From Candidatus Cloacimonadales bacterium (GTDB taxonomy: Bacteria; Cloacimonadota; Cloacimonadia; Cloacimonadales; JAFGVF01), in contig OY762964.1 in the NCBI GenBank assembly GCA_963667035.1, positions 160,001 through 224,000 on the forward strand: a DNA stretch of 64,000 nucleotides, read 5' to 3'. The notes under the pieces were generated by a model. It searched no databases. It saw nothing but the letters and a program-made list of their open reading frames with translations, and was not told the origin of the DNA. The position numbers were made by a program, and so were the translations under genes. The stretch's first letter is position 1, and the number at the start of each line of letters is the position of its first letter. Positions 1 through 64,000 of the stretch are shown piece by piece.

Positions 1-200
1 TTTCCAGCTTACCTGATAACTTCTTTCCTACTGAATTCCCCGAAATAGAAAAGAAAGTATTAACTGCATCTTACTTCCAATCTAAAACATTGCAAGAGAT
101 TGCTGATAATTTAGGTTTATCTAGAGAGAGAATAAGACAGATAAAAGCAAAAGCTCTAAGACGAGTAAAATCTCTTAATCTTATTTTACCTAAAGATTAA
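1..200 (+). CDS. 3' end of a sigma-70 family factor or sigma region 4 HTH protein (partial)
   Basis: Frame from position 3 reads ...KTLQEIADNLGLSRERIRQIKAKALRRVKSLNLILPKD* (TAA 198-200), a classic sigma-70 region 4.2 motif. Confidence 0.8.
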   Translation, partial: SSLPDNFFPTEFPEIEKKVLTASYFQSKTLQEIADNLGLSRERIRQIKAKALRRVKSLNLILPKD

Positions 201-429
201 TCATAAGCCACTTTTTTACTCAGTTTAAATTTATCCCTCACAACTGAGTAATCAGTTATTTTTAAAGCTACTCATTGACTTACGCTGTAACTATATAAAT
301 ACAAATTAATTAACAAACTGTTAGTATCATAAGTTAAAAGCATAAAAGACGCAATTTTCCTCAAAAAAGTATTGCCAACTTTTCGCATAGACATAAAAAA
401 AAGCTTAGCTACATGAGAGGAGATTTTCA

Positions 430-1470
430 ATGAGACCCGTTTATTTTGTAATCGGTAACAATCGATTCTTTGGACAAGGTAGAAAACCATGGGATCCAAT
501 TGATATGTCAATTGTTGAGCGAATCCTGAACGAGCATAGTATTAAGTGCATATTGAAAAGCTATCATGAGATCATTAATGGTGAACCTATCGACAAATCT
601 ATTCCTGTAATATATTCATTCAGTCAGAGAGAGGAAGTGAGAGAGTATATTAAGGATATGGTTGCTTACCTAACAAGTGAAGGCTACAATGTAATCCCAT
701 CATCAGAGTTGTTATATTGCCATGAGAATAAAGGTTTTCAGGAACTAGTAAAGAAAAAGTATGATATTCGAGATTTGAAAGCCTACTATTTCTGTGAAAT
801 AGAAGAAATAGAACATTACAACTTAAAATACCCCCTAGTGTTAAAAAGACTTGATGGCTCTAATGGCAAAGGAGTTTTCCTAATAGAAGATGAAAAGACG
901 CTTGTCAAACAGGTTAATAGTTTTACCAGTTCCTATACAGGAAATCAAAGAATAGACTTGTTAAGAAGAAAGTATCTTAGAGGAAACAAAGCATACAAAG
1001 AATATCCGAACTATTCCAACTCGAAAGATTATATACATTATAGGAAGCATATTCAGTCGCATAAGAGGTTTGTAATACAGGAATTCATAGAAGGACTAGA
1101 CCATGATTATAGGGTACTTAAGGCAGGAGAAAGATTCTATATAACAAAGCGTCATACAAAGAAAGGCTGTTTCAAGGCAAGCGGAACCAAAATGTTTGAT
1201 TTTGAAATAGAAAATCCATTACCCATACTTGAATATGCTAAAAATATTTCAGATAAAATTAAAGCTCCTTTCTTATCTATGGATATATGTATTAAGAATA
1301 AGGAATTCTATCTCCTTGAATTTCAGGGTTTACACTTTGGTATGAATGTTGTTGTTAAAAGTAAAGGTTACTATAAATACAATGATAATACTTTCAACTT
1401 CATTAAGTGTAAATCGACTCCGGAAGAAGCTATAGGATATGGAGTAGCATATTATCTGGAGAATAATTAA
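430..1470 (+). CDS. RimK-like ATP-grasp domain protein
   Basis: YPLVLKRLDGSNGKGVFLI, FVIQEFIEG...DYRV and SMDI...FYLLEFQ motifs of ATP-grasp ligases; GAGGAG RBS. Confidence 0.75.
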   Translation: MRPVYFVIGNNRFFGQGRKPWDPIDMSIVERILNEHSIKCILKSYHEIINGEPIDKSIPVIYSFSQREEVREYIKDMVAYLTSEGYNVIPSSELLYCHENKGFQELVKKKYDIRDLKAYYFCEIEEIEHYNLKYPLVLKRLDGSNGKGVFLIEDEKTLVKQVNSFTSSYTGNQRIDLLRRKYLRGNKAYKEYPNYSNSKDYIHYRKHIQSHKRFVIQEFIEGLDHDYRVLKAGERFYITKRHTKKGCFKASGTKMFDFEIENPLPILEYAKNISDKIKAPFLSMDICIKNKEFYLLEFQGLHFGMNVVVKSKGYYKYNDNTFNFIKCKSTPEEAIGYGVAYYLENN

Positions 1471-1477
1471 TCTACTG

Positions 1478-2350
1478 TTACTTTGTTGTAACAGCTATAA
1501 TATAATCTCCTGCAGCTAGTCTGTCCTTTATCTCATGTTGCTCTTTAGGGATAAGCTGTGAGCTAATGACAATAATCTTTAGTTCCGGCATCAATAATTT
1601 GAGCTTTTGAGCAGTACCAAGATGACTGTTTGAATGAAAGTCTCCATTGTAGTGGATTACTTTTGTTCCTTTATTGCTCTTGATGTAGTTTGCTATAGAT
1701 TCAGCCATAGTGTCATCTTTTAGACATTGAGCAGCATAGATATTATCATAAGTTACAGATGTATTGGAGTGCATAGCTGTACCCATATTCATCTTCATAA
1801 CTTTAATGAAACGTTCTCTATATTCTCCATCATTGATTTTTATATCCTTAGCTACAAACTCTTTTTCTGCTTCAGGTATTGTCTCCAAGAACTCTACACC
1901 TAGTTTATTCACACTTGAAGCATAATGTCTGGGAACATTAGCGGCTATTATTGGAAGTCGGTTGAGCTTTGCAAATTCCACTATAGGTGAGTAATCTTGT
2001 TTGTAGTTTGACCAAGGACGTGAATTCCCTATAAATTGCTTCTCCGTAATCATGGAATCAAGATATTGATCAAGAATATGCTGTACATCTCTTTCGAACA
2101 TTTCCATCGATACACATACATTGGGGTAATGCTTGTAGAACTTTTTTAAAAAGGCAAACTCCATCTTATGAACAATTGAACTATCATGAAACTCTCCGAA
2201 GAATACAACATCCGCATCCTCAATCTCTTTAACAATTCTATTTAAACTTACAGGTTTTCCTGTTTTGCTTGAGTAGTACTTGTAGCTTTTTGCTTCTACA
2301 AAACCTATCATAGAGATTAGTAATGAAACAATTATTAATGATTTATACAT
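1478..2350 (-). CDS. ChaN-family (haem-binding/iron-regulated) exported protein
   Basis: Signal peptide; DVVFFGEFHD, SMEMFERDVQ, AQCLKDDTMAESI and HYNGDFHS motifs. Confidence 0.8.
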   Translation of the reverse strand: MYKSLIIVSLLISMIGFVEAKSYKYYSSKTGKPVSLNRIVKEIEDADVVFFGEFHDSSIVHKMEFAFLKKFYKHYPNVCVSMEMFERDVQHILDQYLDSMITEKQFIGNSRPWSNYKQDYSPIVEFAKLNRLPIIAANVPRHYASSVNKLGVEFLETIPEAEKEFVAKDIKINDGEYRERFIKVMKMNMGTAMHSNTSVTYDNIYAAQCLKDDTMAESIANYIKSNKGTKVIHYNGDFHSNSHLGTAQKLKLLMPELKIIVISSQLIPKEQHEIKDRLAAGDYIIAVTTK

Positions 2351-2585
2351 AACAACTCCTTAATATCATTTACAAGATACAACAGACGGCTAAAGAATAC
2401 AAGTTTTTTATCTGAAAAATTATCATTAGTTTAAGCAGACTTATCAATATAATTATGGATATTACCTCAGGTTTTGCTTTACTATTTTTATACGTCGATT
2501 AAAATGATTTAAACAGGAAAGATTGGGATTAAGGAAGAATATCCGACTAGTATTAGGTTTATAGATAAGGAAAGGTGTATAAGTA

Positions 2586-5500
2586 ATGCATAGTAAGAGC
2601 AATCCTGTAATCGTTAAAGTATTTGGTTTTATTCTAATATTTATTCTGCTTGTTTCAGTTTGTTTTGCTGATGATATAAACAAAAGAAAGAAGATATTAT
2701 ATATCAATTCTTTTAGCACAAGCTTCCCGACATATCCGGAACATCTTAATGGTTTAAACTCGGTTTTTAGGAAATACAATTATAAAATAGATTATGAGTT
2801 TATGGATGGGAAAAAATTCTTGTCTGAAGATATAAAAGCAAGTACACATGATTTCCTTCTAAATAAAATTGCAAAGCTAGAATCCTATGATTTGATAATG
2901 GTCTCGGATGATCCTGCATTTGATTTCATTCTTGAGAATAAGGTGTCTTTTTCAAAAACTCCTATTATTTTCTTTTCCGTTAACAATAGGGATGAGGCAC
3001 TAGAGCTTGCCAAGTCACCAATTATAACCGGAGTGACAGAGAGGGTATCAAGCTTTAAGACATTAAGCTTGATACAAAAATTAAGACCACAATTAAAAAA
3101 TATATATATTATTATTGATGAACCTGATATTAAATTTGTGTCTAATAAAAGAGTATCTGATGAATTAGACAAGCTGGATTACAATAGAGTTATTATCAGA
3201 ACTGATAAATATACCCATAAAGAGCTGGGAGAACAGATTGGTCAGATTAATCCTAATGATGCAATAGTCTTTGTTTCAGCCTATCAAAGTAAAGATCATG
3301 TGATTCAAGATTTTAAAAATAGCCAGGATATAGTTATTAAGAATGCCAAAGCTCCTATATTTCATTTATGGGAACACGGAATAGGGAATGGGTTTCTAGG
3401 TGGATATGTTCTTTCTCATTATGACCAAGCTCAGAAGGCAGCCAATTTAGCAATAAGAATGCTAAATAACAAAGAAGTTAATATACCGGTGATTGATACT
3501 GAATCCAGTAATTATTGTCTAATGGATTATCAATTACTACATAAATACAAGATTGATGAATCAAAACTGCCTCCTAATGTCAGATATGTAAATATGCCAG
3601 AGACTGTTTGGAGCCAATTTGGACTTGAGATGGTAATAATCATTGTTCTTGTCGTAGTTGAGTTCTTGATTTTAGTCTTGTTATGGTATCTTTATCATCA
3701 AAGAAAGAAGTATTTGTTAAAGCTTAAGCAGAATGAGGAGAAGCTGAGAATTACTCTCCAATCAATATGTGACGGTGTTATAGCTACTGATACTTCAGGC
3801 AACATCATAATGATTAATGCTGCTGCAGAGAAACTTACGGGATGGAGCAGAAAAGAAGCTGAAGGAAAAAATATCTCGGAAGTTGCAGTAACTATAGATT
3901 CTGAAACAGGGAAACCTTTGGAGAGTCCTGTGTTTAAAGTTCTCTCGGTTAAGAGCGTTATAGGCTCATCTCCTAACACGAAACTAATCTCAAAAACGGG
4001 AGAAGAATTTCTCATTACTGATAAAGCATCACCAATATTGAACTCTTCAGGAGAAACAGAGGGTGTTGTAATGGTGTTCCAAGATTCTACCATTAAGAGA
4101 CATCAGGAAAAACTACTGAAGGAAAGTGAAGAACAGCTTAACATGTTTTTTAATCAGTCTCTTTCTGCATTCTTTCTTTTGGAATTAAAGGAACCGATTG
4201 AAATGGGAGATAAGATTACTATGGGTAAAATTGATTATATTGTAGAGAATCTTACGTTTTCCAAAGTAAATGCTGCTCTTATGAAGATGTATGGTTTGGA
4301 ATCAATGGAGGTGCTCGGGAAAAAATTCAGAGATATTAGGAATTACTATGTGGATAGAAAGGATATACTTATAGAAATAATCAGGAAAGGAAGTTTATCA
4401 CGGATTACTATAGAGCATAATAAGCAGGGTAATACATTATGGGTTCATGGTTACTATTCGTTGATTAAAGACCAACATGGACGTATTGCAGGACTGTTTG
4501 GTACACAATATGATGTTACAGAAAAATACATAAAAGAGCAAAAGATAAAATCTCTTCTTGAGTTACGTAACGGAATACTTGATAACATAATGAGCAGTGC
4601 TGTAGTAAAGGATGTTGATAATGATTTCAGGATTTTGCATTGGAATAAATACATAGAAGATTTTACCGGAATATCTGCGGAAGATGCTATAGGTAAGACC
4701 GATTTCGATGTATATTCCAAAGAAATAGCCCGGAAGAGTCGAGAAATGGATATCGAGGTTTCTAAATTAGCTAATGGTCAAGTCTCTTATGAAACACAGC
4801 TTGCTAATATAAGAGGAGAAACTAAGTACTTTAAAATAGTTAAAACAATAATTCCAAGACAAAATTCTTCAAGATTATTGTTAAGCTTTGCATTTGATAT
4901 TGATGATTTAAAGAGAGCTCAAAATGAGCTTATCGTAGCTAAAGAGAAAGCAGAAACCGCTGATAAACTGAAATCGGCATTCTTAGCAAATATGAGTCAT
5001 GAGATAAGAACTCCTTTAAACAGTATTGTTGGATTTGCTTATTTATTATCTGTAAGCGAGAATCAGACTGAATCAGAAGAGTTCTATGATGTTATAAGCA
5101 ATAGTACTGAACTTCTTTTAACACTGATTAATGATATTGTTGATTATTCTAAGATAGAGTCGGGAGATTTGGCTCTCGTTCAAGAGAACTGCAATATCCA
5201 TGAAGTGCTTACGCATTGTTTACAAACAATTCGTTCCGGTGTTAATAATGATATTGATGTTTTGCTGGACTTAGAATCCGAAGAACCTGTTTATATTACA
5301 ACGGATTCCCAGAGATTACAACAAATTCTATTAAACCTTCTTACTAACTCGGTCAAATATACTCATAAGGGATATATAAAACTAGGATATAAATCAGACT
5401 CAGATTTTATTTCTTTCTATGTCGAAGATACGGGGTGCGGAATTGAGCAAGAACATCACGAAAAAATCTTTGAGAGATTCTTCAAGATAGATGAGTTTAA

Positions 5501-6047
5501 ACAAGGTACGGGGTTGGGGCTTTCAATCTGTAAACTACTGATCGATGCATTTGGAGGTAAAATTTGGCTTAAATCTGAAATTGGGAAGGGTTCAACCTTT
5601 TTCTTTACAATCCCTAATTCTACAGCAGAGAAACCTTCTGAAACTAAAATGGATTTCAGTACTTATATTCCCATACCTATTCGATCTAAAGATAGAAAAA
5701 CTCTCCTGATAGCTGAAGATACAGAAAGTAATTATCAACTACTGGAAAGTGCCCTAACAAAGTCCTATCACTTGTTACATGCTACTAATGGAAAGGAAGC
5801 GGTTAATATGTTTAAAGAACATAATCCCGATGCAGTTTTGATGGATTTGAAAATGCCGGTACTTGATGGTTTTGGGGCTACGAGGCAGATTCGCGAAATT
5901 AATCGGGACGTTCCAATTATTGCAGTTACAGCTTATGCTTACGACACTGATAAAATTAAAGCTTTTGAAGCGGGCTGTAATGATTACATCCCTAAGCCTA
6001 TTGATGTGAAAATGCTTAGAGGAGTTCTCGGACATCATCTATTCTAA
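2586..6047 (+). CDS. Hybrid sensor histidine kinase/response regulator (periplasmic sensor, PAS domains, HisKA, HATPase, REC)
   Basis: KSAFLANMSHEIRTPLN H-box, GTGLGLSI G2 box, C-terminal LMDLKMP receiver; TM segment followed by PAS repeats. Confidence 0.92.
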   Translation: MHSKSNPVIVKVFGFILIFILLVSVCFADDINKRKKILYINSFSTSFPTYPEHLNGLNSVFRKYNYKIDYEFMDGKKFLSEDIKASTHDFLLNKIAKLESYDLIMVSDDPAFDFILENKVSFSKTPIIFFSVNNRDEALELAKSPIITGVTERVSSFKTLSLIQKLRPQLKNIYIIIDEPDIKFVSNKRVSDELDKLDYNRVIIRTDKYTHKELGEQIGQINPNDAIVFVSAYQSKDHVIQDFKNSQDIVIKNAKAPIFHLWEHGIGNGFLGGYVLSHYDQAQKAANLAIRMLNNKEVNIPVIDTESSNYCLMDYQLLHKYKIDESKLPPNVRYVNMPETVWSQFGLEMVIIIVLVVVEFLILVLLWYLYHQRKKYLLKLKQNEEKLRITLQSICDGVIATDTSGNIIMINAAAEKLTGWSRKEAEGKNISEVAVTIDSETGKPLESPVFKVLSVKSVIGSSPNTKLISKTGEEFLITDKASPILNSSGETEGVVMVFQDSTIKRHQEKLLKESEEQLNMFFNQSLSAFFLLELKEPIEMGDKITMGKIDYIVENLTFSKVNAALMKMYGLESMEVLGKKFRDIRNYYVDRKDILIEIIRKGSLSRITIEHNKQGNTLWVHGYYSLIKDQHGRIAGLFGTQYDVTEKYIKEQKIKSLLELRNGILDNIMSSAVVKDVDNDFRILHWNKYIEDFTGISAEDAIGKTDFDVYSKEIARKSREMDIEVSKLANGQVSYETQLANIRGETKYFKIVKTIIPRQNSSRLLLSFAFDIDDLKRAQNELIVAKEKAETADKLKSAFLANMSHEIRTPLNSIVGFAYLLSVSENQTESEEFYDVISNSTELLLTLINDIVDYSKIESGDLALVQENCNIHEVLTHCLQTIRSGVNNDIDVLLDLESEEPVYITTDSQRLQQILLNLLTNSVKYTHKGYIKLGYKSDSDFISFYVEDTGCGIEQEHHEKIFERFFKIDEFKQGTGLGLSICKLLIDAFGGKIWLKSEIGKGSTFFFTIPNSTAEKPSETKMDFSTYIPIPIRSKDRKTLLIAEDTESNYQLLESALTKSYHLLHATNGKEAVNMFKEHNPDAVLMDLKMPVLDGFGATRQIREINRDVPIIAVTAYAYDTDKIKAFEAGCNDYIPKPIDVKMLRGVLGHHLF

Positions 6048-6566
6048 ATATTGCTTGGTAACTCTGAACTTGTCCTCTTTGTAACCGTTTGCAACAGCAA
6101 TTGATATGATATACTTTAAGGTCTCCTGATTCATTTCCTGAGACCTACTTAATATCCAGGCATATCTCTGATGCGGTTCGCCTACTAAAGCCCACTCATA
6201 ATTATCATCAATATCAATAATCCAATAATCTCCCCAGAAGATGTTCTTGCCAAATACACGAACAAAGCTTACTTTCAGTTTGGAATTGTCTTTATTTACA
6301 ACTCTGGCTTGTCCCTCTATCTGTTTTAGCTCTCCATTACTCTTCTTGCAACTGTTAATCACTTTGATTTTATCATTTTGTAAGTAGTATTCTGCTGTAG
6401 TATTTGAACTGCAAGCACGTTGAAAAGGATTGGGAGTTCTAGCAACTTCATACCATTTCCCTGCATATCGCTTCAAATCTATATTGCTAGCAGTAGTGAC
6501 CTCCATCGCTAACAAGCATGATAAAGAAACAAGTATGGTAATTATAAATAAATACTTCATCAACAA
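6039..6566 (-). CDS. blc: Bacterial lipocalin (Blc-like)
   Basis: RYAGKWYEVAR and GDYWIIDID.NYEWALVGEP...WILSR lipocalin motifs. Confidence 0.88.
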   Translation of the reverse strand: MLMKYLFIITILVSLSCLLAMEVTTASNIDLKRYAGKWYEVARTPNPFQRACSSNTTAEYYLQNDKIKVINSCKKSNGELKQIEGQARVVNKDNSKLKVSFVRVFGKNIFWGDYWIIDIDDNYEWALVGEPHQRYAWILSRSQEMNQETLKYIISIAVANGYKEDKFRVTKQYLE

Positions 6567-6678
6567 CCTCCTGAAGATAGATTAATCGTGTTCTACTCTA
6601 TAGCAATCTGTAAACACGAGCGATTATGAAACAAAGGACTAAGCGGACAAGGGATATAGAGTTTAATTAATTTTTTTA

Positions 6679-6731
6679 TTGACATTCGAACTAAATGTTG
6701 CAAATTAGCACTCGTGCTTTAGGTTTGCTAA
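6679..6731 (+). promoter_or_regulatory. groEL promoter (-35 TTGACA 6679-6684) with CIRCE-like HrcA operator at 6705-6731
   Basis: TTAGCACTC-N9-GTTTGCTAA versus the CIRCE consensus TTAGCACTC-N9-GAGTGCTAA (2 mismatches), directly upstream of groEL. Confidence 0.8.
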
Positions 6732-6748
6732 GCACATCATTGATATAA

Positions 6749-8419
<1,671 letters not shown>

Positions 8420-8443
8420 TAGAATATCATTGCAATATATTGA

Positions 8444-8474
8444 AGGGTTTACCAATATTGGTAAACCCTCTTTT
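8444..8474 (+). terminator. Rho-independent terminator of groEL
   Basis: 26-bp palindrome agggtttaccaat/attggtaaaccct followed by a T-run. Confidence 0.8.
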
Positions 8475-8631
8475 ACTTTATACTTGCCATTTCCATGAAT
8501 AGAAATAAGCTATCACTATTAAGATGGCGAGTCACACATAAAAGTATCCACCCTAGGAAAGTTAAAGTTTTACCAAGAAAAATACTACGTAAACTATCCC
8601 TCCACCCACACGTTACTCCCATGAACAATAT

Positions 8632-8701
8632 TTACTCAATCCTTACTCATCTCTTACTCAACACTTACTCAAAACATGATTTTGGAGTTGGAAATTAGTA
8701 A
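8632..8701. repeat. 11-bp-period TTACTCA array with degenerate inverted arm
   Basis: TTACTCA at 8632, 8643, 8654, 8665; complementary-like GGAGTTG (8684) and TTAGTAA (8695). Confidence 0.6.
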
Positions 8702-9036
8702 GATGTCTGGGAGTGTTATATCTCAATTCTGTCTATGTTGCTCAAGTGCATAACGGGAGAAGGGAGTAAAAAAGAAAAGTGTGTAAACCTTAATATGCGA
8801 TTAAGCATATAATAGCTTTAATGCATATTTTGAGTGTTTTTTATACTGATTATGCTATATAATCAAGCTATATATGCATGTTGATACATTCTTTATGGGG
8901 AGACTAAATTAAAAAAGTATTATTTGACAATATAAATCCTGATAGAACAAATAGAATTGTGGCGTTTATAAAAGTATCTAAAAATTCTAGTAAAATTCAT
9001 GGTATTATTGGTAGTTATTTTATAAAAGAGGTAAGT

Positions 9037-10323
9037 GTGAAAAAGAGATATTGGTTTTTATTTATAATCATGTTATATGAATCCCTTTGTTTCGGTCAGG
9101 AATACTTTGAAGAGTTGTTTAGTTCAGAGTCAAGAATAAAGGGATTTCAGGAAGACTCAACTGGAGTAATGTATCTTGCAACCCGTGATTGTTTATTTAA
9201 ATCAGTAGATAATGGTAGTTCATGGCAACAGATTTTTGATGAAGCGGGAGTTGAGACAATAGGTGTTAATTCTCTTGACTGTATCTATGCACTTTCATAT
9301 CCACCATTACTTAGTATGCATTATTCAATTGATCAAGGGCTTACCTGGAATGTAATGAATAGACCAACCGGCTATGATCTTGTTGATCTTTTTATAACAT
9401 CAGATGATACAATGTTTTTGACCGGTTGGGGCTGTATTTATAAATATGACAGTGATAATGAAGATTGGGTTCAGGTTTTAGCATGTACTTATGAAGAGAT
9501 TGTGACTTCGATTGTTAGTAATGAAAATAATGTTCTTTTTGCCAGTTCCACAAATTTTGAGGGCTCAGGAACTACAGGAGGAATATACCGATCTGATGAC
9601 CGGGGGGACACATGGGAGCATATCGGATTGGATTACTATTTTGTCCAAGACTTAACGATAAATTCAAATGGAGAGTTTTTTGCTTGTACTTCCGGGCATT
9701 CAACAACAGGTGATACAGTGATTATGCATTCAATAGATCAGGGAGAAACTTGGAATCAGTGTTTCAGTTATGCAAGCCAGATGTTTACTATCATAAACGA
9801 TTCAAATGATAATCTGTATGTTGGAACGGGAAATTATCCTATTAGTTGGGCAGGAGTTCAGTTCTCGCAAGATAATGGTCAAACTTGGAATCAGCTTCAG
9901 ACAAACCTGATACCCAATAATGCCCAGGTTGACTATCTCTACTGTGATTCCGATAATTACTTATATGCAATAGTTAACGGAGATTATCCTCCTTACACAT
10001 TATTGAAGAGTCTGGAACCGACAACGACTACAGTTATCGACGAAGATTTTGTGGCTCCTGTAAATCAAATTTCTAATTACCCAAACCCCTTTACAGACGA
10101 AACAACGATTGTTCTAAGACTTCCATCCAAGAGTATAAGAGAAGCAAAAGTCGAAATATTCAATGTGAGAGGGCAGAAGATTAGAGAAATACCCGTAGAG
10201 CAACAGGAAGTAAAATGGGACGGGAGAGATGATCAATGTCAAAAAGCCCCTTCAGGAGTCTATTTCTATAGAATAAAAACAGAAGATAGTATTTTGACAA
10301 AGAAATGTATTTTAATGAAGTAG
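9037..10323 (+). CDS. Secreted BNR/Asp-box beta-propeller protein with T9SS type-A/FlgD-like C-terminal domain (paralog 1)
   Basis: Repeated S.D.G.TW Asp-boxes; NYPNPFT...GVYFYRI...KKCILMK. Start reassigned to GTG 9037 after GAGG RBS, matching paralog 2 (ORF track starts at 8959). Confidence 0.85.
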   Translation: MKKRYWFLFIIMLYESLCFGQEYFEELFSSESRIKGFQEDSTGVMYLATRDCLFKSVDNGSSWQQIFDEAGVETIGVNSLDCIYALSYPPLLSMHYSIDQGLTWNVMNRPTGYDLVDLFITSDDTMFLTGWGCIYKYDSDNEDWVQVLACTYEEIVTSIVSNENNVLFASSTNFEGSGTTGGIYRSDDRGDTWEHIGLDYYFVQDLTINSNGEFFACTSGHSTTGDTVIMHSIDQGETWNQCFSYASQMFTIINDSNDNLYVGTGNYPISWAGVQFSQDNGQTWNQLQTNLIPNNAQVDYLYCDSDNYLYAIVNGDYPPYTLLKSLEPTTTTVIDEDFVAPVNQISNYPNPFTDETTIVLRLPSKSIREAKVEIFNVRGQKIREIPVEQQEVKWDGRDDQCQKAPSGVYFYRIKTEDSILTKKCILMK

Positions 10324-10590
10324 AAAACTGCAAGCATTCTATCAAGCTTTGATGGTTGCTACTCTCGGAGATACATAAACATAAGGTATCTATATAAGGT
10401 CTGCAAAAATGAATCTTTTAGATTGTACGGCTCTTTACTATGAAAGAAATTGTTAATAATGAAAAAAATAAAAAACATTTGACAATAAAAATCATAACTA
10501 ATTATATCTAATTGTGGCGTTTAAGAATGTATCTAAAAGTACTAGTAAAATTCATAGTATTATTGGTAGTTATTTTTTAAAGAGGTAAGT

Positions 10591-11868
10591 GTGAGCAAGA
10601 GACATTGGTTTTTATTTATGATACTGTTATGTGCATCCCTTTGTTTCGGTCAGGAACACTTTGAGGAGTTGTACTCTTCGGATTCAAGAATATATGATTT
10701 TGGAATAGACAATCTGGGGAATCTTTACTTAACAAATAATGGTGGTCTCCATCGTTCAACAGATAATGGGAATAGTTGGGAATTAATTTTTAATGATCTA
10801 CAACCTGTAAAAATTTGCTTTACTCCTACAAATGGTTTATACATGTATAATCTTTATAATTATTATTTTTCTCCTGATATACAAACTTGGGATATGATTT
10901 CTACTCTTAACCTTATTGGAACAAGAGATATATTCCTAGATTCACTAGGAAATCTATTCATTTACGGGTGGCGAGGTATTGCAAAATCAATAGATGGAGG
11001 TTGTTCATGGCAACAAACATTTTCTACAAACGTAGGAGAGGAATTCAATACTTTTATTGAGTCATCAGATGGCACATACTACGCCGGTTCTACAGCATAT
11101 GCTGCAGACACAGAGAACCCGGGAGGTTTTTACAGATCCTTCGATCAGGGAGATACATGGGAGAATATCGGATTGCCAAATTATTACATCCGATCTATAA
11201 CTGAAACATCCAACAACGAGTTGTTGGCCTGTACTTCCGGACATACAACAACAGGTGCAAGAGTGATTATGCATTCAACTGACCAGGGAGCAACCTGGAA
11301 TCAGTGTTTTAGTTATACCAGTCAGATGTTTACTATCATAAACGATTCTAATGATAATCTGTTTGTTGGAACGGGAAATTATCCTGTTAGTTGGGCAGGA
11401 GTTCAGTTCTCGCAAGATAATGGTCAAACTTGGAATCAGCTTCAGACAAACCTGATATCTAATAATGCCCAAGTTGATTATCTCTACTGCGATTCAGATA
11501 ACTATTTATATGCAATAGTTAACGGAGATTATCCTCCTTACACATTATTGAAAAGTCTGGAACCAACAACGACCACTGTTATCGAAGAAGATTTTGTAGT
11601 TCCTGTAAATCAGATTACTAATTTCCCAAACCCCTTTACAGACGAAACAACGATTGTTCTGGAATTTCCATCAAAAAGCGTACAAAGTGCAAAGTTAGAA
11701 ATATTTAATGTGAGAGGGCAGAAGATTAGAGAAATACCCGTAGAGCAACAGGAAGTAAAATGGGACGGAAGGGATAAAAGGGGCAATAAGGTTCCATCCG
11801 GTATTTATTCCTATAGAATACAAACGGAAGCCGGTATTTTAACAAAGAAATGTATATTAATGAAGTAA
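10591..11868 (+). CDS. Secreted BNR/Asp-box beta-propeller protein with T9SS type-A/FlgD-like C-terminal domain (paralog 2)
   Basis: Same architecture; C-terminal half near-identical to paralog 1. Confidence 0.85.
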   Translation: MSKRHWFLFMILLCASLCFGQEHFEELYSSDSRIYDFGIDNLGNLYLTNNGGLHRSTDNGNSWELIFNDLQPVKICFTPTNGLYMYNLYNYYFSPDIQTWDMISTLNLIGTRDIFLDSLGNLFIYGWRGIAKSIDGGCSWQQTFSTNVGEEFNTFIESSDGTYYAGSTAYAADTENPGGFYRSFDQGDTWENIGLPNYYIRSITETSNNELLACTSGHTTTGARVIMHSTDQGATWNQCFSYTSQMFTIINDSNDNLFVGTGNYPVSWAGVQFSQDNGQTWNQLQTNLISNNAQVDYLYCDSDNYLYAIVNGDYPPYTLLKSLEPTTTTVIEEDFVVPVNQITNFPNPFTDETTIVLEFPSKSVQSAKLEIFNVRGQKIREIPVEQQEVKWDGRDKRGNKVPSGIYSYRIQTEAGILTKKCILMK

Positions 11869-11969
11869 AATATTATGACTCTTTTAGAAAGAATTTTCTT
11901 GCTAATTACAAAACTGGATACTTTAAAGGGTTACCTCCCACTATCACTATTAAGACATCGGGAATAGAT

Positions 11970-12689
11970 ATGAAAACAACCTTTCTTATAATAGCACTAT
12001 TATGTTCTGCAATTCTTCCTGCTTTGGAAACTGCTAGAGATACTTTAAGCTTTAAAAAGTATGAATATGGGATAGATTCCCTTGTTTTCCCTCTGGCATT
12101 GATAACCTATGGAGTTGTTGGTATCGAAAGTGATGAACTTAAACTATATAATAGTGAGATTAAAGAAGAAGTAAATGAGCATATTGATGAAAAACTTACT
12201 ATTGACGATTTCACTCAATACTTACCATTTACGGCTGTATATGCATTTAATGCTTTCGGAGTAAAAGGGAAGAACACTTTGCGTGATGAGACTCTAATCT
12301 TAGGAACAGCTTATGGATTAATGGCAGTGTCGGTTCTCAGTCTAAAAAAGATAACAGGAGTTGAGAGACCTGACGGTTCAACTAACAATTCATTTCCTTC
12401 CGGACATACTGCAACCGCTTTTATGGGTGCGGAGTTTCTCTATCAAGAGTATAAACATAAATCTATCTGGTATGGGGCAATAGGGTATGCTATTGCTTCA
12501 GGTACCGGAGCTTTCAGAATGTATAATGACAGACATTGGTTCACGGATGTTGTTGCGGGAGCAGGCTTTGGTATTCTCAGCACAAAACTATCTTATATGA
12601 TTTACGAAAGGATTGAAAAAAAGAAACTCCAAACTAAGGTTACGCCATATTACGAAGATAAGAAATTCGGATTTGTGATTGCTTTCTAA
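11970..12689 (+). CDS. PAP2 superfamily phosphatase
   Basis: K...ERPD, SFPSGHT, and R.....HWFTDVVAG motifs. Start set at ATG 11970; the ORF-track extension is IS-end sequence. Confidence 0.88.
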   Translation: MKTTFLIIALLCSAILPALETARDTLSFKKYEYGIDSLVFPLALITYGVVGIESDELKLYNSEIKEEVNEHIDEKLTIDDFTQYLPFTAVYAFNAFGVKGKNTLRDETLILGTAYGLMAVSVLSLKKITGVERPDGSTNNSFPSGHTATAFMGAEFLYQEYKHKSIWYGAIGYAIASGTGAFRMYNDRHWFTDVVAGAGFGILSTKLSYMIYERIEKKKLQTKVTPYYEDKKFGFVIAF

Positions 12690-12695
12690 ACTGAA

Positions 12696-13349
12696 TTATC
12701 CTAAGGTATATATCCCTAAGTAATTATCTTGATTAGTATCTACCAAGATAAACTCTTTCTTTAGGATAAATCCATTCTCTAGCATCAATTCTTTTAATTC
12801 TTTTGGAGTAGTAAAGTATCTGGTAGAAACTATTCTATCTTCGAATTTGACTTCCATGCATTTTGTCTCTTGATTGTAAGGGACATCACTGTTCTTTGGA
12901 GGATTACACATTGTGTTAATCCAAATTTCACCATTATTCTGTAGAATAGCAGATAGCTTCTTAATAACTTTAGTTCTGTCTTTACCAATTATACAGTGCA
13001 GAAAGAAACTGTCGATAATCAGTTCGTACTTTTCTTTTCCCTGACCTTCCGATACAATATTCTTGCAAATGAATTTTGCTTCAACATTCAAATCCTTTGC
13101 TCTCTTTTGAGCTGTTTCAATTGAGGAGGGAGCAATATCAATTCCAACATACTCTTTGCATAGCCGAGAGAAAGAAAACAGATAGGGTGATGTTCCGCAC
13201 CCCAATTCTAAAAGTTTATCGCATTTAGTGAAAGCAGTATTTTCTAAAAACCAACCCCAGTCATTCTGAAACTGATAATCTTCAGTTTGCCAATTTTACC
13301 CATTTTTATACTTTAATTCGTGGAGCTCATAATTAGTCTTTTCTACCAT
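12696..13349 (-). pseudogene. Class I SAM-dependent methyltransferase with in-frame TAA at codon 18
   Basis: RBS GAGG + ATG 13349 reads MVEKTNYELHELKYKNG*NWQTED...LLELGCGTS in one frame; stop at 13296-13298; motifs LELGCG and VGIDIAPS. Confidence 0.72.
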
Positions 13350-13505
13350 ATCAACCTCTATGTAATTATTAGGATTAAATGTTATGTTGTAAAGGGGAAT
13401 ATAGCCATTTATTCTATTTTTAATCTATAGTATTGTTTGCAAATAGATTTGACATTGCTATACTGATTTATTTGGTTTACTCAAGTGCAATGGAGGTTAG
13501 TAAGA

Positions 13506-14186
13506 ATGAATGTTAGTTTTAAAGAAATAGATAATCAGATGGAATTTCGACTTACTGATGTGGATGATAAATATATACCCGTTTTTGAAATGTGTTATTA
13601 TAGCAGAGATTCGGAAGGCTTCTTCAAGAGATTTTCTAAAGATATTGAGAATCTTGAGTTAATAATGTCTAATTTTAGCAACCAAGCTGAGAATATGTTT
13701 AATCAATTAGGCTATTTCACTCCCGTTCTATGGGAGGAAGCGTTAGAGGAATTCTGTGTAAGAATTCAAGGTTCAGATATCAGATGGTGGCTTACCGGTA
13801 GCTGTGCATGCTGTATTAGGGGAATAGAACTTAATCCTCATGATGTAGATATTATTATTGATTCTAGAGATAAACAGAAAGTGATAGATTTATTTTTGAA
13901 TTGGATAATCGAGCCTATTGTAGATGCATCCGGTTGGGTTACTAAGGATTTTGGAGTTTTGTTCAAACATGCCCGTATAGATATTGCCTCAGATCCGAAT
14001 CCTGTTTTAGATAGCCCTGAACCGGTAGATTGTGGACCCTATGCACAGGCCCATTTGGAAACGGTTGATTGGAGAGGATACAAGATTAAAGTTCCTCCGC
14101 TTCATTTGCAGGAATATGTGAACAGAAAAAGAGGTAGAATAGATAGAGCTGATATGATAAGAGATACAATAAACGGCAAGAAGTAG
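13506..14186 (+). CDS. Nucleotidyltransferase-superfamily protein
   Basis: WWLTGSCACCIRG...PHDVDIIID is a GS/DxD NTase motif; GGAGG RBS before ATG 13506. Confidence 0.65.
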   Translation: MNVSFKEIDNQMEFRLTDVDDKYIPVFEMCYYSRDSEGFFKRFSKDIENLELIMSNFSNQAENMFNQLGYFTPVLWEEALEEFCVRIQGSDIRWWLTGSCACCIRGIELNPHDVDIIIDSRDKQKVIDLFLNWIIEPIVDASGWVTKDFGVLFKHARIDIASDPNPVLDSPEPVDCGPYAQAHLETVDWRGYKIKVPPLHLQEYVNRKRGRIDRADMIRDTINGKK

Positions 14187-14199
14187 AAACTTCTTGCCG
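14174..14199. terminator. Hairpin between convergent genes (possible bidirectional terminator)
   Basis: cggcaagaagt-agaa-acttcttgccg. Confidence 0.6.
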
Positions 14200-14214
14200 C
14201 TATTATAATGAAAC

Positions 14215-15645
14215 TTAGTTAATAGATGTTATCTTAAGAGTCCAGACATAGTCACATGGCGGATTGCTCCTTAACTCTTCAGGAATCTCTATTACGCAAC
14301 CTTTTCTACCTTTCTTTGTCCAACTGAGTGATTTATCATAGCCCAAGAGAAAAACTTCAGCTTCTTTATTAGGTCGATGCGATTCAATCTCAATCTTATC
14401 GGGTATAGTTTTCTCATTCTCATTGCAAACATAGAAGAAATAAGTGTTACCATCTTTGAGTTGAGTTAGGCAAATATTATTCTCTTTGTATGGTTTAAGC
14501 GGTTTACTGTAATATATGCCTTCGCTATTAATATTCATCCATTCTGCAACGCCTTCTAGTCTTTTGTAAGCATCAGGGGCCCAGTCGCCATCTGGAGTCG
14601 GTCCGATATTAAGGAGTAGATTACCTCCTTTTGCAACAACATTAACTAATAACTGAACTAATTCTTCAACAGATTTATACTTATGTTCTTTGTTATAAGA
14701 CCAACCCGGAGCCATTGGAACACATGCTTCCCAAGGTACAAGTAATGCCTCCTCTGGAACTTTGTTTTCAGGAGTGAGATAGTTTTCATATTCTCCTTCA
14801 ACCCATCTATCCACAATTATCAAGTCTTTCTGATGAGATCTAACCATTTTTGCTATAGATTCCATATCAATATCTTGATTATAATCTTTTGTTATTGCCC
14901 AATCTTTGAATTCTTCTGGTGTGTTATCTCTTGGTCTTATCCAAGCACCGTCAAGCCAAAGAATATCAATCTTTCCGTATTCAGTCATTAATTCTTCGAG
15001 CTGAGTGTTGGTGAATTTCTTGTAGCTTTCCCATTTCTCAGGATATTTAGAAGGATTGTAGTTTACATGTCTCGGACCTTTAGGATAGAATGACCACCAA
15101 TAATCTTCACAATGCCAATCCGGTTTGGAGAAGTATGCTCCAATCCAAAAGTTATCATTTCTGAAAGTATCGAAGATTTCTTTCGTAATATTGGCTTTTG
15201 GTTGTTTGGAGAAAGGTGTTTTTGGTGAAGTAATCTTGTAGTCGGTTGTTTTAGTATCGAACATACAGAAACCATCATGATGTTTAGTTGTGAAAACAAC
15301 ATACTTCATTCCTGCTCTCTTCGCTGAATCTGCCCATTTATGAGGATCAAAGAAGACCGGGTTGAAAGTTCTTTGAAGGTTCTCATAATCTTCAACATAA
15401 TCCGGATAACTCTCAAATCTGGCTAAATCACGACCAATCCAATCTTCAGAGCAGAGAGTCCATGATTCCATAACTCCCCACTGGGAATATGGTCCCCAAT
15501 GCATCATCAATCCGAACTTTAAGTCTTGAAAATCAGCAATCTTTGCTTTAACTCCCGGCTCATCCGGTTCATGGTACTCTTTGTTGTAAGCAGATAACAG
15601 AATTGAAATTGATAAAATAAGAAGAATTAGAAAACCTTTTCTCAT
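14215..15645 (-). CDS. Alpha-L-fucosidase (GH29)
   Basis: KFGLMMHWG, AGMKYVVFTTKHHDGF, ILWLDG, KGGNLLLNIGP; signal peptide. Confidence 0.93.
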   Translation of the reverse strand: MRKGFLILLILSISILLSAYNKEYHEPDEPGVKAKIADFQDLKFGLMMHWGPYSQWGVMESWTLCSEDWIGRDLARFESYPDYVEDYENLQRTFNPVFFDPHKWADSAKRAGMKYVVFTTKHHDGFCMFDTKTTDYKITSPKTPFSKQPKANITKEIFDTFRNDNFWIGAYFSKPDWHCEDYWWSFYPKGPRHVNYNPSKYPEKWESYKKFTNTQLEELMTEYGKIDILWLDGAWIRPRDNTPEEFKDWAITKDYNQDIDMESIAKMVRSHQKDLIIVDRWVEGEYENYLTPENKVPEEALLVPWEACVPMAPGWSYNKEHKYKSVEELVQLLVNVVAKGGNLLLNIGPTPDGDWAPDAYKRLEGVAEWMNINSEGIYYSKPLKPYKENNICLTQLKDGNTYFFYVCNENEKTIPDKIEIESHRPNKEAEVFLLGYDKSLSWTKKGRKGCVIEIPEELRSNPPCDYVWTLKITSIN

Positions 15646-15893
15646 TGCGTCCTCTTTTTGAATGTATTTTTATTTCACACTAAAAATGGTGTTTTAAGAT
15701 TTGTCTGTCAATTACTAATTTGTCTTAATGAGTAATCATTTTTTGGTCAGTATTGATTTGTAGGAAGGAATAGTTACATTTTGATTGTCCATAACTAAGG
15801 ATCAAGCAAGGTGATATGATATATCCTTAAAATTATCTTGACTCAGATTTTGTGGAAATGATATTAAATAATTCTAAAATATTAAGGAGTTAT

Positions 15894-17021
15894 ATGAGAA
15901 AGATATTTTGGTTGGCGGGAGAGCCGTCTGGTGATCTTCATGCTTCCTTTGTAATGCAAAAACTCAATGAACACGATAATGAGCTTGAACATTATGGAGT
16001 AGGCGGATATCGTATGGCTCATCAAGGTTTGAAGCAACTTTATCCATTTAAACAGTTTAATGTAATGGGTTTCATAGAGGTAGTAAAACATCTTAATTTC
16101 TTTAACAATGTAGAGAACGGTATAGCAAAATGGCTTGAAAAGAATAAACCCGATCTGGTAGTGCTTGTTGATTATCCCGGTTTGAACTTACGAATAGCTA
16201 AGATTGCTCATGAACTTAGAATTAAGGTGTTTTATTATATTTCTCCAACAGTATGGGCTTGGAAACATAATCGAGTAAAAAAGCTTAAGAAGTATTGCGA
16301 ATTCGTGGCTTGCATCCTTCCTTTCGAAGAGGATTATCTGGTGAGCAGGGGTGTACATGCCAAATATGTCGGTAATCCGGTTGCAGAAGAGATAACTGTA
16401 ACTTTGAGCAAAGAAGAATTTGCCGAGAAGTATGGTCTTGATGTTAATAAGAAATGGATTGGTTTCATGCCCGGTAGTAGAGATATGGAAATTAAAAGAC
16501 TACTTCCTGAGTATTTGCATGCTGTTGAGGTCTTTAATGACGATACTATGGAATATCTGTTTTCCTTGTCATCCTCGGTTGATAGAAAGCTCTTCATGAG
16601 ATTATTTGATGAGAAAAAAACAGCTAACTGTCATTTGATTTTTAACGACAATTATAATCTAATGAAGCATAGCTATGTAGCATGTGTTACTTCTGGCACT
16701 GCTACTCTTGAAGCTGCTTTAATAGGGAATCCCTTCATTATTGTCTATAAAACTTCTCAGACATCCTACTCTGTTGGCAGGAGAGTCATAAAGCTTGAAT
16801 ATATTGGCTTGCCTAACTTGATTATGGGTGTTGGTGTCGTACCTGAACTGATTCAAAACAATGCAAAAGGTTTCTCTATATACAGGACTTTACAAGACTA
16901 CATTAACTCTCCTGACTTCTATGTAAAAAAGAAGAAACAGCTTGAAGACTTACATAAAGAAGTAGGAGACAAATCTGCTTCCAAAGAAACAGCCAATCAT
17001 ATTAGAGAGATACTTTATTGA
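15894..17021 (+). CDS. lpxB: Lipid-A-disaccharide synthase
   Basis: AGEPSGDLH, VDYPGLN, YISPTVWAW, PGSR..EI, SGTATLE; AGGAG RBS before ATG 15894. Confidence 0.95.
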   Translation: MRKIFWLAGEPSGDLHASFVMQKLNEHDNELEHYGVGGYRMAHQGLKQLYPFKQFNVMGFIEVVKHLNFFNNVENGIAKWLEKNKPDLVVLVDYPGLNLRIAKIAHELRIKVFYYISPTVWAWKHNRVKKLKKYCEFVACILPFEEDYLVSRGVHAKYVGNPVAEEITVTLSKEEFAEKYGLDVNKKWIGFMPGSRDMEIKRLLPEYLHAVEVFNDDTMEYLFSLSSSVDRKLFMRLFDEKKTANCHLIFNDNYNLMKHSYVACVTSGTATLEAALIGNPFIIVYKTSQTSYSVGRRVIKLEYIGLPNLIMGVGVVPELIQNNAKGFSIYRTLQDYINSPDFYVKKKKQLEDLHKEVGDKSASKETANHIREILY

Positions 17022-17623
17022 ACATAACTTTGTTTCTTGAGAAATATCTAGCAGCCGGTTTGCTTAAGCTGTTAGATTTTACATGGAGAAAAGAGATAAT
17101 CAATGATACTTTTTCCGGTCCTTGTATTTATATGTTCTGGCACCGTAATCAGATACCATTAGCAGCTGTTAATGCCAAGAAGAAAGCAGGAGTTCTAATT
17201 TCTTCATCAAAAGACGGTGAACTAATTGCCGGCCCGGTTTCAGTACTCGGATATAAACCGATTAGGGGATCGTCAACAAGAGGTGGAAGTGCAGCTTTAA
17301 AAAAGATGCTTGATTATCTGAAAACAGGTCCTGTTGCAATCACACCTGATGGTCCTAAAGGACCTTTAAATAAAATTAAAAAAGGCTCTATCTTGTTAGC
17401 TCTTAAGAGTGGCTGTCCTGTTGTTCCGATAGCGGTCGATGTAAAGGGGGAATGGTTATTCAATTCATGGGATAAGTTCAGATTCCCAAAGCCATTTGCA
17501 AAAATAAGAGTCCATTTTGGTGTTCCTTATTATTGTGAGAAGGAGAAATCGATAGAGTTGATTGCTGATGAGCTGGAGACAATTCTCGGTAAAATGAGTG
17601 AGAATGTTCGTTTTAAAGAGTGA
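17018..17623 (+). CDS. DUF374 / lysophospholipid acyltransferase-like protein
   Basis: FWH, ISSSKDGE, IRGSSTRGG, ITPDGPKGP, SWDKFRFPKPF. Confidence 0.85.
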   Translation: MNITLFLEKYLAAGLLKLLDFTWRKEIINDTFSGPCIYMFWHRNQIPLAAVNAKKKAGVLISSSKDGELIAGPVSVLGYKPIRGSSTRGGSAALKKMLDYLKTGPVAITPDGPKGPLNKIKKGSILLALKSGCPVVPIAVDVKGEWLFNSWDKFRFPKPFAKIRVHFGVPYYCEKEKSIELIADELETILGKMSENVRFKE

Positions 17624-17702
17624 TATGAACATTTAGGATTATTTAGGAACTCAATTTGCATATAATGAATTATAATGGAATATTAACTAAGGAGATATAT
17701 AA

Positions 17703-20006
17703 ATGAAGAACACGATTCTTTCAGTTTTGTTCATTCTTATAACGGGATTAATACTTGCACAACCTGCATCATTAGACCCAAACTATTATACTAATGAAGA
17801 GATTGTTACAGCTCTTCAAAATTACGAGAGCAACTATCCTGATATTGTTAAAGTAGAAATAATTGGTTATTCTCAACAAATTCATATGCCTATTTATGCA
17901 GTAAAAATATCTGATAATGTTGATGTTGATGAAGATGAACCTGAGATATTACTTTGTGGTGAGATTCATGCCGAAGAGGTTTTAGGTGTTTCCGGTGTTA
18001 TGGCATTGATTGATGAGATTCTCGGACATCAGCAGAATTACGGTCAGATGATAGCTCAGGAGGAACTTTGGATTATTCCTACTCTCAATCCTGAAGGAAT
18101 GGAACTTGTAATGGACGGAAGTGATACTTCCTGGAGAAAGAATCAAAGAGATGTAAACAACAATGGCGTTCTTGATTTGAATCCTGCTGTGGGTTATGAC
18201 CTTGACGGTGTTGACTTAAACAGAAACTTTCCGTTTAACTGGGCACATGGCGATACTTTGTATGCAGAAGGTGGTTATGAAGTTTACGATTACTATAGAG
18301 GAGAGAGTCCTTTATCAGAGTCTGAGACACAAGCACTTGACCAATTTCTAAAAGACCATAATATTTTGTATGCTATTCAATGGCATACTTCAAGATCTGG
18401 AAACTTTTCTGAGAAATGTTACTACTCTTATAACTGGTACGAATATAGACCTTCTCCTGATGTTGATGTTGCTCAATCTATCTGTAACGGGGTTGCTGAC
18501 CAAATTATGAAAGTTGATGGCACAGGTCCTTATGAGAGATATGCTTCTGCCGGTAGAACAGGCTCTCAACATGACTATCTGTATTCTGAATACCAAATCT
18601 ATCAATTACTTATTGAATGTGGTACTCTTAATCATCAGCCTTTTGAACCTACCCTCTCAAACATTACATCCGAATTGGTAGATGGAATGATATGGCTTTT
18701 AAAGAGAGCTCTTATCTTTAATAATGATGTAGCGACAAACTCATGCTTTACAGGTATTATTACCGATGCATCTAATAATGAACCTTTAGAAGATGCCGGA
18801 GTATATATTGTTGAGAGGGAGAAACCATATCTTAAACCAAGAACTACAGATAACTACGGAAGATTCTGGAGAGCTTTGTTAGCCGGTAATTATACATATA
18901 GAATCGAAAAAGAAGGATATAGACCTGTTACCGGAACTGTTGCGGTTAATCCAAACACTTGGACAACCGTGAATGTTGCTATGGAACCGGCAACTCCTAT
19001 CACTATAAGAGCCAACGTAAGTTATGATGGTAATCCATTAAATGCTACAATGCAAGTAATAAGCCCTGTAGAAGAGATGATCACTTCTGAGGGCGGTCAT
19101 ATTGTTTATCATAATTATGAAGGACACTATAAGTTAAGATTCCTTTATGAAGGTTATTATCCATGCGAGGTCGAATTAGATCTTACTGCTGATGAAAATC
19201 TCAACGTAGTATTGGAACCAACTACTGTTTACTTCACAGAAGATTGGGAAAATGGTCTTGATAACTGGATGGCAGGATCGGCATGGGTTCTTATGGATGA
19301 TGTCTCTGCTGCCTATGACGGAACATCAATAACTACCGGTTGGGATGGCGGATACAACTTCTATCCCACTAATCAAGCTATAAAACTTACTACTGTTAAT
19401 CCCATTCAATTACCTGCAGAATCAAACATTACTCTTGAATTCTTACAGAAAGTGTTTACAGAATGGGATTTTGACCCTGTGACTGTAGAGATATCTACTA
19501 ATAATGTTGATTTCACAGTGGTTGATGAACAATCCGGTAAGTTTAACTATTGGCATAACAGATATGTCGATTTATCAGATTATGCAGGTCAATCTGTTTA
19601 CTTGAATTTTACATTAACTGACGTTTCCGAAGACGATAGACTTGTAGATGAAGGTTGGACTCTTGATGATATAAGAATATATAGTGGAAGTAGCAGTTAT
19701 GTTGAGACTGATGAAGAAATACAACCGATTATTACAGTTAGCAAACTTCATCAGAATTATCCTAATCCGTTCAATCCTATTACTACTATAAGTTTTGACC
19801 TTTTACAAAAGGAAGCTAAGAGTGCTTCAATAGAAATATATAATGTGCTTGGTCAGAGAATTGAAAAATTCCCTCTTACCCGAGAGCAAATTAACAACGG
19901 TTCTATGGTTTGGAATGCCAAGAACTCTGCGAGTGGTGTTTATTTCTATAGACTGATTGCCGACGGTAAGACAATTGATGCTAAGAAAGCAATCTTAATG
20001 AAGTAG
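17703..20006 (+). CDS. M14 zinc carboxypeptidase with T9SS type-A/FlgD-like C-terminal domain
   Basis: IHAEE zinc motif, PTLNPEG, WRKNQR, GVDLNRNF; QNYPNPFNP tail. Confidence 0.9.
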   Translation: MKNTILSVLFILITGLILAQPASLDPNYYTNEEIVTALQNYESNYPDIVKVEIIGYSQQIHMPIYAVKISDNVDVDEDEPEILLCGEIHAEEVLGVSGVMALIDEILGHQQNYGQMIAQEELWIIPTLNPEGMELVMDGSDTSWRKNQRDVNNNGVLDLNPAVGYDLDGVDLNRNFPFNWAHGDTLYAEGGYEVYDYYRGESPLSESETQALDQFLKDHNILYAIQWHTSRSGNFSEKCYYSYNWYEYRPSPDVDVAQSICNGVADQIMKVDGTGPYERYASAGRTGSQHDYLYSEYQIYQLLIECGTLNHQPFEPTLSNITSELVDGMIWLLKRALIFNNDVATNSCFTGIITDASNNEPLEDAGVYIVEREKPYLKPRTTDNYGRFWRALLAGNYTYRIEKEGYRPVTGTVAVNPNTWTTVNVAMEPATPITIRANVSYDGNPLNATMQVISPVEEMITSEGGHIVYHNYEGHYKLRFLYEGYYPCEVELDLTADENLNVVLEPTTVYFTEDWENGLDNWMAGSAWVLMDDVSAAYDGTSITTGWDGGYNFYPTNQAIKLTTVNPIQLPAESNITLEFLQKVFTEWDFDPVTVEISTNNVDFTVVDEQSGKFNYWHNRYVDLSDYAGQSVYLNFTLTDVSEDDRLVDEGWTLDDIRIYSGSSSYVETDEEIQPIITVSKLHQNYPNPFNPITTISFDLLQKEAKSASIEIYNVLGQRIEKFPLTREQINNGSMVWNAKNSASGVYFYRLIADGKTIDAKKAILMK

Positions 20007-20023
20007 AACTTGATATAATTTAT

Positions 20024-20054
20024 AAGAGGTCATTAACATCAATGACCTCTTTTT
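20024..20054 (+). terminator. Rho-independent terminator
   Basis: aagaggtcatt-aacatc-aatgacctctt followed by Ts. Confidence 0.75.
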
Positions 20055-20189
20055 ATATCTAGAACAGTCTTTTTATTTAATCCGACAACTAATAATTGTT
20101 AGATTTAGTGCTTGACAATTAAAAGACTTAATTGTTATAAAAGGAGTATTGCAAACGAAACCCTAACCAATCCATCTTTTGGAGGGAGT

Positions 20190-22067
20190 ATGCCTAATAA
20201 TAGATTTACTCTAAGATTTGATAAGAATCTCGAACGTGACTTTCTGACAGACTATTTTAAACAATCTCTGGTTCAGATAAGGGTTTCACACTTTATCTTG
20301 CTGATACTATACATGTCTTTTAACATCATAGATTATTATGCAGTTCCTACTTATTACAGCTATTTCTCAATTATTCGATATATTATTGTGCTTCCTGTAT
20401 TTCTTAGTATCATAGTCTTATCTTATACTAAGTACTTCCAAAAATACTGGCAGATAGCTCTTTTAGTTTCTTATATAGTTGCAGGAGGTGGAATCATTCT
20501 CATGCTGAGAAAAGTTCCATACAATCATTACTATTTATTGGGGATGATGCTTGTATTTACTGCAGGTTTTGCACTGATTAGATTAAGGTTTATATGTGCT
20601 ACAATAGCAGGATGGTCCCTACTTATTCTATATAATCTATGCATTCACTTTTCAATCAAAATGGCTTTTGTGGATGCAACTATGATTAATTTTTTCTTTG
20701 CAAGTTCAATTCTCATCGGTATGATAACAAACTATTATCAAGAAGCAATAATCAGGCGTAATTATTTTCTCAGAAGAGATATGCAGGATAGGGAAGATGT
20801 GGTTCTAAGTGTAAATGATGCTTTGTCAATGAGGATGGATCAAAAGAAGGTAGAGCTTCAAATAAGAAATGAGGAACTACTAAAAGAAATAGAGCATAGG
20901 AATGAGATTGAGAAAGAGTTAATTATCGCTAAAGAGAATGCAGAAAGTGCGAACAAGCTAAAATCAACTTTCATTGCTAATATGAGTCATGAGATTAGGA
21001 CACCTATCAATGCAATTCTTGGACTTAGTGAGATATTAAGTAATGAAAGCGAAAATGAAGAACATAAGAAGTTTATACTATCAATATCAAAAGCAGGAAA
21101 TGTTTTGTTGGACTTGATTAATGATATTCTTGATTTCTCACACTTAGAGTCCAATGAAATCAAAGTATCCCATTCACCGGTAAATCTTAAAGAGCTCATG
21201 GATGAGATGAATACTATCTTCTGGCAGAAGATAAACTCAAAAGGGCTTACTTTTAATATTACCTATCCGGAAGATATTAAGCCGATGCTACTGGATAAAT
21301 CTCAGATAAGGCAGGTATTGATTAACTTGATTGGCAATGCTATTAAGTTTACAGATTCCGGCTCAATATCTATGAACTTACAATATAAGCTGGTATGTAA
21401 ATCAGCATGTAACATAACATTCTCCATATCAGATACAGGTATTGGAATACCTGACGAAGATTTGGAAAGCATATTCACTCCCTTTGTTCAAAGCAGTAAC
21501 AACAAATATGTATCGGAAATGGGAACCGGACTTGGTCTGGCGATTTCAAAAAGAATTGTTGAAAATAGAGGTGGAACAATATCAGTTGTAAGTAAAATTG
21601 ATGAAGGGACAACTTTCACAATTGAGTTACCGGATGTTCAGTTTGCTCAATCCGAAAAAAAGAGCGGACAGATGCCCGTTGCTGATTTAGATGAATGGGA
21701 TTTTGAAGGGAAAAGAGCTCTTATTGTTGATGACATATTGATAAATAGAAAAGTATTGCGTAAACAACTGGAAAGAATGAATCTACATGTTACTGATGCT
21801 GATTCTGCCTTTAGTGCAATGGAAGTTCTAGAAGGAAATGAATTTGATGTATTCTGTTTTGACTTAAGGATGCCTAAAATGAATGGAGCGGAACTAGCTG
21901 AAAAAGTTAAAGAAAATAGTAGATTTAGTAATATTCCCATAATCTGTATAACAGCCTCAATAAATCCCGAAGAAAACTACTGTCTGGAATACTTTAGTGC
22001 CATTTTGTTTAAGCCTTGTAAACATAACCAAATTGCTAAGACAATCGAGAAAGTATTTGAAAAATAG
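20190..22067 (+). CDS. Membrane-bound hybrid histidine kinase/response regulator
   Basis: Multi-TM N-terminus, FIANMSHEIRTP, GTGLGLAI, FDLRMP receiver; GGAGGGAG RBS before ATG 20190. Confidence 0.9.
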   Translation: MPNNRFTLRFDKNLERDFLTDYFKQSLVQIRVSHFILLILYMSFNIIDYYAVPTYYSYFSIIRYIIVLPVFLSIIVLSYTKYFQKYWQIALLVSYIVAGGGIILMLRKVPYNHYYLLGMMLVFTAGFALIRLRFICATIAGWSLLILYNLCIHFSIKMAFVDATMINFFFASSILIGMITNYYQEAIIRRNYFLRRDMQDREDVVLSVNDALSMRMDQKKVELQIRNEELLKEIEHRNEIEKELIIAKENAESANKLKSTFIANMSHEIRTPINAILGLSEILSNESENEEHKKFILSISKAGNVLLDLINDILDFSHLESNEIKVSHSPVNLKELMDEMNTIFWQKINSKGLTFNITYPEDIKPMLLDKSQIRQVLINLIGNAIKFTDSGSISMNLQYKLVCKSACNITFSISDTGIGIPDEDLESIFTPFVQSSNNKYVSEMGTGLGLAISKRIVENRGGTISVVSKIDEGTTFTIELPDVQFAQSEKKSGQMPVADLDEWDFEGKRALIVDDILINRKVLRKQLERMNLHVTDADSAFSAMEVLEGNEFDVFCFDLRMPKMNGAELAEKVKENSRFSNIPIICITASINPEENYCLEYFSAILFKPCKHNQIAKTIEKVFEK

Positions 22068-22071
22068 ACTT

Positions 22072-22485
22072 ATGAAATATAAAAAGTATGTTACAGCAAA
22101 CAAAACAAGTACAGATCAAAGGAACTCATTAATAAACTTTATCTTGTATTACTTACTATTTTACTGCATCTTTACTATGATGAGATGGATAGGTCTTCTA
22201 AGCTTTCTACCTGATAATCTGTTCGAAACATCAAAATTCATGAGAGGTGATTTCAGCTTTATAGCTTTGCCGATTGAACTTGGGTATTGCTGGTCATTAT
22301 TTGTGATTATTCAACGGAGAAAAATAGGTTTTTGGATACTCTTACTTTTCACGGTTCTGGATTTAATCGTAAAGGGGCTTATATCAAATCTGTTCCCATT
22401 ATATGTAGCTCTTACTCCTTTGGTAATAGTGTTAATTCTTTTTGTTTTACTACGATTAACCGGAGATTGGAGCTATCTTGAGTAG
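22072..22485 (+). CDS. Hypothetical membrane protein
   Basis: About four hydrophobic segments; ATG 22072 just after the kinase stop. Confidence 0.6.
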   Translation: MKYKKYVTANKTSTDQRNSLINFILYYLLFYCIFTMMRWIGLLSFLPDNLFETSKFMRGDFSFIALPIELGYCWSLFVIIQRRKIGFWILLLFTVLDLIVKGLISNLFPLYVALTPLVIVLILFVLLRLTGDWSYLE

Positions 22486-22490
22486 AGATA

Positions 22491-24155
22491 CTATTTGAGT
22501 AAAACAAGCTTACTCGTTAGTGTCCCGCTCTCTTTAACCAAGCGACAATAATAGACTCCTGAACTTCGAGAATATCTATCTAAATCCAACTCTATACGAT
22601 TCATTCCACTCTTATATTGCTGAGACTCTGTTTTCAATATCCTTCTTCCCTTCAAATCAAACAGCTCGATATAGGCGGATTCGCTTGCTGTCAAAACAAA
22701 GCTTATCGTTGTTGCCGGATTGAATGGGTTTGGGTAGACTATCAGTTTATTGTACAATTCTGTAGGATACTGAATGTTGTCGTCTTCATCAATACTATCG
22801 TCACGTATTGCAACAATCATGTTAGAGAACTTACTATCTCCCCCTATACTAACAGACTCAATCCAATAGAAAAGCGTATCTGAATTTACAAGTTCATCCT
22901 CAAATGTATAATCGGAAGGAGTATTCTTTGCATTAATGGGTATTGTATTTCTCTTGATAGCATAATATAGACTAGCTCTGTTCGCTCTGAATACATTGAA
23001 ATGGCTTGTATCGTATTCAGTTTCAGTATGCCATTTTAGCGTAGCTGAATTATTCCAGTTATTAATTACAGCTGATAAATAGTTAAACTCCACGGCCGAA
23101 TCAGTTAGAATAGCTATTGCTTCAGTGTAACCAATATGCCATTCCATATTATCGGTTGCCGTGCCACCATCAGAGGAGTACCAAAGTCTAAGGTTCATAG
23201 AACCATCAGTGTAGTAAGGTAAAGCTGCAGTACGATATATTAATCTATCCCATCCTGATTCTGCATAATCAAGTAACGGATTGCTGTCATAATTCCAGTT
23301 AAGTCCATCTAAAGATTTTCCGATCCATAGCTGACCACCTCTTGTCTGAGTTGCCCCACCTACAGAAGCAATAACCCAATATTCATTGTTCTCGTAAAGA
23401 ATGTTAAAATGCCAGATTTGAGAAGCATATTGTAGATTCCCAGTATAATCGTCAGTATTAATCCAACTACTTCCGTCATTAATAAGAAAATCAACTTCAG
23501 TCTTGTTGCCCCATGTTCCGGTTGGTATAGAGGCAGTTCTTCTGAAATAGGTTCTCGGCGAGGTCTTCGAATTTACCGTATATAGCTCATATTCACTACC
23601 GTTATAAATAATTGATGGAGAGAGGATTCGCTCACCATTAGTGCTAAGGGTGGAAAATGGATAAATAGGATTTGTCCAATTGATGCCGTCTGTTGAGGAT
23701 ATTACTCCAAATTTTTCTTCATTCCATCCTGCATGATTTCTCCAACATAAGTACATTGTATTTTGGTCAGGAGATAATATTAAGTCAGGATCTGAGTGAT
23801 AAAAATTGTTAGGGTCGTAAATATCATCATATGGCAGAACAACAGGATTAGTCAATCCGGAAGGAACAGACCAGATTATACCATCTTGAGAAACTACTAT
23901 TGAGGGATTTTCATATTGAGGAGCGGAATTCGGGAATGGAGTGAAAACCATCCAGTACTTATATCCATTCCATCCATTGGGGATGTAAACAACGTCAGGA
24001 TGTACTACTTCATCATTTCCGATTACATAAGAAGGTATATTGAGATAGTCGTTAGCTCTTACTGCATTGAAAAATACATTATCGATAGCGGGTAAACTTA
24101 AAATACTAACTTGAGCTAATACAATCAAAACAATAATTCTTAACATATCTAACAA
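22491..24155 (-). CDS. Secreted glycoside-hydrolase-like beta-propeller protein with T9SS type-A/FlgD-like C-terminal domain
   Basis: HPDVVY...GYKYWMVFTP...ENPSI, S.DGI.W repeats, YPNPFNP...GVYYCRL tail. Confidence 0.7.
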   Translation of the reverse strand: MLDMLRIIVLIVLAQVSILSLPAIDNVFFNAVRANDYLNIPSYVIGNDEVVHPDVVYIPNGWNGYKYWMVFTPFPNSAPQYENPSIVVSQDGIIWSVPSGLTNPVVLPYDDIYDPNNFYHSDPDLILSPDQNTMYLCWRNHAGWNEEKFGVISSTDGINWTNPIYPFSTLSTNGERILSPSIIYNGSEYELYTVNSKTSPRTYFRRTASIPTGTWGNKTEVDFLINDGSSWINTDDYTGNLQYASQIWHFNILYENNEYWVIASVGGATQTRGGQLWIGKSLDGLNWNYDSNPLLDYAESGWDRLIYRTAALPYYTDGSMNLRLWYSSDGGTATDNMEWHIGYTEAIAILTDSAVEFNYLSAVINNWNNSATLKWHTETEYDTSHFNVFRANRASLYYAIKRNTIPINAKNTPSDYTFEDELVNSDTLFYWIESVSIGGDSKFSNMIVAIRDDSIDEDDNIQYPTELYNKLIVYPNPFNPATTISFVLTASESAYIELFDLKGRRILKTESQQYKSGMNRIELDLDRYSRSSGVYYCRLVKESGTLTSKLVLLK

Positions 24156-24435
24156 TTCTCCTTCTGCAATTTGACGTTAAATCATTTGTGAGTGACAAGT
24201 AAAATCCAAACGATTTACTCTGAAATACAGGTCAAAAACATAATATATGCAAAATCATGGATTCAAGAAATGTATAATTTATCATTTTTAAAAAACTTCG
24301 CAGAATAGTTGTAATTTTCCTGTATGAATGATGATAATAATGTTGCATTAGAAAATAATTGACTTTAAGTTGTCTTTACTTAATTTTGGTATTAACTGGA
24401 AAAAAATATAGAATAAAGAAAATAGATAGTGTCAA

Positions 24436-27400
24436 GTGGAGGCTATTTTGAAGAAAAACCGTAAATGGTATTTATTACTATTAATCGTGGCAACCCTCTT
24501 TATCTTTGCATGTAGCGATGATGAAGATCCTAAGAATCAAACAATTGAAGTAGAACCGGATGCAGATAATCCGATTGTAAACATTTTTTCACCTGCGAAC
24601 AATGCAATAATATCAGTCACAGATAAAATCAATGTTGATGTTTATGTGGTTGATGCAGGCGAGATTGCTGAAGTTAGTTTATTTGTTAATGGCACCTTGT
24701 TTAACACAATAACTGAGATGCCTTGGACATTCTCATGGAGACAAGTATCCGATGCGTTAAATGTGCCTGATGATATTGCTGATGATCAAGGTACTTATGA
24801 ATTAACAGCTAAAGCTGTTGATGTTACAGGTAACGAATCAATATCTAACCCTGTACATGTTCAGTTAACTCATGACAACGTTCCTCCAACGGAACCAAAT
24901 AACCCTTCACCAGCTGTAGAATCTACAGATGTTCAGGTAGTTATGCCTACTTTAACTTGGGATTCTGTTGATACGGATGAATCCGATGAGTTAACATTTG
25001 AATTACTCTATGGCAACAATCCTGATTTAACTGATGCAATTGAAGTTTCAGGTTTAACGGAAAATGAATATCAGATAACTGGCGAAAATTTACCTTTTGA
25101 AACTGAATTTTTCTGGCAAGTAACAGCAAGAGACGGTAGTTATACTGTAGTAAGTCCCGTATGGAATTTCTTTACAGTACTTCCATTGGAACTGCCTACT
25201 GAACCATATCCTTCTAACGAAGAAGAAGATGTACAAATTTCTAATGTTGAGTTTGAATGGGAATGTAGCAATTATGCTGATGATTCTCCAATTACATATG
25301 ACTTTTATTTTGGAGATGATAATGAGAACTTAGCGTTAGTCGCTGAAGGTCTTGAAACAACAAGCTTTACCTTAGAACAAGACTTAGATTACAATAAAGA
25401 CTATTATTGGAGAGTTAAATCTATAGACCAGCATTATCCTGACGGTATGATGAGTTCTCTATGGATGTTTACAACTAGGCACGTTATTAATAACCCGGTT
25501 AGTCCTATACCTGCTAACAATACAAACACAAATCCTATTACAGATCTACAGTTGGGCTGGACCGTAACACACGAAGAAGGTGCTGAACTCAATTATCAAG
25601 TTATTGTTAGCACTCAAACAAACTTTGAGCTTTCAGAGTTTATAATTGCCAATGTTGATGGTTTAACTTCCAATGAATATGTAATCCCTGAAGAATTGAC
25701 TTATGCTAAGAAATACTATTGGCGTGTTTATGCAAAAGCCGGAGCGGATAGTCTTGAAGGACCTCTTTGGACTTTTAATACCTTCAATCCTATCAGTGCA
25801 TTATCTCCTGAAATTGAAGAAGAAGGTTTACCTATCTTTGATATTCAATTTGATTGGGAAGTTGTAGATATTGATGATGTAACCTACGATTTTTATATTT
25901 CAACTAATGATCAGCTAGATGCTCTTCAACCAAAATTAACAGATCTCACAGAAAGTGAACTTGTTTATCCTATTTCAGGTATTGTTGATGATCCTGAAAC
26001 TGTTGAGAATGAAGAATCTGTCCCTCTTGAGATTGAGACTACTTACTATTGGAGAATAGTAGCAAGACACGGAGAGGCTGGTTCTGCAGACTACTATGTT
26101 ATTAAATCTGACATATGGTCATTTGACACAAAAGCTAATCCAATAAGCGATGTAACCGCTCCATCACCTTCTCATAACTCGGAAGACATACTTGTTGTTA
26201 ATCCTACATTCAGTTGGACTTGTTCACATGAAGATGGTGAACCAATGAATTATGAATTCTGGTTTGGTGCTGATGAGTATAGTTTAACAATGATTGCTGA
26301 TAATATTAATCAGACTACTTATCAATATGACACAACTCTAGAGTTCAATAAAGAATACCGCTGGCAAGTTGTTGCAAAAGATGGTGTTTTTGAAAAGGAA
26401 AGTAGCTTGTGGCGTCTCTATACTATCAACCCGTTTGGTGACCCGTTACCGGGAAATAATGAAGTGGGTGTTCCTTTTGATGAGTATACATTCGATTGGG
26501 AACTTGAAGGCTATAGTGAAGATGGTATGACTTATTCATTGTATATTGCTACTAATGAAGACGATCTTAACGGAGCGGAAGCTTATGCTCTTAATTTGAC
26601 AGATCCTCATTATACTGTTACTAATTTGCAACCCGATACTCAGTATTTCTGGAAAGCTAGGGCTATAAATAGCGATCAGTTATCTGATAGTGATATATGG
26701 ACATTCAAGACAATACCTTCCGAATTGTATAATTGGGTAAATATCAGTGGCGGTACTTATGATGTTGGTACTCCTAATGAAGATAGATACTATGACCAAC
26801 AAACTATTGCTGATTTCCAGATGATGGATACTGAAGTAACAAATCTTGCTTATAAAGCCTTTATCGTTGAAGCTATAAATTCAGGAAATGCTCAGATTCA
26901 AGGTAGCTCAGTTAACGGAACTGATGGAACTGAATATTATAGTCTTAGCAATAGTAATGCTAAAATTAAAGTGTCTGAGAATGGCGAATATCTTCTTATT
27001 GAAGAAGGTTACGAGAACCACCCTGTAAGTTGTGTTACTTGGAATGGTGCTGTTGCATTTGCTGAATATTATGACTACAGCCTTCCTACAGAATGGGAAT
27101 GGGAAATTGCTGCTCGTGGCGGTACTACAGATGAATTCCCTTGGGGTAATGATTTACCTGCTGATAATATGGTAGCCAACTACCGTAACAGTGGAGACGA
27201 ATTTGATGAAGGCACAACACCTGTTGCTTATTTCCCTGCTTACCACAATCTTTATGATATGGCTGGTAACGTTTGGGAATGGACAGCATCCGATAGTGAT
27301 ACTGTTGACGGTTACAAAATCCTTCGCGGTGGTAGCTGGAATTCAACAATCAATTACTTGAAATGCTGGGTTCGTAATTTCGACGGAACTAAAAACTATG

Positions 27401-27447
27401 ACCCTGAATATTCCGGTAGTATAATCGGTTTCAGATGTGTTAAATAG
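24436..27447 (+). CDS. Large lipoprotein: Ig-like domain, FN3-like repeats, C-terminal FGE/sulfatase-modifying (CLec-fold) domain
   Basis: Lipobox IFAC; repeated Y(F/Y)W(R/Q)V.A...S..W.F.T units; LPTEWEWEIAARGG, YDMAGNVWEW, RGGSW, GFRCVK. Confidence 0.85.
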   Translation: MEAILKKNRKWYLLLLIVATLFIFACSDDEDPKNQTIEVEPDADNPIVNIFSPANNAIISVTDKINVDVYVVDAGEIAEVSLFVNGTLFNTITEMPWTFSWRQVSDALNVPDDIADDQGTYELTAKAVDVTGNESISNPVHVQLTHDNVPPTEPNNPSPAVESTDVQVVMPTLTWDSVDTDESDELTFELLYGNNPDLTDAIEVSGLTENEYQITGENLPFETEFFWQVTARDGSYTVVSPVWNFFTVLPLELPTEPYPSNEEEDVQISNVEFEWECSNYADDSPITYDFYFGDDNENLALVAEGLETTSFTLEQDLDYNKDYYWRVKSIDQHYPDGMMSSLWMFTTRHVINNPVSPIPANNTNTNPITDLQLGWTVTHEEGAELNYQVIVSTQTNFELSEFIIANVDGLTSNEYVIPEELTYAKKYYWRVYAKAGADSLEGPLWTFNTFNPISALSPEIEEEGLPIFDIQFDWEVVDIDDVTYDFYISTNDQLDALQPKLTDLTESELVYPISGIVDDPETVENEESVPLEIETTYYWRIVARHGEAGSADYYVIKSDIWSFDTKANPISDVTAPSPSHNSEDILVVNPTFSWTCSHEDGEPMNYEFWFGADEYSLTMIADNINQTTYQYDTTLEFNKEYRWQVVAKDGVFEKESSLWRLYTINPFGDPLPGNNEVGVPFDEYTFDWELEGYSEDGMTYSLYIATNEDDLNGAEAYALNLTDPHYTVTNLQPDTQYFWKARAINSDQLSDSDIWTFKTIPSELYNWVNISGGTYDVGTPNEDRYYDQQTIADFQMMDTEVTNLAYKAFIVEAINSGNAQIQGSSVNGTDGTEYYSLSNSNAKIKVSENGEYLLIEEGYENHPVSCVTWNGAVAFAEYYDYSLPTEWEWEIAARGGTTDEFPWGNDLPADNMVANYRNSGDEFDEGTTPVAYFPAYHNLYDMAGNVWEWTASDSDTVDGYKILRGGSWNSTINYLKCWVRNFDGTKNYDPEYSGSIIGFRCVK

Positions 27448-27468
27448 TTTCTAATAAATCTATTTATT

Positions 27469-27494
27469 AGGGCTCCTGAAAAGGAGCCCTTTTT
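27469..27494 (+). terminator. Rho-independent terminator
   Basis: agggctcct-gaaa-aggagccct-tttt. Confidence 0.85.
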
Positions 27495-27568
27495 ACATGT
27501 TTTCTACATTTGATTGCCGTTTCATCTTTTTATCTTAATTGGTGATAAAAGAGAATTTGTATCTTGTC

Positions 27569-27628
27569 TCTTTCTAATTAGTATCCTGTTTATCGTAACT
27601 GGAATCTAACTGGAATCTAACGGGGATT
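27569..27628. repeat. 11-bp-period repeat (TAACTGGAATC x2 plus TAACGGGGATT) with weak inverted arm
   Basis: Units at 27596, 27607, 27618; upstream gtatcctgttt-like partial complement. Confidence 0.5.
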
Positions 27629-27767
27629 GCTCAAGAGACTCATGGGAATTATGAGAGGGCACTGAAGCACAAATGAAAGGTTATTAATCATAATAATGCC
27701 TAAATACTCATACCTTTTGATTGACTAGTTGCAGCTGTGAGTGCATGATTGAATTTAATAAAATGAG

Positions 27768-28427
27768 GTGGGTAATATGGACACAGATAAGATTAAAAAT
27801 CGAGCTAAAGAGCTGTTAAATGCTAAATACGGGATTGTTATGCCATGTGTATTATTTTCAATCCTGTTACCTTTAATTATAACTACAATAAATGAAGAAT
27901 CTGGATTATTGACTTTTATTGCATTAAGCCCTATTCCATTTGGTCTAGCCTCCGTAATGCTAAAAGTTCAAAGAGGTAAAAGAGCAGCCTTTGAAGATTT
28001 GTTCAGTGGTTATTCAAAGTATTTCTTTAACACTCTTCTCTTAAATGCAGTGATATCCCTTCTCTCAATTCTAGGAGCAGTCCTATTGGTCGTTCCCGGC
28101 ATTATTATTGCTTTGCGATACAGTATGAGTTGGTTTATATTAGCTGATAATCCTGAAATGGGGTTCAGAGAAGTAATGAGACGAAGCAGAGAGTTGATGG
28201 ATGGCCGAAAAGAGGAATTGTTCTTTTTTATTCTTAGTTACTTAGGTTGGTTCATTCTGTCGTTACTTACGGGTGGAGTATTGTTTATCCTTTATGTCGG
28301 ACCATATCTTTACCTAGCCCTAGCAGGTTATTATCTGAATATTACCGAAAACAATCGAGGAAGAAGTAAAGAAGAAGAGGAAGAAGATAGTTATAATCCT
28401 CCTAGAATAGGAGGTGTAATTGAATAG
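27768..28427 (+). CDS. DUF975-family integral membrane protein
   Basis: LVVPGIIIALRYSMSWFILADNP...SRELMDGRK.ELF...LSYLGW motif. Confidence 0.8.
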   Translation: MGNMDTDKIKNRAKELLNAKYGIVMPCVLFSILLPLIITTINEESGLLTFIALSPIPFGLASVMLKVQRGKRAAFEDLFSGYSKYFFNTLLLNAVISLLSILGAVLLVVPGIIIALRYSMSWFILADNPEMGFREVMRRSRELMDGRKEELFFFILSYLGWFILSLLTGGVLFILYVGPYLYLALAGYYLNITENNRGRSKEEEEEDSYNPPRIGGVIE

Positions 28428-28481
28428 AAAGAATTGCTTAAACATTTTTTGTAACTTCAAACTCATAATGCATTTTAAAAT

Positions 28482-29036
28482 ATGAACGAGGTGAGTGTGA
28501 TAGAAAATGAAAAAGAGTTAATCAAACGTGCTAAGAAAGATGTGAGTGCGTTTGACAGGTTGTATGAGCATTATTACCCGCTTATAAATAACTATGTTTT
28601 TCATAGGGTAGCGGATGAGAGCACACGATATGAAATAGTGTCGAATGTGTTCTACAAGGCTATGACCAATTTAAGCGGTTTTAAATGGTTTCATAAGTGT
28701 TCATTTTCTGCCTGGCTGTATCGGATTGCAATAAACGAGATTAGGCAACATTATCGACAGAATCAGAGAACTATGAAGATTGAGAAGAAGATATCTTTCA
28801 ATGAGTTACCCAATGATGCTGAAGATATTGAGAAGCCGGATTATCATATTGTGTATGAAGCTATGCAAAGCTTAAAACCGGCAGAGCAGGACTTATTATC
28901 GTTGCGCTATTTCGAGAAGAAAAAATTCCAGGAAATAGCAGAGATTTTGAATGTCAAAGAAGGAGCATTGAAGGTAAGAATGCACCGAATAATGAATAAA
29001 TTAAGAGACCGTATAGAGGAGATTGAAAATGGATGA
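28482..29036 (+). CDS. ECF RNA polymerase sigma factor
   Basis: AFDRLYEHY, FSAWLYRIAIN, EIAEILNVKEGALKVRMHR. Confidence 0.9.
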   Translation: MNEVSVIENEKELIKRAKKDVSAFDRLYEHYYPLINNYVFHRVADESTRYEIVSNVFYKAMTNLSGFKWFHKCSFSAWLYRIAINEIRQHYRQNQRTMKIEKKISFNELPNDAEDIEKPDYHIVYEAMQSLKPAEQDLLSLRYFEKKKFQEIAEILNVKEGALKVRMHRIMNKLRDRIEEIENG

Positions 29037-29502
29037 ATTAAAGAAGAGACTGGAGCAAATGGAGGTTCCTATTATAAAGAACGATCCATTCCAGCAGGAG
29101 CTTAGAAGGCTTCTTATTGCAAAGTTCATCCCGCATCATTCTGCAGGACGAATGTTGCTGAGATTAGGTACTGCACTAGTAATGATTTTAGCTTTGTTTG
29201 GCATCGTTTCGGTTGTTAATCCCGGCTGGGCGTATAAAGTGAATAATATGGCCTTTAATAAAGACCACGAACCGGATATTGAAAGGTTAGATCTACCTGC
29301 ACATCTGGCAAGCTCATCTTATACTTCCATAAACAATCCGGAGATATCTAATCAGATTGACCCGAAACAATATGTCGAGGATAAATCATATGTTATCCGA
29401 AAATATAAATCACCTAGAAATGGTGCAGTAATGATTGTTTCAGAATTTGATGAACGAGGAAATAAAGTCAAAACTAGACTCGTAAATCAATCAGGCATGT
29501 AA
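29029..29502 (+). CDS. Putative single-TM anti-sigma factor
   Basis: Overlaps the ECF stop; short N-terminal domain, one TM, C-terminal domain. Function inferred from position. Confidence 0.55.
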   Translation: MDELKKRLEQMEVPIIKNDPFQQELRRLLIAKFIPHHSAGRMLLRLGTALVMILALFGIVSVVNPGWAYKVNNMAFNKDHEPDIERLDLPAHLASSSYTSINNPEISNQIDPKQYVEDKSYVIRKYKSPRNGAVMIVSEFDERGNKVKTRLVNQSGM

Positions 29503-29512
29503 GGAGGAAATC

Positions 29513-30706
29513 ATGCTGCCGTTGTTAAAGAATCTTATATTTACTTTACTAATTCTTACTTGTATCACAGCTCTAAATGCGAAGCCTTGGCTTGGTATTA
29601 CAGTTATGGAGCCAGAAGATGCAGAGTATGGAGTTAAAATTTTTTCTGTAGATAAAGATTCTCCGGCTGATAAAGCAGGTATGGAAATCGGAGACCGGTT
29701 AATAAAGATAAATGGAGAAAAGATTTACACTACCGATCAGCTGAAAAAGATGATAGAATCGAAACAGATAGGTGACAAACTGAAGATTGAACTTATCAGA
29801 GATAAAGAAGATGTTGTTCTCATATCAACACTGGAAGAAAAGCAGATACCCAAAAAACCATTCCTAGGAGTTGTAGTTAATGAATTGGATAAAGAACAAC
29901 AGGAAGAAATGAACTTGGATTACGGTTTGTATGTAAACAGAATAGTGGAAGATTCAAGTGCCGAGAAAGCGAATCTAAAGAAAGGGGATATTCTACTCTC
30001 CATAGACAATGATAAGATTTATACTCCCGGTCAGCTTCGAAAGATACTCAATACACATAAACCTGATAGTGAGATAACTGTTAAATATCTCAGAGACGGG
30101 AAAGAAAAGAATATCAAGGTGAAACTTGGTTCTAAATCTGCAAGTCTAGGACAGATAGACGGCAATGTTTTAAACTATGACTTCTCGGTTATGCCTGATA
30201 AAGTAACTGTACTTAAGTATGATGATAACTTTGATAGATTAGGTATGAAGATTGAAGAAGTTAAAGGAGAAGTTATTGTCAAAGCAGTTGAGGAAAACTC
30301 AGATGCAGATAAAGCAGGTATTAGAAAAGGTGATAAGATAATCTCGGTTAATCGTGAGAAGATTAAATCAATAAAGATGATCGATGGGATTCTCAATGAG
30401 AGAAAAGAGAATGAAGTTGTCGAGATAACAGTTCTTTCAGGCGGGAAGAAAAAGACATTAGAACTGACAGTTGGACCCAAAAAAGCTGAGAAGACTTTTG
30501 ATTTATCGATAGATGATGACGGTATCAGATTCATAATCGACGGGAAAGAAACCGAACTGTTTAATGAAGATGCAATTCCTAAGATTAAAGAATTCTTCAA
30601 AGACCTTCACATAGATGAGTGGATGGATGAATTGAAAGACAATCTGCCTGAAGAAAAAGACATAGATTTATTTTTCAAAAAGCAAGTTAATAAGGAACAG
30701 GTATAA
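29513..30706 (+). CDS. Exported protein with three PDZ domains
   Basis: Signal peptide; three PWLGI/PFLGV/RLGM...S.A.KA...GD.(L/I)..I(N/D) units; no protease domain seen. Confidence 0.85.
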   Translation: MLPLLKNLIFTLLILTCITALNAKPWLGITVMEPEDAEYGVKIFSVDKDSPADKAGMEIGDRLIKINGEKIYTTDQLKKMIESKQIGDKLKIELIRDKEDVVLISTLEEKQIPKKPFLGVVVNELDKEQQEEMNLDYGLYVNRIVEDSSAEKANLKKGDILLSIDNDKIYTPGQLRKILNTHKPDSEITVKYLRDGKEKNIKVKLGSKSASLGQIDGNVLNYDFSVMPDKVTVLKYDDNFDRLGMKIEEVKGEVIVKAVEENSDADKAGIRKGDKIISVNREKIKSIKMIDGILNERKENEVVEITVLSGGKKKTLELTVGPKKAEKTFDLSIDDDGIRFIIDGKETELFNEDAIPKIKEFFKDLHIDEWMDELKDNLPEEKDIDLFFKKQVNKEQV

Positions 30707-30744
30707 CCTCCCTTTGTAGTAGTGTGCGAATACGGGACATAGTT

Positions 30745-31122
30745 TTACGATGTCCCGTTTTCTTTTATCAGATAGTTGGCCGTATTGACATTCAGAGCTA
30801 TGGGAATGTTTCTTAGAACACATATTCTTATAAGTGTTTGTATGTCATGTTCGTGCCCGTGAGGAGTTTTAACGTCTATGAGAAATATTATTTTGTCTAT
30901 TTCTCCTTCCAGAATATGGGATGCAATGACAATGTCACCACCTTCAGGACCATGTCCGAGAGGTTTAACGGATAATCCTGTGATATTTGATACGTGTTTG
31001 GACGTACCGAGAGTACCGACCAATTCGTACTCTTGCAGAGCTTCCTTATGTTTGTTTGCCCATTCAGCCATAGCGAGTTTTTGAGTGTTGTGAGCTACCA
31101 GTGCTAGAGTTAATTTCTTCAT
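30745..31122 (-). CDS. mgsA: Methylglyoxal synthase
   Basis: LALVAHN..K, GHGPEGGD, PHGHEHDIQTLIR, IPIALN; GGAGG RBS before ATG 31122. Confidence 0.85.
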   Translation of the reverse strand: MKKLTLALVAHNTQKLAMAEWANKHKEALQEYELVGTLGTSKHVSNITGLSVKPLGHGPEGGDIVIASHILEGEIDKIIFLIDVKTPHGHEHDIQTLIRICVLRNIPIALNVNTANYLIKENGTS

Positions 31123-31316
31123 TATTCCTCCTAGCGACATGATAAAGGGTTGGAATAAATTAGCAAGATAAAGTAACCCGATATTTATGAATTTACAGGT
31201 AAAAATTAATAAAGTCAACTTGCTGACGATACTTGTCGAAAAAATCCTTTACGAAATTTGATTGTTAATGCATGTAGTCTAAATCATAGTTTTATAAACC
31301 AATCTTTGGAGGATAT

Positions 31317-33569
31317 ATGGATCTCAGGATGAAAAAACTGTTTATCCTGATAGTTTTAACAGTTTTCTGCTCCTTACTGATGGCAGTAGGAGAATTAGTT
31401 TATGATGTGACGGTTATTGGAAATCAGAATGTGGATGAATCACTTATAAAAAGTGCATCCAGTATAAAAATTGGTACTAATTACACTGGTGATGATGTCC
31501 AAAAAACCATAAAGAATCTTTATAATCTGAAGGTCTTTGAAGATATTAAGATAGAGTCACAAAAGAAGCAGTCAGGTGTTGAGATTATTATAAGAGTTAA
31601 AGAATATCCGATAGTGAAGAAAATGACCTTGAAAGGTAACAAAGCGTTATCTTCCCGAGAGGTTGATGAAACTATCAATATCCGCATAGGAAGTTATTGG
31701 TCTCCATTCTTAAGAATGTCCAATACGGATAAGCTCAAGACTAAACTTGAAGAGAAAGGCTATCATAATGCTCACATTGATTATATCGTTAATGAGGCTG
31801 ATGATAACACAATTAATCTGACAATTGTCTTCCAAGACGGACGTAAAGTTAAGATTAAGAAAATAAACATTGTTGGAAATGACCAGATTGAAGAGAAGAA
31901 GATTCTTAAGAAAATGAAAACTAAGAAAGCAAGCCTCTTCAGAACCGGTAAGTATGAAGAAGAAAAGTATCAAACAGACTTAAAAGCAATAATTGCTTAT
32001 TATAATAAACTCGGTTTCATTGATGCAAGAATAGTATCTGAAAATATTGAAAAGATTGACGATAGATTTCTTGTAATCACAATCAGAGTTAACGAAGGTA
32101 TTAAATACAATTTCGGTAAGATAACCGTTAGTGGAAATACCAGATTTACGGAAGAGACAATTTTAGAAAAATTCACTCTTAAGAAAGACGAACCTTTCAA
32201 TATGGAAAAATTTGATAAAGAGCTCTACGCTGTTTCATCAATGTATTATGAAGAAGGCTATATTTACTCTCAATTCGACCATGTTCTTGAGAAACACGGG
32301 AATATGGTAGACATTAAACTTGATATTACTGAAAACAACAGAGCTAAAGTTAGGAAGATATCTATTGCCGGTAATACAAGAACCAAAGAAAAGGTTATCA
32401 GAAGACAGCTTACGATTGCTCCCGGTGATTATTTTAAACAATCAAAAGTAATAAGATCCCAACAGAATATTTACAATATGGGTTTCTTTGAACCGGACAT
32501 CAGACCTGACTATAGACCAATCAATAAAGATGGTGATATAGACTTGATTATAAAGGTTTCCGATTCAACCTCAGGTACCGTTAACGGTGGTGTAGGTTAT
32601 AATAGTCAGGATAGTTTTGTCGGTCAGCTCTCTTTATCACATAACAACTTATTCGGTAATAACTGGAGTACTTCTTTTAGTTGGGAGTTTGGCGGAAGCT
32701 CACAGAACTTTACTTGGGACTTCACAAATCCGTATCTGTTTGATACAAACACTCTCTTCGGTTATAATATCTACTTAGTGGAGAAAGAGTATCCGGACGA
32801 TTACTACGACGTGTTTACCCGAGGTGGTTCAATTCGCTTGGGTCGTCCTATTTACTTCTTGAACCGCAGTAAAGTTGTCGGACGTTACTCTTTCTATGCA
32901 AAACGCTACTCCATCACTGATGAAGAAGCAGTTTACGAAGAAGCTGATCAAAACGAAGCTCTTATTGAACTTGATGAGAAAAATTGGAATTATACAAGCT
33001 CAGTATCTCTAACTTTCACAAGGGATACCAGAGACAATATATTCTTCCCACGTAAAGGTACACAGCTAACTCTTTACAGTGAAATAGCTGGTGGACCTTT
33101 TATGGGTGATTCGGATTTCTATAAGCAGATTGCTCAGGTTAACTGGTATGCCGAGATGTTCTATGACTTCGTCCTCAGAACCAAGTGGCGTATGGGTTAT
33201 GTAACTGAATACGGACGTTCCGATTCAGTTCCTCCGGATGAGAAGTTCTACCTTGGTGGAACAGGTCCGGATGGAATTAGAGGATATGGTGACAGATCAA
33301 TTGCTCCAAGTGGTGGTGGAACTAGAGAGATAATCTTCTCAACTGAGATTGGATATCCCATTGGTGGAGACCAGTTAATCGGTTTACTTTTCTTTGATGC
33401 CGGAGATAGCTATAATTCACTTAAAGATTATAACTTTCTAGAGTTCAAGAAAGGTGCGGGTATCGGTATAAGAGTGAGAAGTCCTTTTGGATTAATCGGT
33501 TTCGACTGGGCATACAATTTTGCCGATGATAACTGGGAACCTCACTTCCAATTCGGTACTACATTCTAA
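31317..33569 (+). CDS. bamA: Outer membrane protein assembly factor BamA
   Basis: POTRA repeats (GNTRTKEKVIRR), FYLGG...IRGY, SPFG.IGFD.AY, terminal FQFGTTF. Confidence 0.95.
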   Translation: MDLRMKKLFILIVLTVFCSLLMAVGELVYDVTVIGNQNVDESLIKSASSIKIGTNYTGDDVQKTIKNLYNLKVFEDIKIESQKKQSGVEIIIRVKEYPIVKKMTLKGNKALSSREVDETINIRIGSYWSPFLRMSNTDKLKTKLEEKGYHNAHIDYIVNEADDNTINLTIVFQDGRKVKIKKINIVGNDQIEEKKILKKMKTKKASLFRTGKYEEEKYQTDLKAIIAYYNKLGFIDARIVSENIEKIDDRFLVITIRVNEGIKYNFGKITVSGNTRFTEETILEKFTLKKDEPFNMEKFDKELYAVSSMYYEEGYIYSQFDHVLEKHGNMVDIKLDITENNRAKVRKISIAGNTRTKEKVIRRQLTIAPGDYFKQSKVIRSQQNIYNMGFFEPDIRPDYRPINKDGDIDLIIKVSDSTSGTVNGGVGYNSQDSFVGQLSLSHNNLFGNNWSTSFSWEFGGSSQNFTWDFTNPYLFDTNTLFGYNIYLVEKEYPDDYYDVFTRGGSIRLGRPIYFLNRSKVVGRYSFYAKRYSITDEEAVYEEADQNEALIELDEKNWNYTSSVSLTFTRDTRDNIFFPRKGTQLTLYSEIAGGPFMGDSDFYKQIAQVNWYAEMFYDFVLRTKWRMGYVTEYGRSDSVPPDEKFYLGGTGPDGIRGYGDRSIAPSGGGTREIIFSTEIGYPIGGDQLIGLLFFDAGDSYNSLKDYNFLEFKKGAGIGIRVRSPFGLIGFDWAYNFADDNWEPHFQFGTTF

Positions 33570-33572
33570 ACG

Positions 33573-34526
33573 ATGAACTACAAGCATCTTTTTGGACCTG
33601 TCATTTCAAGACGACTGGGTGTATCTTTAGGGATTGATTTAGTCCCGTATAAGGTCTGCTCTCTTAATTGCGTATATTGCGAGGTCGGGGAGACAACTGA
33701 TTTAACCTGTAAGAGATTAGAATATGTACCCTATGATGAGATTATAGAAGAGCTAAATCATTTTATAAGTAATAATCCCAAACTCGACTATGTGACTTTC
33801 TCGGGTTCGGGAGAGCCGACACTCTTTAATAGAATCGGTGAGTTGATTGATTACATCAAATCAAACTATCCTGAATACAAGCTTGCTCTAATCACCAACA
33901 GCGTGCTTCTTACAGATAAAAGCTTATCAAAAGAACTCATTAAGCTTGATTTGATAATGCCATCTTTGGATGCCGTAAGTAAAGAAACTTTTGATATTAT
34001 AAACAGACCTGAAGAGAGCATCAATGTAGATGAAGTTTTAAAATCATTGATTGATTTCAGAAGTAATTTCTCCGGTCAAATCTGGCTTGAAATCTTTTTC
34101 ATTGAAGGCATGAACGATACTGATAGTGAACTCAAACTACTTGCTGATGCTATTAAGCTAATCAAACCGGACAGAGTGCAATTAAACTCTCTGGATAGAC
34201 CCGGTGTTGAGAGTTGGGTTAAGGCTATGTCGCAAGAAAGATTGGAGTATATTAAAGATTATTTCAATCAATATACAAAGGATGATACACTTATTGAGAT
34301 TATCGCCAGAGCCAAGACTAAAGTTGATTATGAAAACTTTAATGCAGACTTGCTCGAACAGATTCTCGGAATGATTAGAAGACGACCTTGTACTTCGCAA
34401 GACCTTTCATTAACATTGAATATCCATATTAATGAAGTTAACAAAGTGATTCATAGTCTGATGTCAAAGGATAAGATAGAGTCTGTTAGAGAAGAACGAG
34501 GAACATTTTATAGAATCAAGGGGTAA
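33573..34526 (+). CDS. Radical SAM protein with C-terminal winged helix
   Basis: FGPVISRRLGVSLGID, CSLNCVYC, TFSGSGEPTL. Confidence 0.88.
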   Translation: MNYKHLFGPVISRRLGVSLGIDLVPYKVCSLNCVYCEVGETTDLTCKRLEYVPYDEIIEELNHFISNNPKLDYVTFSGSGEPTLFNRIGELIDYIKSNYPEYKLALITNSVLLTDKSLSKELIKLDLIMPSLDAVSKETFDIINRPEESINVDEVLKSLIDFRSNFSGQIWLEIFFIEGMNDTDSELKLLADAIKLIKPDRVQLNSLDRPGVESWVKAMSQERLEYIKDYFNQYTKDDTLIEIIARAKTKVDYENFNADLLEQILGMIRRRPCTSQDLSLTLNIHINEVNKVIHSLMSKDKIESVREERGTFYRIKG

Positions 34527-34530
34527 TTAT

Positions 34531-35223
34531 TTGTTTAATACGGTAGTAATTACGGCAGGTGGTTCCGGAAAGAGATTGCCCGGTACGGTAAAGAAGCAGT
34601 ATAGGGAACTAATCGGAAAACCTGTTTTGTTTCATACAATAGATAAATTTATCAATCATCCGTTAATAAGCCATCTTGTCATAACATTGCCTTCTGATGA
34701 CATTGACGTTATGGGGGACATGATTAGAGAGCGTTACAACTCAACATATATTACAATATGTGAAGGAGGGGTTGAGAGACAGAACTCAATATACAATGCT
34801 CTTCAATCGGTTCCTGATTCAACGGACTTTGTCTTAATTCATGATGGTGTCAGACCTTTCGTTTCCAAGTACCTGATTACAAGTCTGATAAATTATGCTT
34901 ATGCTAATGGAGCGGTAATACCTGCGACAAAAGCTAAATACACCATGAAAGAGATTAGGAATAATTTAGTAGTAAAGACTATTCCCAGAGAATCTCTTGT
35001 GGAAGTACATACTCCACAGATTTTCCCATACAAAGAGCTTATAGCTTTATATGAAAAAGCAATATATTCAGGAGTCACATTTACCGATGATGCTTCAATC
35101 TATGAATATTACAATAAAACCGTGAACGTCATGCTCACGGAAGAATACAATTTAAAAATAACTAATTCTCTTGATTTGGAGGTAGCTGAGTTACTGGTCA
35201 GAGAGAATGAATCGGAGTTATAG
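34531..35223 (+). CDS. ispD: 2-C-methyl-D-erythritol 4-phosphate cytidylyltransferase
   Basis: AGGSGKR...KQY, GG.ERQNSI, LIHDGVRPF, TPQ, TDDAS, NLKITN..DL. Confidence 0.93.
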   Translation: MFNTVVITAGGSGKRLPGTVKKQYRELIGKPVLFHTIDKFINHPLISHLVITLPSDDIDVMGDMIRERYNSTYITICEGGVERQNSIYNALQSVPDSTDFVLIHDGVRPFVSKYLITSLINYAYANGAVIPATKAKYTMKEIRNNLVVKTIPRESLVEVHTPQIFPYKELIALYEKAIYSGVTFTDDASIYEYYNKTVNVMLTEEYNLKITNSLDLEVAELLVRENESEL

Positions 35224-37959
35224 ATGATTAAGAACATACTTAGTAAATTAGCCAATGCTGAGATTAAAATTAAAATACCTATCTTTGGTATTGGCTGTGG
35301 AGTGCTGGGATTAAGTTTGAAGGAGACCACTGTCAAGCTTGGTGAGTATTCAAGCAGATTACTTAGAGCTCTGGAATACAGAGGATATGACTCAACAGGT
35401 GGTGTTTTTCAAGATGAAAAGGGCAATGTAACACTTTTAAAAGATGTAGGAGCTCCCAGTACACTTGTAAAGACTCTTGGAATAGAGAAGCAAAAGGGTA
35501 AGTTGTTTTGTGGACAGGTAAGATGGGCTACATTCGGAGCTGTGGATAAAGTTAATGCACAACCTCATAAAGTACACTGTCGTAGAGATATTTACGGAGC
35601 ACATAACGGAAACATAACCAATACCCGTGAACTAAAAGATTTTCTCTCTAAAGACGGTCATACAGTTCTTTCTGATAACGATGGAGAAATGCTTGTTCAT
35701 GCTATTGAGCATTACTTTGATATTGAGTTGAATAAACTTCCCAAACTTGATCAGGTGAAGAAAGAAAAAAGACTTCAATCCATGCGTATTGCTATCCGGA
35801 GTGCAGCTAAAAAGGCTGTTGGCTCTTATGCTGCCGTTATTGTTGATCCTATGACCGAAACCAGTTGGGCAATAAAATCAGGTTCCAGTTTGTATTTCGG
35901 AGTCGGTGTGATTGATGACAATCCTTTCTCCCTTACTTCTTCAGACCTTACTTCGGTTTTAAGATTCACTAAAGACTTGGTTAATCTCCGTGAAGGTGAA
36001 TTTGTTGAATACACTTCCGGTAAGTATCAAGTTTATGCTCAGAAGGACTTGGTATTCAGACATGTTGAACGTGAAGATGAAGTCTACAAAAGTGGTGAAA
36101 AGATTGAGAAGAAAGTTATTCGCTCTAAACTAAGAGCGGAAGACACAGAACTTCTTCCTCCTTACAAGTACTTCATGGAACAGGAGATTCATGCGGAAGT
36201 AGAATCAACAGGTAAGCTTATAAAGCTGTTTAACGGTGGTTCCAATACAGGTAGAAGAATGTTGGAGTTACTAAAGAAAGAAGGCTTAATAAAGAATATA
36301 ACCAAGATTAGTGAGAAAATACTTAAGCAAACTAAGTTTTCTTTCCAGCAAAAGCTATATGATGAGTTCATTAACTCTGAAGACTCAGAAAAGCTTATGG
36401 TAAAGATTGAGGATAAATATTCACCGATTTATAATGAGCTTGTTAAAGAGAACTTTGTTGAGAAGTATTTCTTCTCAAATGAAAAGAACTTGTTTATAGA
36501 GCTTGCAGGAGAAGAATTTGATAAGAAGAGACTTCTTTTCTCAAAAGCACTTGATTCAATCAATGAAGTGGAAGATGTTAATGAGTTTGATAAGAAAGTA
36601 GAGACATTTATGTCTTTGTTGAAAGATACACTGAAAAAGAAAGGTGTTGTATATTCAATAGCCTGTGGTACTTCATATCATGCTACAAAAATAGGAGCTC
36701 ATTTCTTTAATGAGATTGCAGGATTCGAAATAATCCCGATTCTTCCCGGTGATTTTAGGGGTGAATACTCACACAGTATCAGGAACGGAGATTTAATTGT
36801 AGGTGTTTCTCAGAGCGGAGAAACTAAAGACCTTATTGATATTTATAATGATATTATTGATTCACAATTGGAAGTAACAAGAGCTGTTCTTGTAAATAAT
36901 GTAAATTCAACATTAGGTCAGGAAAAGAGCGATGTTGCCATCCCGATTTTCTGTGGTCCCGAGATTGCTGTACCTGCAACAAAGAGTTTTATAAATCAGA
37001 TTACTATCTTCTTCTATCTTGCAATTAAAACTGCCGAGATGAAACTTCAAACAATGAAAGAAGAGAATTGCTGTGAAGAAGAAATCAATAGAATTGAAGC
37101 TAATCTTGAGAGAAACAAAGAGAATCTGAACAAGATCCCGGCTCTTCTTGAAGAAACCATCAAATCAACAGATGATTTGGTAGGTGAATTGGCTAAGAAG
37201 ATTTACCTTGAACCTTCTCTCCATATTCTTGCCACAAAGATTAGCGGAGTAGCAATGGAAGGTGCTTTGAAAATACGTGAAACGGTTCTTAATCATGCAG
37301 AAGGGAGAGAAGCATCTGAATTCAAGCATGGTCCTAACACTATTCTCGGTAAGAATACCGTTTTTGGTATGAAGAATCTCAGGTCTCTTTATAACAATAT
37401 TGTAAGTGTTATTGACGAAGTTGCGGAAGAGTCCATTGAAAGGGGTATAGACCCGAAAGAGATTGGAAAGATAATTCGCGAGCTTCTGAACTATACTTAT
37501 ACTCAGATTATGCCGTTCAATTTATCAAGTAAAGGCACAAAACTATTCAAGGACATGATTGCCAAGAGTATGGATTTCGAGTGTATGTTTAGGAATTATC
37601 CGCTGATTTATGTGACAGGTCCTGACGATAGAGACGTTAATTTAACAATCTCTCAAATTAATACTCATAAGATTCGTGGTGCAAACACTTACGTTATAGC
37701 AGAACAGAATGAAAAGCTGTTCCAAAACTGCTCTCAAGATCCGTTTGACGGTAAGAAATACTATCATTGGATGTACATTCCGCTTCCTAAAACAGATGAT
37801 AATATCATGGTCTGTTTCTCATCATCAATGGTGCTACAGCAGTTAGCTCTTAAGATGAGTGTGAGAAAGATGGAATATCTCGATAAGATGAAGATTCAAG
37901 ATCATGGTGTACATCCTGATGTTCCTAAGAACGTATCAAAATCAATCACAGTTGACTAA
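35224..37959 (+). CDS. glmS: Enlarged glutamine-fructose-6-phosphate aminotransferase-like protein (GATase-2 plus SIS domains)
   Basis: CGVLG at residue 25, LEYRGYDS, RWAT.G, HNGNI.N, ACGTSYHA, SQSGET.D, VPATK, EGALK, KHGP, PKNVSKSITVD; 911 aa. Confidence 0.82.
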   Translation: MIKNILSKLANAEIKIKIPIFGIGCGVLGLSLKETTVKLGEYSSRLLRALEYRGYDSTGGVFQDEKGNVTLLKDVGAPSTLVKTLGIEKQKGKLFCGQVRWATFGAVDKVNAQPHKVHCRRDIYGAHNGNITNTRELKDFLSKDGHTVLSDNDGEMLVHAIEHYFDIELNKLPKLDQVKKEKRLQSMRIAIRSAAKKAVGSYAAVIVDPMTETSWAIKSGSSLYFGVGVIDDNPFSLTSSDLTSVLRFTKDLVNLREGEFVEYTSGKYQVYAQKDLVFRHVEREDEVYKSGEKIEKKVIRSKLRAEDTELLPPYKYFMEQEIHAEVESTGKLIKLFNGGSNTGRRMLELLKKEGLIKNITKISEKILKQTKFSFQQKLYDEFINSEDSEKLMVKIEDKYSPIYNELVKENFVEKYFFSNEKNLFIELAGEEFDKKRLLFSKALDSINEVEDVNEFDKKVETFMSLLKDTLKKKGVVYSIACGTSYHATKIGAHFFNEIAGFEIIPILPGDFRGEYSHSIRNGDLIVGVSQSGETKDLIDIYNDIIDSQLEVTRAVLVNNVNSTLGQEKSDVAIPIFCGPEIAVPATKSFINQITIFFYLAIKTAEMKLQTMKEENCCEEEINRIEANLERNKENLNKIPALLEETIKSTDDLVGELAKKIYLEPSLHILATKISGVAMEGALKIRETVLNHAEGREASEFKHGPNTILGKNTVFGMKNLRSLYNNIVSVIDEVAEESIERGIDPKEIGKIIRELLNYTYTQIMPFNLSSKGTKLFKDMIAKSMDFECMFRNYPLIYVTGPDDRDVNLTISQINTHKIRGANTYVIAEQNEKLFQNCSQDPFDGKKYYHWMYIPLPKTDDNIMVCFSSSMVLQQLALKMSVRKMEYLDKMKIQDHGVHPDVPKNVSKSITVD

Positions 37960-37965
37960 TAAATT

Positions 37966-37993
37966 AAGGGCTGTTATCAGCCCTTCCTTTTTT
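37966..37993 (+). terminator. Rho-independent terminator-like hairpin
   Basis: aagggctg-ttat-cagccctt followed by cc and a T-run. Confidence 0.65.
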
Positions 37994-38012
37994 ATTTAAA
38001 TCGGAGGAATAG

Positions 38013-38486
38013 ATGCGGATAGGTCACGGCTACGATGTTCATAGACTTGTTAAAGACAGAAAGCTGATACTCGGAGGAGTCGAGATTGAGCATAATCTGG
38101 GTTTATTAGGGCATTCGGATGCGGATGTGCTACTTCATGCCGTCATGGACTCTATTTTAGGGGCAATGGCAATGGGAGATATCGGTACTCACTTCCCTGA
38201 TACTGATTCTGAATACAAAGGTGCAGACAGTAGAGAACTGTTACGTAAAGTAGCCGCTATTATGTCGGATAAAGGTTATGGAATTGGTAATCTTGATGTA
38301 ACCGTTTGTGCTCAGAAACCAAAGCTCAAACCTTTTATACCTATCATGCGGGAGAATATAGCTAATGATTTGAACACCTCCTTGGAAAATATCTCAATTA
38401 AAGCGACAACAGAAGAAGGACTTGGATTTACCGGTAAAGAAGAGGGAATAAGTGCAACTGCGGTTGTACTACTTGTTACTTTGTAA
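38013..38486 (+). CDS. ispF: 2-C-methyl-D-erythritol 2,4-cyclodiphosphate synthase
   Basis: [38 protein letters not shown]. Confidence 0.97.
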
Positions 38487-38508
38487 ATTAAGTAAATTTA
38501 TTTTCTTT

Positions 38509-38594
38509 TAGCTCTGAAAGAGCGTCTGTTTAATAGCCACATGCCTTGGCATGTGGTGAAGAATCCGATATATTCTAAGCCCTATAGGGGCGTA
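38509..38594. repeat. 86-bp REP-like three-hairpin element, copy 1
   Basis: GCTCT-GAA-AGAGC, CCACATGCC-TT-GGCATGTGG, GCCCT-ATA-GGGGC; direct repeat of 39909-39994. Confidence 0.85.
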
Positions 38595-38629
38595 TGAATA
38601 CAATTAATCTTCACAATTCATATTTTTAT

Positions 38630-38655
38630 TGCAATATTTCTTCCTCTTTCTCGTT
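38630..38655 (+). promoter_or_regulatory. Possible ECF-type autoregulatory promoter
   Basis: TGCAAT-N16-CGTT just upstream of the ECF sigma gene. Confidence 0.3.
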
Positions 38656-38669
38656 ATTATATATGAGGA

Positions 38670-39212
38670 ATGGAAATGAAGAGTAAAATAACAAGATTCT
38701 GGTCAACAAATTACAAAGGCATGACATGTTATGTTCGGGCAAGGATTAAAAACCTTACATATAAGGATGAGGAGGATATTGTCCAAGATGTAATGTTGAG
38801 CTTGCTTAATAAGAATGCTTTCCTTTCACCGATTAGCAATTTCACGGGATATGTATATCAATCCTTGCGAAACAGGTTAATCGATGAGATTAGAAAAGCT
38901 GTCAAGGAGCCGATAAGTCTTAACGGTAGTCTGAGTGATGAGACTTCCGATGAATTCATCTCCTTGTTATCATCAATTGAGGAGTGTGAGCAGAATACCG
39001 GTGAAATCATACACACAGCTTTGGATTTGTTGCCTGATAATCAAAGATATGTCATAATTGAGAATGAGTTAAAAGGGAGAAAGCTCAAAGATATTGCTTT
39101 GGAATCTGGTATATCGCTAAACACTCTTCTTTCCAGAAAAGCACGTGGAATGAAAAACTTAAAGAAAATAATTATTACTATGGAGGAAGACAATGAAGAT
39201 ATTCAATTGTAA
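38670..39212 (+). CDS. ECF RNA polymerase sigma factor
   Basis: EDIVQDVML, YVYQSLRNRLIDE.RK, IALESGISLNTLLSRKARG. Confidence 0.85.
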   Translation: MEMKSKITRFWSTNYKGMTCYVRARIKNLTYKDEEDIVQDVMLSLLNKNAFLSPISNFTGYVYQSLRNRLIDEIRKAVKEPISLNGSLSDETSDEFISLLSSIEECEQNTGEIIHTALDLLPDNQRYVIIENELKGRKLKDIALESGISLNTLLSRKARGMKNLKKIIITMEEDNEDIQL

Positions 39213-39531
39213 TGTTAAAGACGGTAAGATGAATCTTCCAAAGATATTGGGTCTTGTACTTCTGGGAGTCTTTGGTGCCGGTGCAGTAATAACGGGACTC
39301 AGTTTTATAGTTAAAGCTCTATGGAATAATCTTATGCCTGAGATATTCGGATTAAAGAAGATATCACTTATGCAGGCATTGGGACTGACAGTGCTAACAA
39401 AATTGCTTTTTTCGTCAGGTTCTTATTCTCATAGCCATAACAGCTCATCGGGTAAGAAAACCAAATATGTGCGTAAAGAAGTTGAAGTTGAAAAAGAACC
39501 CGAGATAGAGCAAACTCCGGAACCGGCATAA
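39193..39531 (+). CDS. Small membrane protein co-transcribed with ECF sigma
   Basis: LWNNLMPEIFGLKKISLMQALGL..L.KLLF; overlaps the sigma stop. Confidence 0.7.
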   Translation: MKIFNCNVKDGKMNLPKILGLVLLGVFGAGAVITGLSFIVKALWNNLMPEIFGLKKISLMQALGLTVLTKLLFSSGSYSHSHNSSSGKKTKYVRKEVEVEKEPEIEQTPEPA

Positions 39532-39580
39532 TTGCTAAACTAATCATAGAGTCTTTATTTCTTACCGGGTTAAGCATTCA

Positions 39581-39908
39581 TAGCTCCCAAAGAGCGTCTT
39601 GTATACTCTGATAAGATTTCATAGCTCTGAAAGAGCATCTTGTATGCTCGGGTAAGATTTCATAGCTCCCAAAGAGCGTCTTGTATACTAGGGTAAGGTT
39701 TTATAGCTCTGAAAGAGCATCTTGAATACTCAGGTAAGATTTAATAGCTCTAAAAGAGCGTCTTGTATGCTCCGGTAAGATTTAATAGCTCCAAAAGAGC
39801 GTCTTGTATGCTCTGGAAAGGTTTTATAGCTCTGAAAGAGCATCTTGAATACTCCGGTAAGATTTTATAGCTCTAAAAGAGCATCTTGTATGCTCTGGAA
39901 AGGTTTTA
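39581..39908. repeat. Tandem array of eight degenerate 41-bp units, each with a GCTC(T/C)-NAA-AGAGC hairpin
   Basis: Units start at 39581, 39622, 39663, 39704, 39745, 39786, 39827, 39868; the ninth start (39909) runs into the 86-bp element. Confidence 0.95.
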
Positions 39909-39994
39909 TAGCTCTGAAAGAGCGTCTGTTCAATAGCCACATGCCTTGGCATGTGGTACATAGTCCGATATATTCTAAGCCCTAAAGGGGCGTA
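39909..39994. repeat. 86-bp REP-like three-hairpin element, copy 2
   Basis: Near-identical to 38509-38594, exactly 1400 bp downstream. Confidence 0.85.
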
Positions 39995-40035
39995 ACATTA
40001 AAACAAAACCTTAGGGGCATAATAACTATGCCCCT

Positions 40036-41697
40036 CAGACCGTTTACAAACCCAGTTATGAAAATGACTGGGTTTTTACATTGTAAGTTTATTTCTGATT
40101 AGTTGAGTACAATATCAGGATAATGAGATTTAGCTCTATATTCGTCTAAACCAGAGCATATATTAACATAAAAAGCTAATAACATTGATGCCACTTTCCC
40201 TGATATGCCATTGAAAAGGTATTTAACCAGTTTCTTTATGTTTTGAACTACTGATGTCATATATGCTTGTTCTCGAACTCGTTCTATACCTCGATATTTC
40301 GCATACCGATAACCATGAAGTTGCTTTGCATTTGCAAAGCTTCTCTCAATGGTTTCTTTTCGTTTTTTGTATATCTCTTTGCCACAAAAGGTTAACCTGT
40401 TTTTATGGATAATCTCTCTACTGTCTTCCCATACATGACGCATGATAACTTTTTGATGGTTCTTGCTCTCGGTGCATTTGTTAAGCATTGGACAGTTTTT
40501 ACAATAGCTACTCTCGGATGCATATTCATCATAACCGTTACGGTTTGTTGTTCGATATTTAAGCTCTTTCCCTTCTGGACAGATGTATATGTCTCTATCT
40601 GAAATGAACTTAAAATCACGCTTCTTGAAAAGACCTTTTTTACCTCCAAGTCGACGATAACCTATTACTCCCATGATTCCCATATCTACTAATTCTTTGC
40701 ATATATTAGCTGTATCATACCCGGCATCAAGACCTACTGCCAGGACATCAAAACCAAAACGCTCTTGCTGCACTTTTAGCCTATCAATATAGCAAGAACT
40801 GTCATTCACATTGCCGGCGGTAATATGAACATCTGTTATGAAGTTTACTTTAGGATCTACGGTTCTATGATCAAGATAGAAGAAACCTTGTGGTTTCTTG
40901 TCTCGCGTCATGAAACCACTGTCAGGATCTGTTTTACTAGACTTAATCTCTTTAACTTTGGGTGACGAACCGCCTTTAAAGTCATTGTCTTTAGGTGGGA
41001 GTGGCTTCTTACCGTGAGCTTTTCGGTTTTCATCCACTGTTTTATTTAGATCTTCAAGATAACTCTGAGGTGTGGTCTCTACTTTAATTGATTCATATTT
41101 GCCTTTATTAGCATTAGCTTTCAGATGAGTTGAATCGCTATAAAGAACCTTGCCATCTACCAAACCATTCTCGATACCAAGTTTTACAATATCAATGAAA
41201 ATCTCTTCAAAAACAGTGCTATCAGTAAAGCGTCTGCGACGATTCTGGCTGAAGAGAGAATGACTCGGTATTTTATCAGTAAGCCCATACCCTAAGAACC
41301 AGCGATATGCTACATTGACCTGAATCTCTCTGATTAGTTGTCGCTCAGAACGGATACCAAATAGATAACCAATAAAAAGCATTTTGAAGAAAGTTATGGG
41401 ATGCACTGGGGGACGACCGTTGTCGGGGCAATACAAATGAGCAGTTCGGTCCATAATAAAACTAAAATCTATTACCCTGTCAATCTTGCGTAGAATATGA
41501 TCTTCCGGGACAAGATCATCTATTATTACAAATTCCATTTGGGACTGTGTGTCAGAAACTTTTTTAAGCATAACCACCTCTAATTATGATGGTTTAAGTA
41601 TAAACTAAGGGGGTTTTTGTCAATGATTGATGTTCTTATTTTAAGCTAAAAAAAGACAAAGCTATGAAATCTTACTCATAGCTTTGTCAACAGTCTG
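40036..41697 (-). mobile_element. IS1182-family insertion sequence with 23-bp palindromic target duplication
   Basis: IRs CAGACCGTTTACAAA / TTTGTCAACAGTCTG; AGGGGCATAATAACTATGCCCCT at 40013-40035 and 41698-41720; subterminal hairpins 40048-40075 and 41656-41687. Confidence 0.92.
40099..41577 (-). CDS. IS1182-family DDE transposase
   Basis: LVPEDHILRKID, GRPPVHP, GIRSERQL, DSTHLKANAN, SKTDPDSG, LDAGY, RKETIERSFANAKQLHG. Confidence 0.95.
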   Translation of the reverse strand: MVMLKKVSDTQSQMEFVIIDDLVPEDHILRKIDRVIDFSFIMDRTAHLYCPDNGRPPVHPITFFKMLFIGYLFGIRSERQLIREIQVNVAYRWFLGYGLTDKIPSHSLFSQNRRRRFTDSTVFEEIFIDIVKLGIENGLVDGKVLYSDSTHLKANANKGKYESIKVETTPQSYLEDLNKTVDENRKAHGKKPLPPKDNDFKGGSSPKVKEIKSSKTDPDSGFMTRDKKPQGFFYLDHRTVDPKVNFITDVHITAGNVNDSSCYIDRLKVQQERFGFDVLAVGLDAGYDTANICKELVDMGIMGVIGYRRLGGKKGLFKKRDFKFISDRDIYICPEGKELKYRTTNRNGYDEYASESSYCKNCPMLNKCTESKNHQKVIMRHVWEDSREIIHKNRLTFCGKEIYKKRKETIERSFANAKQLHGYRYAKYRGIERVREQAYMTSVVQNIKKLVKYLFNGISGKVASMLLAFYVNICSGLDEYRAKSHYPDIVLN

Positions 41698-41727
41698 AGG
41701 GGCATAATAACTATGCCCCTTTTTTGT

Positions 41728-42180
41728 TTAAACGATACTATGATTAAGATACTGATAATCAGCAACAGATGGCAACAACCCATTCTCAATTGCCGTGGCA
41801 ATCGTAATTACTGGTAAACCCTCCGAAACTACTTGCTGAGGTGTGATTAATCTTAAATCAACACTCGGATTGGAGCGTGCTAATGCATACATCATCCGCA
41901 TAAATATCGAGTATGACTGATAATAACACTCGGGATCCATAAACTCGAGGTTGTAACTTTTTGAATAACTGGATAAATCGTACTTATAGCTTTCGCTGAT
42001 GTTTTGATAAAACATACCAAGATTAGCCGACCTGCTTCCGAAATTAGTGTTATTGACGGTTAATTCGGGATAAACCCATTCTCTCATGGTGACGCAATTG
42101 CAATTCTTTGGAGTGTAGTAAACACTTTTGCCTCTTTTCCCTTTCAGTTTTAGGAAAGGGAAGCTTAAGCTGACTTTCAT
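41728..42180 (-). CDS. Hypothetical protein (150 aa)
   Basis: GGAGG RBS, own promoter-like TTGACA (42377-42372) and downstream terminator hairpin; no recognised family. Confidence 0.7.
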   Translation of the reverse strand: MKVSLSFPFLKLKGKRGKSVYYTPKNCNCVTMREWVYPELTVNNTNFGSRSANLGMFYQNISESYKYDLSSYSKSYNLEFMDPECYYQSYSIFMRMMYALARSNPSVDLRLITPQQVVSEGLPVITIATAIENGLLPSVADYQYLNHSIV

Positions 42181-42315
42181 AGCTTCCTCCCATAGAGGTT
42201 AGTGCAGGAGTTGCACAGTTCGCTCTTTTACAGCAACAAACTCTACGGTATCATCTTCCCAATAAGAGTCATTACAACTCCGATGATTTCCATAGCATGC
42301 TGTCCTAACAGACGG
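42181..42315 (-). promoter_or_regulatory. Structured 5' leader with alternative pairings and a 16-codon uORF (42293-42243)
   Basis: CUAUGG/CCGUAG-closed long hairpin versus CCGUAGAG/CUCUAUGG pairing beside the RBS; uORF MEIIGVVMTLIGKMIP. Confidence 0.45.
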
Positions 42316-42477
42316 GTAAAGATAAAAAAGTGTATCAACTTATAACCTATTAATGAACTGTTAAATATTTATGTCAAAACAAAAAGTTCATAAAGCACAA
42401 GAAAATATTTAATTACGTCAAAATTTCTCTTTCCGGGCTCCTTTTGGTCGTCCGCCAAGCACACTTTTCTAAAAAGT

Positions 42478-42568
42478 TTTTCTCCCATTTCTCTCCAGTT
42501 TCTATCTCATTGCGAGCAACGGGAGACCAACGGGAGAGCAACGGGAGACTAACCAGAGAGCAACCTGT
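42478..42568. repeat. 11-bp-period array (GAGCAACGGGA-like x5) with degenerate inverted arm
   Basis: gagcaacggga gaccaacggga gagcaacggga gactaaccaga gagcaacctgt preceded by tctcccattt/tctccagttt units. Confidence 0.7.
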
Positions 42569-42612
42569 GGTTGGAGGAGGACTGGAAGGAGCTTAGAAAG
42601 AATCAGCCTTGA

Positions 42613-44001
42613 TGGCGAGTGACCCTTAAAAGTATCCACCCTAGGGAGGTCAAAGTTTTACCAAGAAAAATACTACGTAAACTACATGATATAATATCAT
42701 CAATAGAGACCGGTGTCTTTATGGGTTATATACTTGATAAAAATGCAGTTAATCAGTTAAAGGAATATTTTAATGAATTGGATTATTTCTAGAGAAATGC
42801 AGAGTAAATGTTTCATCCACGCAATGAGCGTAGCGAATGGAGGGGATGAAACATTCGCCTTGAATACTTGGATTATATATATCCTACAAAAAAAGAGTGC
42901 CAGCAATCTAAGAATCAGATATACTGACACTTATGTCATACTTAGAGATGAGATTACTCAGTAAAGAATTTAAGTCAAGAACTCTTTTACGGTATCAGAT
43001 GTATACTCTTTCAATGCAGCATGGCATATCTGAAACAGCTAGGATGTTAGGCACAACCAGAAAGACTGTTCGTCTCTGGAGAAATAGGTATCTTGAGCTT
43101 GGAGAGGCAGGTCTCGAGAATAAGTCCAGGGTTGGTCAGGAACATCCTCTGAAGATGCCAAAAGATATTGAAGATGCTATCATCAAAGAACGTAAAGATC
43201 GTGGCAATCCCGGAGCTCGCACTATAGTAAATAATCTGAAACTGCATTACTCAGCAAAGACCGTTCATAAGGTATTAAAGAGACATAAGCTTGTTCTGAA
43301 AAGAAAAACAAGATACAAGAAAAAGAAAGATATGTCAGCTGTAAGAGCACACTATAAGCCTATGCAGAAACTTCAGCTCGATGTTAAATATCTAAATGAT
43401 ATTGCTAAACAGAGTAGAGCATATGAGTCCGGTGCAATACCTATGTTTCAGATTACTGCCAGAGATTACAAGACAGGAATGGTATTTCTAGGCTTTACAA
43501 ACTATAAAGATGATCTCTCAACTGCCATTTTTGCGGATTACGTAATTGAATACCTAAAAGGGTTACATTGCTCTCCTAATGATATTACTTTCCAAACAGA
43601 TAACGGTACTGAATTTATTGAACCTCTTCATAGTAGAGTCACAATCTTTGAAGAAATCTTAAACAAGCATGGAGTAACTCATGTTCGTATACCTCCAAAA
43701 TCTCCAACATTCAACAGTGATGTAGAAAGCTTTCACAACACCATAGAACAAGAATTATATGATTATGAAGAGTTTAGAGACATTATATCTTTCATTAGTA
43801 AAGTCTTCATATATCAGACTTACTACAACCATATTCGTAAAATCAGGACTAGAGGTAACAAGGCCCCCGTTGAGTTAGTCGCAGAATATGGACTTAAGGC
43901 TAAAACTGCTGATTTATGCTTTATCCCCATATTCTGCGACTCTTTTAGAAAGAATTTTCTTGCTAACTACAAAACTGGATACTTTAAAGGGTTACCTCCC
44001 A
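42613..44001 (+). mobile_element. IS481/IS1202-like insertion sequence (about 1.39 kb, TGG...CCA ends)
   Basis: IRL TGGCGAGTGACCCTTAAAAGTATCCA versus reverse complement of IRR TGGGAGGTAACCCTTTAAAGTATCCA; no flanking duplication at this copy. Confidence 0.85.
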
Positions 44002-44069
44002 GCAAATACTTTAGAGTATTTAAACAGATAGAAAGCTATCTCAAGAAAAGAAAATTAAACTTGAAGTAA
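42933..44069 (+). CDS. IS481-like DDE transposase (HTH plus integrase core); reads through the right end
   Basis: ISETARMLGTTRKTVRLWRNRY HTH; LQLDVKY, FQTDNGTEF, NSDVESFHNT (D-D-E); YYNHIR. Confidence 0.9.
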   Translation: MSYLEMRLLSKEFKSRTLLRYQMYTLSMQHGISETARMLGTTRKTVRLWRNRYLELGEAGLENKSRVGQEHPLKMPKDIEDAIIKERKDRGNPGARTIVNNLKLHYSAKTVHKVLKRHKLVLKRKTRYKKKKDMSAVRAHYKPMQKLQLDVKYLNDIAKQSRAYESGAIPMFQITARDYKTGMVFLGFTNYKDDLSTAIFADYVIEYLKGLHCSPNDITFQTDNGTEFIEPLHSRVTIFEEILNKHGVTHVRIPPKSPTFNSDVESFHNTIEQELYDYEEFRDIISFISKVFIYQTYYNHIRKIRTRGNKAPVELVAEYGLKAKTADLCFIPIFCDSFRKNFLANYKTGYFKGLPPSKYFRVFKQIESYLKKRKLNLK

Positions 44070-44076
44070 AAAAAGT

Positions 44077-44105
44077 TTGACAGGATTAAATGTAATTATT
44101 AAAAT
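44077..44105 (+). promoter_or_regulatory. Sigma70-type promoter upstream of the S8 protease
   Basis: TTGACA-17 bp-TAAAAT. Confidence 0.6.
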
Positions 44106-44410
44106 CAAATAATAGATTAAAGTACACAGACATAAAATTTTATTGGGCAATAAGATTTAATATTTGGGTAAAACAGTTAACATTAACCTGATAGTGGTAT
44201 AATGTGAAGCGGAAAGAAAGGGAAGCACAATGATTCATTAACCTCCCATCAGGGCATTTGGATATGAGTGGAAGATTTTTTAATCCTTCACTTGTATTAA
44301 GGAGGGTAGTATTATGACTTTCAATTAGTACCAGAGTAATTTACTAAGAACCAATCCTTAAAAACCTACAGAAACTAATTTAACCAAACAAATAATCTAC
44401 GGAGAAATTA

Positions 44411-47400
44411 ATGAAACAGTATTTTATATTATGCATCTTACTTGTTACCGCTCTACTATCTGCAAATGTATTGGATAAAACAAATGTCTCGGTTCTGAAT
44501 CAGCTTTCCATACAATATCAACAAGAGTTTGAAAGAGAATATAATAGAGCTATATCCTTGGCTAAAAAAAATAATTGGCTAATTAATACTAGTGGTACTG
44601 ATGGCTCTGAAACTTCTTTAATAGAAGTCCGAAATGGAATTCCAATCTATTACGGAACTAATAATGCTAAAGCTGCAAAAACAATATCTACAAATGAAAT
44701 CACTGATACTGGATCTTCCCCTTTTCTAACAGGTTCTGGAATAGAAATCCGAATGTGGGATGGTTCAGGAATCATTAGAGACACACATAGGGAGTTTAAC
44801 GGAAGAATTACTTTAGGGGAAATCCCAACATTACAAGTTAAGGCTCATGGTACTAGTGTCGCAGGTACGATGATTGCTTCTGGTGTAAGCAGTAATGCAA
44901 AAGGTATGGCACCTAATGCAACGGTAAAAGATTTTAACTGGCATAATGATAAAGCGGAAATGGCTGCAGAAGCTGCTTCAGGAGCTCTACTTTCTAATCA
45001 TTCATACGGTGAAGTATGTGGATGGAGAGATGGAACATGGACGAGTTATTATAGCAGTTATGAAGACTACAGGTTTGGATTTTACTCAGACTCAGCTAGC
45101 GAATTAGATCAAATAACATATAGTGCTCCATATTATTTACAAGTTTGGTCAGCAGGAAATGATCGAAGTGATTATGCTCCTAATGATACACATCCAGATG
45201 ATGGACCTTATGACTGTATGGGACCCAAAAAGACTGCAAAAAACATTTTAACTGTTGGTGCAGTTGAAGATGTACCTAATGGTTATACTAATCCCAATTC
45301 AGTAATTATGACATCTTTTAGTAATTGGGGTCCTACCGATGATGGAAGGATTAAACCAGACATTTGTGCTAATGGTTATGAGTTATATACTTCGACTTCT
45401 GATAGTGATGATGCTTACGATAATGTATCTGGTACATCATTTGCAGCTCCATCAGTTACAGGATCATGTGCATTACTTCAACAGCATTACCATAATCTGA
45501 ATGGAACATATATGTTAGCTTCCACTTTAAAAGGTTTAGTAATAAACACTGCTGATGAGTGTGGTACAAGCGATGGTCCGGATTATGAATTTGGCTGGGG
45601 TTTAATGAATACTAAAGAAGCGATTGATACAATATCAGAAGACGGGATTAACTCATACATTGGTGAGTTTACTTTACATGATGGAGAAGTTTTCAGAATG
45701 GATGTATTCGTTCCAAATGCTCAAAGCTTAACTGCAACACTTTGTTGGACAGATGTACCAGGGAATCCTGTGCCAATACAAGTTGATCCAACAAACAGTA
45801 TGCTGGTAAATGATTTGGATATGAGAATCACTGACCAGAATAACAATACATTCTATCCATGGACACTTGATCCGGCAAATCCATCAAACCCAGCAGTGAA
45901 CACAGTTGATAATGCGATAGATAATGTTGAAAAAATTAACATAGACTGTCAAACATCGATTCATCGTATAACTATCTCACATAAAGGTACCTTAACATCT
46001 CCGCAGACATTTTCATTGATTTTAAATGGTGTAACTCCTCCTGAGATAGTATCGGGAGTTTTTGAATTGTCAAACAATCCAACATACTTTGGGACAGTTG
46101 AACTTACAATTCATAATGTGACAATCGGAAAGAGAAACACTACATTATTTGATGCTGATAATACATTTAGCTTATTTCTTAATTCATTTTGTGAATATGA
46201 ATTATTCTTTAGGCATAGCTCTTCAGAATACGAAAACTATTATGTCCATGTTCCTTTAGGTACTTCTACATTAGGATCATTAAGTACAATCCAATTCCCT
46301 TACAATCCAGACCATACATTAATAGTTGGGCAAGACTATCCAACAATACAAAATGCATTAGATAGGATCCAGAATGGTGGAGTTGTAGTTGTACCATCAG
46401 GGACATATACAGTAGACAACTTAACATGGCGAGATAAACATATTAAGTTGTTATCTATGCTTGCTGTACCTGCAACACTAACAAGTAGTACACATGCAAT
46501 TAACCTTGACTGGGAAGATCATGATAATACTGACATCATTGAAGGCTTTATCTTTGATGACTGTAATAATGCATATGAACCTACTGCATACGGACTTGCA
46601 ATAGCTCTTCATAACGGAGCCTCTCCACATGTTAAGAATTGTACATTTACTGATGCAAATTTAGAGTTCTTGCAAACTTCTACTCCTGATATATCTCAAC
46701 TTCAAGGGGCTGGAGCAACTGTAACAATTCAAGGTGTCCATAATCAAGTAAATAGTCCTTTGTTTACTAATTGTGATTTTAGTAATAATTTTGCAGGTAA
46801 TGCCCACGGTGGTGGTGCTGTAGCTCTATTTGGACAAGCTACTTTTGAGTATTGTACTTTCGATGGTAACTATTGCCAACAGATGAACGGTGCTAAGAGT
46901 ACAGGTGGAGCAATTTTAATTGCAAATCAAAATTATGTTAATACACCAGATTCAGAGATTTATACAGGTAACATTATCTTTGATCATTGTGTTTTTGTTG
47001 ATAATCAGTCTCAAGGTGGTGTCAATGATATTGATCTTGTGAGTAGCAAACTTCTAACATCCTTAAGTATTACTGATTGTTCTTTTGAAAGGACTACCGG
47101 AGCAATACCATCAGAGACTAATGCATCAAGTATTAGACTAATCGAGCATGATGTAAATGGCAATTTATTATGTCCTCATGAAATGGATTTAATCGTTGAA
47201 AGAAATACTTTCAAGAACTATGACTGCGGTATTGTTGATTTCTTCGATTACTGGGGAACATCATCACTAAGTTTTAGAAATAATGTAATTGATGTTTGTG
47301 ATAACTTCGGACTTTATGTAGATTATTCCGGTAGCTATGTTTCCAATTATGATTATTTCATTGCAGATAACAATACTTTCTTAAACATTGATGGTGATGG

Positions 47401-49198
47401 TATTGTACTCGATTGTGGAGATACTTATACATTACGTAATAACATATTCTCTAATATATCAGGTTATGGTGTAAAATGGGGACTTGGAGGAAGTTATGCT
47501 ACTGAGAATGTAAATATCAGTTATTGTCTCTTTAATCAGAATACATTAGGTGACTGGGATACAAATCTGAATGGAGTAATTAACGCAAGTAACAATCTTT
47601 TTAATGATCCAAATTTGGACTCAGCAGATTATAGACCAATTTGGGCCTCGACAGGGAAATCTCCATGCATAAATGCAGGAGATCCTGATTTGGATGGTGA
47701 TGGGATTAATTGGTTAACTGATACAGATGACCAGGATGATGCAGGCACTCAGATGGATATTGGTGCTAAAACATATCTTAATTCAATAAAACAGAATATT
47801 TATGAACTGAGCAATGACGAAGTGAAATATTTCTCAGTTCCTTCAGTGTATAATCCGGCAAATACAACCCATACATTCAATACTTGGGAAAATGTATTTA
47901 ATAAGCTTATTGATAATTTCGATTTTATGGAAATGAAATGGAAATGGAATGATTCCAATATTAATCACCCGAGTACTAATACCATTCCAAACCTATATGT
48001 TTGTTCTCAATATGGTTACAAAATCAAATACAACCCAAATGCTGCTAGTTTTACTTTACCATTCGAGTATGATGGTTTTCTACCGGGAAATACCAACAAT
48101 GCAGGAATGTATCTTAGTAATGAGAGTAGATACACAACTAAACTATATATTTTGGAACCCGAAGAGAATCAGCCTAATTGTGCATTCAATTTAACTACCG
48201 GTGTATTAGAAAGAGAGATATATCTCGGATATTACAAAGAAGGAAGTTTGAATCCATTTGTAGCACTTCAACCAATCATTAATGATATAACTGCAATATA
48301 TGCTGAGGACTGGGGAATGTCAAGAATGCCAGTTCCGGGTTATGTTTACCAGACAGGCGATGAGCCAAGTGACGCTTATACTGATAATTGGCTTGGTAGA
48401 ACAGAAGCTGATGCAGATATTGCAATCAATTATGGTGATATGGTAGTTGTTAAGTATATTGGAACTTCAAATGTCAAATTCAAATGGGGTGGTACAAATC
48501 CTAATCCACCATATTTGGATCAATATAAAAGAGTCATGGCTACTCATTTTGAATATGAAGAACAGCTTGAATATATGCCAATATATATTGATATTGATAT
48601 GGATGAATATGAAGATGGAGAAAAACCGGTTGAAGTCGCTGTTTTTGTTAATAAGAAATGTAAAGGTGCTGCGGTTATTAACGAAGGTCAGGCTCAATTA
48701 AATGCTTATGTTCTCAGTGATTCAACAACAGCAGTTAGTGAAATGACATTCCAGTTTTGGTTCCCAACTAAAAGCAAGTGTAAGAAAGTTCAGAATTACG
48801 AAGTATATAATCCTTTAAATGGTAAATATGAAAGAAAAATAGCTAATGTTAGTGATTATTCCGACTTCTTAAAAGTTTCTTTTAGTGATAAAGACCTAAA
48901 TGAAGGAATTGAAGTCCCAAGAGTTACTAAACTTACAGGCAACTATCCAAATCCTTTCAATCCTACTACAACAATCTTGTTTGATATTGCTAAGGATGGC
49001 AATGCCAAACTTGAAATCTTTAATATCAAAGGTCAGAAAGTAAAAACTTTGTTTAACGAAGAAATAAAGGCCGGAAGCTATAACATTAAATGGCATGGTG
49101 AAGATGATAATCATAAACCGTTAGCATCCGGAGTATACTTCTCACGCTTAACTACATCAGAAAAAGCATTGACAAAGAAAATGATTTTACTCAAATAA
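44411..49198 (+). CDS. Large secreted S8 (subtilisin-like) protease with parallel beta-helix region and T9SS type-A/FlgD-like C-terminal domain
   Basis: Triad WDGS / AHGTSVAG / SGTSFAAP; WGPTDDGRIKPDI; GNYPNPFNP...SGVYFSRL...KKMILLK. Confidence 0.92.
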   Translation: MKQYFILCILLVTALLSANVLDKTNVSVLNQLSIQYQQEFEREYNRAISLAKKNNWLINTSGTDGSETSLIEVRNGIPIYYGTNNAKAAKTISTNEITDTGSSPFLTGSGIEIRMWDGSGIIRDTHREFNGRITLGEIPTLQVKAHGTSVAGTMIASGVSSNAKGMAPNATVKDFNWHNDKAEMAAEAASGALLSNHSYGEVCGWRDGTWTSYYSSYEDYRFGFYSDSASELDQITYSAPYYLQVWSAGNDRSDYAPNDTHPDDGPYDCMGPKKTAKNILTVGAVEDVPNGYTNPNSVIMTSFSNWGPTDDGRIKPDICANGYELYTSTSDSDDAYDNVSGTSFAAPSVTGSCALLQQHYHNLNGTYMLASTLKGLVINTADECGTSDGPDYEFGWGLMNTKEAIDTISEDGINSYIGEFTLHDGEVFRMDVFVPNAQSLTATLCWTDVPGNPVPIQVDPTNSMLVNDLDMRITDQNNNTFYPWTLDPANPSNPAVNTVDNAIDNVEKINIDCQTSIHRITISHKGTLTSPQTFSLILNGVTPPEIVSGVFELSNNPTYFGTVELTIHNVTIGKRNTTLFDADNTFSLFLNSFCEYELFFRHSSSEYENYYVHVPLGTSTLGSLSTIQFPYNPDHTLIVGQDYPTIQNALDRIQNGGVVVVPSGTYTVDNLTWRDKHIKLLSMLAVPATLTSSTHAINLDWEDHDNTDIIEGFIFDDCNNAYEPTAYGLAIALHNGASPHVKNCTFTDANLEFLQTSTPDISQLQGAGATVTIQGVHNQVNSPLFTNCDFSNNFAGNAHGGGAVALFGQATFEYCTFDGNYCQQMNGAKSTGGAILIANQNYVNTPDSEIYTGNIIFDHCVFVDNQSQGGVNDIDLVSSKLLTSLSITDCSFERTTGAIPSETNASSIRLIEHDVNGNLLCPHEMDLIVERNTFKNYDCGIVDFFDYWGTSSLSFRNNVIDVCDNFGLYVDYSGSYVSNYDYFIADNNTFLNIDGDGIVLDCGDTYTLRNNIFSNISGYGVKWGLGGSYATENVNISYCLFNQNTLGDWDTNLNGVINASNNLFNDPNLDSADYRPIWASTGKSPCINAGDPDLDGDGINWLTDTDDQDDAGTQMDIGAKTYLNSIKQNIYELSNDEVKYFSVPSVYNPANTTHTFNTWENVFNKLIDNFDFMEMKWKWNDSNINHPSTNTIPNLYVCSQYGYKIKYNPNAASFTLPFEYDGFLPGNTNNAGMYLSNESRYTTKLYILEPEENQPNCAFNLTTGVLEREIYLGYYKEGSLNPFVALQPIINDITAIYAEDWGMSRMPVPGYVYQTGDEPSDAYTDNWLGRTEADADIAINYGDMVVVKYIGTSNVKFKWGGTNPNPPYLDQYKRVMATHFEYEEQLEYMPIYIDIDMDEYEDGEKPVEVAVFVNKKCKGAAVINEGQAQLNAYVLSDSTTAVSEMTFQFWFPTKSKCKKVQNYEVYNPLNGKYERKIANVSDYSDFLKVSFSDKDLNEGIEVPRVTKLTGNYPNPFNPTTTILFDIAKDGNAKLEIFNIKGQKVKTLFNEEIKAGSYNIKWHGEDDNHKPLASGVYFSRLTTSEKALTKKMILLK

Positions 49199-49211
49199 AT
49201 TGTTAAGTACA

Positions 49212-49233
49212 TGGGGAAGGGAGACCTTCCCCA
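49212..49233. terminator. GC-rich GNRA hairpin after the S8 gene, repeated before each tandem paralog
   Basis: tggggaagg-gaga-ccttcccca; copies with a gaaa loop near 51807 and 54411. Confidence 0.55.
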
Positions 49234-49274
49234 CATTCCTCTATGTTATTAATAAACAAGATGAGAGGTTGTTT

Positions 49275-51713
49275 TTGAAAAGATTCTTTTTAGTACTGAT
49301 ATGTTTTGCTTTGTTATTTCCTTTATTTGCTATGACATATTACGTTTCACAAGATGGCACTGCTGATTTCACTACTATTCAAGATGCGATTAATTTTAGC
49401 TCTGATACAGATTATATCATAGTGCATACGGGAAGATATATAGAACAAGTAAACACGAATGGAAAACAGTTAGTACTTGCAAGTATGTATCTCTATGACC
49501 CAAATCCTGACTACATAGAGAATACAATAATTGATGGGAGTAGGCTTTCGTGTATTACAGTTGAGAATGATGAGACAGTACATATAAATGGTTTTACATT
49601 AACAAATAATGAGTTGGAACCATACACTGACTTTTATACATCTGTTGGGGGAGGAGTATGTATTAAAGAGGACTCACATGTAACAATATCAAATTGTGTA
49701 ATCCGAAATTGTACTGCTAAATATGGTGGTGGAATTGGTATGACTCGAGGAGATGGGGCAGTAGAAATATCTAATGTGCAGATTTACCACAATCAGGCAT
49801 TTTATAGAGGTGGAGGAATTTATGTGGATACAGATTTTGAATTCATCTTTAATTCAGAAAACCTCTGTTCTGTCTTTGATAACAATGCAGCTACCGGTAT
49901 GGATATTATGCTATTTGATTATGACGATGATGAAACTTACCCAACAATAGATATAAATCTTGATATCTGTAGTAGAGCAATCGAAGAACCTGATCAATTC
50001 TTTATCGCGACAATGTATGCCCTTGCTGAGATAGATATTCAAAACAGCTACTTCGGAGAGATTGATAGTGATATCTATGTGTCTCCGTTGGGGGATGATG
50101 GCTATTCAGGAATCAATCCATCAGAGCCATTGCAAACTTTGAAGAAAGCCCTTCAGATGATAACTGTCAACCCTGATAACCCAAGAACAATACACCTTGG
50201 GACAGGAGTTTACTCTCAGACATTAAACAACCAAGTGTTTCCCTTAGCAGTTAAATCTAATGTTAGCATTATAGGTGAAGGACCTGAGCAAACGATTCTT
50301 GATGCTGAAGAATCTGCTTCCTTCTTTGGTATACTCAATTCCGAAAACATCAATATCTCAGGTCTTAGTTTAAATAACTCAAAACAAAGAGGAATACATG
50401 CAGTAATTGATTGCGTTGATAGCTCAGACATATCATATTTTAATATAAGTATTAATAATTTAGAATCAATTGGTTTTTTTTTTGATAGAAGTAGTAACAT
50501 TCTAATCTCAAATTGCATTCTTGAAACAGAACCTTCTGATAATAATTCGCTTAATAGTTTTATTGCGAATAGTTGTGATGACATTGTCATTAAAGGGTTT
50601 GTTTCAAAAAACCTTAAGATCACTAATATTGATCATAATGATATTGGAGTAAGATTTCAAGAATGCGATTTAAACATCTCAAATGCCATATTTACAGGTT
50701 GTGAAGCTGATGATGGAGCAATATTTAGTTTTCAGAATGCTTTAAACCCTGAATCAACTAAGCGATTGATAATGAACAATTGCCTTTTCTTTGATAATGA
50801 TGTAGATACTTGGCATTGGACTTTTGCTCCTGTGTATATTCAAGACAGATATCAAACACCGATTGTAACGAATTGTACATTTGCTAATAATAGTGGTAAC
50901 AGTTATTTTGTATATATCATTGGAGAAGTTGAACTCTCTAACTCAATTTTTTATAATCCTAGCTGTTATGGAGAATTGTATCTAAAAAATAGGTATGAGA
51001 ATATTTTTGTTAATCCCCCTGTGACAGTAATAGAAGATGTATATGTAAATAACTGCTCCTTTTCATCAAGTCAACCCTCAAGTACAATACCGGAGCAAGT
51101 ATACTTTACAGATTGCCTATACAATACAGATCCACTCTTTCTTGGTTCTGTTACAGATACTCTTAACATAGAAGATGTAAATTATTATCAACTATCCGAA
51201 AACTCTCCATGCATTGATGCCGGAACTGTAGATACACTTGGATTATACTTACCTGAGATAGACCTTGCGGGAAGACAAAGAGTATGGAATGATATTGTTG
51301 ATATGGGTGTATTTGAATATGGAGCACCGGTATCAATTCAGGATGAGACAAACTTAGTCCCACCTACACATATCCGGCATTCAGTATATCCTAATCCCGT
51401 TAACCTTGTTAAAGGACTTAGTTCATTTGTAAATATTGAATTTTCATTACCAAAGAAACCGATAGAGAGACCAACCTTGGAGATATACAATATCAGAGGG
51501 CAAAAGGTTAGAGATATTAAGATAACTCAGAGTTTCTCACAACTTGTTAGAAGTGCAGGTTTATCATCCGAGGATAAGCAGTCCGGAGAGTATTACTCAC
51601 AAGTATGGGATTGCAAGGATAACAATCGTAAATCTGTAGCCTCCGGAATATACTTCTATAAAGTCAGCTGTGAAGGCAATGAAGCTATTGGTAAGATGAT
51701 GGTGGTGAAGTAG
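49275..51713 (+). CDS. Secreted beta-helix (DUF1565-like) protein with T9SS type-A/FlgD-like C-terminal domain, tandem copy A
   Basis: YYVSQDGTADFTTIQ, IYVSPLGDD..SG...EP.QTLKKAL, SPCIDAG, DMGVFEY, YPNP; start TTG after GAGAGG RBS. Confidence 0.85.
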   Translation: MKRFFLVLICFALLFPLFAMTYYVSQDGTADFTTIQDAINFSSDTDYIIVHTGRYIEQVNTNGKQLVLASMYLYDPNPDYIENTIIDGSRLSCITVENDETVHINGFTLTNNELEPYTDFYTSVGGGVCIKEDSHVTISNCVIRNCTAKYGGGIGMTRGDGAVEISNVQIYHNQAFYRGGGIYVDTDFEFIFNSENLCSVFDNNAATGMDIMLFDYDDDETYPTIDINLDICSRAIEEPDQFFIATMYALAEIDIQNSYFGEIDSDIYVSPLGDDGYSGINPSEPLQTLKKALQMITVNPDNPRTIHLGTGVYSQTLNNQVFPLAVKSNVSIIGEGPEQTILDAEESASFFGILNSENINISGLSLNNSKQRGIHAVIDCVDSSDISYFNISINNLESIGFFFDRSSNILISNCILETEPSDNNSLNSFIANSCDDIVIKGFVSKNLKITNIDHNDIGVRFQECDLNISNAIFTGCEADDGAIFSFQNALNPESTKRLIMNNCLFFDNDVDTWHWTFAPVYIQDRYQTPIVTNCTFANNSGNSYFVYIIGEVELSNSIFYNPSCYGELYLKNRYENIFVNPPVTVIEDVYVNNCSFSSSQPSSTIPEQVYFTDCLYNTDPLFLGSVTDTLNIEDVNYYQLSENSPCIDAGTVDTLGLYLPEIDLAGRQRVWNDIVDMGVFEYGAPVSIQDETNLVPPTHIRHSVYPNPVNLVKGLSSFVNIEFSLPKKPIERPTLEIYNIRGQKVRDIKITQSFSQLVRSAGLSSEDKQSGEYYSQVWDCKDNNRKSVASGIYFYKVSCEGNEAIGKMMVVK

Positions 51714-51869
51714 TCGCAAATCTGTTTGTAATTTACACAATATTTTTTATAGAAGAGGAAATCTTGACAAAGAAAATGATTTTACTCAAATAAATTGTAA
51801 AGTACATGGGGAAGGGAAACCTTCCCCATATTTCTCTATGTTATTAAGAAACAAGATGAGAGGTTGTTT

Positions 51870-54317
51870 TTGAAAAGATTCTTTTTAGTACTGATATGTT
51901 TTGCTTTGTTACTTCCTTTATTTGCTATGACATATTACGTTTCACAAGATGGCACTGCCGACTTCACAACAATTCAAGAAGCAATTGATTTTAGCTCTGA
52001 TACAGATTATATCATAGTGCATCCGGGAAGATATATAGAACAAGTAAACACGAATGGAAAACAGTTAGTACTTGCAAGTATGTATCTCTATGACCCAAAT
52101 CCTGACTACATAGAGAATACAGTTATTGATGGTTATTGGCAATCTTGTATCACAGTTGAGAATAATGAGACAGTGCATATCAACGGATTTACACTTACAA
52201 ACAATGAGCATGAACCTAATACCGGATATGACGCATCTATTGGTGGAGGAGTATGTATTAAAGAGGACTCAAATGTAACAATAAGAAATTGTGTTATTAG
52301 AAATTGTACTGCTCGCCATGGTGGAGGAATAGGAATGACAAGTGGAGAAGGAAGAGTGGAGATTTCAAATGTAAAGATTTTTAACAATCAAGCTTTCTAT
52401 AGAGGAGGTGGTATATATATTGACACTGATTTTGAATTTATCTTTGACTCAGAGAACCTATGCTCTGTTTATGACAATAATGCCGCAACCGGTATGGATA
52501 TAATGCTCTTCGACTGGGATGAAGATTATGAGAGTAGTGAGAACTTCCCAACTATTGAAATAAACTTAGATGTTTGTAGTAGAGCAATCGAAGAGCCTGA
52601 TCAGTTCTTCATTGCTACTATGTTTGCTCTAGCTGAGATTAATATTCAAAATAGCTATTTCGTAGAAATCGATGGTGATATCTATGTATCACCATTGGGT
52701 GATGATAACAATTCGGGAACTAATCCTTCAGAACCTTTTCAAACTTTGAAGAAAGCACTTCAGATGATTACTAACAATCCTGATAATCCAAGAGCGATTT
52801 ATCTTGCTTCTGGGGTTTACTCTCAATCAATGAACAATCAAATGTTTCCATTAGCTATCAAATCCAATGTAAGTATCATTGGAGCAGGAGCTGAGCAAAC
52901 AATCCTTGATGCTGAAGAAACTGCTTCATTTTTCGGTATATTGTATTCTGAAAACATCAATGTTTCAGGTATGAGTTTAAACAATTCGGAACAGAGTTTT
53001 ATACTTGCAGTGATTGAATGTTATGGTTCAGAAAATCTCAGATTCGAAGATCTAGCTATTAATAATTTTGAGTACTGTGCACTTACATTTATTTTGAGTT
53101 CAGATGTTATGATTCATAATATATACGCTGAGACTTCGTATACTTCTAGAGATATTTTGAGTGTTTTAGGAGATCATTCGAGGGACATATTAATTGAAGG
53201 CTTTATCTCAAAAGGTTTTGCTCTCAATGATAATGAAGATAATCAAGTAGGAATGAGGTTTCAAGAATGTGATTTAAATATCTCAAATGCCATATTTACA
53301 GGTTGTGAAGCAGATGATGGTGAGATTTTTGGATTTCAGAATGCTTTAAACCCGGAATCAACTAGGCGATTGATAATGAACAATTGCCTTTTCTTTGATA
53401 ATGATGTAGATACTTGGCATTGGACTTTTGCTCCTGTGTATATTCAAGACAGATATCAAACTCCGATTGTAACGAATTGTACATTTGCTAATAATAGAGG
53501 TAACAGTTTTTTTGTATATATCATTGGAGAAGTTGAACTCTCTAACTCAATTTTTTATAATCCTAGCTGTTATGGAGAATTGTATCTAAAAAATAGGTAT
53601 GAGAATATCTTTGTTAATCCCCCTGTGACAGTAATAGAAGATGTATATGTAAATAACTGCTCCTTTTCATCAAGTCAACCCTCAAGTACAATACCGGAGC
53701 AAGTATACTTTACAGATTGCCTATACAATACTGATCCGTTATTTCTTGGATCATTAACGGATACTCTTAGTATTGAAGATATTGATTACTATCAATTGTC
53801 TGCAAATTCTCCATGCATAGATTCAGGGACTGTAGATACACTCGGTCTTTATTTACCTGATACAGATCTTGCCGGAGGACAGAGAGTATGGAATGATATT
53901 GTTGATATGGGTGTATTTGAATATGGAGCACCGGTATCAATTCAGGATGAGACAAACTTAGTCCCACCTACACATATCCGGCATTCAGTATATCCTAATC
54001 CCGTTAACCTTGTTAAAGGACTTAGTTCATTTGTAAATATTGAATTTTCATTACCAAAGAAACCGATAGAGAGACCAACCTTGGAGATATACAATATCAG
54101 AGGGCAAAAGGTTAGAGATATTAAGATAACTCAGAGTTTCTCACAACTTGTTAGAAGTGCAGGTTTATCATCCGAGGATAAGCAGTCCGGAGAGTATTAC
54201 TCACAAGTATGGGATTGCAAGGATAACAATCGTAAATCTGTAGCCTCCGGAATATACTTCTATAAAGTCAGCTGTGAAGGCAATGAAGCTATTGGTAAGA
54301 TGATGGTGGTGAAGTAG
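51870..54317 (+). CDS. Tandem copy B of the secreted beta-helix protein
   Basis: Paralog of 49275-51713 with near-identical leader and identical C-terminal block. Confidence 0.85.
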   Translation: MKRFFLVLICFALLLPLFAMTYYVSQDGTADFTTIQEAIDFSSDTDYIIVHPGRYIEQVNTNGKQLVLASMYLYDPNPDYIENTVIDGYWQSCITVENNETVHINGFTLTNNEHEPNTGYDASIGGGVCIKEDSNVTIRNCVIRNCTARHGGGIGMTSGEGRVEISNVKIFNNQAFYRGGGIYIDTDFEFIFDSENLCSVYDNNAATGMDIMLFDWDEDYESSENFPTIEINLDVCSRAIEEPDQFFIATMFALAEINIQNSYFVEIDGDIYVSPLGDDNNSGTNPSEPFQTLKKALQMITNNPDNPRAIYLASGVYSQSMNNQMFPLAIKSNVSIIGAGAEQTILDAEETASFFGILYSENINVSGMSLNNSEQSFILAVIECYGSENLRFEDLAINNFEYCALTFILSSDVMIHNIYAETSYTSRDILSVLGDHSRDILIEGFISKGFALNDNEDNQVGMRFQECDLNISNAIFTGCEADDGEIFGFQNALNPESTRRLIMNNCLFFDNDVDTWHWTFAPVYIQDRYQTPIVTNCTFANNRGNSFFVYIIGEVELSNSIFYNPSCYGELYLKNRYENIFVNPPVTVIEDVYVNNCSFSSSQPSSTIPEQVYFTDCLYNTDPLFLGSLTDTLSIEDIDYYQLSANSPCIDSGTVDTLGLYLPDTDLAGGQRVWNDIVDMGVFEYGAPVSIQDETNLVPPTHIRHSVYPNPVNLVKGLSSFVNIEFSLPKKPIERPTLEIYNIRGQKVRDIKITQSFSQLVRSAGLSSEDKQSGEYYSQVWDCKDNNRKSVASGIYFYKVSCEGNEAIGKMMVVK

Positions 54318-54473
54318 TCGCAAATCTGTTTGTAATTTACACAATATTTTTTATAGAAGAGGAAATCTTGACAAAGAAAATGATTTTACTCAAATAAATT
54401 GTAAAGTACATGGGGAAGGGAAACCTTCCCCATATTTCTCTATGTTATTAAGAAACAAGATGAGAGGTTGTTT

Positions 54474-56912
54474 TTGAAAAGATTCTTTTTAGTACTGATA
54501 TGTTTTGCTTTGTTACTTCCTTTATTTGCTATGACATATTACGTTTCACAAGATGGCACTGCCGACTTCACAACAATTCAAGAAGCAATTGATTTTAGCT
54601 CTGATACAGATTATATCATAGTGCATCCGGGAAGATATATAGAACAAGTAAACACGAATGGAAAACAGTTAGTACTTGCAAGTATGTATCTCTATGACCC
54701 AAATCCTGACTACATAGAGAATACAGTTATTGATGGTTATTGGCAATCTTGTATCACAGTTGAGAATAATGAGACAGTGCATATCAACGGATTTACGCTT
54801 ACTAATAATGAACATGAACCTAATACAGGATATGATTTAACCATAGGTGGAGGAGTTTGTGTTAAGGAAGACTCGAATGTAACTATATCGAATTGTATAA
54901 TTAGAAATTGTACAGCAAATTATGGTGGTGGTATTGGTGTTGGAAGAGGAGATGGTAGAGTCGAAATATCTAGTTTACAGATTTATAACAATCAAGCTTT
55001 CTACAGAGGTGGTGGAATATTTGTTGATACTGATTTTGAGTTTATCTTTAATTCAGAAAACCTCTGTTCTGTCTTTGATAACAATGCAGCTAATGGTATG
55101 GATATTATGCTATTCGATTGGGATGAAGATGAAACTTTTCCAACAATAGATATAAATCTTGATATCTGTAGTAGAGCAATCGAAGAACCTGATCAATTCT
55201 TTATCGCGACAATGTATGCCCTTGCTGAGATAGATATTCAAAACAGCTACTTCGGAGAGATTGATAGTGATATCTATGTGTCTCCGTTGGGGGATGATGG
55301 CTATTCAGGAATCAATCCCGCAGAACCTTTTCAAACTTTGAAGAAAGCCCTTCAGATGATAACTGTCAACCCTGATAACCCAAGAACAATACACCTTGCA
55401 CCTGGAGGTTATTCACAGACTTTGAATAATCAAGTATTTCCCTTAGCAGCGAAATCTAATGTCAGTATCATTGGAGAAGGGCCTGAACAAACGATTCTTG
55501 ATGCTGAGGAATCTGCTTCTTTCTTTGGAATACTCTATTCCGAAAACATCAATATCTCAGGTCTTAGTTTAAACAATTCTGAACAAAGAGGTATTAGTGC
55601 AGTAATTGAATGCATTGAAAGTTCAAATTTGTTTTACAATGATATAATTATCAATAATTTCGAATCAACATGCTTTAATATTGCTAGAAGTAGTAACATT
55701 TACTTTACCAATTGCATCTTTGAAACTGAACCAACTGATAGTAATTCACCGAGAAGCATAATGGCAAATGATTGTGACAATGTTATTGTAAATGGTTATA
55801 TATCTAATAATTTCATTATTACCAATATTGATTATAACGAAGTAGGTGTATTGTTTCAGGAAAGTGATTTAAACATCTCTAATGCGATTTTTACAGGTTG
55901 CGAAGCTGATGACGGTGTTATTTTTAGTTTTCAGAATGCTTTATATCCGGAATCAACTAGGCGATTGATAATGAAAAATTGCCTTTTCTTTGATAATGAT
56001 GTAGATACTTGGCATTGGACTTTTGCTCCTGTGTATATTCAAGACAGATATCAAACTCCGATTGTAACGAATTGTACATTTGCTAATAATAGTGGTAACA
56101 GTTATTTTGTATATATCATTGGAGAAGTTGAACTCTCTAACTCAATTTTTTATAATCCTAGCTGTTATGGAGAATTGTATCTAAAAAATAGGTATGAGAA
56201 TATCTTTGTTAATCCCCCTGTGACAGTAATAGAAGATGTATACGTAAATAACTGCTCCTTTTCATCAAGCCAACCCTCAAGTACGATACCGGAGCAAGTA
56301 TACTTTACAGATTGCCTATACAATACTGATCCGTTATTTCTTGGATCATTAACGGATACTCTTAGTATTGAAGATATTGATTACTATCAATTGTCTGCAA
56401 ATTCTCCATGCATAGATTCAGGGACTGTAGATACACTCGGTCTTTATTTACCTGATACAGATCTTGCCGGAGGACAGAGAGTATGGAATGATATTGTTGA
56501 TATGGGTGTATTTGAATATGGAGCACCGGTATCAATTCAGGATGAGACAAACTTAGTCCCACCTACACATATCCGGCATTCAGTATATCCTAATCCCATT
56601 AATCTTGTTAAAGGACTTAGTTCATTTGTAAATATTGAATTTTCATTACCAAAGAAACCGATAGAGAGACCAACCTTGGAGATATACAATATCAGAGGGC
56701 AAAAGGTTAGAGATATTAAGATAACTCAGAGTTTCTCACAGTTAGTCAGAAGTGCAGGTTTATCATCCGAGGATAAGCAATCCGGAGAGTATTACTCACA
56801 AGTATGGGATTGCAAGGATAATAATCGTAAGCCTGTAGCCGCCGGAATATACTTCTATAAAGTTAGCTGTGAAGGCAATGAAGCTATTGGTAAGATGATG
56901 GTGGTGAAATAA
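54474..56912 (+). CDS. Tandem copy C of the secreted beta-helix protein
   Basis: Paralog; shares its N-terminus with B and an internal block with A. Confidence 0.85.
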   Translation: MKRFFLVLICFALLLPLFAMTYYVSQDGTADFTTIQEAIDFSSDTDYIIVHPGRYIEQVNTNGKQLVLASMYLYDPNPDYIENTVIDGYWQSCITVENNETVHINGFTLTNNEHEPNTGYDLTIGGGVCVKEDSNVTISNCIIRNCTANYGGGIGVGRGDGRVEISSLQIYNNQAFYRGGGIFVDTDFEFIFNSENLCSVFDNNAANGMDIMLFDWDEDETFPTIDINLDICSRAIEEPDQFFIATMYALAEIDIQNSYFGEIDSDIYVSPLGDDGYSGINPAEPFQTLKKALQMITVNPDNPRTIHLAPGGYSQTLNNQVFPLAAKSNVSIIGEGPEQTILDAEESASFFGILYSENINISGLSLNNSEQRGISAVIECIESSNLFYNDIIINNFESTCFNIARSSNIYFTNCIFETEPTDSNSPRSIMANDCDNVIVNGYISNNFIITNIDYNEVGVLFQESDLNISNAIFTGCEADDGVIFSFQNALYPESTRRLIMKNCLFFDNDVDTWHWTFAPVYIQDRYQTPIVTNCTFANNSGNSYFVYIIGEVELSNSIFYNPSCYGELYLKNRYENIFVNPPVTVIEDVYVNNCSFSSSQPSSTIPEQVYFTDCLYNTDPLFLGSLTDTLSIEDIDYYQLSANSPCIDSGTVDTLGLYLPDTDLAGGQRVWNDIVDMGVFEYGAPVSIQDETNLVPPTHIRHSVYPNPINLVKGLSSFVNIEFSLPKKPIERPTLEIYNIRGQKVRDIKITQSFSQLVRSAGLSSEDKQSGEYYSQVWDCKDNNRKPVAAGIYFYKVSCEGNEAIGKMMVVK

Positions 56913-57083
56913 GCATAGGAATGCATAGAATACTTTGAAATTAACATTGTAGTAAAGAGAAGTAACAAATTATAGGTTGTCAGGGTAAAAATGGGAGCAA
57001 TCAATTAGCATATTTTGGAATAGAAAAATTACGATATACAATTTAATGAAAATCATAAAGTTAGATATCAAAACAAAAAGTGT

Positions 57084-57382
57084 TTGACAGAATGTAAGTG
57101 TCATGGATTTTGGTCAGACTTGAATTAATAAAATCACTCCGGTGACGACCCGAAGTCTCCGGGGAAAGGAAAAGCCCGATAGGAAAAAGGCTTATAGATC
57201 TCAGGAAATAGTGATGATTTTTAAACAAAATCAACGCATTACAACCGTTCATTGGAACGGTCCTGACAAATAGCTTAACAAAGCACGATCTGCCCATATT
57301 CTATCAAACCTGCGTCCTCTTGACTCGGGAATAAAGCAGCCTAAGAGGATGTCGCTCACAATGTAAAAGTTGGAGGTTTAAG
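57084..57382 (+). promoter_or_regulatory. S10 operon promoter (TTGACA 57084) and long structured leader
   Basis: About 260-nt non-coding leader with several hairpins ahead of rpsJ. Confidence 0.5.
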
Positions 57383-57697
57383 GTGAGTAATAATGATCGT
57401 ATCAGAATCAAGCTTAAAGCGTATGACCATCGCTTGCTTGATCAATCTGTTGCAGAGATTGTAAAGAGTACTAAAAGTACCGGTGCAAAGATTATGGGTC
57501 CAATCCCATTGCCAACAGACCGCACCCTTTACACTATTCTGCGCTCTCCTCACGTGAATAAGAAGTCTAGAGACCAGTTCCAAATGCTGGTTCATAAGAG
57601 ACTGGTTGATATTGTTAACCCAACTCCTCAGACCACGAAGGCACTGAAGAAATTAAGTCTTCCTGCCGGTGTTCACGTAGAGATTAAAGCGAAATAA
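57383..57697 (+). CDS. rpsJ: 30S ribosomal protein S10
   Basis: [34 protein letters not shown]. Confidence 0.99.
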
Positions 57698-57711
57698 CTA
57701 AGGAGACAGTA

Positions 57712-58335
57712 ATGGTTGGATTAATAGGTAAAAAGATTGGGATGACTCAGATCTTCACAGAAGAAGGTAAGATAATTCCTGTAACCCTTATCCAGGCCGG
57801 ACCTTGCAGTGTCGTTAACAAAAGAACACAGGAGAAGGATGGCTACATAGCGATTCAGCTCGGTTATGAAACACTGAAAGAAAAAAAGCTTAACAAGCCA
57901 ATGGCCGGCTATTTTAAAAAATACGGTTCACCTGCATTTCGTTATTTGCATGAATTTCGTTTAAAGAATCTTGTAGATGTTAATCTGCAGGATGTATTCA
58001 AAGTTGACCTGTTCCAGGAAAATGAACTTGTAGATGTTGTTGGTACATCTAAGGGTCGTGGTTTTTCCGGTGTTATGAAACGCCATGGTTTCCACGGCTT
58101 CATGTCTTCGCATGGTGTTCATGAGTCCTACAGAGGACCGGGTTCTATCGGACAGTGTGCTACTCCTGCACGTGTATTGAAGGGTCTTAAAATGGCCGGA
58201 CACATGGGTGTTGATAGAGTAACTGTCAAAAACTTGAAAGTTGTTAAAGTTGACGCAGAGAATAACCTTATTATGCTGAAGGGTGCAGTTCCCGGTCATC
58301 GTAACAGCCTTATCTACATCAAGAAAGCTAAATAA
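57712..58335 (+). CDS. rplC: 50S ribosomal protein L3
   Basis: GKKIGMTQIF, SKGRGFSGVMKRH, MAGHMG. Confidence 0.99.
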   Translation: MVGLIGKKIGMTQIFTEEGKIIPVTLIQAGPCSVVNKRTQEKDGYIAIQLGYETLKEKKLNKPMAGYFKKYGSPAFRYLHEFRLKNLVDVNLQDVFKVDLFQENELVDVVGTSKGRGFSGVMKRHGFHGFMSSHGVHESYRGPGSIGQCATPARVLKGLKMAGHMGVDRVTVKNLKVVKVDAENNLIMLKGAVPGHRNSLIYIKKAK

Positions 58336-58350
58336 TGCAGGAGAGATATA

Positions 58351-58986
58351 ATGTTAGAAGCAATTAAATATTCTGCATCAGGCGAACAGAAAGGTAAAGT
58401 GGAACTTCCTGCAGCTTTATTCGAAGCTGAGTCAAAAAATCCGGAAGCTCTTCTGCACGAAATAATTAAAATGTATCTCGCAAACCAGCGTCAAGGTACT
58501 GTTGCTAAGAAAAATCGTGCTCTAGTACAGGGTAGCGGTAAGAAGCTTTTTAAACAGAAAGGTACCGGTAATGCACGCGTTGGTAACAAGCGTACAGTTG
58601 TTCGTCGTGGTGGTGGTATGGCCTTTGGTATCGATCCTAAGAACTGGTATCGTCATATTCCTAAGAAGAAGAAAAGACTTGCTCTTAAGCTTGCTTTAAC
58701 AGCAAAAGCTCAAGACAGCAAGGTGTATATCATTGAAGACCTTAAGTTTGAGAAGCCAAGCACAAAAATGGCTAAAGAGCTTCTTTATAAATTCGCTCCA
58801 AAGAATGAGAGAATATTATTGGTAACCGAAGGTCATGACAAGGCTGTTGTAAAGTCATTCTTAAATCTTCCAAGAGTAGAAGCTGATCGTGCAGATGGCT
58901 TATACGCATACGAAGTTATAAAATGCAAACACCTTGTAATCACAGAATCTGCACTTAATAAAATGGTGGAGGTCTTCGAAAAATGA
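58351..58986 (+). CDS. rplD: 50S ribosomal protein L4
   Basis: RQGT, KQKGTGNAR, operon position. Confidence 0.98.
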   Translation: MLEAIKYSASGEQKGKVELPAALFEAESKNPEALLHEIIKMYLANQRQGTVAKKNRALVQGSGKKLFKQKGTGNARVGNKRTVVRRGGGMAFGIDPKNWYRHIPKKKKRLALKLALTAKAQDSKVYIIEDLKFEKPSTKMAKELLYKFAPKNERILLVTEGHDKAVVKSFLNLPRVEADRADGLYAYEVIKCKHLVITESALNKMVEVFEK

Positions 58987-59270
58987 TACATCCAAGAGAA
59001 ATAATCATTGCCCCTATCATAACTGAAAAAAGCAGTTTGATTAAAGAAAGTCAGAACAGCTACACTTTCAAAGTTAGCATCAATGCTAATAAGATTGAAA
59101 TCAGAAAAGTTATTGAACAGATTTTTAACGTGAAAGTTGTAAGTGTTAATACAATAAAGTACAAAGGTAAGCCTAAGAGATTAGGTCGTTATGCCGGAAA
59201 AAGAGCGGACTGGAAGAAAGCAATTGTAACACTTGCTGAAGGCCAGACTATTCCGGACTTTGAGTTATAA
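58983..59270 (+). CDS. rplW: 50S ribosomal protein L23
   Basis: PIITEKS, ANKIEI, WKKAIVTL. Confidence 0.98.
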   Translation: MIHPREIIIAPIITEKSSLIKESQNSYTFKVSINANKIEIRKVIEQIFNVKVVSVNTIKYKGKPKRLGRYAGKRADWKKAIVTLAEGQTIPDFEL

Positions 59271-59282
59271 TGAGGAGTTAAA

Positions 59283-60113
59283 ATGGGAATTAAACATTAT
59301 AAACCGGTAACACCGACTCAAAGATTTAAAACAGGTTATACATTTGAAGAGATTACTACTTCAACACCTGAAAAATCACTCCTTGCCCCTCTTAGAAAAA
59401 CCGGTGGCCGTAACAACCAGGGACGCATAACTTGTCGTCATCGTGGTGGTGGTCACAGACGTCACTATAGAATTATTGATTTCAAGCGTAACAAGTATGG
59501 TATTCCTGCAACTGTTGCTACTGTTGAGTATGATCCTAACAGAACAGCTAGAATCGCTTTGCTTCATTATGCTGATGGTGAGAAAAGATATATTATAGCT
59601 CCGGACGGAATCAAAGTCGGAATGAAATTAATGAGTGGTCCTGAAGCTGAATTCTCAGTAGGAAACGCATTACCATTAGATCGTATTCCATTAGGTTCTG
59701 TTGTACATAACATTGAGCTTAAAAGAGGAAAAGGCGGACAGATAGCTCGTTCTGCCGGATCATCTGCTCAAGTTGTTGCAAAAGACGGAGACTATGTTCA
59801 TATTAAAATGCCTTCAAATGATGTGCATCTTATTCGTAAAGAATGCTATGCTACAATGGGTCAGGTTTCAAATATTGAACATAACCTGATAAAACTTGGT
59901 AAAGCCGGTCGCAAAAGATGGATGGGTATCAGACCTACAGTTCGTGGTGTTGTTATGAACCCTGTAGACCATCCCATGGGTGGTGGTGAAGCCAAAACTT
60001 CCGGTGGTGGACATCCAAGATCTCCTTGGGGTAAACTCGCTAAAGGCGGAAAGACCCGTAAAACAAGGAAATACTCAGATAAGTACATCATTAAGGCTAA
60101 TAAGAAGAAGTAG
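59283..60113 (+). CDS. rplB: 50S ribosomal protein L2
   Basis: [31 protein letters not shown]. Confidence 0.99.
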
Positions 60114-60122
60114 GAGGAACTA

Positions 60123-60389
60123 ATGCCCAGATCTTTAAAGAAAGGCCCTTTCGTAGACGATCATCTTGTGAAGAAAGTTGACGAACTGAATAAAGATGGC
60201 AAGAAAACTGTTATCAAGACTTGGTCTCGTCGTTCCACAGTTCTTCCTGAGTTTATCGGTCATACATTCGCAGTTCATAATGGACGTAAATTTGTACCGG
60301 TTTATGTATCCGAAAATATGGTAGGTCATAAGTTAGGTGAATTTTCACCCACAAGAACCTTCCGCGGACATAAAGAAAAGAAGAAATAG
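60123..60389 (+). CDS. rpsS: 30S ribosomal protein S19
   Basis: [23 protein letters not shown]. Confidence 0.99.
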
Positions 60390-60407
60390 AGATAAGGAGT
60401 AACGAGA

Positions 60408-60746
60408 ATGGAAGCTAAAGCAATACTTCGCTACCATAGAGGTTCCGCTAGAAAAGCTAGATTAGTTTTGGACCTTATTCGTGGGATTTCAGTTCCTGAA
60501 GCTCAGAAGATTCTGATGTTCTCAACTAAAAGAGTCGCTGCTCCGATAGGTAAACTGCTTAATTCTGCGATTGCTAATGCACAGCAGAAAGATAATAAAG
60601 TTGATTTAAATAGCCTTGTTGTAGCCGACGCTTATGCAGACGATGGTCCTATAATGAAAAGATTTCAGGCCAGAGCTCAAGGTAGAGCTTTTGTAATTCG
60701 TCGTAGAACATGTCATATTACCTTAGGCTTAAGGGAAAAGGAATAG
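60408..60746 (+). CDS. rplV: 50S ribosomal protein L22
   Basis: SARKARLV, SAIANA, RAQGRA. Confidence 0.98.
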   Translation: MEAKAILRYHRGSARKARLVLDLIRGISVPEAQKILMFSTKRVAAPIGKLLNSAIANAQQKDNKVDLNSLVVADAYADDGPIMKRFQARAQGRAFVIRRRTCHITLGLREKE

Positions 60747-60755
60747 GAGGAATCA

Positions 60756-61403
60756 TTGGGACAGAAAATTAATCCAGTACTGTACCGAATCGGAGTTAAC
60801 AAGCAGACTGAATCAATCTGGTTTGCCAAAGGTGATGCCTATGTTGAGAACCTGCTTGAAGACCTCAAGGTAAGAAACTACATCCAGAAGCGTTTAGCCT
60901 CTAAGATGGTTTCAAGGATTCAGATCTCAAGAAAAACTAACTCTATAAATATTGATATTCATACCTCAAAACCAGGTCTTGTTATTGGTAAGAAAGGTGA
61001 AGATATCAATCGTCTTAGAGGAGAGATCAATCTTTTAGTAAATAAGAAGCGTGGTAACGAGCTGAAAGTGATGATTAACATCATCGAAATTCAGAAAACT
61101 TGGTTAGATGCATCTTTAATTGGACAGGAAATTGCCCGTCAGTTAGAGGAAAGAGTTTCTTTCCGCCGTGCTATGAAAATGGCAATGAGAAAAGCAATGA
61201 CAGACGGAGCTTTAGGAATCAAGGTTCAGTGCTCAGGTCGTTTAGGCGGTGCTGAAATTGCCAGAACCGAGCGCTACAAACAAGGTAGAACTCCATTACA
61301 CACACTTCGTGCTGATATTGATTATGCTCTGATTGAAGCTCAGACAACTTACGGAATTATCGGTATTAAGGTTTGGATCTACAGAGGCGATATTCTCGAC
61401 TAA
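60756..61403 (+). CDS. rpsC: 30S ribosomal protein S3
   Basis: GQKINP, SGRLGGAEIAR, PLHTLRADIDY; TTG start. Confidence 0.99.
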   Translation: MGQKINPVLYRIGVNKQTESIWFAKGDAYVENLLEDLKVRNYIQKRLASKMVSRIQISRKTNSINIDIHTSKPGLVIGKKGEDINRLRGEINLLVNKKRGNELKVMINIIEIQKTWLDASLIGQEIARQLEERVSFRRAMKMAMRKAMTDGALGIKVQCSGRLGGAEIARTERYKQGRTPLHTLRADIDYALIEAQTTYGIIGIKVWIYRGDILD

Positions 61404-61422
61404 GAGAAGAAGGAGAATATAG

Positions 61423-61842
61423 ATGTTAGCACCAAAGAAAGTTAAACATAGAAAGGTACAGCGCGGTAGACGAACTGGTCTCGCTTACCGTGGTTCAGAA
61501 GTCAGCTTTGGCGATTATGCTTTAGTCGCTATGCAAGATGGTTGGATTACCAGTCGTCAAATAGAAGCTGCTCGTGTAGCTATCACTCGTCAAATGAAAC
61601 GTGTTGGTAAAGTATGGATCAGAATTTTCCCGGACAAACCGCTCACTTCTAAACCTGCTGAAACTCGTATGGGTAAAGGTAAAGGTTCTCCAGAATACTG
61701 GGTAGCTGTTGTTAAACCGGGACGTGTAATGTTTGAAATCCAAGGAGTTGACTTAAAGATTGCTAGAGAAGCTATTCGTTTAGCAGGTCACAAACTTCCT
61801 ATTAGAACAAAGATGGTTGCTCGTGAAGGAGTAGAGATATGA
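61423..61842 (+). CDS. rplP: 50S ribosomal protein L16
   Basis: RQIEAAR, RMGKGKG. Confidence 0.99.
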
Positions 61843-62027
61843 AGGCCCAAGAGCTCAGAGAAATGACAGTGGAAGAATTAAACCACAAGTTAGAAGATTT
61901 ACGTGTTGAGCTGTTCAACTTACGCTTTCAGGTTGCAAGAAACCTTCTGGATAACCCTTTACGTATTCGTGAGGCTAAGAAAGATATTGCACGTATCATG
62001 ACTATTCTCACAGAGAAGAAGGCTTAA
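61839..62027 (+). CDS. rpmC: 50S ribosomal protein L29
   Basis: [17 protein letters not shown]. Confidence 0.97.
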
Positions 62028-62039
62028 GAGAGGTTAAAA

Positions 62040-62294
62040 ATGGCATACGAAAGAAAGCTTAATAAAGTTGGCGTTGTAGTCAGCGACAAGATGGACAAGA
62101 CTATTGTCGTTCGTGCTGAAAGACAATTTATTCATCCATTATATAAAAAGACTGTTCGTAAACATAAAAAATTCATGGCTCATGACGAGAATAATGAAGC
62201 TCATATTGGTGATACTGTTATGATTGAAGAGTATCGTCCTATGAGTGCTCGTAAGAGATGGATTCTTAAAAAAGTAATAGAAGTTAGCAAATAA
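62040..62294 (+). CDS. rpsQ: 30S ribosomal protein S17
   Basis: [24 protein letters not shown]. Confidence 0.98.
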
Positions 62295-62303
62295 GGAGTA
62301 GAG

Positions 62304-62672
62304 ATGATACAAGTACAGACAATGCTCAATATTGCTGATAACTCAGGTGCAAAAAAGGCTATGTGTATTAAAGTCCTTGGTGGTTCTAAAAGAAAATATG
62401 CTTCCATCGGTGACATTATTGTCGTAGCTATTAAATCTGCTACTCCAACCGGAAAAGTTAAGAAAGGCACCGTTCAGAAAGCTGTAATTGTAAGAACAGC
62501 TAAAGAGATCAGAAGACCTGATGGCTCTTATATCAGATTTCAAGATAATGCTGCTGTTATTATTGATGAAAAAATGGAGCCAAAGGGAACCCGTATCTTC
62601 GGTCCTGTAGCCCGTGAACTAAGAGAACACGAATTTATGAAAATCGTTTCTCTTGCACCAGAAGTGTTATAG
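62304..62672 (+). CDS. rplN: 50S ribosomal protein L14
   Basis: [26 protein letters not shown]. Confidence 0.99.
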
Positions 62673-62681
62673 GAGTTTGTA

Positions 62682-62999
62682 ATGAAAAAAATGAAAATAA
62701 AAAAAGGTGACAATGTAATTGTTATCTCCGGTAATGACAAAGGTGTAAAAGGAACTGTTCTTAAAGCCTTCCCAAAAACCGGTAGAGTTATCGTTGAGAA
62801 AGTTAATATGATTAAAAAACATGCCAAACCTTCTCAGCAAAATCCACAAGGTGGAATCATTCACATGGAAGCACCTATCGATGCTTCAAATGTAATGATT
62901 TACAATGAGAAAATCAATGATGTAACAAAAGTCGGTTTCAGAAAAGGTGCTGATGGAAAAAGAGTCAGAATCTGCAAGAAAACCGGTGATGAGTTATAA
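62682..62999 (+). CDS. rplX: 50S ribosomal protein L24
   Basis: [25 protein letters not shown]. Confidence 0.98.
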
Positions 63000-63010
63000 G
63001 GAGCGGAACG

Positions 63011-63562
63011 ATGAATCGTAGAGAAGTTAAATACAGAGACGAAGTTATCCCTGCTCTTATGAAGCATTTTAACTATAAAAATGTGAATATGGTTCCAAAG
63101 ATTGATAAGATTGTAGTAAGCATGGGTGTAGGTAAAGCGACCCAGAATAAAGCATTATTGGATAGTGCTGTAAAAGATCTTACTTCAATTACAGGTCGTA
63201 AACCTATTATTACTAAAGCTAAGAAGTCAATTTCTAACTTTAAACTTCGTGAAGGTATGCCTATCGGTTGTAAGGTAACACTTCGCGGTGAAGTAATGTG
63301 GGAGTTCTATGATCGTTTAATCTCGATAGTAATGCCTCGCATCAGAGACTTCAAAGGCTATTCTTTGAATGCTTTTGACGGACGCGGGAGTTATTCTTTA
63401 GGAATCAAAGAGCAGACAGTTTTTCCTGAGATAGATTTCGATAAAATCGATGCAGTTCGCGGGTTAAACATTACTATTGTAACCACTGCTGATAAGGATG
63501 AAGAGAGCAGAGAGCTTCTGCGTAACCTTGGATTCCCTTTCAAGAAAAGTGAAAGCAAATAA
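63011..63562 (+). CDS. rplE: 50S ribosomal protein L5
   Basis: [26 protein letters not shown]. Confidence 0.99.
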
Positions 63563-63573
63563 AGGAGTGAAGC

Positions 63574-63759
63574 TTGGCAAAGAAAGCTTTAATCGTAAAA
63601 CAAGCAAGAGATCCTAAATTCGACGTACGTAAGTACAATCGTTGCAAGGTATGTGGACGTCCAAGAGCTTATATGAGAGATTTTGGAATGTGTCGTCTCT
63701 GCTTCCGTAAATATGCTGCTATGGGCCAGATTCCTGGCGTAACCAGAGCAAGTTGGTAA
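63574..63759 (+). CDS. rpsN: 30S ribosomal protein S14, short zinc-binding (type Z) form
   Basis: 61 aa, RCKVCGRPR...CRLCFR; TTG start. Confidence 0.98.
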
Positions 63760-63778
63760 AGAATTAAGTGGAGGAATA

Positions 63779-64000
63779 ATGATTAGTGATCCGTTAGCTG
63801 ATGCATTAACCAAAGTCAGGAATGCATATCGTGCCGGACATAAGCAGGTTGTTGTAAATCATAACAATCTGATTGAGAACATTATAAAGATTTTAGCTGA
63901 AGAGAATTTCATCAACAGCTACCAGGTCAATGAGAGAAATCCGGAAATTAAGAAAAGCCGTAAGACTGTAACATTATACTTGCGTTACACTAATACCGGA
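63779..64000 (+). CDS. rpsH: 30S ribosomal protein S8 (partial, runs off the window)
   Basis: GGAGG RBS, MISDPLADALTKVRNA... Confidence 0.95.
   Translation, partial: MISDPLADALTKVRNAYRAGHKQVVVNHNNLIENIIKILAEENFINSYQVNERNPEIKKSRKTVTLYLRYTNTG

Follow-up and report, generated by a model that had tools for sequence, protein, structure and literature searches.

Structure of the locus

The window, by which we mean the whole stretch of 64,000 nucleotides that was analysed, contains at 8525–11940 a 3,416-bp cassette that lies between the groEL terminator and the start of a PAP2-family gene. groEL itself occupies 6779–8419, and a terminator-like hairpin follows on the plus strand at 8444–8469, 41 bp upstream of the target site. 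On the other side, the PAP2-family gene is read from the plus strand at 11970–12689. Its ATG is located 15 bp past the right copy of the duplication; thus, the cassette occupies the PAP2 upstream region. Both termini are directly abutted by copies of CTATCACTATTAAGA, to which no strand is assigned, at 8510–8524 on the left and at 11941–11955 on the right, and the two copies form a 100% match (15/15). The probability of meeting a 15-mer repeat exactly at both outer termini is approximately 4^-15, and chance is excluded.

The cassette begins and ends with insertion sequence (IS) DNA. On the plus strand, 8525–8596 corresponds to IS positions 1–72, with the terminal inverted repeat at 8525–8550, and agrees with 42613–42684 of the IS in the same window at 66 of 72 bases. 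The right end (plus strand, 11877–11940) corresponds to IS positions 1326–1389 and includes the last residues of the transposase frame; it agrees with 43938–44001 at 63 of 64 bases and with five of the six full genomic IS copies at all 64. The terminal 26 bp are imperfect inverted repeats, matching at 19/26 positions in the cassette and at 21/26 in the full IS. These base counts bear out the preliminary description, made from the window alone, which had proposed IS-derived, imperfectly inverted ends flanked by a perfect 15-bp direct repeat. The left end of the cassette shows 5–6 changes in 72 bp and the right end none in 64. Two of the left-end changes, which turn ACCCTT into ACACAT, hit a core that is otherwise invariant, shared by the two ends of all full copies and by the related IS found in other assemblies. 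The changed left end beside the intact right end means that the two are of unequal age, and the left end may be impaired.

The genome assembly is a single 3.1-Mb contig, and unitigs span the left junction (7605–8593) and the right junction (11913–12900) with 0 differences. The unitigs come from three runs of one sample, which is probably the source and hence does not give independent support.

Interior of the cassette

The left end is followed by a dispersed non-coding repeat, here called X, on the plus strand at 8597–8835, with a core at 8597–8760 and a variable tail reaching to about 8835. X measures 240 bp and has about six further copies in the genome; an Rfam search of 8300–12200, X included, gave no match at E ≤ 0.1. 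The junction between IS position 72 and X recurs at a decayed relic at genome position 1422367. Next to X lies the upstream region of the first cargo gene (plus strand, 8836–8958). The segment 8836–9138 is 97% identical to genome positions 1091451–1091149 on the minus strand, which hold the upstream region and the 5′ part of a paralogous first gene.

Cargo gene 1 (plus strand, 8959–10323) encodes 454 amino acids counted from the GTG at 8959, with a BNR/Asp-box propeller and a T9SS type A C-terminal sorting domain (CTD). Its N-terminus contains a hydrophobic signal-like segment, and the true start may lie further inward. Cargo gene 2 (plus strand, 10591–11868) encodes 425 amino acids and is a paralogue with the same domains; the two proteins share about 61% amino-acid identity. 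The profile matches in the cargo genes are BNR/Asp-box, Sortilin-Vps10 and Por_Secre_tail, so the two paralogous propeller/CTD genes of the preliminary description are confirmed by both reading frames and domains. A sequence search of the PDB with cargo gene 2 found no match at E ≤ 0.01, and P0123, the one close homologue that the cargo has outside this genome, is 73% identical and is encoded on a contig of 6.5 kb. Within the genome, a paralogous gene pair at 1.088–1.091 Mb shows 85–97% nucleotide identity to the cargo. Over their full length, the two cargo genes match the corresponding genes of that pair at 85% and 91%, against 97% for 8836–9138, a pattern of mosaic exchange between the four paralogues of the genome.

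The cassette holds no transposase gene, in agreement with the transposase-free interior described earlier; a transposase search yields only a 25-residue remnant (residues 334–358) at 11871–11945. The stop codon of cargo gene 2 is at 11866–11868 and the similarity to the IS starts at 11877, and the 8-bp gap between them is as had been reported. Comparison with the paralogous locus refines this junction (plus strand, 11869–11882, the 8-bp spacer plus GACTCT). The cargo-derived sequence continues to 11882, so the joint between cargo and IS must fall inside the 6-bp overlap GACTCT at 11877–11882. GACTCT lies in a microhomology that the IS end shares with the left arm of a terminator hairpin at the paralogous locus; the right arm of that hairpin is lost in the cassette.

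The parent IS

A full copy of the parent IS, 1389 bp in length and with no flanking duplication, is found in the window on the plus strand at 42613–44001. Its transposase reading frame (plus strand, 42933–44069) encodes helix–turn–helix (HTH) domains and an rve/DDE core; the profile matches are HTH_28/HTH_32 and rve_3, and the catalytic motifs, read by eye, are D150, D223 and E265. The frame is open through the right IS end; therefore, 356 codons lie within the IS and the stop codon is supplied by flanking DNA. The genome contains six full copies, all with open transposase frames of 359–378 amino acids including the read-out into the flank. Perfect 15-bp duplications, CCTGCAGGATGCCGG, CCACCCTTTTATGTA and CTCTCTATTAAGTTT, flank three of the six, one of which occupies genome positions 1043353–1044741. 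A related IS in other assemblies, with 67% nucleotide identity and the same terminal 26 bp, has a 15-bp duplication at three distinct contig-end pairs, and the termini are TGG...CCA in this IS as in all of the full copies. A sequence search of the PDB with the transposase gave no match at E ≤ 0.01. For a transposase relative (42% identity, three copies), recognizable duplications were found at 0/3 copies, a result that is uninformative.

Outside the full copies, the genome holds 14 left-end and five right-end pieces of the IS, and duplication-less fragments are frequent. Internally deleted IS loci are present at 233022, 471506, 1619817, 2470059, 2709712, 2734715 and 2912864, and the deletion at 2470059 also ends at IS position 1326/1327. 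No duplication was found around the other deletion derivatives in the genome; thus, movement of derivatives in trans is not seen there.

Regarding family placement, the best NCBIfam model for the transposase is IS481 (NF033577), with 144.5 bits and E = 4.5e-42 over profile positions 2–283 of 284, against a curated cut-off of 224. The parent IS resembles the IS481 family in its one-frame transposase with HTH and DDE (rve) domains, its length of about 1.4 kb and its 15-bp duplication. It differs in its termini, TGG...CCA compared with the TGT...ACA given for IS481, IS3 and IS1202, and in a transposase frame that runs out through the right end. PMC10045372 gives a 6-bp duplication for most IS481 members, about 15 bp for 'not a few', and a range of 2–15 bp, within which the parent IS falls. 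The ISTde1 subgroup of IS1202 has transposases of 394–507 amino acids and a Q seventh after the catalytic E (PMC10132070). The parent IS is similar to this subgroup in duplication length (15–17 bp there, 15 bp here) and in its imperfect terminal repeats of about 24–26 bp. However, its transposase has 356 codons within the IS, its termini are not TGT, and the motif DVE265-SFHNTIE has E at +7 and Q at +8 in a by-eye alignment made without a profile. The ISNCY_2 model scores only 24 bits against the parent transposase. Membership of IS1202 is rejected on this score together with transposase length, termini and residue +7, and the parent IS is IS481-like. Long duplications are recorded in PMC10045372 for relatives of IS481 and of IS1202; the IS1202 label does not fit the parent IS.

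Search for further cassettes and for an empty site

The preliminary description had suggested pairing the IS ends throughout the genome. In an all-against-all comparison of the flanks of 21 left and 12 right ends, from which the truncated left fragment at 2912864 was omitted as its terminus is missing, four perfect 15-bp pairs emerged, namely the cassette and three full copies. One further pair, with four mismatches, joins unrelated ends. Among these 21 left and 12 right ends there is neither a second copy of the cassette nor any other cargo bounded by a duplication. When the outer 15-bp flank of 15 left ends was sought within 60 kb, allowing up to two mismatches, a repeat preceded by a right end was found only at the cassette. 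Around 16 left-type ends, 30 kb was scanned for words resembling the right terminus followed by the flank (up to five mismatches), which gave three weak chance rows, none of them real.

Elsewhere, the exact 26-bp end pattern occurs at four loci in one Cloacimonadota metagenome-assembled genome and at 21 metagenome loci, nearly all of them contig ends of a related IS, and none of these 25 loci from other assemblies shows cargo between the ends. Another metagenome contains a transposase-less element of 513 bp (L041, 242–754) that has these terminal repeats and is flanked by an imperfect repeat, so small derivatives of this IS type exist elsewhere. Traces of the parent IS were found in none of 11 genomes of the same family. 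These 11 IS-free genomes have 45–73 CTD matches each, compared with 54 here. The idea, put forward with the preliminary description, that such elements spread the many CTD-bearing genes of the lineage is not supported as a general route: the cassette is a one-off, and IS-free relatives have about as many CTD matches. The cassette may be a one-off decayed composite. Our view of how these genes spread is unchanged by one event in one genome.

The empty site that was also to be looked for was not found. In a DNA search of 41 genomes, groEL was present in 40 and PAP2 beside groEL in none. The nearest genome keeps the lipocalin–groEL order, but synteny stops at groEL, with unrelated genes beyond and the PAP2 orthologue absent. 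PAP2 protein matches in three of five close genomes have 35–40% identity and are located elsewhere. Contigs of the three runs of the one sample show no joint across the cassette, and a fourth run bearing the same species label gave nothing; neither result is evidence of absence.

Origin and probable movement of the cassette

The element belongs to the mobile insertion cassettes, a class already known, of which it represents a single clean example. Since the duplication matches the 15-bp length seen at full copies and at the related IS, the whole unit was very probably inserted by one transposition event of this transposase type. The origin of the parts can be traced. Repeat X had already become attached to the left end, at IS position 72, in an older ancestor, because the same junction survives at 1422367. 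The cargo, a paralogue of the pair at 1.088–1.091 Mb, was linked to IS position 1326 through illegitimate recombination at GACTCT, with the joint lying within the terminator of the paralogous gene pair. The whole unit transposed into the interval that separates the groEL terminator from the start of PAP2, generating the 15-bp duplication. In the course of events that we favour, it was the transposase-less form that moved, and we infer that one of the six full copies resident in the genome, all with open transposase frames, may have mobilized it in trans. We advance this in-trans step tentatively, at slightly less than an even chance. The account taken as a whole, which includes that step, is likewise a little short of even. 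All of the data are explained just as well if a larger unit inserted together with its transposase and the deletion then took place at the site.

The alternative that survives best follows from this last point. A larger autonomous unit, made up of the old left-end/X relic, the gene pair together with its terminator, and one complete IS copy that contributed its own right end as the outer end, would have transposed and made the duplication; a later deletion between the GACTCT of the terminator and the GACTCT at IS position 1326 would have removed the left end of that IS and the transposase gene, and the present form would never have moved. The junction between cargo and right end is indeed a joint of the microhomology deletion type, internal IS deletions are common in the genome (seven loci), and the endpoint at 2470059, at IS position 1326/1327, hints at a deletion hot spot. 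The identity of the right end to current full copies beside a diverged left end is what would be expected if a recent full IS had supplied the right end, and the genome has no second transposase-less copy. However, the deletion must by chance have halted just inside a still complete right end, and an intermediate with cargo plus a full IS is found nowhere in the genome; the sequence reads the same whether the deletion came after movement or before it. We judge the chance of this course to be appreciably below even.

It is unlikely that an ordinary IS inserted, made the duplication and later, through recombination or gene conversion with a left-end/X/cargo stretch at another place, acquired X and the gene pair in exchange for its positions 73–1325. 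Such a swap would draw on material that does exist elsewhere in the genome, where both the left-end/X unit (1422367) and a paralogous gene pair are present and the four paralogues have undergone mosaic exchange. It would nevertheless need a double exchange for which diverged homology of just 72 bp was available at one joint and 6 bp at the second, and nowhere in the genome do left end, X and cargo stand in this order to serve as a template; the difference of the left end from all full copies would also be left unexplained. Finally, the view that there is no mobile unit, and that the direct repeat arose by chance next to two unrelated pieces of IS or the assembly went wrong at repeats, is very improbable: duplication-less fragments are frequent (14 left-end and five right-end pieces) and the reads come from one sample, probably the source, but the 15/15 repeat abuts the termini exactly and has the length seen at three of six full copies, and both junctions are bridged by unitigs with 0 differences in a genome of one 3.1-Mb contig.

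The favoured account, of a mobile insertion cassette inserted as a unit, could be extended to a reading in which the short ends (no more than 72 bp and 64 bp) still work as a vehicle for resident transposase copies acting in trans. The IS family would then repeatedly mobilize non-transposase modules in Cloacimonadota, the lineage-specific pair of T9SS substrates being one case and the leader-plus-array units of three orphan CRISPR mini-arrays possibly another. We consider this extension improbable.

Comparison with known systems

Mobile insertion cassettes (MICs) have IS inverted repeats on the outside and one or more passenger genes but no transposase, and mobilization in trans is established for MIC231 with IS231A, according to PMC3913671. 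The cassette shares with these elements its IS inverted-repeat ends, the lack of a transposase, a duplication of the length made by its parent and passengers unrelated to transposition. MIC231 (Bacillus cereus, from IS231A) and the qnrD and qnrS2 mic elements resemble the cassette in having IS inverted repeats, passengers, no transposase, a target duplication and a cognate IS in the genome. The cassette differs from MIC231 in its parent, which is IS481-like with a 15-bp duplication, whereas that of MIC231 belongs to the IS4 family. It also differs in its cargo of two T9SS-sorted BNR-propeller genes and a dispersed repeat, and in its Cloacimonadota-type host.

In transporter IS (tIS) such as ISKpn21, as presented in bioRxiv 10.1101/2022.12.17.520857, IS ends also move passenger genes, but tIS retains its transposase and the cassette has only 72 + 64 bp of IS. 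In composite transposons the cargo lies between two complete IS copies, in contrast to the 72 bp and 64 bp of IS here. With no whole IS and no transposase, the cassette in its present state is neither of these, although either may have been its ancestor, as in the reading in which a larger unit lost its transposase in place. A miniature element of the MITE kind is likewise rejected, as the cassette is 3,416 bp long with two intact genes and is not short and non-coding.

In an uncultured phylum that has been little studied, the cassette documents how such an element is built: a dispersed repeat and a captured pair of paralogues follow an old IS end and are joined to the other IS end at a microhomology. 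The IS types known to yield such cassettes thereby gain an IS481-like member that makes a 15-bp duplication, and the ends kept in this cassette are bounded at 72 bp for the left one and 64 bp for the right one. As a separate observation on the IS left end, a 161-bp piece of it is present at the leader of each of three orphan CRISPR mini-arrays.

Termini, duplication and insertion site

The genome carrying the window is a single contig of 3.10 Mb, in which the window occupies positions 160001–224000. The cassette (8525–11940) is bounded by two ends of a 1389-bp IS481-like insertion sequence, the parent IS, whose full copy in the window lies at 42613–44001. Direct comparison confirmed the borders claimed in the preliminary description: the left end (8525–8596) matches the IS at 42613–42684 in 66 of 72 bases, the right end (11877–11940) matches 43938–44001 in 63 of 64, and the 15-bp direct repeat CTATCACTATTAAGA is present at 8510–8524 and 11941–11955, immediately outside both termini. 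The ends had rightly been called imperfect inverted repeats, the outer 26 bp pairing at 19/26 positions in the cassette and 21/26 in the full IS, and the interior is indeed transposase-free, its sole transposase trace being a remnant of 25 residues for which the right end codes. This remnant continues in frame into the PAP2 ORF downstream (11850–12689, 279 aa). Since a perfect duplication of family-typical length flanks the outer termini, we infer that one transposition event inserted all of 8525–11940 as a unit. The site is 41 bp 3′ of the groEL terminator hairpin and 15–29 bp 5′ of the PAP2 start codon.

The right end is identical (64/64) to five full copies of the IS. Against each of the full copies, the left end has 5–6 changes in 72 positions, two of them in the ACCCTT core, which does not vary at either end of any full copy or of the metagenomic relative. 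Judging from their sequences, the two ends differ in age.

The search for an empty site proposed in the preliminary description found none in close genomes or in read data: of four sequencing runs compared, the three in which the stretch is present come from one sample, probably the source, and no contig in them skips the cassette. The closest genome (groEL 84% nucleotide identity) keeps the lipocalin–groEL order followed by unrelated genes, and PAP2 has only 35–40% matches, elsewhere in the genome, in three of five close genomes.

The parent IS and its targets

With the 1389-bp IS as BLAST query, the whole genome yields six full copies (98.9–100% identity), plus a right-hand fragment of 527 bp. 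The proposed whole-genome BLAST of both ends gave 21 matches for the 72-bp left query and 12 for the 64-bp right query; 14 left-end and five right-end pieces lie outside the full copies and the cassette. Pairing the 21 left with the 12 right flanks produced no second cassette, perfect 15-bp pairs being confined to the cassette and three of the six full copies. One other full copy has a partial flank match of 10–11 nt and two have none, the window's own copy among them. Cargo was found between ends in 0 of 25 loci from other assemblies.

The transposase of the window's copy (ORF 42933–44069, 378 aa) combines HTH domains with an rve core, with DDE-type motifs assigned by eye to D150, D223 and E265. 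Its best curated model is IS481, at 144.5 bits over the whole profile against a cut-off of 224. Within the IS the frame contains no stop codon and continues past the right end, so that the stops lie in the flanks and differ per copy (359–378 aa). Three IS1202 features are lacking, namely the transposase length, termini of the TGT type and a Q at position +7 counted from the catalytic E, and the parent IS is therefore filed as IS481-like.

The parent IS was found in none of 11 other same-family genomes; across the order, 5 of 40 genomes have distant relatives (≤42% identity). A scan for the exact 26-bp ends with one genome per species returned one further genome, a MAG labelled Cloacimonadota. 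In metagenomes, 21 loci carry a related IS with 67% nucleotide identity and the same terminal 26 bp; matching its left-end-terminated against its right-end-terminated contigs gave three distinct perfect 15-bp flank pairs. Given the 15-bp duplications of both the parent and the related IS, 15 bp is the length made by this transposase type. This length agrees with published ranges: passages of PMC10045372 state that IS481 members mostly make 6-bp duplications and 'not a few' of ∼15 bp, and the related IS1202 group is described in parts of three sources as making duplications of 5–6, 15–17 or 24–29 bp (PMC10045372; bioRxiv 10.1101/2022.12.17.520857; PMC10132070). A metagenome contig from another habitat (L041, 242–754) contains a 513-bp non-coding, transposase-less element. 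One of its ends is the left terminus of this IS type and the opposite end a diverged version of it in inverted orientation, with an imperfect repeat (GAGATGTTAAA) close to each flank. The element resembles a MITE-like derivative of the related IS.

We compared seven duplications: cassette 8510–8524, genome 1043338, 1708127 and 2957854, and the loci L028/L051, L033/L029 and L038/L049 of other assemblies. On the IS strand the first base is C in 7/7 and the first two are CT in 5/7, with no matching bias at the last position, and the targets of the cassette and of the full copy at genome 2956465 have CTATTAAG in common. The pattern looks like an asymmetric target preference. A dispersed repeat of ∼250–300 bp adjoins many IS ends in either orientation (e.g. 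genome 1757391–1757840 in stretch L054, 1044764–1045018 and 930614–930789). At five solo left ends it is on the outer side, and at one full and one partial copy it is found just beyond the right end. For the full copy at 1043353, the duplicated sequence (CCTGCAGGATGCCGG) is nearly the reverse complement of the left-end flank at 1785716 (CCGGCATCCTGCCGG), which suggests a preferred IS target inside this repeat. The repeat has a weak Rfam Acido-Lenti-1 match (L054 464–510, 29.5 bits against a gathering score of 37). Separately, genome 97042 (+) and 124589 (−) carry inward-facing termini 27.5 kb apart, which share their first 14 bp with the parent IS (TGGCGAGTCA.CCTGAGAATAAT...) and then diverge; they may bound a different, larger element.

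Cargo genes and inner joints

The two ORFs between the ends encode 454 and 425 aa with ∼61% mutual identity, and each of them matches BNR/Asp-box, Sortilin-Vps10 and Por_Secre_tail, a T9SS sorting domain. A paralogous gene pair on the minus strand (genome 1088299–1091451) shows 85–97% nucleotide identity to them, in a mosaic relation with the gene order swapped. Over 8836–9138, which comprises the upstream region of gene 1 and the 5′ part of the gene itself, identity to the corresponding stretch of the paralogous first gene is 97%. The body of gene 1 agrees at 91% with the paralogous second gene, and gene 2 at 85% with the first. Close cargo homologues are absent from the relatives searched (best 28–29% identity over the propeller), and a large protein collection holds one foreign homologue at 73% identity, the remainder at ≤33%. 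The paralogous pair (within 1086000–1094000, stretch L052) is itself bordered by mobile-element debris, with an ORF carrying a DUF772 transposase domain downstream (E 2e-5) and a 117-aa ORF upstream that is transposase-fragment-like by eye, without a Pfam match. In its second gene, an insertion of ∼136 bp takes the place of the final sorting-domain strand, and the original 3′ end survives as a remnant.

The right joint was examined by comparing three sequences. Past the stop codon, the paralogous locus has the hairpin 'aatattatGACTCTgtagaaaagagtcat', the IS reads 'ctgcGACTCTtttagaaag' from position 1326 on, and the cassette reads 'aatattatGACTCTtttagaaag' across the joint. As these overlap by 6 bp, the joint is an illegitimate recombination in 6 bp of microhomology, with loss of the terminator's right arm. 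PAP2 may now rely on read-through from gene 2, the cargo terminator being halved. At the left joint, IS position 72 is fused to X (8597–8835), a dispersed non-coding repeat. The same joint recurs at genome 1422367 beside a decayed left end that has neither partner nor duplication, and thus the fusion predates the cassette. X has about six further copies in varied contexts (1381348, 2328203, 1183037, 2470036, 1154547 and 1422439), with neighbouring genes that follow no consistent pattern, and gave no match in Rfam; it is a mosaic that contains short inverted words (TTACTCCC...GGGAGTAA) and has one or the other of two tails. It may be a MITE, a promoter module or an RNA.

Origin and classification of the cassette

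We slightly favour, tentatively, an order in which the terminator/IS-1326 deletion came first and one of the six resident copies would then have moved the unit in trans. Both ends are kept and look functional, and the 513-bp transposase-less element with the same terminal repeats in another metagenome also argues for this order. In-trans mobilisation is established for MIC231 with IS231A, according to part of PMC3913671. The main rival, which we regard as possible, is that the cargo travelled together with the old left end and a complete IS, the deletion following in place. Internal deletions of the parent IS are common in this genome, and that at genome 2470059 likewise has an endpoint at IS 1326/1327. 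The sequence fits a transposase-bearing or a transposase-less unit at insertion alike. Replacement of the IS interior in place is unlikely. Chance or artefact is highly improbable; unitigs from the three runs of one sample, probably the source, bridge both junctions with 0 differences.

Five features define a mobile insertion cassette, and the sequence here shows four of them, all but in-trans movement. It is not a MITE, as it carries genes, nor a composite transposon, having no whole IS, nor a transporter IS, having no transposase. The class itself dates back to 1999 (Chen et al., as cited in a passage of PMC3913671); by full-text literature search, an IS481-like parent may be new for it. The earlier suggestion that such elements are a route for spreading the lineage's CTD genes is not supported: there is one event in one genome, and 11 same-family relatives without the IS have 45–73 CTD matches each versus 54 here. 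The cassette is a well-resolved example with a readable history.

IS-derived pieces at CRISPR-type mini-arrays

Three solo left ends share a 161-bp IS-derived piece consisting of the left terminus, ∼155 bp of the IS left part and then TACCTCCCA, without duplication (loci at genome 663177–663903 in stretch L055, 758788–759512 and 1785064–1785716). Each lies directly 5′ of a conserved leader-like region of ∼350 bp, which is followed by 3–4 CRISPR-type 38-bp repeats (GTT.TTTACC.ACTATCCATTAAATCAAGGATTGAAAC) with unique spacers. The repeats of these orphan mini-arrays score 32.2 bits against Rfam CRISPR-DR7, below the gathering score of 37. A fourth mini-array with two repeats is located at 1863004; at 1950170, a single repeat is next to a Cas1 gene (1948127–1948978).
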